Assembly (NCBI GenBank): GCA_965231065.1
Contig: OZ246410.1
Coordinates: 405,448 to 429,447 of the forward strand
Reading direction: 5' to 3'
From: an uncultured Methanosarcinales archaeon
GTDB lineage: Archaea > Nanobdellota > Nanobdellia > Woesearchaeales > UBA10107
Length of the DNA stretch: 24,000 nucleotides
The position numbers and the translations under genes were made by a program. Within the stretch, counting starts at the first letter, position 1. Each line of letters starts with the position of its first letter. Below, piece by piece: positions 1 through 24,000 of the stretch. Under the pieces are notes generated by a model. That model had not been told where the DNA came from and made no database searches. It was given only the letters and a program-made list of their open reading frames with translations.

Positions 1-546
1 CGTGGTATACCTGTTTATGACGTACAACGGGGCGGCAGGGTTACGTATCATGGTCCGGGACAGATTGTCGGCTATGCAATCCGGAAGATTTCTCTACGAG
101 ACTTGGATGCGCACTTGAATGGGTTAGAAGAGATCATGCTCAGGACATTAGGAGACTATACGATTGCTGCTCATAAAAGCTACGAAGTGGATGACAGGCA
201 TAAGCGATTGCCTGGTGCTTGGTACCTAATACATGGCAAAGAGTACAAACTCGGTGCGATCGGTGTTGAAGTGCGCGATGGTATCACGATGCACGGCTTC
301 GCATTGAATGTCAATACGAATCTTGATCACTTCGATTATATCGATATGTGCGGTTTCAAAGACAAGCAGGCAGTATCGATGCAGAAGCTGTTGGGTCATT
401 CAGTCAGTCTGAATGAGGTAAAAAAGAAGATTGTGAAATCATTTGGTGATGTGTTCAAGTATGATACAGTAGACGAAAAGGCATTTCCTTCGCTGATCAC
501 CGCGGTACAGAAATTCTACTCAAAATCACTTCAGCCCGAGCAGTAA
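1..546 (+). CDS. lipB: Octanoyltransferase (lipoyl(octanoyl) transferase LipB), 5'-partial at window edge
   Basis: Frame 1 is open from base 1, so the TTG at 103 used by the ORF track is internal. Bases 1-102 translate to RGIPVYDVQRGGRVTYHGPGQIVGYAIRK, which carries the LipB RGG-x-TYHGPGQ motif. KLGAIGVEV...HGFALNVNTNL...CG follows (catalytic Lys/Cys region). Confidence 0.85.
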   Translation, partial: RGIPVYDVQRGGRVTYHGPGQIVGYAIRKISLRDLDAHLNGLEEIMLRTLGDYTIAAHKSYEVDDRHKRLPGAWYLIHGKEYKLGAIGVEVRDGITMHGFALNVNTNLDHFDYIDMCGFKDKQAVSMQKLLGHSVSLNEVKKKIVKSFGDVFKYDTVDEKAFPSLITAVQKFYSKSLQPEQ

Positions 547-1800
547 TTCATCAGGATCTTCGAGATATTCTTTCACCTCATTCATGAACCGTGCTGCTTC
601 TGCACCGTCTGTTATCCTGTGGTCAAACGTCAATGATAATGGCAGCACTTTCCTAATCTGTACTTTTCCATCGACTGCAATCGGTTTTTCATATATCTTT
701 CCTGTCAGCAATATGGCAACCTGCGGATAATTGATGATTGGCGTCGCAAAAGTACCTCCAATGGCGCCGATATTGGTAATCGTGAATGTCCCGCCTTGTA
801 ATTCTCCTAAATCTATCTCTCGTTTCCTTGTCTTTTCAGCAAGGTCCTGGAGCTCTTTCGCGGTCTGCTCGATCGTCTTTGCATCGGCGATCTTCAGTAC
901 CGGAACAATCAGACCATCTTGTGTATCGACAGCGAATCCGATGTTGTAATATTTCTTGATGACGATCTCTTCATTCGCATCATCGATCGTCGCGTTCAGA
1001 TATGGATGGTTCTTCAATGCAGCAATAACTGCCTTGATGATGAATGGCATAAATGTCAGATGAACTCCTTTCTTTTCCAATCTCTTCTTCTCTTTTTCTC
1101 GTATTTCGGTAAGGTGTGTTACGTCGGCTTCATCGAATGAAGTCACCGGCGCTGTCTTCTGCGATGCTTCGAGCATACGGTTCGCAACTGTCCTCCGCAC
1201 TCCTTTCACTGGAATCTTCTCAGTGTATCCGTAGAGATCGTAATCACGTGCGGTAATTTTAACACCGCTTGCGAGTGTGGATGATTTTTCTCCTGATACT
1301 TTTCCTGCAGCGTTCAGCACATCTTCCTTTGTTATGATGCCACCCTTGCTGCTCGGCATAATTTTTCCCAAATCAACTCCTTTTTCCTTCGCTAGTCTCT
1401 TGACTGCAGGCAATGCTTTGACATGAGCGACCAGATGTTCTTGGGCCTTCTTTACATGTTCGGCAGTCATTTTCGGTGGTTCTTCATACTCAGGTAGAGA
1501 ACCGACGACACCAAACTCTTTTTTAGGAACTGATTGCTTTGCAGATGATTCTTTTGCTGCTTTGCCTTCATCAATTGAGACAAGAACGGAACCGACTTTC
1601 ACGGTCTGACCTTCTTTCACATATAGTTTGAGGATCTTTCCTGCTTTCGGACTTGGAATTTCGACAATCGCTTTATCTGTCTCTATCTCGACAAGGACTT
1701 GATCTTGTTTAACACTATCGCCGACTTTAACCCTCCATTTGACGATCTCTCCTTCAGAAATGCCTTCTCCGACATCAGGAAACTTGAATTCAAATGTCAT
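526..1800 (-). CDS. 2-oxoacid dehydrogenase complex E2 (dihydrolipoamide acyltransferase)
   Basis: N-terminal lipoyl domain (VEIETDKAIVEIPSP), peripheral-subunit-binding domain (PAVKRLAKEKGVDLGKI) and a C-terminal catalytic domain with DHRITDG. Its start overlaps the E1-beta stop by 4 nt. Its 3' end overlaps lipB convergently by 21 nt. Confidence 0.95.
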   Translation of the reverse strand: MTFEFKFPDVGEGISEGEIVKWRVKVGDSVKQDQVLVEIETDKAIVEIPSPKAGKILKLYVKEGQTVKVGSVLVSIDEGKAAKESSAKQSVPKKEFGVVGSLPEYEEPPKMTAEHVKKAQEHLVAHVKALPAVKRLAKEKGVDLGKIMPSSKGGIITKEDVLNAAGKVSGEKSSTLASGVKITARDYDLYGYTEKIPVKGVRRTVANRMLEASQKTAPVTSFDEADVTHLTEIREKEKKRLEKKGVHLTFMPFIIKAVIAALKNHPYLNATIDDANEEIVIKKYYNIGFAVDTQDGLIVPVLKIADAKTIEQTAKELQDLAEKTRKREIDLGELQGGTFTITNIGAIGGTFATPIINYPQVAILLTGKIYEKPIAVDGKVQIRKVLPLSLTFDHRITDGAEAARFMNEVKEYLEDPDELLLGLK

Positions 1801-2768
1801 TTCATCACCTTTTCGATCGCTGCAATGATTCGTTCTTCGCTCGGCAGATAATTGAGTTCGTTCCGATACAGCGGCACAATCACATCATGACCGGTGACCC
1901 GTTCTACCGGCGCTTCCAGATCAAAGATCGCTTTCTCATTTATCTGTGCGATGACTTCTGCCCCGACACCAAATGAACGTTGTGCTTCATGCACGATCAC
2001 ACATCTTCCTGTTTTCTTTACTGAGTTTATTATTGTTTCGGTATCTAGAGGAGAAAGCGTACGCAGATCGATCAATTCAACATCATATTTATCTCCAAGT
2101 TGCTGCAATGCTTTCTGTGTTATCCACAGCATAGCGCCATACGTGATGATGGTCACATCTTCTCCTTTCTTGACAATGTTTGCTTTACCGATTGGTATCG
2201 TGTATTCTTTTTCAGGAACTTCTTCCTTGATCGCACGATATACCCGCTTCGGTTCCATAAATATCACCGGATCAGGATCCCGAATGGCACTGATCAACAA
2301 ACCTTTTGCCTGATACGGTGTCGAAGGCATCACTACTTTCAAGCCGGGAGTATGACAATAGTATGCTTCCGGTGAATCAGAATGATGCTCTAGTGCTCTG
2401 ATGCCTCCTGATGTTGGAAATCGGATGACCATCGGACACGTAAGATTCCCTCTGGTCCTGTTACGCATACGCGCAGCATGGTTGATGAGTTGGTTCAATG
2501 CCAATAAACTAAACCCTTCGAATTGCATCTCTGCGACTGGCTTGAATCCGTACATCGCTAATCCGATGGACGTTCCTGCGATGGCAGACTCTGCTAACGG
2601 TGTGTCGAATACCCGCTTGTCGCCAAATTGTTTCAGCAAACCTTCAGTGACTCTGAACACACCGCCGTCGACACCGACATCTTCGCCGAGTACTAATACT
2701 GACTTGTCTTTCTGCATTTCCTGCTTCAGCGCAAGATTCAATGCCTCGACCATATTTAACAATGCCAT
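1797..2768 (-). CDS. 2-oxoacid dehydrogenase E1 component, beta subunit
   Basis: 323 aa with a typical E1-beta sequence (LLNMVEALNLALKQEM, FDTPLAESAIAG, transketolase-like C-terminal domain). It sits between the E2 and E1-alpha genes. Confidence 0.95.
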   Translation of the reverse strand: MALLNMVEALNLALKQEMQKDKSVLVLGEDVGVDGGVFRVTEGLLKQFGDKRVFDTPLAESAIAGTSIGLAMYGFKPVAEMQFEGFSLLALNQLINHAARMRNRTRGNLTCPMVIRFPTSGGIRALEHHSDSPEAYYCHTPGLKVVMPSTPYQAKGLLISAIRDPDPVIFMEPKRVYRAIKEEVPEKEYTIPIGKANIVKKGEDVTIITYGAMLWITQKALQQLGDKYDVELIDLRTLSPLDTETIINSVKKTGRCVIVHEAQRSFGVGAEVIAQINEKAIFDLEAPVERVTGHDVIVPLYRNELNYLPSEERIIAAIEKVMK

Positions 2769-3628
2769 TAGCGTGACCTCAGCCAGTTTGCGATATGTTG
2801 TGCTGTCTTTTTCTCATGACCGACGAAACTATGATTTGCATTCTTGATGATGACACTGCCAAATCTTTTTGATCGTGTCTCATTCTCAAGAGTGTTGATG
2901 TATGATTCTACTGGTTTTGTCCTATTCTGCTCCTTTGTACCGAACAGTACCATCATCGGCGTCTTGATCTTACTGAATTCTCTGAAGTTTCCGTCATAAT
3001 AAAATAATCTGCTTTCTATTCTTTTGAGGTCAGAGATGCTGTTGAAACGCTGTGCATCGTAAGCACCTGGTTCATCGGTAACATATTGTGTCGGATGACT
3101 TCGTAACCATTGTTTTGCTTTCTTTGCTGCTTGTTTCCAATCTCTTCCCAATCTTTTCTTATAGACAAGATAATCATCACACGGCGCAAGCAGTATGATT
3201 GCTTGCACTCTCCTGTCTTTTGTTTTATAGATGTAATACGCTGCTTTCTGACATCCCGTACTATGTCCTGCCAGGATTATGTTCTTGTACCCGAGCGATT
3301 GGACTGCATCAATCGCTGCTTTCACATCGTAGACACTGTCTTCGAATTTCTCATGAGCAGTTCCAATATGATCTGAATACTTTTTACTTTCTTTTTTAAC
3401 TTTCGAGACAACATCATGGCCCCTAGTATTTAAGAGGAAGACATCAAAGCCATTCTTCATCAAGGTCGGAGACATCTTTACACTTAGTCCGCTGTAAAAG
3501 TTTCCTCCCATGCCATGGATCGACACGATGACGCTCTTTTGTTTTTTTGACAGCAGGAGACCGTGCAGAGTATATTTATCATTTGTTTTGAACTCGATCA
3601 GTTCTCCTTTTGTCTTATTTTCTATCAT
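2768..3628 (-). CDS. alpha/beta-fold hydrolase (esterase/thioesterase-like) embedded in the OADH operon
   Basis: Nucleophile elbow GHSTGC, oxyanion-region HGMGGNF, and candidate acid and His residues (LLAPCDD, NANHSF). Its ATG directly abuts the E1-alpha stop (TGAATG). Its TAA shares one base with the E1-beta ATG (TAATG). Confidence 0.8.
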   Translation of the reverse strand: MIENKTKGELIEFKTNDKYTLHGLLLSKKQKSVIVSIHGMGGNFYSGLSVKMSPTLMKNGFDVFLLNTRGHDVVSKVKKESKKYSDHIGTAHEKFEDSVYDVKAAIDAVQSLGYKNIILAGHSTGCQKAAYYIYKTKDRRVQAIILLAPCDDYLVYKKRLGRDWKQAAKKAKQWLRSHPTQYVTDEPGAYDAQRFNSISDLKRIESRLFYYDGNFREFSKIKTPMMVLFGTKEQNRTKPVESYINTLENETRSKRFGSVIIKNANHSFVGHEKKTAQHIANWLRSR

Positions 3629-4705
3629 TCAGTATCTCTTCTCCTTGAATTGTTTGATGTATTCCAGCTGTTCTTTCTGCTGCGGTGTCATCTCTTTGAA
3701 TACGTACTTGAACATATCTTCTATCGCTGGCGGTTTCATCGCATCCACTGCCGCGACTTCTTTGTTTATTTCTACTTCGATGCCTTTCATGAGTTTTTCT
3801 TCATCTTTCATGGTCCACAGTTTATTTTTGAGAAGATATTTCCTGAATCTGTCGATAGGATCTTTTCTGATCCATTCCTTGACTTCTTTTTCAGTACGAT
3901 AGCGGGTTGCATCGTCTGCAGTGGTATGATCGGCAAGCCGATAGGTGTACATCTCGATGAGTGTCGGTCCTTCATTGTTCCGCGCTTTCTCGGCAGCGTA
4001 GTTCACCGCAAAATAGAGCGCAAAGACATCATTGCCGTCTACTTTCAGTCCTTCGATGCCGGCATCGATGGCTTTCTGCGCCAATGTTTTCGCCGCTGTC
4101 TGTTTCGTGACCGGCACTGAGATGGCATATTGGTTGTTCTGACAGACAAAGATCGCAGGAACATTCATGACGCCAGCGAAATTCAATGCTTCATGGAAAT
4201 CTCCTTCCGAAGTGGCTCCATCGCCGAAGAAGCAAAGTGTGACTGCTTTCTTATTCTTTAATTTCATGCCCCATGCGATGCCGGTTGCATGCGGTATCTG
4301 TGAACCGACAGGAATTGACATTGGTAGATTTGTCGGAGCGTTCTCGGAATAGTTGCCGCGTTCATCTCCTCCCCATACCAAAACGGGGTTTCGTAATGGC
4401 ATACCGCGATATAATTGTGCTGCAAGTTCTCTGAATGAAGGGATCATCCAGTCATCTTTTGTCAGCGGAGCGACAGCGCCGACTTGCGCTTCCTGGCCTT
4501 TGACTTGTGCAAAGGTCCCGATTCTTCCCTGTCGCTGTAATGCGAGCAGTTTTTCATCGAATCGTCTCGCGGTCACCATGGTCTTGTACATCTTAAGCAT
4601 GATGTCTCTTGGAATCTTTGGCATTAGTTTCTTATCTGCATTACCGTCTTCATCAAGAATCTTCAGATAGTCGACTTTGAACTGGGCTATTGTCTCTCTA
4701 GGCAT
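3629..4705 (-). CDS. 2-oxoacid dehydrogenase E1 component, alpha subunit (TPP-dependent)
   Basis: TPP-binding motif GDGATSEGDFHEALNFAGVMNVPAIFVCQNNQYAIS. The SD-like sequence AAGAGGT lies just upstream of the ATG. Confidence 0.95.
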   Translation of the reverse strand: MPRETIAQFKVDYLKILDEDGNADKKLMPKIPRDIMLKMYKTMVTARRFDEKLLALQRQGRIGTFAQVKGQEAQVGAVAPLTKDDWMIPSFRELAAQLYRGMPLRNPVLVWGGDERGNYSENAPTNLPMSIPVGSQIPHATGIAWGMKLKNKKAVTLCFFGDGATSEGDFHEALNFAGVMNVPAIFVCQNNQYAISVPVTKQTAAKTLAQKAIDAGIEGLKVDGNDVFALYFAVNYAAEKARNNEGPTLIEMYTYRLADHTTADDATRYRTEKEVKEWIRKDPIDRFRKYLLKNKLWTMKDEEKLMKGIEVEINKEVAAVDAMKPPAIEDMFKYVFKEMTPQQKEQLEYIKQFKEKRY

Positions 4706-4831
4706 GTAACCTCTTGAAATATTCTATCTGCTGCAGCCGTTTCACTGCTGCTTTCCTGCTTCGGTATCCTTTGCTTAATTTTTTGACACCAGTATGATTG
4801 AATACATAATATAAACCTTTGATTTTTTTGA

Positions 4832-5779
4832 TCATTGTTTCCTCAGGATGTTCTTGATGAATAATTCTCCTGCTTTATATGAAGACCTTACGAATGGCCC
4901 TGAAAAGACACCTTTGAATCCGATTTTCTCTCCTTCCTTTTTGTATTCTTCAAATACTTCAGGCCTTACCCATTCCTCGATCTTCAGGTGTCTTTGTGAT
5001 GGTCTTAAGTATTGTCCGATGGTGAATATCTCGACGTCTATCCTTCTGAGATCCTTCATGGTCTGCAAGACTTCTTCTTTTGTCTCCCCCAGACCGACCA
5101 TGATGGCTGATTTCGTGATTATTTTTTGATTTAATTTTTTGACTGTTTCGAGGATCGATAACGACTGCTTGTAATTTGCTCGAATATCACGAACTTTTCT
5201 TTGCAATCGTTCAACAGTCTCGACATTGTGAGAGATGACGTCTGGTTTTGCATCAACAACATTTTTCAGCAATGAGACATCTCCTCTGAAGTCAGGTATC
5301 AAGACTTCAACAATCATCTCGGGAAATTCTTTTTTTACTGCACGGATGCATTCAGCGAAATGATTGCTGCCTTGATCTTCTAGATCATCCCGGTCGACTG
5401 AAGTGATGACGATATAGTCAAATACATGTGCTCCATCGATAGAACTCATCTCTTTCAATGCAGAGACTAATTTCTTGGGCTCATCTTTATCCAATATCTG
5501 TCCCTGTGCTGCGGTCTTCACATTGCAGAATCTGCAGCCGCGTGTACAGGTATCTCCAAGTACCATGAATGTTGCAGTACCTGAAGACCAACATTCAGAA
5601 AGGTTCGGGCACTTGCCTTCGACACAGATAGTGGTCAGTCCGTATTTTTTGATCGTCGCCTTGACGTCTTCATATTTTTCAGTCGGTGGTTTGATTTTGA
5701 ACCATTCTGGTTTATGAGAATGTGAAGAAGCGCTCTGCTGAGCACTATCCCTAAATACTACGTTCACCGCGTCTACCAT
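4832..5779 (-). CDS. lipA: Lipoyl synthase (radical SAM)
   Basis: Auxiliary cluster motif CVEGKCPNLSEC and radical-SAM motif CTRGCRFC. Overall LipA-like sequence and length. Confidence 0.95.
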   Translation of the reverse strand: MVDAVNVVFRDSAQQSASSHSHKPEWFKIKPPTEKYEDVKATIKKYGLTTICVEGKCPNLSECWSSGTATFMVLGDTCTRGCRFCNVKTAAQGQILDKDEPKKLVSALKEMSSIDGAHVFDYIVITSVDRDDLEDQGSNHFAECIRAVKKEFPEMIVEVLIPDFRGDVSLLKNVVDAKPDVISHNVETVERLQRKVRDIRANYKQSLSILETVKKLNQKIITKSAIMVGLGETKEEVLQTMKDLRRIDVEIFTIGQYLRPSQRHLKIEEWVRPEVFEEYKKEGEKIGFKGVFSGPFVRSSYKAGELFIKNILRKQ

Positions 5780-5804
5780 CTCTATTAGAATTATGCATTA
5801 GGGC

Positions 5805-5812
5805 TTTTAAAA
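5805..5812 (-). promoter_or_regulatory. TATA box (TTTTAAAA) for lipA
   Basis: A/T octamer 25 nt upstream of the ATG at 5779. Confidence 0.5.
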
Positions 5813-5864
5813 GGTTTCTCTCCTTGGTGCCATTATTGGGATTAACCCGATAAAATAGGAACAA

Positions 5865-5872
5865 TTTATAAA
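5865..5872 (+). promoter_or_regulatory. TATA box (TTTATAAA) for the beta-lactamase-like gene
   Basis: A/T octamer 34 nt upstream of the TTG at 5907. The spacing is longer than at the other promoters, so this transcript may carry a short leader. Confidence 0.35.
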
Positions 5873-5906
5873 TGATTATTGATATCTGGATGAACGGGGT
5901 GTATAG

Positions 5907-6863
5907 TTGCACATCAGCAAAACTAAGGTATTGATAGTTCTCTCTGTTCTTTTGATAGCTTCAGTGGTAGTCAATGTCGCTGGGTATAACTATTATCAGA
6001 ATAAGTACAAGCCAAAATTCTCATTACTTTCTCCGGATATCGCCTGGATGGAAACAGATGACTTTTTGGCTATTCAGAACCAATACTCTGTGTCATATCA
6101 GGGCATGAAGCAGGAGATGCTTGAGTTGCTGAACAGTTCTAAGGTGCACGGAAATTATGGAGTCTACTTTGAGGATCTGAACACCGGATCGTGGATCGGT
6201 ATCAACGAACGCGATGAATTCATCCCGGCCAGCTTACTGAAAGTTCCTATCATGGTCGCTGTTTTGAAGAAAGTCGAGAAAGGAGATATCGCATTGGATC
6301 AACGAGTTACAATTGTTGCTGAAGATATCAATCTGAATTCAGGTACACTCGGTACGCAGGGAGCAGGATATGTATTGACCGTCAAGGATTTGCTTACCTA
6401 CCTCATCAAAGAATCAGATAACACTGCCTTATTTACACTCTACCGGAACTTTTTGACTGACAATGATGTGTTGGAGGCAAGACTTGCTATGGGTATTTCC
6501 CTCTATGGTGATAAAGCAGTTCTTGGTCCAAAACATTATAGCAACATATTGCGATCACTCTATTATTCTGCGTATCTGCGCAGAACATTCTCTGAATTAG
6601 CATTATCCATCATGTCTGAGACTGATTATGATACCCAGATGAAGGCAGGACTGCCTCCGAATGTCCATATCTCTCATAAGATCGGATTCTTCAAAACGCC
6701 AGAGGGTGTTGAAGGATATCATGATTGCGGCATCATCTATCATCCAAGAAAGCCATATATGTTGTGCATCATGAGCAAGAATACAGATCAGGCTACTGCC
6801 AAATTTGTAATTTCTAATCTTTCAAAATTAGTATACGATTATGTCGATAAGATAAGTAAGTAG
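5907..6863 (+). CDS. Membrane-anchored serine hydrolase, class A beta-lactamase-like fold
   Basis: N-terminal TM helix (VLIVLSVLLIASVVVNVAGY). SxxK motif (ASLLKV), SDN motif (ESDNTA) and a KTG-like HKIGF. TTG start; an in-frame TAG lies immediately upstream. Confidence 0.7.
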   Translation: MHISKTKVLIVLSVLLIASVVVNVAGYNYYQNKYKPKFSLLSPDIAWMETDDFLAIQNQYSVSYQGMKQEMLELLNSSKVHGNYGVYFEDLNTGSWIGINERDEFIPASLLKVPIMVAVLKKVEKGDIALDQRVTIVAEDINLNSGTLGTQGAGYVLTVKDLLTYLIKESDNTALFTLYRNFLTDNDVLEARLAMGISLYGDKAVLGPKHYSNILRSLYYSAYLRRTFSELALSIMSETDYDTQMKAGLPPNVHISHKIGFFKTPEGVEGYHDCGIIYHPRKPYMLCIMSKNTDQATAKFVISNLSKLVYDYVDKISK

Positions 6864-6870
6864 AAGTTTC

Positions 6871-7146
6871 TTATTTTCCCTGTGCCCATGCCTTGAATCG
6901 ATCATACGTCGTTGCACCGCAAATGAACTTACCCGACTTCATGTTGATAAAGAACGGTACGCCGCCACATTTACCTGCTGCGACCTTCATGAATTCCATC
7001 TGGTTCGCAGCATTGTGCCAGGTCTCTTTTTTGATGATCTTGACTTTTAGTTCTTTCTCGACTTTTTCTATCAGCGGAGCCATCTGGATGCAGAAATGGC
7101 ACTCCGTGCCGTAATATTCGACGAGATCGCTTGTTTTTGCCGCCAT
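6871..7146 (-). CDS. Thioredoxin/glutaredoxin-fold protein
   Basis: 91 aa with a CxxC redox motif (CHFC) near the N-terminus and a GGVPFF cis-Pro-type motif. It has no TATA box of its own, so it is probably co-transcribed with the upstream 104-aa gene. Confidence 0.75.
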   Translation of the reverse strand: MAAKTSDLVEYYGTECHFCIQMAPLIEKVEKELKVKIIKKETWHNAANQMEFMKVAAGKCGGVPFFINMKSGKFICGATTYDRFKAWAQGK

Positions 7147-7178
7147 GTGTCGTTATTAAGCAATAATGCATGCACTCT

Positions 7179-7493
7179 TTAAAATTCTTTCTGATGAACA
7201 ACTTTATCCGAAATATCCGGAGTTCGTAATTTTTCGAGCGCTTTTTTGAAACTTTCCACGGATTCCGGGTGACCTGGCCAATCATTGAAATAATTCGGAC
7301 TCGAAGTAGGTCCAAACACCAAACCTGAAAGATCTCGTCTTGGTAATGGTCCAAATGGTCTCGGATCAGGATTTGGTCCAGGCCCAAACACTATGAGGGG
7401 AACATCAGGACCAGGTCCGAACACCCGTTCATACCAGATGCCGTCTTTTTTGTAATGTGATCCGATGTCATCTTGATAATCTTGAATTGCCAT
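7179..7493 (-). CDS. Hypothetical small protein with FGPGP/FGP repeats
   Basis: 104 aa containing VFGPGP, VFGPGP, PFGP and VFGP within about 50 residues. Its own TATA box lies 23 nt upstream. No family recognised. Confidence 0.55.
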   Translation of the reverse strand: MAIQDYQDDIGSHYKKDGIWYERVFGPGPDVPLIVFGPGPNPDPRPFGPLPRRDLSGLVFGPTSSPNYFNDWPGHPESVESFKKALEKLRTPDISDKVVHQKEF

Positions 7494-7516
7494 ATCTGCT
7501 GTTATTGTCTTAAGTG

Positions 7517-7524
7517 TATTTATA
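7517..7524 (-). promoter_or_regulatory. TATA box (TATAAATA) for the FGP-repeat/thioredoxin operon
   Basis: 23 nt upstream of the ATG at 7493. Confidence 0.5.
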
Positions 7525-7540
7525 CTTTTTCAAAGTAAGC

Positions 7541-7548
7541 TTTAAAAA
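7541..7548 (+). promoter_or_regulatory. TATA box (TTTAAAAA) for the acyl-CoA synthetase gene
   Basis: 24 nt upstream of the ATG at 7573. Divergent partner of the 7517-7524 box. Confidence 0.5.
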
Positions 7549-7572
7549 CACTGTTCTCTGTATCTGTCCTTT

Positions 7573-8838
7573 ATGGCTCTCGATACGTTCTTCAATCCGC
7601 GATCAATGGCAGTCATCGGCGTCTCTTCGAATCCACAGAAGATCGGCAGGGTGGTATTTGATACATTGCTGAATACAGGTAAGAGAGTATATCCTGTCAA
7701 TCCGAATGCGCAACTTGTCTCGGGCGTCAAATGTTATCCTTCATTGACTGATGTGATAAGAGAGAAAGGAAGGGTTGATGTCATTGTTGTCGCTGTGCCG
7801 GCAGATGTTACCGTGCAGGTGATGGAAGAAGCAGGAAGACAGGGTATAACGCATGCAGTCATCGTCAGCGCAGGTTTCAAGGAAGTCGGTAACCTCGTTG
7901 CAGATAAAAAACTAGTCGATATCTGCGCGAAATATAAGATACAGGTTATCGGTCCGAACTGTCTCGGTATCTTGGATTCATATTCTGGGTTTGATGCAGT
8001 ATTCTTGCCGCCTGATCGGCTGAAACGGCCGAAAAAAGGGGGCATCAGTTTCATCACGCAGTCAGGAGCGACCGGTTCTGTCGTCCTTGATAAGATCGGT
8101 GCTATCGGCGTCTCAAAGTTCATCAGCTATGGGAATGCATTGAATCTCAATGAGACTGATTATTTAGAATATCTGGGCAGGGACAGGACTACCAAGATCA
8201 TCTGTATCTATCTGGAGACCGTCAAGGACGGAAGACGTTTCATGAACGTTGTATCGAAGATTAAGAAACCAATTGTCGTATTGAAAGGCGGAAAGACAAG
8301 AGAGGGCGGTAGTGCAACACTATCACACACTGGTTCTCTGGCAGGAGATGCTGAGATTTACTCAGGCGTGTTCAAACAGCTTGGCATGATCGAGGTCGGT
8401 GGCATCGAACAGATGATCGATGTGCTCTCTGTTTTATCTTCAAAAATCAAAGGAAAAACGATCGGTGTTGTCACCAATGGAGGTGGCTATGGTATTCTCT
8501 CTGTCGATGATCTTATCGCAGCCGGTCTTGACTTCAAAGGTCCCTTTATCGATCTCTTTGGCGATGCGACCAGTGAAGGATACCGAAAGGCGATCAAGGC
8601 GATGAAGACTGATATTATTTTGTGTAATATTTTGTTTCAGACCCCTTTGATCGACGAATCCATCATTGATGTTCTTGTTCAGGCAAGTAAAAAAAAGAAC
8701 ATTGTCACTGTCTGCACCGGTTCTGAATATACGCAGCATATGAAACAGATTTTAAGTAGTCATGGGGTCTGTGTCATAGATACTCCTGAAGAAGCAGTCG
8801 ATGCGATGCGGTTGGTCTTGAAGAATGAACGTTATTGA
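7573..8838 (+). CDS. Acyl-CoA synthetase (ADP/NDP-forming), alpha-type subunit
   Basis: N-terminal CoA-binding domain (FFNPRSMAVIGVSSNPQKIG), succinyl-CoA-synthetase-like ligase domain and phospho-His region LSHTGSLAGD. There is no ATP-grasp (beta) part in this ORF or next to it. Confidence 0.85.
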   Translation: MALDTFFNPRSMAVIGVSSNPQKIGRVVFDTLLNTGKRVYPVNPNAQLVSGVKCYPSLTDVIREKGRVDVIVVAVPADVTVQVMEEAGRQGITHAVIVSAGFKEVGNLVADKKLVDICAKYKIQVIGPNCLGILDSYSGFDAVFLPPDRLKRPKKGGISFITQSGATGSVVLDKIGAIGVSKFISYGNALNLNETDYLEYLGRDRTTKIICIYLETVKDGRRFMNVVSKIKKPIVVLKGGKTREGGSATLSHTGSLAGDAEIYSGVFKQLGMIEVGGIEQMIDVLSVLSSKIKGKTIGVVTNGGGYGILSVDDLIAAGLDFKGPFIDLFGDATSEGYRKAIKAMKTDIILCNILFQTPLIDESIIDVLVQASKKKNIVTVCTGSEYTQHMKQILSSHGVCVIDTPEEAVDAMRLVLKNERY

Positions 8839-9349
8839 TGCTATTCTCAAGGAACAGGAAAAGCTCAACGGAGATAACAGATTTGCGACAATCAACAGAC
8901 AGACAGGACGATTCATCCATCTGTTGATCAAGTTAAAGAATCCAAAGAATGTTCTGGAGATTGGGACATCGATCGGTTATTCAAGCATCTGGATCGCTTC
9001 TGCATTGCAAAAGGGAGCGAAACTCATCACACTTGAACGATGGCCAGAACGTGCAGATCTTGCACGCCGATTCTTCAAACGATCAAGATTGCCGATAACA
9101 TTGCTTGAAGGAGATGCGCTTAAGATCATTCCAAAGCAGAAATTTGATATAGTCTTCATCGACGCTACAAAGTCAGAATACCTCGCATATCTTAAGAAGA
9201 TAAAGCTGAGCAAGAACGCGTTAGTCATGGCTGATAATACGATATCGCACGCAGACAAGATGCAGGATTTCTTAAACTATGTCAATCAGCGAGGAGCGAT
9301 CACTCTTGATATCGGCAAAGGGTTGACACTGTATTCTGTCGGGAAGTAA
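8825..9349 (+). CDS. Class I SAM-dependent O-methyltransferase (family 3, caffeoyl-CoA/YrrM-like)
   Basis: SAM motif VLEIGTSIGYSS, the FDIVFIDATKSEY region and an ADN motif (VMADNT). Overlaps the upstream gene by 14 nt. Confidence 0.8.
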   Translation: MNVIDAILKEQEKLNGDNRFATINRQTGRFIHLLIKLKNPKNVLEIGTSIGYSSIWIASALQKGAKLITLERWPERADLARRFFKRSRLPITLLEGDALKIIPKQKFDIVFIDATKSEYLAYLKKIKLSKNALVMADNTISHADKMQDFLNYVNQRGAITLDIGKGLTLYSVGK

Positions 9350-9352
9350 GAA

Positions 9353-9360
9353 TTTAAATA
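9353..9360 (+). promoter_or_regulatory. TATA box (TTTAAATA) for the dehydrogenase gene
   Basis: 22 nt upstream of the ATG at 9383. Confidence 0.5.
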
Positions 9361-9382
9361 TACTTCATTTATACGCTATACT

Positions 9383-10459
9383 ATGAAGAGGAGATTAGGC
9401 CCTGAAAAAATAATCGAAGTGCACGATAAAAAGACAGGTATGCGCGGTTTCTTAGTCATCGATAACACGAATCGCGGTCCTGGCAAAGGCGGCATACGGA
9501 TGACGTCGACAGTCACAAAAAATGAAGTATTCAGATTGGCGCGGACCATGTCATTCAAGACTGCGATGGCTGATCTTCCTTTTGGCGGTGCAAAAGCAGG
9601 TATCGTAGCGCCGAAAGAAGTGCTTCAAAATCAGGAAAAAAAAGATGCATTTATCAGGGCATTTGCTAAATCTATTAAAAAATATTGTCCGTCGAAGTAT
9701 ATCGCTGCTCCCGATATCAATACTGCAGAGCATGAGATGGAAGTCTTTGCCGGAGTTCTCGGAAAAAGATCCTGCACCGGCAAGCCAGCGAAATTAGGTG
9801 GATTGCCGCATGAATTAGGATCTACCGGACGCGGTGTAGCTCATGCGACGATGATCGCGATGAATCATCTTCATTTGGAACCGAAGAAGACAACATTCGC
9901 GATCGAAGGATTCGGCAATGTCGGCACGTTTTCCGCAAAAGAACTGACTGATCGTGGACTGAAATTAGTCGCGGCGTCTGATTCAAAGGGAGTCATCTAC
10001 AATAAGGGCGGCATCAATTTCAAGAAATTGATGAAGATCAAAAAAGAGACAGGAACCGTGATCAATTATCCCGGAACGGTCTTTCCTTCTCCTGATATCA
10101 TCAAACTGCCTGTCGATATGCTCATCACTGCCGCAGTTCCTGATCTGATACGAAAGGACAATTACGAGCAAGTCAAAGCAAAGGTCATCATTGAAGGATC
10201 CAACATCCCGATGGCATATTCCGTCGAAGAATTATTGCACAAACGCGGCGTGCTTGTCATTCCTGATTTTGTCGCGAACGCCGGCGGTGTGATATCTTCT
10301 TATGTTGAATACAGAGGCGGCACGAAGGCGCAGATGTTCAGATTAATCGAGGAGAAGATAAAGGAAAATACGAAATTGGTCCTTGACCGATCGAAGAAAG
10401 AGCATATCTCTCCGCGTAAAGCAGCGATGAAGATCGCGATCGAGAGGATACTCAGATGA
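9383..10459 (+). CDS. Glu/Leu/Phe/Val-family amino-acid dehydrogenase (GDH-like, short form)
   Basis: GPGKGGIRM and LPFGGAKAGI catalytic-Lys motifs, with a Rossmann motif EGFGNVG. At 358 aa it is shorter than classical hexameric GDH, so substrate specificity cannot be assigned. Confidence 0.85.
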   Translation: MKRRLGPEKIIEVHDKKTGMRGFLVIDNTNRGPGKGGIRMTSTVTKNEVFRLARTMSFKTAMADLPFGGAKAGIVAPKEVLQNQEKKDAFIRAFAKSIKKYCPSKYIAAPDINTAEHEMEVFAGVLGKRSCTGKPAKLGGLPHELGSTGRGVAHATMIAMNHLHLEPKKTTFAIEGFGNVGTFSAKELTDRGLKLVAASDSKGVIYNKGGINFKKLMKIKKETGTVINYPGTVFPSPDIIKLPVDMLITAAVPDLIRKDNYEQVKAKVIIEGSNIPMAYSVEELLHKRGVLVIPDFVANAGGVISSYVEYRGGTKAQMFRLIEEKIKENTKLVLDRSKKEHISPRKAAMKIAIERILR

Positions 10460-10701
10460 ACGCTGATGAATTGGCAGAGATCGGCAGAGTCGGTACAAGG
10501 TGTTACATCCAGCTTGAACTTCCATTTCAAAAGCAATCAACAGGTCTTGAGACTGTCGTTGATCCACCTCTGTGGGATCCTTCTCCAGAAACGCTTGAAA
10601 GACTACATCGGGAAGGAATAGAACAGAGAAGAGCACTGGAACCAGCGTTTAGAAGATCACTCAACCCACCAGGATATTGGGAACGCAGAATATACAAATA
10701 G
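10456..10701 (+). CDS. Hypothetical 81-aa ORF with an N-terminus derived from a DNA-ligase OB-domain segment
   Basis: ATGA overlap with the dehydrogenase stop. It fills the whole gap to the convergent nitroreductase gene. Its first 14 codons (ADELAEIGRVGT) share 30/34 nt with ligase codons at 13014-13047. The rest has no recognised similarity. Confidence 0.35.
   Translation: MNADELAEIGRVGTRCYIQLELPFQKQSTGLETVVDPPLWDPSPETLERLHREGIEQRRALEPAFRRSLNPPGYWERRIYK
10463..10496 (+). repeat. 34-nt copy of a DNA-ligase internal segment (copy A)
   Basis: ctgatgaattggcagagatcggcagagtcggtac here versus ctgatgaattagttgaaatcggcagagtcggtac at 13014-13047. 30/34 identical, including a 17-nt perfect run. Confidence 0.8.
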
Positions 10702-10705
10702 CTGA

Positions 10706-11482
10706 TTATTTTTTCGGCAGAACGCGAGGGATGTCTTCTTTCATTTCGTGTTTCATCTCAGTCATCTTCACTTCTTCCATGAAATGATCCTCGATAGGCA
10801 TCTCTTCTTTCTTTTGACTCTTGAATGATCTGAATAGCGCTTTTATCTTTTCAATCAGATTGAACGATCCTTTCTTCGTTTCCTGCACTGCAGATGAAAC
10901 GACATGTTCCCTGACTGTCCCCCATTCACCGAATGCCATCGCCGCATCTTCGATGCGTGAATTGTATTGCTCGAAGAATATGAATTTTTCCAACGGATAC
11001 TTCGAAGAAGGTTTTGGATTCTCTGCAGCGTAACCGATGGTGATGATTGCGTGCGGTATTGCCGGATGTTCTATTTTGAGCAGATCAGTCAATTTGTCAT
11101 CTACAAATCCAACAACCAGTGAACAGCCCAATCCTAATTCAGTCGCGGCTAAGAGCATATTCTCTGCTGCAAAGGCAGTATCCTGCACGGCATAGATTTT
11201 CTCTCCCCGTTCCCCGAAGAATTTCTTGTTCTTCTTATTTTCAGAGAGAACAACGATATGTACCGGTGCGGTCTGCATCCAACGCTGGTTGCCGCATGTT
11301 TTTGCAATCTCTGCTTTTGTTTCGGTATCGCGCACCAAAATGAAACTTCTGTCCTGAAGGTTTCCTGCGGATGGCGCTAAGCGTCCTGCGTTGAGAATCT
11401 GGCCGATCATCTCTTTTTCGACAGGCCTGTCAAGATATTTTCTGCAGCCGGATCGTTTCTCGATCGCACTCAGTGTGTCCAT
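10706..11482 (-). CDS. Nitroreductase-family flavoprotein with a charged C-terminal extension
   Basis: N-terminal nitroreductase signature (IEKRSGCRKYLDRPV...ILNAGRLAPSAGNLQ). The roughly 85-aa C-terminal tail rich in Lys, Glu and Met has no recognised domain. Confidence 0.8.
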   Translation of the reverse strand: MDTLSAIEKRSGCRKYLDRPVEKEMIGQILNAGRLAPSAGNLQDRSFILVRDTETKAEIAKTCGNQRWMQTAPVHIVVLSENKKNKKFFGERGEKIYAVQDTAFAAENMLLAATELGLGCSLVVGFVDDKLTDLLKIEHPAIPHAIITIGYAAENPKPSSKYPLEKFIFFEQYNSRIEDAAMAFGEWGTVREHVVSSAVQETKKGSFNLIEKIKALFRSFKSQKKEEMPIEDHFMEEVKMTEMKHEMKEDIPRVLPKK

Positions 11483-11504
11483 GGCTGTTTTTGGACGATT
11501 ATTC

Positions 11505-11512
11505 TATTTAAA
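11505..11512 (-). promoter_or_regulatory. TATA box (TTTAAATA) for the nitroreductase gene
   Basis: 22 nt upstream of the ATG at 11482. Confidence 0.5.
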
Positions 11513-11530
11513 CATATCGCTCACAATAGT

Positions 11531-11538
11531 TTTTTAAA
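11531..11538 (+). promoter_or_regulatory. TATA box (TTTTTAAA) for the DNA ligase gene
   Basis: 22 nt upstream of the ATG at 11561 but only 16 nt upstream of the ATG at 11555. This favours 11561 as the start. Confidence 0.5.
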
Positions 11539-11560
11539 CACTGATTGCTGTCCAATGTTC

Positions 11561-13336
11561 ATGGATTATGCAGACTTAGTCGCTGTCTATGAACGTCTTG
11601 AAAAGACAAGCAAACGTCTTGAAAAGACACATATTCTCTCTGAATTTCTAAATACGGTGAGTATCGACTCTCTTCCGTATGTCATCTTATTGTTACAAGG
11701 CAATGTTTTCCCTCCGGTCGAAGAAAAGAAGATTGGTGTGGCTGCGAAATTAGTATTGAAGGCAATCGCGAATTCTGCCGGTATTGCACAGGATAAGGTC
11801 GAGAACCATTGGGCTAAATCAGGAGATCTGGGCGAGACTGCCGCCGAACTCATCGGCAAGAAGAAACAGGTCACGTTATTCCATTCTAAACTGACAGTTA
11901 AAAAAGTAATGGAGAATCTTCGTAAACTAGCGACCTTGGAAGGAGAAGGAATGGTCGGCAGGAAAGTAGATCTCATATCTGAACTACTGACCTCCGCTTC
12001 GCCGCAGGAAGCGAAGTTCATAATCCGTACACTGCTGGAAGAATTACGTGTCGGTGTCGCTGATGGAACACTGCGTGATGCTTTGGTTTGGGCATATTTC
12101 GCCAAAGAGATCGGCTTTACGTATGAGCAAAAAGAAAACGATTTCAAAGTCAAGGATAGAGACAAGTACAATGAATATTCAGGCATCGTGCAGTCAGCAT
12201 ATGATTTGGTGAATGATTTCTCTGAAGTCGCTGTCATGATCAGGAAGGATGGCGTCAAAGGCTTAAACAAACTCTCCATGAAACCAGGCACACCGATCAA
12301 GGTCATGCTCTATCAGAAGGCGAAAGATATCCCGGACGCATTCGAGACCGTCGGCAAACCGTTGCAGTTAGAGTTCAAATTCGACGGATTCAGGATACAG
12401 GCGCATAAGGAGGGAGAGAAGATCGTCCTTTTCACGAGGCGTCTTGAGAATGTCACCACACAATTCCCTGATGTGGTGAAGTTCATCAAGGATCACATCA
12501 AGGCTGATTCCTGTATCTTTGATTCGGAAGCTGTCGGGTATGATCCAAAGACAAAAAAATATGTTGCGTTCCAGAGCATCTCACAGCGTATCAGGAGAAA
12601 ATACGATATCAAGGAAGTGTCGGACAAATTCCCGGTCGAATTGAATATTTTTGATATTATGTATTTTAATGGTGACGTGATGATCAACAAGCCATTCAAA
12701 GAAAGACGAGCCGCGCTCGAGAAGATGCTGCCGAAACCGGTGCCATTCAAGATAAAACTAGCTGATAAGATCATCACCAGTACTATCAAGGAAGCGGAAG
12801 AGTTCTACCATCGTTCACTGCAGGCAGGAAACGAAGGCATCATGGCAAAGAATCTTGAAGGAATCTACAAGCCAGGATCCCGTGTTGGTTATGGTGTGAA
12901 GATAAAGCCAGTCATGGAAACATTAGACCTAGTTATCGTCGGCGCTGAAAAAGGCGAAGGAAAACGGGCAGGATGGCTCAGCTCATATGTTCTTGCATGC
13001 AGAGATGCGGATACTGATGAATTAGTTGAAATCGGCAGAGTCGGTACCGGGTTTAAAGAGAAGGCGGATGAAGGAACTTCTTTTGAAGAGATGACTAATC
13101 TCTTGAAACCTTTGATCATCGAACAAGGGAAAGTTGTGAAGGTTAAACCGAAAATTGTCATCGAAGTGGCGTATGAGGAGATACAGAAGTCTTCTGAATA
13201 TTCGAGCGGTTATGCATTGCGATTCCCGCGATTGGTTCGATTACGGGAAGATAGAGGACCTGGTGATGTCTCTACGTTATACGAAGTCGAAAAGCTCTAC
13301 CATGCACAGCGTGGCAGGGGAAAGAAAAAAGAGTAG
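11561..13336 (+). CDS. lig: ATP-dependent DNA ligase (archaeal/eukaryotic Lig1 type)
   Basis: N-terminal DNA-binding domain, adenylation motif I EFKFDGFR (KxDG), motif V GVKIKP, and an OB domain with GRVGTGF and the C-terminal motif LRFPRLVRLREDR. The ORF track starts two codons earlier (11555); TATA spacing favours 11561. Confidence 0.95.
   Translation: MDYADLVAVYERLEKTSKRLEKTHILSEFLNTVSIDSLPYVILLLQGNVFPPVEEKKIGVAAKLVLKAIANSAGIAQDKVENHWAKSGDLGETAAELIGKKKQVTLFHSKLTVKKVMENLRKLATLEGEGMVGRKVDLISELLTSASPQEAKFIIRTLLEELRVGVADGTLRDALVWAYFAKEIGFTYEQKENDFKVKDRDKYNEYSGIVQSAYDLVNDFSEVAVMIRKDGVKGLNKLSMKPGTPIKVMLYQKAKDIPDAFETVGKPLQLEFKFDGFRIQAHKEGEKIVLFTRRLENVTTQFPDVVKFIKDHIKADSCIFDSEAVGYDPKTKKYVAFQSISQRIRRKYDIKEVSDKFPVELNIFDIMYFNGDVMINKPFKERRAALEKMLPKPVPFKIKLADKIITSTIKEAEEFYHRSLQAGNEGIMAKNLEGIYKPGSRVGYGVKIKPVMETLDLVIVGAEKGEGKRAGWLSSYVLACRDADTDELVEIGRVGTGFKEKADEGTSFEEMTNLLKPLIIEQGKVVKVKPKIVIEVAYEEIQKSSEYSSGYALRFPRLVRLREDRGPGDVSTLYEVEKLYHAQRGRGKKKE
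13014..13047 (+). repeat. 34-nt ligase segment (copy B, inside lig)
   Basis: The partner of 10463-10496. It encodes TDELVEIGRVGT of the ligase OB domain. Confidence 0.8.
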
Positions 13337-13338
13337 TC

Positions 13339-13346
13339 TTTAATAA
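13339..13346 (+). promoter_or_regulatory. TATA box (TTTAATAA) for tRNA-Arg
   Basis: 24 nt upstream of the tRNA 5' end at 13371. Confidence 0.45.
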
Positions 13347-13370
13347 TCGCTTCATAATTCCTCTTTCTAT

Positions 13371-13445
13371 GCCCAAGTAGCATAGCTTGGATAGTGCACA
13401 CGGTTGCGGTCCGTGAGATCCGGGGTTCGAATCCTCGCTTGGGCG
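13371..13445 (+). tRNA. tRNA-Arg (anticodon GCG)
   Basis: Hand-folded cloverleaf of 75 nt. Acceptor GCCCAAG/CTTGGGC, D stem GCAT/GTGC, anticodon stem CACGG/CCGTG with loop TTGCGGT, T arm CGGGG-TTCGAAT-CCTCG, discriminator G. No encoded CCA and no intron. Confidence 0.9.
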
Positions 13446-13543
13446 TTTATTTTCAATTCTATCTATTATTTTCTATATGGAAAGTAATTAGTGTTCTATT
13501 TTCAATATATGTTGTCACTTTTAAGTAATAAATATTAGAAAAG

Positions 13544-13551
13544 TATATAAA
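13544..13551 (+). promoter_or_regulatory. TATA box (TATATAAA) for the GGDEF gene
   Basis: 22 nt upstream of the ATG at 13574, the same geometry as the housekeeping genes. Confidence 0.5.
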
Positions 13552-13573
13552 TGGGTAATACCTACCTAATTAC

Positions 13574-14497
13574 ATGAAAAAGAAGTCTTCTCAGAAGCTG
13601 AAACAGATCATACGAGAGAATAGTCTATTGGAAGAGTTGAATGATCGTCTCAAAGGAGATGTTTCTAGACTCAGTAAAGAAAACGCAGGAATGGAAGACC
13701 AACTTCGTACTCTTCGTCCTAAAGTCGGCAGTTATGAGATGATCTTACGAGCAGCAAAAGAGACATATCCTAAATTAAAGGATGTTCCGCTTGATCTAAT
13801 TCCAGAACGTCTTATCGAACTTTTATCTAATGCAGAACAGGAAGCACTTCAGCATAAGAAGAATTCAATGACTGATGCGTTGACTGGTCTACATAATGTA
13901 CTTTATTATCAGAAGAGTCTTGATGGAGAGGTAGAAGATGCAAGACAAAATAGTACTCCTTTATCCTTGGCATATCTTGATATTGATTTCTTCAAGCAGG
14001 TTAATGATTATAGCGGGCATCCTACGGGAGATGCAATCCTAAAACAAGTCGCAGATCTCCTGACGACATTGCCGAAAACGTACGAGCTTGCTCGTATTGG
14101 TGGCGAAGAGTTTTCAATATTGGTTCCTGGAGGTTACATTTATCCGACGACTCGTGATGATGTCGTGAATGGCTCTTCTGTGTATAAACGGTTGGAAAAT
14201 CTCAGAAAGACTATCCATGATACTGCATTTGTAGACGCAGACGGGAAACCGTATGTACATCATAATAAACGAAGACAGGTTGTCCCGTTAAGTGTTTCAA
14301 TCGGACTTGTTGATTATAACGGTCGCGATACTCCTGCTGAATATGTTAAAAAAGTAGATAGGATACTCTATGCTGCAAAACGAAGAGGAAGAGATAGGAT
14401 CATGACTGATGTTAAGACCTCTCCTGAGACATCTCAGCTTCGATTAAGTGCATTAGAAAAAGCCTTACTTACTAGTGGTGAAAAGAGTAACATTTAA
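13574..14497 (+). CDS. GGDEF-domain protein (diguanylate-cyclase-like) with an N-terminal coiled coil
   Basis: DALTGLHN, metal and substrate region LAYLDIDFFKQVNDYSGHPTGD, intact active-site RIGGEEF, and C-terminal SIGLV...RILYAAKRRGRDR. There is no RxxD I-site five residues upstream of GGEEF (KTYE instead). The first roughly 100 aa are predicted coiled coil with no sensor domain. Confidence 0.85.
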   Translation: MKKKSSQKLKQIIRENSLLEELNDRLKGDVSRLSKENAGMEDQLRTLRPKVGSYEMILRAAKETYPKLKDVPLDLIPERLIELLSNAEQEALQHKKNSMTDALTGLHNVLYYQKSLDGEVEDARQNSTPLSLAYLDIDFFKQVNDYSGHPTGDAILKQVADLLTTLPKTYELARIGGEEFSILVPGGYIYPTTRDDVVNGSSVYKRLENLRKTIHDTAFVDADGKPYVHHNKRRQVVPLSVSIGLVDYNGRDTPAEYVKKVDRILYAAKRRGRDRIMTDVKTSPETSQLRLSALEKALLTSGEKSNI

Positions 14498-14504
14498 ATA
14501 TATA

Positions 14505-14942
14505 ATGGACTACGAAACGATGGCAATGAGCAATACAAATACGGTGGCAGGATTGGAAGATCTTGAGTTCGTCAAGGGAAAGCTATTTCATTACCCTGAT
14601 CGATTCATGAACACAGGCCAGAAACTTGGTTTCTTCTACGTGCTTGCACCAGGTGTAAATCTCATGGACCATGCTGTTATTCTTGGGACGGTCATGTCTC
14701 ACGGATTTAAACGAAGAGCAATCACACCAGCTGGTGGTTTCATAGGTATTCATGTTCCTTACGCTGATGTCGATTACAAATCAACCGGCATGAATGTAGC
14801 GAGATACTTCTCTGACAAGAATATCAAAGTAGGCACCGCGAGTCTCATCGCACTTGAAGGCAATTACGATGTAGCTCAAAAACGACTTGATGATCTTGTA
14901 TCATTCTCTTTGAAAGAAGGCGAACATAAGGAATTACGTTAG
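14505..14942 (+). CDS. Hypothetical protein, co-transcribed partner of the GGDEF gene
   Basis: An ATG at 14505 lies 7 nt after the GGDEF stop. The ORF track uses a GTG at 14475 that would overlap the GGDEF gene. No correctly spaced TATA box of its own. About 145 aa, soluble, no family recognised. Confidence 0.55.
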   Translation: MDYETMAMSNTNTVAGLEDLEFVKGKLFHYPDRFMNTGQKLGFFYVLAPGVNLMDHAVILGTVMSHGFKRRAITPAGGFIGIHVPYADVDYKSTGMNVARYFSDKNIKVGTASLIALEGNYDVAQKRLDDLVSFSLKEGEHKELR

Positions 14943-14944
14943 TT

Positions 14945-15118
14945 CTAGATAGAAAATACAAACAGCGCCCACAATAGAGAACAAGCACCAATGATATATG
15001 GCACAACTGTTCTCGCTTTATAGTTCAATTTTCCAGAAATCGCGCTCTTGACTACTCGTTTTGTCTTCAGTCTCAGGATAAATAACGTCACTAACACCTT
15101 GTCTGTTAAAAAACTCAT
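14945..15118 (-). CDS. Possible 57-aa tail-anchored membrane peptide
   Basis: My own translation, below the ORF-track cutoff: MSFLTDKVLVTLFILRLKTKRVVKSAISGKLNYKARTVVPYIIGACSLLWALFVFSI. GGTG lies 7 nt upstream of the ATG. It sits 30 nt downstream of the helicase stop and fills an otherwise empty 206-nt gap. Confidence 0.25.
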   Translation of the reverse strand: MSFLTDKVLVTLFILRLKTKRVVKSAISGKLNYKARTVVPYIIGACSLLWALFVFSI

Positions 15119-15148
15119 CTCTAAACACCTTTGTTATAGAATTTGCAA

Positions 15149-16720
15149 TCACGAATCAGTATTTAAATCTTTCTTGGAGTACTTATTCAGGTTCATCTGG
15201 CCTTTCCGCTTCGTTTCTTTGATCTCTTCGGTCTTTTCACCTACTTGTTCCTTGACCGATTTCGCTACTGCTTCTCCGATTAGCGCTTTCAATGACGTCA
15301 TGTCTGCTTTCTTGACATCTCCGAGATCTTTGATACCGTTGCTGAATAATTTTCGAGCTCTGACCCTTCCTATTTCTCTCAACCGTAACAACGGCAAGAG
15401 CTCTTCTTTCGCTCCATATTTCATCCTGGTCCTTAATTTTGAAACCTCTCGCGCGAAGTGAGGTCGTGCAATCAATTTGGCGATCTCTTCAGATGAGTAG
15501 AGAAGCCAATCCGCGGTCTCTAACTTCGCTCTGCTCTCTCCCGGACGGACATCATAGTTCTCCAGGATATATTCATCATCTTTTTCTTCGATCCATTCAG
15601 AGAAGAATTTCGCGGTCTTCAACGAATCCATGAAATCATCGTATTCCGGCTCGAATTCAGCAGGTTCATCGACCAGCAGCTCATCTTGCTTTTCCACTGC
15701 CAATCCGGTATAATCATCGTATTCTCTTGTCTTCATATTCAGCCGCGGTCGTATTTCTAATGTAAATGAGATCATCTGCAAGAGTCCGAATATCTTTGGA
15801 ATTTCCGTCTTTCTGATACTCTTGATGAATTCATACGCAGTCAGCGGATCGATATAGAGTTCAGATACTTTCCTGCCAAGTTCTGTTGCAGCAATGCGTT
15901 CATTCAACAAATCGGCTGCAGAGGCAAAGTCAGATTTCTTGCCGCTGATGAATCCAAAACCTTCAAGCATATGAATCATTCTGTCAATGATTTTTTCTAA
16001 TTTCGCCATGTCTTCAAACTGATATGCCCAGAATGTCTTTGAGAAGAAATCAATGAGCTTTTCTCTGCTATTGACGAAACCTGATGCGACGAGACTGAGG
16101 ATGTATGTTCTCAAGACCGGTTCTACTGCTAATTTCGATGATATGTCTTCGGGATCTCCCTTGACATACTGCTCGACTGCTGCTTCTTTCTCTGATTCAG
16201 TCGTCGTGATGATGATTGATTCTCCTTCCGTATCGTATTTCGGACGTCCAGCACGTCCTGACATCTGAAGGTATTCAAGGACAGGGATGTATGTGTATCC
16301 TCTGATACCGAATCTTTTGAGATCTCTTATTATAGTCCTGAAAGCCGGCAAGTCTACACCTGCTGCCAAGGTTGGTGTGCAGCAGATTATTTTTATTGAT
16401 CCGGTCCTGAAATTATCTTCGATAAGTTCTTTTTGCTTTGATGTAAGTCCTGCATGGTGGAATGCGATGCCTTGCTGGATGACTTCTGCTAATTTCTCAC
16501 ACTGACTCGTCGGTCTTGGTAGGTGTAGTATCTCTTTTGATAATTCTATATTTCTCTTTTCCTGTTTTTTCTGCAGGAATTTTGAGATGTCTGCTGCTAC
16601 TTTCTCTGCGGATCGTTTTGCGTTGACGAAGATCAACGCTTGTTTGTTTTTTTCTAAGGTGTCGAGAACTACGTTGATGATCGGATCACTGGATGATTGT
16701 TTTATCTGCAACTCTTTCAT
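15149..16720 (-). CDS. hel308: Hel308/Ski2-type helicase, C-terminal half only (RecA2, winged helix, ratchet, HhH)
   Basis: Starts at ATG 16720 (M41 of the tracked ORF). Contains ALIFVN (motif IV region), GIAFHHAGL, TPTLAAGVDLPA (motif V), QMSGRAGRP (motif VI) and a C-terminal HhH (LREIGRVRARKLFSNGI). There is no Walker A or DExH box anywhere in the ORF. Confidence 0.85.
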   Translation of the reverse strand: MKELQIKQSSSDPIINVVLDTLEKNKQALIFVNAKRSAEKVAADISKFLQKKQEKRNIELSKEILHLPRPTSQCEKLAEVIQQGIAFHHAGLTSKQKELIEDNFRTGSIKIICCTPTLAAGVDLPAFRTIIRDLKRFGIRGYTYIPVLEYLQMSGRAGRPKYDTEGESIIITTTESEKEAAVEQYVKGDPEDISSKLAVEPVLRTYILSLVASGFVNSREKLIDFFSKTFWAYQFEDMAKLEKIIDRMIHMLEGFGFISGKKSDFASAADLLNERIAATELGRKVSELYIDPLTAYEFIKSIRKTEIPKIFGLLQMISFTLEIRPRLNMKTREYDDYTGLAVEKQDELLVDEPAEFEPEYDDFMDSLKTAKFFSEWIEEKDDEYILENYDVRPGESRAKLETADWLLYSSEEIAKLIARPHFAREVSKLRTRMKYGAKEELLPLLRLREIGRVRARKLFSNGIKDLGDVKKADMTSLKALIGEAVAKSVKEQVGEKTEEIKETKRKGQMNLNKYSKKDLNTDS

Positions 16721-16743
16721 TATAATTTTCTTTTCTCTTTTGA

Positions 16744-16751
16744 TTAATAAA
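16744..16751 (-). promoter_or_regulatory. TATA box (TTTATTAA) for the helicase C-half gene
   Basis: 23 nt upstream of the ATG at 16720, between that ATG and the 3' end of tRNA-Ile. Confidence 0.5.
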
Positions 16752-16782
16752 TCTGCTTGTGAGTTGTCCTGTGGAAGAGAAA

Positions 16783-16859
16783 TGGTGAGCCCGCCGTGAT
16801 TTGAACACGGGACCTTTCGAGTATCAGTCGAATGCTCCACCAGACTAAGCTACGGGCTC
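16783..16859 (-). tRNA. tRNA-Ile (anticodon GAU), genomically encoded CCA
   Basis: Hand-folded: acceptor GAGCCCG/CGGGCTC, D stem GCTT/GAGC, anticodon stem TTCGA/TCGAA with loop CTGATAC, T arm CCGTG-TTCAAAT-CACGG, discriminator A followed by CCA. 74 nt plus 3. Confidence 0.9.
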
Positions 16860-16867
16860 ATTATAAA

Positions 16868-16940
16868 CGCCCTCAGGCAGACTCGAACTGCCGACCCCGG
16901 GATTAACAGTCCCGTGCTCTACCTGCTGAGCTATGAGGGC
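16868..16940 (-). tRNA. tRNA-Asn (anticodon GUU)
   Basis: Hand-folded 73 nt: acceptor GCCCTCA/TGAGGGC, D stem GCTC/GAGC, anticodon stem CGGGA/TCCCG with loop CTGTTAA, T arm GGCAG-TTCGAGT-CTGCC, discriminator G. No CCA. An 8-nt spacer separates it from tRNA-Ile. Confidence 0.9.
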
Positions 16941-16964
16941 ATGTTTAAAGTGGCTTAATGTTCA

Positions 16965-16972
16965 TTTATATA
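16965..16972 (-). promoter_or_regulatory. TATA box (TATATAAA) for the tRNA-Asn/tRNA-Ile pair
   Basis: 24 nt upstream of the tRNA-Asn 5' end at 16940. Confidence 0.5.
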
Positions 16973-16983
16973 GTTTTCTACCT

Positions 16984-17406
16984 TCAGAGAACGTAATTCC
17001 TGAGTAAAAGACCGATTAAGCCGAATATGAGAAATCCGATTGTTTTCTTTGTAATACTGGAGATATTTTCCTTATGCATCAAACTTCCTTCTGGGAATCC
17101 GTAAAGGAATATTAGTGAGCTTACAATAAAATTAGGATTTACACTAAACAGTATCCCGAGTACTCCATAATAACTCTTGAAGTAGTATAGGACAGCAATT
17201 GTCATTATTATGATGAGTCGCTGATATAGCAAAGATAGGGGGGAGTTGTAAAATGCTGCGAATAAAATTATCAAAAATAATACTCTGCTGAAAATAACAA
17301 GATTCTTCTTTCCGGGAACAACTTCCTCTTTCGCGATCTTAGAAAGTCCAAAACCAACAAACACACCGAGATATGAAATAAGCAAAACAATAAGTTCAGT
17401 GAGCAT
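16984..17406 (-). CDS. Hypothetical polytopic membrane protein
   Basis: 140 aa with 4-5 hydrophobic helices. Its start overlaps the stop of the Dph2 fragment by 11 nt. No family recognised. Confidence 0.6.
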   Translation of the reverse strand: MLTELIVLLISYLGVFVGFGLSKIAKEEVVPGKKNLVIFSRVLFLIILFAAFYNSPLSLLYQRLIIIMTIAVLYYFKSYYGVLGILFSVNPNFIVSSLIFLYGFPEGSLMHKENISSITKKTIGFLIFGLIGLLLRNYVL

Positions 17407-17680
17407 GCTGCATCACATGATACTCTGGTTTGCTGAAATAAGAATGTCCGAAATGTAACAGTAGATCAATGCCGTGCTCTTCAAGACCGCGTGGCAGATC
17501 ACAACCGCCGAACGCAGAACCGCCCCAGATGATGACGCGTGCATCAGTCTGTGATTCGATCGCATCCTGTATCTCTTTCGCCCGAGGTTTCAGACCATCT
17601 GCCAACTGCACGCAAACTACTTTTGCCTTCTCTTTCTTGATCGTTTCAATCGCCTTGTCGAGTTCTATTTCGTATGTCAT
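17396..17680 (-). CDS. dph2: Dph2 (diphthamide synthase) N-terminal domain fragment, truncated after GHSY
   Basis: The 94 aa align by eye along their length with the first ~85 residues of archaeal Dph2 as I recall it (AK-V-IQ..GL, YGACD-like FGGCD with the first cluster Cys, HxGHSY). The ORF then stops, whereas full-length Dph2 is about 330-340 aa. Confidence 0.7.
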   Translation of the reverse strand: MTYEIELDKAIETIKKEKAKVVCVQLADGLKPRAKEIQDAIESQTDARVIIWGGSAFGGCDLPRGLEEHGIDLLLHFGHSYFSKPEYHVMQHAH

Positions 17681-17979
17681 TATTGTTCACATAATTCAAT
17701 CGCTTTCCTATCCATTACCACATTGAGTGTGCCTTTGCACAGATACAAATCATCTTTGTACGGTTCACACCCAGCACTCTTTCGCGCTTCGATGCAGCAT
17801 GTTGATACATCTTTTTCTATGAGACGTTCTCCGCTGAGCAAAAAGCATGTTGCCGGTGTCTGCGTTGTCTTTCCCGTCACGGTCGGATTCTTGCTGAATG
17901 CGACAAACACGATACCCATGAATACCAATGCCGTGGTAATGATGACGGTCATCCGTACGGAATCTCCTTTTTTATCCAT
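17680..17979 (-). CDS. Small Cys-rich protein with an N-terminal signal anchor
   Basis: 99 aa with a TM helix (VIITTALVFMGIVFVAF) followed by a domain with 7 Cys. Own TATA box 22 nt upstream. Its TAA shares one base with the ATG of the Dph2 fragment. Confidence 0.55.
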   Translation of the reverse strand: MDKKGDSVRMTVIITTALVFMGIVFVAFSKNPTVTGKTTQTPATCFLLSGERLIEKDVSTCCIEARKSAGCEPYKDDLYLCKGTLNVVMDRKAIELCEQ

Positions 17980-18001
17980 GACCTATAAACAAGAAACGCT
18001 G

Positions 18002-18009
18002 TTTTTAAA
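18002..18009 (-). promoter_or_regulatory. TATA box (TTTAAAAA) for the Cys-rich protein / Dph2 fragment / membrane protein operon
   Basis: 22 nt upstream of the ATG at 17979. Confidence 0.5.
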
Positions 18010-18011
18010 CT

Positions 18012-19268
18012 TTACCGTGCTTTTAGTGTATTGTAGATCTTGAACAGCATGCCGATCAAGAATGCAAGCACTGCTGCGATAGCAAAGTTGTCCATCGGTG
18101 TCTGTTCGCCGATGTAGTATGAGATGATGCTTACGATCAAAAAGACGAATGAGATGAAGATCATGAACTTTCCTAGCAGATATGATTTTGTTGATTTTGT
18201 CTTGACGACTTTCGCTGAATCTTTCATGACGACGCTTGCGCCGTAGGTCGCTGATACTTTCTGAGTCGCTAATTCCTTATCCAATTTCTTTAGTTCATCA
18301 GTGAACTGTTCTTTTGAGACACTCTTCGCTTCGACTCGTTTCACGTCACGCTGGATGTTTGCGCTGGATGCTCTTAGTTCTTCGATGCTCTTTCTGAGAT
18401 CATCGCCCTTGTTCATCTTAGCGACAGAAGAAAGTTCTTTCCTGACATCCTCAAATTCGTTGCTGATGTCTTCGATCAATCCTTTGACTTGGGTGAGTGT
18501 GATGCTCTGCTTATTCTGATTCTTCAAGGCTGCGATCTCATGAGCGACCTTGTCGAATTCGTTATTGATGTTCTTCAGGACTGACTGAACTTCAGTTCCT
18601 TTCACGAATGCAGCTGCGTTCTTATTCACAGTGACTACGTCTCGTTTGATGCTGTCAAGTCCTGTATTGACTTCATCAAGCAATCGCTTCATCTCGTCCT
18701 TATCGACATATGATTTTAATGTTTTCCTGACATCATTGATATGTTCTTGTGTCGCGTCGAATCGCTTTGCGATCTTGTCTGCATAGTGATTCAGTTCTTT
18801 CCGTTCGACCAGATCATCTTTGAATTCGATAGCACGTACTTCCTGTGAGAGTTTGTTCAATTCACCATTCAGTTGAGCGACCAGTGTCTTCAGTTGTGTT
18901 TCAGTGACTGCATGCTTGCTGGTGTCATCCAATTTCATATTCAATGCGATCAATTTTGCGTTGAGCGTATCTATTTCCTTCAGTACTGATTTCTTGCTGC
19001 CAGCAGCATCGAATGTCTTGATCTGTTTTTCCATATCACTTACTTTATTCAGCTCTTCACTCATCTCGCCGATCTTTATCTTGAGAACATTAAGTTTGTC
19101 GCCCGATACAGAACTGATCTTCGTATCATCGAGCTCTTTTCTGATTTGAGCGTTCTGTTCAGCTTGTGCATTGAGGCTCAACTTGATATCCTGCATATCT
19201 CGTTTGATCGCTGCGAAAGAATTCTCTAAAGCCTTATTCAGCTGTCCTATCGTGGTTGCGGTTAACAT
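18012..19268 (-). CDS. Tail-anchored coiled-coil protein
   Basis: About 350 aa of heptad-rich, Lys/Glu/Asp-rich sequence with recurring modules (LNGELNKLSQEV, INNEFDKVAHEI, ISNEFEDVRKEL, TDELKKLDKEL), then two C-terminal TM helices. The ATG at 19268 is preferred over the TTG at 19280 because of TATA spacing. Confidence 0.7.
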   Translation of the reverse strand: MLTATTIGQLNKALENSFAAIKRDMQDIKLSLNAQAEQNAQIRKELDDTKISSVSGDKLNVLKIKIGEMSEELNKVSDMEKQIKTFDAAGSKKSVLKEIDTLNAKLIALNMKLDDTSKHAVTETQLKTLVAQLNGELNKLSQEVRAIEFKDDLVERKELNHYADKIAKRFDATQEHINDVRKTLKSYVDKDEMKRLLDEVNTGLDSIKRDVVTVNKNAAAFVKGTEVQSVLKNINNEFDKVAHEIAALKNQNKQSITLTQVKGLIEDISNEFEDVRKELSSVAKMNKGDDLRKSIEELRASSANIQRDVKRVEAKSVSKEQFTDELKKLDKELATQKVSATYGASVVMKDSAKVVKTKSTKSYLLGKFMIFISFVFLIVSIISYYIGEQTPMDNFAIAAVLAFLIGMLFKIYNTLKAR

Positions 19269-19290
19269 TTGACGTGCCAAACCAAACCTA

Positions 19291-19298
19291 TTTTATAT
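19291..19298 (-). promoter_or_regulatory. TATA box (ATATAAAA within TTTAAATATAAAA) for the coiled-coil gene
   Basis: 22 nt upstream of the ATG at 19268. Confidence 0.5.
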
Positions 19299-19337
19299 TT
19301 AAAGCTTTCCCTTTATTACCCTCGTATAGTAGAGAAT

Positions 19338-19652
19338 TTAGGCCTTATACGGCACTCTGGTGTAATGTCCACAGCTCATACAGAAGTATGTCTTTTTGCC
19401 CTTATTGAGCCGTATCCGTGCATTTAAACCAGGTTTGAGGTATGTATAGCAGTTCTTGCAGAACTTTCGTTTCAGTTCAATTGGAATTCGTATCTTGAGC
19501 CGTGTGGATATCTTGCGTGCCAAAGCGACATATCGGTTCGCCAGTTTCATATCCTTCCTGGAGACCAGCTCTGCCTGTCTGAAGAGCTCCTTGATGTGCT
19601 TTGCAGCGATCTCTTTTTCCTTCTGTTTTTTCTTCTTAAACCGGTCTTTCAT
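19338..19652 (-). CDS. rnp4: RNase P protein component 4 (Rpp21/Rpr2 family)
   Basis: Helical N-terminus (LANRYVALARKISTRLKIRIP) and a zinc ribbon (CKNC...CMSC). TATA spacing favours the start at ATG 19652. The ORF track extends to 19718, which would leave only 11 nt to the divergent gene. Confidence 0.8.
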   Translation of the reverse strand: MKDRFKKKKQKEKEIAAKHIKELFRQAELVSRKDMKLANRYVALARKISTRLKIRIPIELKRKFCKNCYTYLKPGLNARIRLNKGKKTYFCMSCGHYTRVPYKA

Positions 19653-19674
19653 ACGATTATCCTTCTTTTTGTGC

Positions 19675-19682
19675 TTTTTAAA
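19675..19682 (-). promoter_or_regulatory. TATA box (TTTAAAAA) for rnp4
   Basis: 22 nt upstream of the ATG at 19652. Confidence 0.5.
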
Positions 19683-19700
19683 CTTATCAATCCAAAAACC

Positions 19701-19708
19701 ATATAAAT
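19701..19708 (+). promoter_or_regulatory. TATA box (ATATAAAT) for the 19730-21912 operon
   Basis: 21 nt upstream of the ATG at 19730. Confidence 0.5.
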
Positions 19709-19729
19709 CAACTGGCAATCCGTGTCAGT

Positions 19730-20971
19730 ATGCTTGATATTCTAAAGAGGATGTTCGGAAAGAAAGAGGAAGAGAGAAAGGAGATCCCGTTCTCTGAGGT
19801 CAGCGCATGGTTCGATGCGACAATCAAAGAGTTACCATTGCGTGAAGAGCTCCATGATTTTTTCAATGATCTCTCTGGCTCGATCAAAGTTCTTGATTCT
19901 GCATTGAAAGATCTCGTCGACAGACAACTGAAGGACGAGCTTTCGGAGAATCAGATCGAGATCGTCGATGATCATAAGCGAGATTATATCGCAAAGATGC
20001 GTGACTTCATCAAAAAGATACAGTTGCCAAAAAACATGGATGTCCATACGATCGTCGAATATGATCAGCTGCTTTCTGAATCACTCGAACAGCTTACGCA
20101 ACAGACAAGAGACCATCTCATGGTACTCAACAAGTTCTTCAGCGCAGAAACAGGTAGTATTCTCTCATCATTGCATATGATCGAGACTGCACGTGATGAT
20201 CTGAATGAACTTGTGGAGCAGGAACACGGCGTAAAATACATCTCAAACATGAAGCGGCTGATCAGGACAGTCGATAAAAAGAAAAAACAGGTCGCCGTGA
20301 TTCAGGAACAGCTGCAGCATGAGATCCAGCGCAGGAACGAGATGGAATCGTACAAGGCAAAGCTCGAAACCGAGTTCGATGACCTGAAGACCGCAAGTGA
20401 ATATAATAAATACGATCAGCACTTCTCAAGAAAGATCAGGGTTGAAAAAGAATTCGAGCGTGAACGTCATCAATTTTTAGCGACCTTCAGTCAGATCGCA
20501 AAAGTCCTTCGCGAGTATGAGAAAAATTCATTGGGTATTGGCGGAGATCTCGCGAGACGATATGCTGATGATCCTGTCTCCGCAGTCATGAACGATTCTA
20601 ACTTCCGCATCGTAGACATCATCCCGAACATCATTTCTCAGTTGCCGGTCATGGAGCCAAATGAGATGAGACGTGCACGGATCACACAGGCATTGTCAAC
20701 ATTGACCTTGGAATATTTGAAGCAGTTCGTCGAGAAGAATGTGCTGCTGAGAAATACAATGCAGAATGTCCAGCGGCAGATCACCATGGATCCGGTCTCG
20801 TTGAAAGTCGGCGACATAAACTATAAAATCAAGCATGTACAGGAGCAGATTGCACTTTTTGAGCAGAATCAGGCAAAGTACGAATCGATGATCAAAGAGA
20901 TCGATGCAGGGAAAGCTTTATTAATCTTAGAACGCGAATTAAACTCATTCGCCGGAATAAAGCTACTATGA
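19730..20971 (+). CDS. Hypothetical all-helical/coiled-coil protein, first gene of the Nip7 operon
   Basis: 413-aa long ORF with its own promoter and an ATGA overlap with the downstream Nip7-like gene. No family or nucleotide-binding motif recognised. Confidence 0.7.
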   Translation: MLDILKRMFGKKEEERKEIPFSEVSAWFDATIKELPLREELHDFFNDLSGSIKVLDSALKDLVDRQLKDELSENQIEIVDDHKRDYIAKMRDFIKKIQLPKNMDVHTIVEYDQLLSESLEQLTQQTRDHLMVLNKFFSAETGSILSSLHMIETARDDLNELVEQEHGVKYISNMKRLIRTVDKKKKQVAVIQEQLQHEIQRRNEMESYKAKLETEFDDLKTASEYNKYDQHFSRKIRVEKEFERERHQFLATFSQIAKVLREYEKNSLGIGGDLARRYADDPVSAVMNDSNFRIVDIIPNIISQLPVMEPNEMRRARITQALSTLTLEYLKQFVEKNVLLRNTMQNVQRQITMDPVSLKVGDINYKIKHVQEQIALFEQNQAKYESMIKEIDAGKALLILERELNSFAGIKLL

Positions 20972-21399
20972 TTGAAGTCGATGAGTTTACCAAGAAGTTC
21001 ACAGAACAGAAAGTACCGAATGTAATCAAGCTACAAAGAAATTTCTTCAAAGCGTCTGAACACTTGATGAACATGAAGTCTCAGATCAGACAGGAACCGT
21101 TCGCTATCGGCACATACCTGGGGAGTGGTAAACCATTCCATCCAAGTGCCGCATTATTGGATTGGCTTGGAGAACGTTCCAAGAAATATGTGGTCATCGA
21201 TAAGAAGGCGTCATGGTTATTCTTATGCGGCAGAGATGTATTCGCTGATTCCATCATCAAGAAGAATGCAGACAAGGGTATGGTCTTGGTGAAAAACGAG
21301 CTCGGTGAAGTGCTTGGCTATGGTCAGTTCACCGGACGGCAGGTCGCTATCAAACATATGCTCGATAAAGGATATTTCTTGCGCAGGGAGCGTCATTAG
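20968..21399 (+). CDS. Nip7-like PUA-domain RNA-binding protein (ribosome large-subunit biogenesis factor homologue)
   Basis: PFAIGTYLGS, then KYVVIDKKASWLFLCGRDVF...GMVLVKNELGEVLGYGQF...LDKGYFLRRE. This matches, as I recall them, the archaeal Nip7 sequences (PYSLGTFVG; ILGPKASFLFTTGKD...VVVLNDLGDIIGIG...DVGEFLRR). Confidence 0.8.
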   Translation: MIEVDEFTKKFTEQKVPNVIKLQRNFFKASEHLMNMKSQIRQEPFAIGTYLGSGKPFHPSAALLDWLGERSKKYVVIDKKASWLFLCGRDVFADSIIKKNADKGMVLVKNELGEVLGYGQFTGRQVAIKHMLDKGYFLRRERH

Positions 21400-21912
21400 G
21401 TGTCTGAGATTCTGAAGGAGTTCGAGAAGGAATTCGAAAAAATCCGTAGTGAACTCAAGTTCAAAGCGACATTGCAGGAACTTGATGATATTTTCTTTAT
21501 CACCGATCACGTCCAGAAGGAAGGATTCGTGAGCAAAAAGTTGTCACGGCAGATCTCGAGACGCATCGTCGATATGTATGTCTCGTGGGCACAGTATCTG
21601 CATGGTCTGCTGGTGGCGAACCCTGGTTCATTGGTCAGTATGATCGAGAGCCAGGCATTCAGCGAGACAGAAAAAGAAGATATCACCAGATTGCTGGATC
21701 AGTTGATGGCATTGTCTATCGAGAATAATATCATCGGCATCAACAGGAATAAGAAACAGGAAAGCGAGTTCATCGACAAGTCAGTGCAATTATGGAAGGA
21801 GATCAGTCCGAAGTTAGAATCAGTCATGAAGAAGACACATGGCAGATGGTCTGAACGTTCTCAGATGAAGCCCGAGAAGAAAGATAAAGATAGAAACAGT
21901 ATGTATGGTTAG
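21400..21912 (+). CDS. Hypothetical helical protein, third gene of the Nip7 operon
   Basis: 170 aa with a GTG start immediately after the Nip7 stop; GGGAG lies about 11 nt upstream. Basic C-terminal tail. No family recognised. Confidence 0.6.
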   Translation: MSEILKEFEKEFEKIRSELKFKATLQELDDIFFITDHVQKEGFVSKKLSRQISRRIVDMYVSWAQYLHGLLVANPGSLVSMIESQAFSETEKEDITRLLDQLMALSIENNIIGINRNKKQESEFIDKSVQLWKEISPKLESVMKKTHGRWSERSQMKPEKKDKDRNSMYG

Positions 21913-22256
21913 ATCAGCTTCTGTTCGTCGTTCTCCGTGACTTCTTCTACATTCTTATCGAGCCAGCGGGTGTAATTCAGATATTGTTTCCATGGCTCAT
22001 CCAGTCTCCAGCTTTCTTGGTCTGCAATGATGCGTACCAGTCCAGGAAACCCTTTCATGAGGATCGAAATATCGACCTTTGCTTCACGGTCTGCTTTTTT
22101 GATGTATGGTAAAATGGCACGTCCCATATGAGTCAACTGGTAGAATGATTTGCAACCGATGACCGTATTGAGCAGACGGTCTCGATGGTATGGAGCTTCT
22201 TTACAGTATGCATTCCAGGCAGCAAGTATCTCATTAAATTCTTCTTCAAGTACCAT
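21909..22256 (-). CDS. Hypothetical protein
   Basis: 115 aa with its own TATA box 22 nt upstream. Convergent with the Nip7 operon, overlapping it by 4 nt at the 3' ends. No family recognised. Confidence 0.55.
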   Translation of the reverse strand: MVLEEEFNEILAAWNAYCKEAPYHRDRLLNTVIGCKSFYQLTHMGRAILPYIKKADREAKVDISILMKGFPGLVRIIADQESWRLDEPWKQYLNYTRWLDKNVEEVTENDEQKLI

Positions 22257-22278
22257 GACAAGATTGAGAACCGACTTT

Positions 22279-22286
22279 TATTTAAA
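22279..22286 (-). promoter_or_regulatory. TATA box (TTTAAATA) for the 115-aa gene
   Basis: 22 nt upstream of the ATG at 22256. Confidence 0.5.
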
Positions 22287-22301
22287 CTTTCTTTATTTTT
22301 G

Positions 22302-22356
22302 CGACGAAAAAACTAGGGTCGACTTCGCCTGGCTCGTCTCTCAAGTTTTTTCGTGG
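22302..22356 (-). terminator. Hairpin with a U-rich 3' arm downstream of the m5C methyltransferase stop (putative terminator)
   Basis: On the minus strand CCACGAAAAAACU (22356-22344) pairs with AGUUUUUUCGUCG (22314-22302), 12 of 13 positions, around a 29-nt loop. The 3' arm carries a T6 run, the usual archaeal termination signal. Confidence 0.35.
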
Positions 22357-22359
22357 TCA

Positions 22360-23274
22360 TCATTCTTTCCTGATTTTAGCCACGAAAAAACCTTCAGAAT
22401 CATTATCTTGCGGCCAGATCCTCAGACAATTCGAGACTTCAGGATCATATTTCTCTTTCTCGAATTCCGTGAAACATGGACTTCGTTTGATATCGAGCTC
22501 AATCGGTTCCAGTTTCGCGTTTGGGAATTTTTCTAATAAGAAACTGACGACGCCTTCATCTTCCTGTGGTTCCATGGTGCACGTCGAATAGACCATGGTT
22601 CCTCCTTGCTTCAGGTTGTTGAACGCTACTGTGATGAGTTTCTTCTGGAGTGCGGCGATCCTTGTTATGAGATCTGCATTCCAATCCATCGCTGATCTGA
22701 TACTTTTCATGATGGTTCCTGTACCTGAGCATGGCGCATCCAATAGGATTCTATCGAACTGTCCTTTGATGTACTGTCCTTTGCTCTTCATGATCGCAGT
22801 ATTTTTTAGTCCGCAGCGCTGGACATTGATTCCCAAGGAAGCTAATCTGTCTCCGGTCATATCGTTTGCGAGAATGATACCAGTATTGTTCATGTACTGA
22901 CCGAGTTGTGTGGTCTTGCTTCCGGGAGCAGCAGCGACATCAAGAACCACTTCATGCTCTTCCGGCGCTAATACGACCGGCGGGATCATTGATGCTGATT
23001 CCTGTACATAGAAATACCCAAGCGCATGTTCGATGAGGTTTCCCAGGTCTGTTCTGTCTCCTACGATCCAGAATCCTTCCTTGCACCAGGGAATCGGTGT
23101 GAGCTTGAATCCCTGCTGTTCCAAGCGCTTCTTCAGATCTTTGATGGTGATTTTCAATGTGTTGATACGGATACTTTTTCTGAGATGTTTGTTGCTTGCT
23201 TCAGCGAACTGATCCCAATCGGTCAATTTCTTATATCGTTCGATAAATTTCTCTTTGAATACCAGTTCAGTCAT
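22360..23274 (-). CDS. NOL1/NOP2/Sun-family RNA cytosine-C5 methyltransferase
   Basis: SAM motif DVAAAPGSKTT, catalytic motifs DRILLDAPCSGTGT (motif IV Cys) and MVYSTCT (motif VI Cys). Tandem TGATGA stops. ATGA overlap with the upstream elp3. Confidence 0.9.
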   Translation of the reverse strand: MTELVFKEKFIERYKKLTDWDQFAEASNKHLRKSIRINTLKITIKDLKKRLEQQGFKLTPIPWCKEGFWIVGDRTDLGNLIEHALGYFYVQESASMIPPVVLAPEEHEVVLDVAAAPGSKTTQLGQYMNNTGIILANDMTGDRLASLGINVQRCGLKNTAIMKSKGQYIKGQFDRILLDAPCSGTGTIMKSIRSAMDWNADLITRIAALQKKLITVAFNNLKQGGTMVYSTCTMEPQEDEGVVSFLLEKFPNAKLEPIELDIKRSPCFTEFEKEKYDPEVSNCLRIWPQDNDSEGFFVAKIRKE

Positions 23275-24000
23275 AATTGCTTCACCATATATGGTCCTTC
23301 AATTGCATATCCTATTTTCTTGTAATACTCTCTTACACCGACACCCGAGATGACGACCATCTTCTTTTTGCCGTCTTTCTTTGCCTGCGCTTCAGCAAGT
23401 TCCATGAGTTTCTTTCCAACTCCTTTGTGTTGTATGATGCCTTCCTCTCCAACAGGAACAGTACTGCCATAGACATGCAGTTCTCTGATCAAAGCGCTGT
23501 CCTTTGTTATTTCAGGCCTTAGAAATTCAGAAGGATATCGCAGTCGTACGAATCCGACGATCGCATCCTGTTTTTCAGTATCTGCTGAGATGAAGAATTC
23601 GGTTCCTCCTGAAGCGTCATACTTTTTTGTATTGAAATGTATGTTCTCATCAGGATCATGTCTGCCGATCTCTCTGCACCGTATGCATTGGCATTGTATC
23701 TTTCTTTTCTCAGTCATTTCAGTGACGTACTGTCTTAAATTACTCTTATCGACACCTGCTTCCATGAATTTTGGAGGAATATCTCGTTGGACACGCATGA
23801 TCCTGCAGTATTTCTGCACAAATCGCTTTCCCTCAGCGATACGATCGGCTGCCTCTTCAGTCGTGATTGGCTTGAATTCTCCTCGCTGCATCTGGTTATA
23901 CAATACTGTTCCTTTCGAGACCATGCACGGATAGATCTTCAGCATGTCTGGTTGATAATCAGGACTTTCAAATAATTCTTTCAATGCATTGATGTCTCGT
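23271..24000 (-). CDS. elp3: Elp3-family radical-SAM/GNAT tRNA-modification enzyme, 5'-partial at window edge
   Basis: The frame stays open to base 24000 (RDINALKELFES...), so the TTG at 23984 is internal. The Elp3 central region (LKIYPCMV, RIMRVQRDIP) and a C-terminal GNAT domain (IRELHVYG...QHKGVGKKLM) are present. Confidence 0.9.
   Translation of the reverse strand, partial: RDINALKELFESPDYQPDMLKIYPCMVSKGTVLYNQMQRGEFKPITTEEAADRIAEGKRFVQKYCRIMRVQRDIPPKFMEAGVDKSNLRQYVTEMTEKRKIQCQCIRCREIGRHDPDENIHFNTKKYDASGGTEFFISADTEKQDAIVGFVRLRYPSEFLRPEITKDSALIRELHVYGSTVPVGEEGIIQHKGVGKKLMELAEAQAKKDGKKKMVVISGVGVREYYKKIGYAIEGPYMVKQL

Follow-up and report, generated by a model that had tools for sequence, protein, structure and literature searches.

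A GGDEF cyclase gene and a neighbouring gene for a predicted pseudo-GGDEF protein form a conserved pair in an archaeal locus

Known degenerate GGDEF domains that serve as c-di-GMP receptors bind the nucleotide through the RxxD I-site, a motif that the bacterial members of this group keep. In the C1/C2 palms of class III adenylyl cyclases and in the two palms of Cas10, a live and a degenerate copy of one fold work together, and a single composite active site arises from both halves. A precedent for the control of a GGDEF cyclase by a small protein is SiaD, composed of a stalk and a GGDEF domain, which is activated when SiaC binds its stalk (PMC8457831). No archaeon has yet been found to contain c-di-GMP, and when GGDEF genes turn up in metagenome-assembled genomes (MAGs) of archaea, contamination is usually considered a possible source (PMC10249747; bioRxiv 10.1101/2021.11.05.467447). 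The open reading frame cited as the sole archaeal GGDEF/HD-GYP example from a complete genome is RCIX2274 of Methanocella arvoryzae, with the architecture REC-PAS-PocR-GGDEF-HD-GYP (bioRxiv 10.1101/2021.11.05.467447), and GGDEF matches in DPANN and Asgard MAGs have already been reported, without validation (PMC8646023).

Here, we describe a GGDEF gene and the small partner gene that follows it in the window, by which we mean the whole 24,000-nucleotide stretch of DNA that was analysed. The features of the locus are as follows.

13370..13446, plus strand: tRNA-Arg(GCG), bounding the module on its left side (ARAGORN; Rfam tRNA, 57 bits)
13447..13573, plus strand: conserved non-coding region upstream of the cyclase gene (comparison with locus L006)
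13469-13484, within the upstream region: 16-nt palindrome TTTTCTATATGGAAAG
13517-13526, within the upstream region: second near-palindrome ACTTTTAAGT
13544-13551: TATA box TATATAAA of the cyclase gene, 22 nt before the ATG
13574..13858, plus strand: helical, heptad-rich N-terminal stalk, cyclase residues 1-95 (Pfam null result, heptad test)
13859..14404, plus strand: GGDEF catalytic domain, residues 96-277, with GGEEF at 176-180 (Pfam, TIGR00254, PleD alignment)
14405..14497, plus strand: C-terminal tail of the cyclase and stop codon TAA at 14495-14497 (open reading frame list)
14493..14500, plus strand: TATA box TTTAAATA for the partner, which overlaps the stop codon of the cyclase gene (octamer kept at all four partner genes)
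14526..14942, plus strand: partner gene, 138 aa from Met8, predicted dead GGDEF fold (homologues, AF2, Foldseek)

Archaeal setting and promoters of the gene pair

The neighbouring genes in the window were identified by profile as encoding an ATP-dependent ligase, a Hel308 helicase with Helicase_dom4_arc, Rpr2, a diphthamide synthase fragment and an Elp3-like protein, which bears out the archaeal neighbourhood described in the first-pass annotation. The two named relatives found were a TPA MAG labelled Methanosarcinales, whose ligase is 75% identical, and an Aenigmatarchaeota MAG (44%). The order of GGDEF gene, partner gene and Hel308 gene was repeated at L002/L003, L004/L005 and L006/L007 (ENA, JGI and Logan assemblies), and the same junctions were found in at least seven independent assemblies from four lineages of one archaeal clade, with Hel308 proteins that are 68 to 73% identical among these loci. 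Since the arrangement recurs in independent assemblies of three other lineages, the adjacency is not an assembly chimera, a prospect that the first-pass annotation had singled out for checking. It had also asked whether the partner accompanies GGDEF genes in other genomes; in each of the four known cases, the partner gene comes immediately after a GGDEF gene, with the pair intact at every locus. The flanks of the pair are not constant. Upstream, a tRNA-Arg gene in the window takes the place of a STAS/kinase module at L006, and downstream, the window has a gene for a 57-aa protein and L006 a DUF4383 gene. At L009, the ligase is 75% identical to that of the window and the same flanking genes are present, yet both genes of the pair are missing and the tRNA-Arg gene lies on the opposite strand. 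Because L009 has the 57-aa membrane protein without the pair, this protein falls outside the module and was rejected as a third member. Cyclase and partner are a conserved gene pair in a genuine archaeal locus, and few GGDEF enzymes are as well supported as residents of a genuine archaeal genome.

The cyclase gene was preceded by its TATA box at a distance of 22 nt from the ATG, a spacing shared with gdh, the nitroreductase gene and orf413; the first-pass annotation had given the same spacing for the housekeeping genes. The proposal that the gene is adapted for expression in its host accords with this native-looking promoter but not with its GC3 of 0.30, the lowest of 25 window genes. The non-coding region upstream was 74% identical to that of L006, a value that falls to 41% for the encoded proteins. 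The conserved palindrome within it, written TTTTCTATATRGAAAR, was retained at L009, which is without the pair. No c-di-GMP riboswitch was found in the window, and the conserved upstream region gave no Rfam match to one at E values up to 1. Flanking inverted repeats were considered as the ends of a mobile cassette and rejected as evidence of a transposon: most of the right arm is coding sequence, from the 3' end of the 57-aa gene that converges on the pair (VFSI-stop), and matches at three mismatches are near the chance expectation. The left-hand palindrome of this rejected repeat pair is genuinely conserved.

In the first-pass annotation, no TATA box stood at the right distance before the partner gene. 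This was not upheld: the TTTAAATA octamer was found 24 to 25 nt upstream of the conserved ATG in all four partner genes, and their spacers differ outside the box. A single operon, defined by the lack of an intergenic promoter, does not agree with the presence of this box at all four loci. Of the co-transcribed two-gene module proposed earlier, the conserved pair stands, while the lack of a separate promoter for the partner does not. No T-rich terminator was seen after the cyclase gene, so read-through from the cyclase into the partner is possible. Leaderless starts of transcription are predicted for the two genes at about 13574 and about 14523-14526.

These data bear on whether the pair is an artefact, that is, bacterial contamination or a chimeric MAG join. 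Such an origin would fit the suspicion of contamination attached to GGDEF/HD-GYP genes of archaeal MAGs (bioRxiv 10.1101/2021.11.05.467447), as well as the low GC3 of the cyclase gene and a GC content that drops locally to 0.356 (positions 13501-14000). However, the same junctions occur across the independent assemblies and the four lineages, archaeal TATA boxes stand at native spacing before both genes, two of the genomes share the conserved non-coding stretch upstream, and the GC3 of the pair equals that of its neighbours in L002 and L006. The artefact reading is effectively refuted. A defence role, which had been listed among the candidate functions, fared little better. A CBASS/Pycsar-like anti-virus module of cyclase and effector would account for a two-gene architecture that includes a nucleotide cyclase, for the patchy distribution among relatives (as in L009) and for the atypical GC3; nevertheless, neither protein matched any PADLOC-DB family at E values up to 1, the partner lacks a killing domain of any type (membrane, nuclease, TIR or other), and the surroundings show housekeeping synteny and no defence island, with a Hel308-adjacent position that is stable in four lineages. 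We consider a defence module very improbable.

In a tree of 123 domains, the three full-length archaeal GGDEF domains were monophyletic, and the closest bacterial domain was approximately 43% identical to them. A single foreign origin of the archaeal domains is plausible from this topology, in keeping with the horizontal acquisition first proposed. Naming a donor lineage was rejected, the nearest bacterial domains being approximately 40 to 43% identical and mostly unnamed.

The cyclase: an apparently complete enzyme without an I-site

The open reading frame at 13574-14497 on the plus strand, present in the open reading frame list, encodes 307 aa and matched Pfam GGDEF (PF00990) with an E value of 1.8e-27 and 96.5 bits (cut-off, 23.8); TIGR00254 of NCBIfam covered residues 96 to 277 with 102.4 bits (cut-off, 37.4). 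The motifs DIDFFKQVND and RIGGEEF were both found, and alignment with PleD (1w25) placed all catalytic and substrate residues intact. These include the metal-binding DxD (D136/D138), the guanine-binding Asn and Asp (N144 and D153), the phosphate-binding Lys and Arg (K269 and R273, with K141 likewise kept) and the active-site hairpin with its preceding Arg (R174-I-G176-G-E-E-F180, opposite RYGGEEF of PleD). Profile matches and alignment therefore agree with the complete GGDEF domain and intact catalytic residues reported from the first reading of the DNA, and the protein is apparently a functional, complete GGDEF diguanylate cyclase, predicted to be catalytically intact. Hypr GGDEF enzymes, the cGAMP synthases, were reportedly described by Hallberg et al. 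in 2016 as having Ser or Thr in place of Asp at the guanine-specifying position (GHxxG-D). In the alignment, the 307-aa cyclase has GHPTGD at this motif and keeps the guanine-specifying Asp153; because of this retained residue, its identification as a Hypr/cGAMP enzyme was rejected.

An I-site was defined as RxxD five residues before GG[DE]EF. As had been noted earlier, this motif is absent from the 307-aa cyclase, which has KTYE opposite RAID of PleD in the alignment. The archaeal relatives have KSYE and KEYE at this position, so that KxYE is common to all three archaeal cyclases, whereas the aligned bacterial relatives retain RxxD. The cyclases of the window, L006 and L003 share, in addition to KxYE, two clade-specific insertions in the GGDEF domain, one of which bears a conserved G-x-x-Y-x-H-H, and the C-terminal tail was alignable solely among the four archaeal cyclases. 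In the N-terminal region of about 95 aa, Pfam gave no sensor or other domain and only weak coiled-coil matches. The region was heptad-rich in a crude test against shuffled sequences (p ~0.006), which is consistent with the coiled coil first described in place of a sensor, and the motif LKDVPL(D/E)xxPE of this stalk was conserved between the window and L006.

A Pfam search of 30 window open reading frames found no EAL, HD-GYP or PilZ domain, as the first-pass annotation had stated. At L006, the cyclase gene adjoins a partner-switch module, made up of a STAS protein and a fusion of an RsbW-like kinase with a SpoIIE phosphatase, and this module could be the real regulator of the cyclase at that locus.

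The partner: a near-orphan protein with a predicted GGDEF fold

The reading frame of the partner is open from an ATG at 14505, 7 nt past the GGDEF stop, through 14942, and had been taken as a gene of 145 aa starting there. Among the four homologues, however, Met8 (14526) is the invariant first residue, and the NCBI start is Met6 (14520); the protein is therefore 138 to 140 aa long, and its translation probably starts at Met8. An exhaustive phmmer search of 1.84 billion representatives found three relatives (E values of 1e-25, 6e-24 and 4e-11). Profile searching added none beyond the four, a word-index search returned the partner itself only, a scan of GTDB genomes found none, and a metagenome scan recovered only the L003 member, already known. 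The partner is a real gene, and its family of four members among approximately 5.8 billion proteins makes it a near-orphan. Membership in a known sequence family was rejected: Pfam, NCBIfam and PADLOC gave no match, none of the four members matched Pfam at E values up to 10 (no PilZ or other profiled c-di-GMP receptor domain among them), a PDB profile search with the partner returned nothing, and hhalign against GGDEF alignments gave a probability of 0.1%. Under permissive settings, hhalign placed the partner and GGDEF domains collinearly in the expected register, as a non-significant alignment.

A different picture emerged from structure prediction. The AF2 model built from alignment A1 (four sequences) had a pLDDT of 72 and a pTM of 0.70, with two of the five models of the run above a pLDDT of 69; the single-sequence model, with a pLDDT of 38, was uninformative. 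The order of elements in the model, alpha-beta-alpha-beta-beta-alpha-beta-alpha-beta, is that of the GGDEF/palm fold. Searched against the PDB with Foldseek, the model had GGDEF domains as all of its best ten matches (E values from 1.3e-4, probability of 0.97 to 1.00), with TMq values of 0.49 to 0.63 in these ten and up to 0.68 lower in the list. The SiaD-SiaC structure 7e6g was among the structural matches, class III cyclases and GTP cyclohydrolase III appeared lower among them, and the best full-length viral match was a phage diguanylate cyclase. In the four-member alignment, the beta1 strand is LGFFYV(L), with no Asp and hence no catalytic DxD; the hairpin is xG[GACS][FL][IL]G, with no GG[DE]EF; and the residues before the hairpin (KRRA, RRHA, RGSA and DLKS) are unconserved, with no RxxD. 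Because a GGDEF fold is predicted and these three motifs are lacking, we read the partner as a stand-alone, catalytically dead pseudo-GGDEF protein, a prediction made from one AF2 run. The earlier statement that the partner has no recognisable family thus holds for its sequence but not for its predicted fold.

This fold can be reconciled with several functions. The partner may be a dedicated receptor or effector of the c-di-GMP made by the cyclase, signalling onward by protein-protein contact in the manner of PelD and PopA. The predicted GGDEF fold, the strict conservation of the pair with its joint absence from L009 and the lack of any other recognisable receptor in the window are in line with this role, and GGDEF domains that have degenerated are well known as receptors of c-di-GMP (PMC12448109). 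The variable pre-hairpin residues, which offer no RxxD, and the single 138-aa domain without an output domain argue in the other direction, and we regard a receptor as possible, if doubtful. An asymmetric catalytic heterodimer of a live and a dead palm, forming a product other than c-di-GMP such as a linear dinucleotide, would also draw on the predicted palm fold and on the lost I-site of the cyclase. In a gap-free alignment made by eye, the invariant K137 and H141 of the partner would fall at the phosphate-binding Lys and Arg positions of GGDEF domains. This partner-GGDEF alignment has no statistical support, however, and the cyclase has a dimerising stalk and the full residue set for a homodimeric reaction of its own. 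To our knowledge, no GGDEF enzyme works as an asymmetric live/dead heterodimer, and we hold this arrangement to be quite improbable.

The partner might instead be unrelated in function to the cyclase, namely a small protein that evolves fast and is specific to its lineage. The conserved TATA box of its gene and the absence of a detectable sequence family are compatible with this. Moreover, the four known loci belong to a single clade in which local gene order is conserved, so that common descent, and not selection, could have kept the genes adjacent. Such independence seems unlikely: the pair stays whole while its flanks vary between lineages, both genes are missing together in L009, and a neighbour with a GGDEF-like predicted fold would hardly arise by coincidence.

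A proposed GGDEF module and its comparison with known systems

The first-pass annotation had proposed the partner as a novel receptor or effector. A receptor of the product is still among the candidate roles, but the GGDEF-like predicted fold moves the favoured one to a pseudo-enzyme regulator of the cyclase. Tentatively, we favour a two-gene GGDEF module of a small archaeal clade, in which the pseudo-GGDEF partner binds the cyclase and controls it in trans; the physical interaction, the direction of regulation and the nucleotide produced are what we infer here, and the fold of the partner is predicted. Two intact GGDEF domains would be brought together as a dimer by the helical stalk at the N terminus, and the cyclase dimer would condense two GTP to c-di-GMP. 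The product-inhibition I-site has been lost from the cyclase through a change of RxxD to KxYE, and it is because the enzyme has no sensor domain and carries this substitution that control in trans would be needed. The 138-aa partner, presumably expressed from its own TATA box as a pseudo-enzyme of predicted palm fold, could mimic a second GGDEF domain at the active-site face of the cyclase or dock on its conserved stalk. Once bound, it would set cyclase activity in trans, standing in for the absent sensor and feedback site, and its separate promoter might allow the cell to tune the ratio of partner to cyclase.

If this favoured module is real, a very large family of enzymes would gain a further mode of control by a pseudo-enzyme, one that is new. 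The predicted fold of the partner suggests that a GGDEF fold can decay past sequence recognition and yet stay as a gene beside a live relative, and that other orphan genes found next to signalling enzymes could be paralogues in disguise. A stronger proposal, to which we give little weight, is an obligate live/dead GGDEF hetero-complex, a self-contained pathway of bacterial origin that would be either the first archaeal c-di-GMP synthase/receptor pair or an asymmetric enzyme for a non-canonical nucleotide; were it true, Archaea would for the first time be shown to have functional signalling of the c-di-GMP type, and a dead GGDEF domain would have found a new use. As archaeal synteny holds the cyclase gene in place in four lineages and the gene has a conserved archaeal promoter, archaeal c-di-GMP synthesis becomes testable with one recombinant protein.

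Our proposed module resembles SiaD-SiaC of Pseudomonas aeruginosa (PDB 7e6g; PMC8457831), in which a stalk-plus-GGDEF cyclase without a sensor has a small dedicated partner. The STAS and RsbW-like kinase/SpoIIE phosphatase genes beside the L006 cyclase recall SiaA/SiaB. Against the SiaD equivalog NF038266, the window cyclase scored 102 bits, with the GGDEF domain alone aligning; this is far under the cut-off of 290, and the cyclase is therefore no SiaD orthologue. SiaC, which we take to belong to the DUF1987 family, is distinct from the window partner, which is predicted to be GGDEF-like, has no Pfam match and retrieves GGDEF domains in a fold search. The window system differs further in that the I-site of its cyclase is lost and the pairing is deduced from genes.

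The use of a dead GGDEF fold in regulation is shared with the degenerate GGDEF proteins, among them the receptors PelD and PopA and the non-enzymatic regulators GdpS and CsrD; the NCBIfam models for GdpS, CsrD and LapD were among the matches of the window cyclase domain. Those bacterial proteins are recognisable by sequence and usually fused to other domains, whereas the window partner is a stand-alone protein of 138 aa that is invisible to sequence profiles, has no RxxD and is encoded by a separate gene beside a live cyclase. With PleD and WspR, the window cyclase has in common the full catalytic set, the GGEEF motif and N-terminal helices for dimerisation; in contrast to them, it has no receiver domain, carries KxYE for RxxD and two clade-specific insertions, and belongs to an archaeal host. 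RCIX2274 likewise places a GGDEF domain in an archaeal genome, but, compared by architecture, it is a multi-domain, bifunctional protein, unlike the stalk-only cyclase and separate pseudo-GGDEF of the window. Finally, the pairs of class III cyclases and Cas10 offer an analogy, with the difference that they form one composite site, whereas a GGDEF cyclase needs two complete ones.

The GGDEF gene pair and its archaeal locus

The two genes under study are adjacent on the forward strand, as follows:

13574-14497, +, cyclase ORF with a GGDEF domain, 307 aa
14505-14942, +, partner ORF, an open frame beginning 7 nt after the cyclase stop

Pfam annotation covered 30 ORFs of the window, and the products recognized included the following:

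ATP-dependent DNA ligase
15149-16723, -, Hel308 C-terminal half, with archaeal domain 4
RNase P Rpr2
17396-17680, -, diphthamide-synthase fragment
Elp3-like and RsmB-like proteins
2-oxoacid dehydrogenase complex
ADP-forming acyl-CoA synthetase

As the first-pass annotation had stated, no EAL, HD-GYP, or PilZ domain was found among these 30 ORFs. An Rfam scan of the window returned three tRNAs only and no riboswitch.

Each of three partner homologues directly follows a GGDEF gene, with the same Hel308 C-terminal-half gene adjoining; their contigs (L002/L003, L004/L005, and L006/L007) come from ENA, JGI, and Logan assemblies. Hel308 identity among these loci is 68 to 73%, so that they represent four lineages of one clade. 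Since the arrangement recurs in independent assemblies of four lineages, a chimeric join is excluded as the source of the GGDEF-partner adjacency. The objection that the first-pass annotation raised against its own proposal was thus not borne out, and an artefactual pair is the least likely of the explanations weighed.

In a relative, L009, whose ligase is 75% identical to that of the window, the same frame (nitroreductase-ligase, then 57-aa gene-Hel308) was observed with neither cyclase nor partner at the locus. The site is filled instead by a thioredoxin-like gene, an inverted tRNA-Arg, and a gene for a 132-aa putative lipoprotein. As both genes are absent from L009, they are gained or lost jointly. 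We also observed that the tRNA-Arg(GCG) between ligase and Hel308 lies on opposite strands in the window (13370-13446) and L009 (6953-7027), which points to a local inversion or rearrangement at the place where the relatives differ in having the pair.

Several neighboring genes have features of their own. The Hel308 gene encodes just the C-terminal part of the helicase, with Helicase_C, HTH_61, archaeal domain 4, and HhH; in the window it starts directly after tRNA-Ile, which its listed GTG start overlaps, and no DEAD/RecA1 half was detected in any part of the window. L009 (7850-9418) has the helicase divided in the same way, and in L004 (1225-3428) the gene is overlapped at its 5' end by a LAGLIDADG/Hom_end ORF of 217 aa. 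The organization suggests that the helicase gene is split and may retain part of an intein. A conserved gene that converges on the partner gene (14945-15118, -) encodes a 57-aa tail-anchored protein (MSFLTDKVLVTLFILRLKTKRVVKSAISGKLNYKA...) with no Pfam family and is found also in L004 (824-997), L002 (about 1090-1260), and L009 (about 7507-7680). Since L009 carries this gene but not the GGDEF pair, the gene belongs to the Hel308 side of the locus. The diphthamide-synthesis gene (94 aa, Pfam positions 2 to 59 of 302) is equally short in L004 (4143-4424) and therefore seems to be truncated or split in a conserved way, not through a sequencing error. Finally, the window holds the full set of 2-oxoacid dehydrogenase genes (E1 alpha, E1 beta, and E2), lipoyl synthase, and a lipoate-protein ligase fragment (526-5779, -, and 103-546, +), with an alpha/beta hydrolase gene between E1 alpha and E1 beta, and a class A beta-lactamase-family gene at 5907-6863.

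Catalytic domain and origin of the cyclase

The 307-aa protein matched the Pfam GGDEF family with an E value of 1.8e-27 (96.5 bits; cutoff, 23.8), and the TIGR00254 match spans residues 96 to 277. Alignment with the solved cyclase PleD indicated that the protein retains the metal-binding Asp residues of DIDFFK (D136 and D138), K141 and N144, the guanine-specifying Asp of GHPTGD (D153), R174 and GGEEF (residues 176 to 180), and the phosphate-binding K269 and R273. Because D153 is retained, the cyclase falls outside the Hypr (cGAMP) type. The inhibitory I-site of PleD, RAID, aligns to KTYE. In agreement with the earlier claim that RxxD is missing, this position reads KTYE, KSYE, and KEYE in three related archaeal cyclases, whereas bacterial relatives in the same alignment retain RxxD; loss of the I-site is thus a clade character. 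A domain search of residues ~1 to 95 gave no domain match and only weak coiled-coil matches. In a crude heptad-periodicity test, this N-terminal region scored above 99.4% of shuffles in the window cyclase but above only 89% in the L006 orthologue. It is plausible that these ~95 residues form a helical dimerizing stalk.

Among 123 GGDEF domains placed in a neighbor-joining tree, those of the three archaeal cyclases available at full length group as a clade of their own, with mutual identities of 41 to 50% and at most 43% identity to any bacterial domain in the tree. Two insertions, one of which has a conserved G-x-x-Y-x-H-H motif, are common to the three cyclases, as is a C-terminal tail. The pattern fits one old acquisition followed by rapid divergence; a donor lineage could not be named from the 123-domain tree. 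In base composition, GC content dips to 0.356 at 13501-14000, and the GC3 of the cyclase gene (0.30) is the lowest of 25 window genes, that of the partner being 0.39; 22 of the 23 others lie between 0.42 and 0.60, the exception being orf140 (0.37). The contrast between the pair and its neighbors is similar but weaker in L004 and missing in L002 and L006. We read this as atypical codon usage and not as evidence of contamination; the pair could owe its low GC3 to slow amelioration, to weak expression, or to transfer between members of the clade.

According to reviews, diguanylate cyclases are almost exclusively bacterial, and c-di-GMP has been detected in no archaeon (PMC10249747). The only GGDEF/HD-GYP ORF cited from a complete archaeal genome is that of Methanocella arvoryzae, and HD-GYP cases in archaeal MAGs are regarded as possible contamination (bioRxiv 10.1101/2021.11.05.467447); for Asgard and DPANN MAGs, more than 300 unverified BLAST matches are mentioned (PMC8646023). 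Against this background, the cyclase is a new example, unusually well anchored in an archaeal locus, of a known type of enzyme, and its activity, if confirmed, would surprise the archaeal-signaling field.

Partner gene and predicted fold

An exhaustive phmmer search of 1.84 billion representatives yielded three partner homologues (E values of 1e-25, 6e-24, and 4e-11; identities of 46%, 45%, and 31%) and none beyond these, and no further homologue emerged from a profile search of 5.8 billion clusters or from GTDB genome and metagenome scans. The homologues show the partner to be a real gene, and, since the searches add nothing beyond these three, its family is a near-orphan confined to this archaeal clade. 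The open frame described in the first-pass annotation stands, but its start does not: the invariant first residue of the alignment is Met8, and the NCBI start is Met6. The octamer TTTAAATA precedes all four partner genes, 24 to 25 nt before the conserved ATG, in spacers otherwise dissimilar among the four loci. In the window, it is located as follows:

14493-14500, +, TTTAAATA box of the partner, overlapping the GGDEF stop codon

With the start corrected, the box is correctly spaced, and the assertion that the partner has no TATA box of its own is therefore wrong. The gdh and nitroreductase genes have the same octamer at similar spacing (22 nt), and the cyclase promoter, TATATAAA plus 22 nt, is conserved in L006. 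The partner is probably expressed from a separately initiated, near-leaderless transcript, and read-through from the cyclase gene could also occur.

Searches of Pfam, NCBIfam, and PADLOC assigned the partner to no family. Pfam at E values up to 10 gave no match for any of the four members, a PDB profile search returned nothing, and hhalign against GGDEF alignments gave a probability of 0.1%. A single-sequence AlphaFold model was uninformative (pLDDT 38); the best model from the four-sequence alignment reached a pLDDT of 72 and a pTM of 0.70, with the element order alpha-beta-alpha-beta-beta-alpha-beta-alpha-beta. Foldseek matched this model to GGDEF domains in all top ten PDB matches, including 3ezu (E value of 1.3e-4), WspR, DgcR, V. 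cholerae GGEEF (TMq 0.63), and GcbC, in alignments of about 150 to 170 columns. Lower in the list were PA0861 (TMq 0.68), class III cyclases, and archaeal GTP cyclohydrolase III, and in a viral structure library the best full-length match was a phage "diguanylate cyclase AdrA" (TMq 0.59). A permissive, nonsignificant hhalign comparison placed the partner and GGDEF families collinearly in the expected register, with KLGFFYV on the beta1 strand, which normally ends in DxD, and AITPAGGFIGIHVP on ARIGGEEFSILVP; by eye, RLDDLxxxSLKEGEHK aligns with the GGDEF helix K(V/A)DxxLYxAKxxGR(D/N)R. The partner is thus predicted, from a shallow alignment, to be a pseudo-GGDEF protein, and what is new here is such a separate predicted partner, invisible at the sequence level.

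Upstream region and putative control of the cyclase

Between the window and L006, the 125 nt preceding the cyclase ATG share 74% identity, although the genomes are 10 points apart in GC and the proteins 41% identical; this noncoding stretch is far more strongly conserved than the coding sequence. The elements of this region are the following:

13447-13573, conserved noncoding region (L006 counterpart, 1563-1681)
13469-13484, 16-nt palindrome TTTTCTATATRGAAAR (perfect in L006, TTTTCTATATAGAAAA)
13517-13526, second palindrome, ACTTWTAAGT

The first palindrome is kept at the equivalent site of the pair-less L009 (7476-7497). The region looks like, and probably is, an operator for some dimeric regulator. 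Imperfect inverted repeats also surround the pair (13440-13482 and 14943-14971; 26 nt at 73% and 16 nt at 88%), the left arm beginning in the tRNA-Arg 3' end and the right arm consisting largely of the final codons of the 57-aa gene. They were rejected as mobile-cassette ends because the match is near chance and the right arm is mostly coding.

The cyclase is intact and has neither a sensor nor a feedback site; it accompanies the partner at all four known loci, each gene having its own conserved promoter. We infer that the pseudo-GGDEF partner may bind the cyclase and set its activity, either inhibiting it by covering the surface on which the second catalytic domain has to dock or activating it by stabilizing the productive stalk dimer. 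The main rival is the first-pass proposal that the partner is a receptor of the cyclase product, which accounts for the gene linkage equally well. Nevertheless, known degenerate-GGDEF receptors use the RxxD motif, and the partner has neither this motif nor an output domain. Less likely than this rival are a heteromeric enzyme of partner and cyclase with a new product and an unrelated neighbor; a defense system is less likely again, and an artefact the least likely. For regulation of the cyclase by its partner, SiaD-SiaC of Pseudomonas aeruginosa provides a precedent, a sensor-less stalk cyclase governed by a small partner (PMC8457831). Divergent from the cyclase in L006 (9-1516, -) are genes for a 149-aa STAS protein and for a 334-aa protein in which an RsbW-like HATPase_c kinase is fused to a SpoIIE-PP2C phosphatase; they constitute a partner-switching module in an archaeal contig and are reminiscent of SiaA/SiaB/SiaC.
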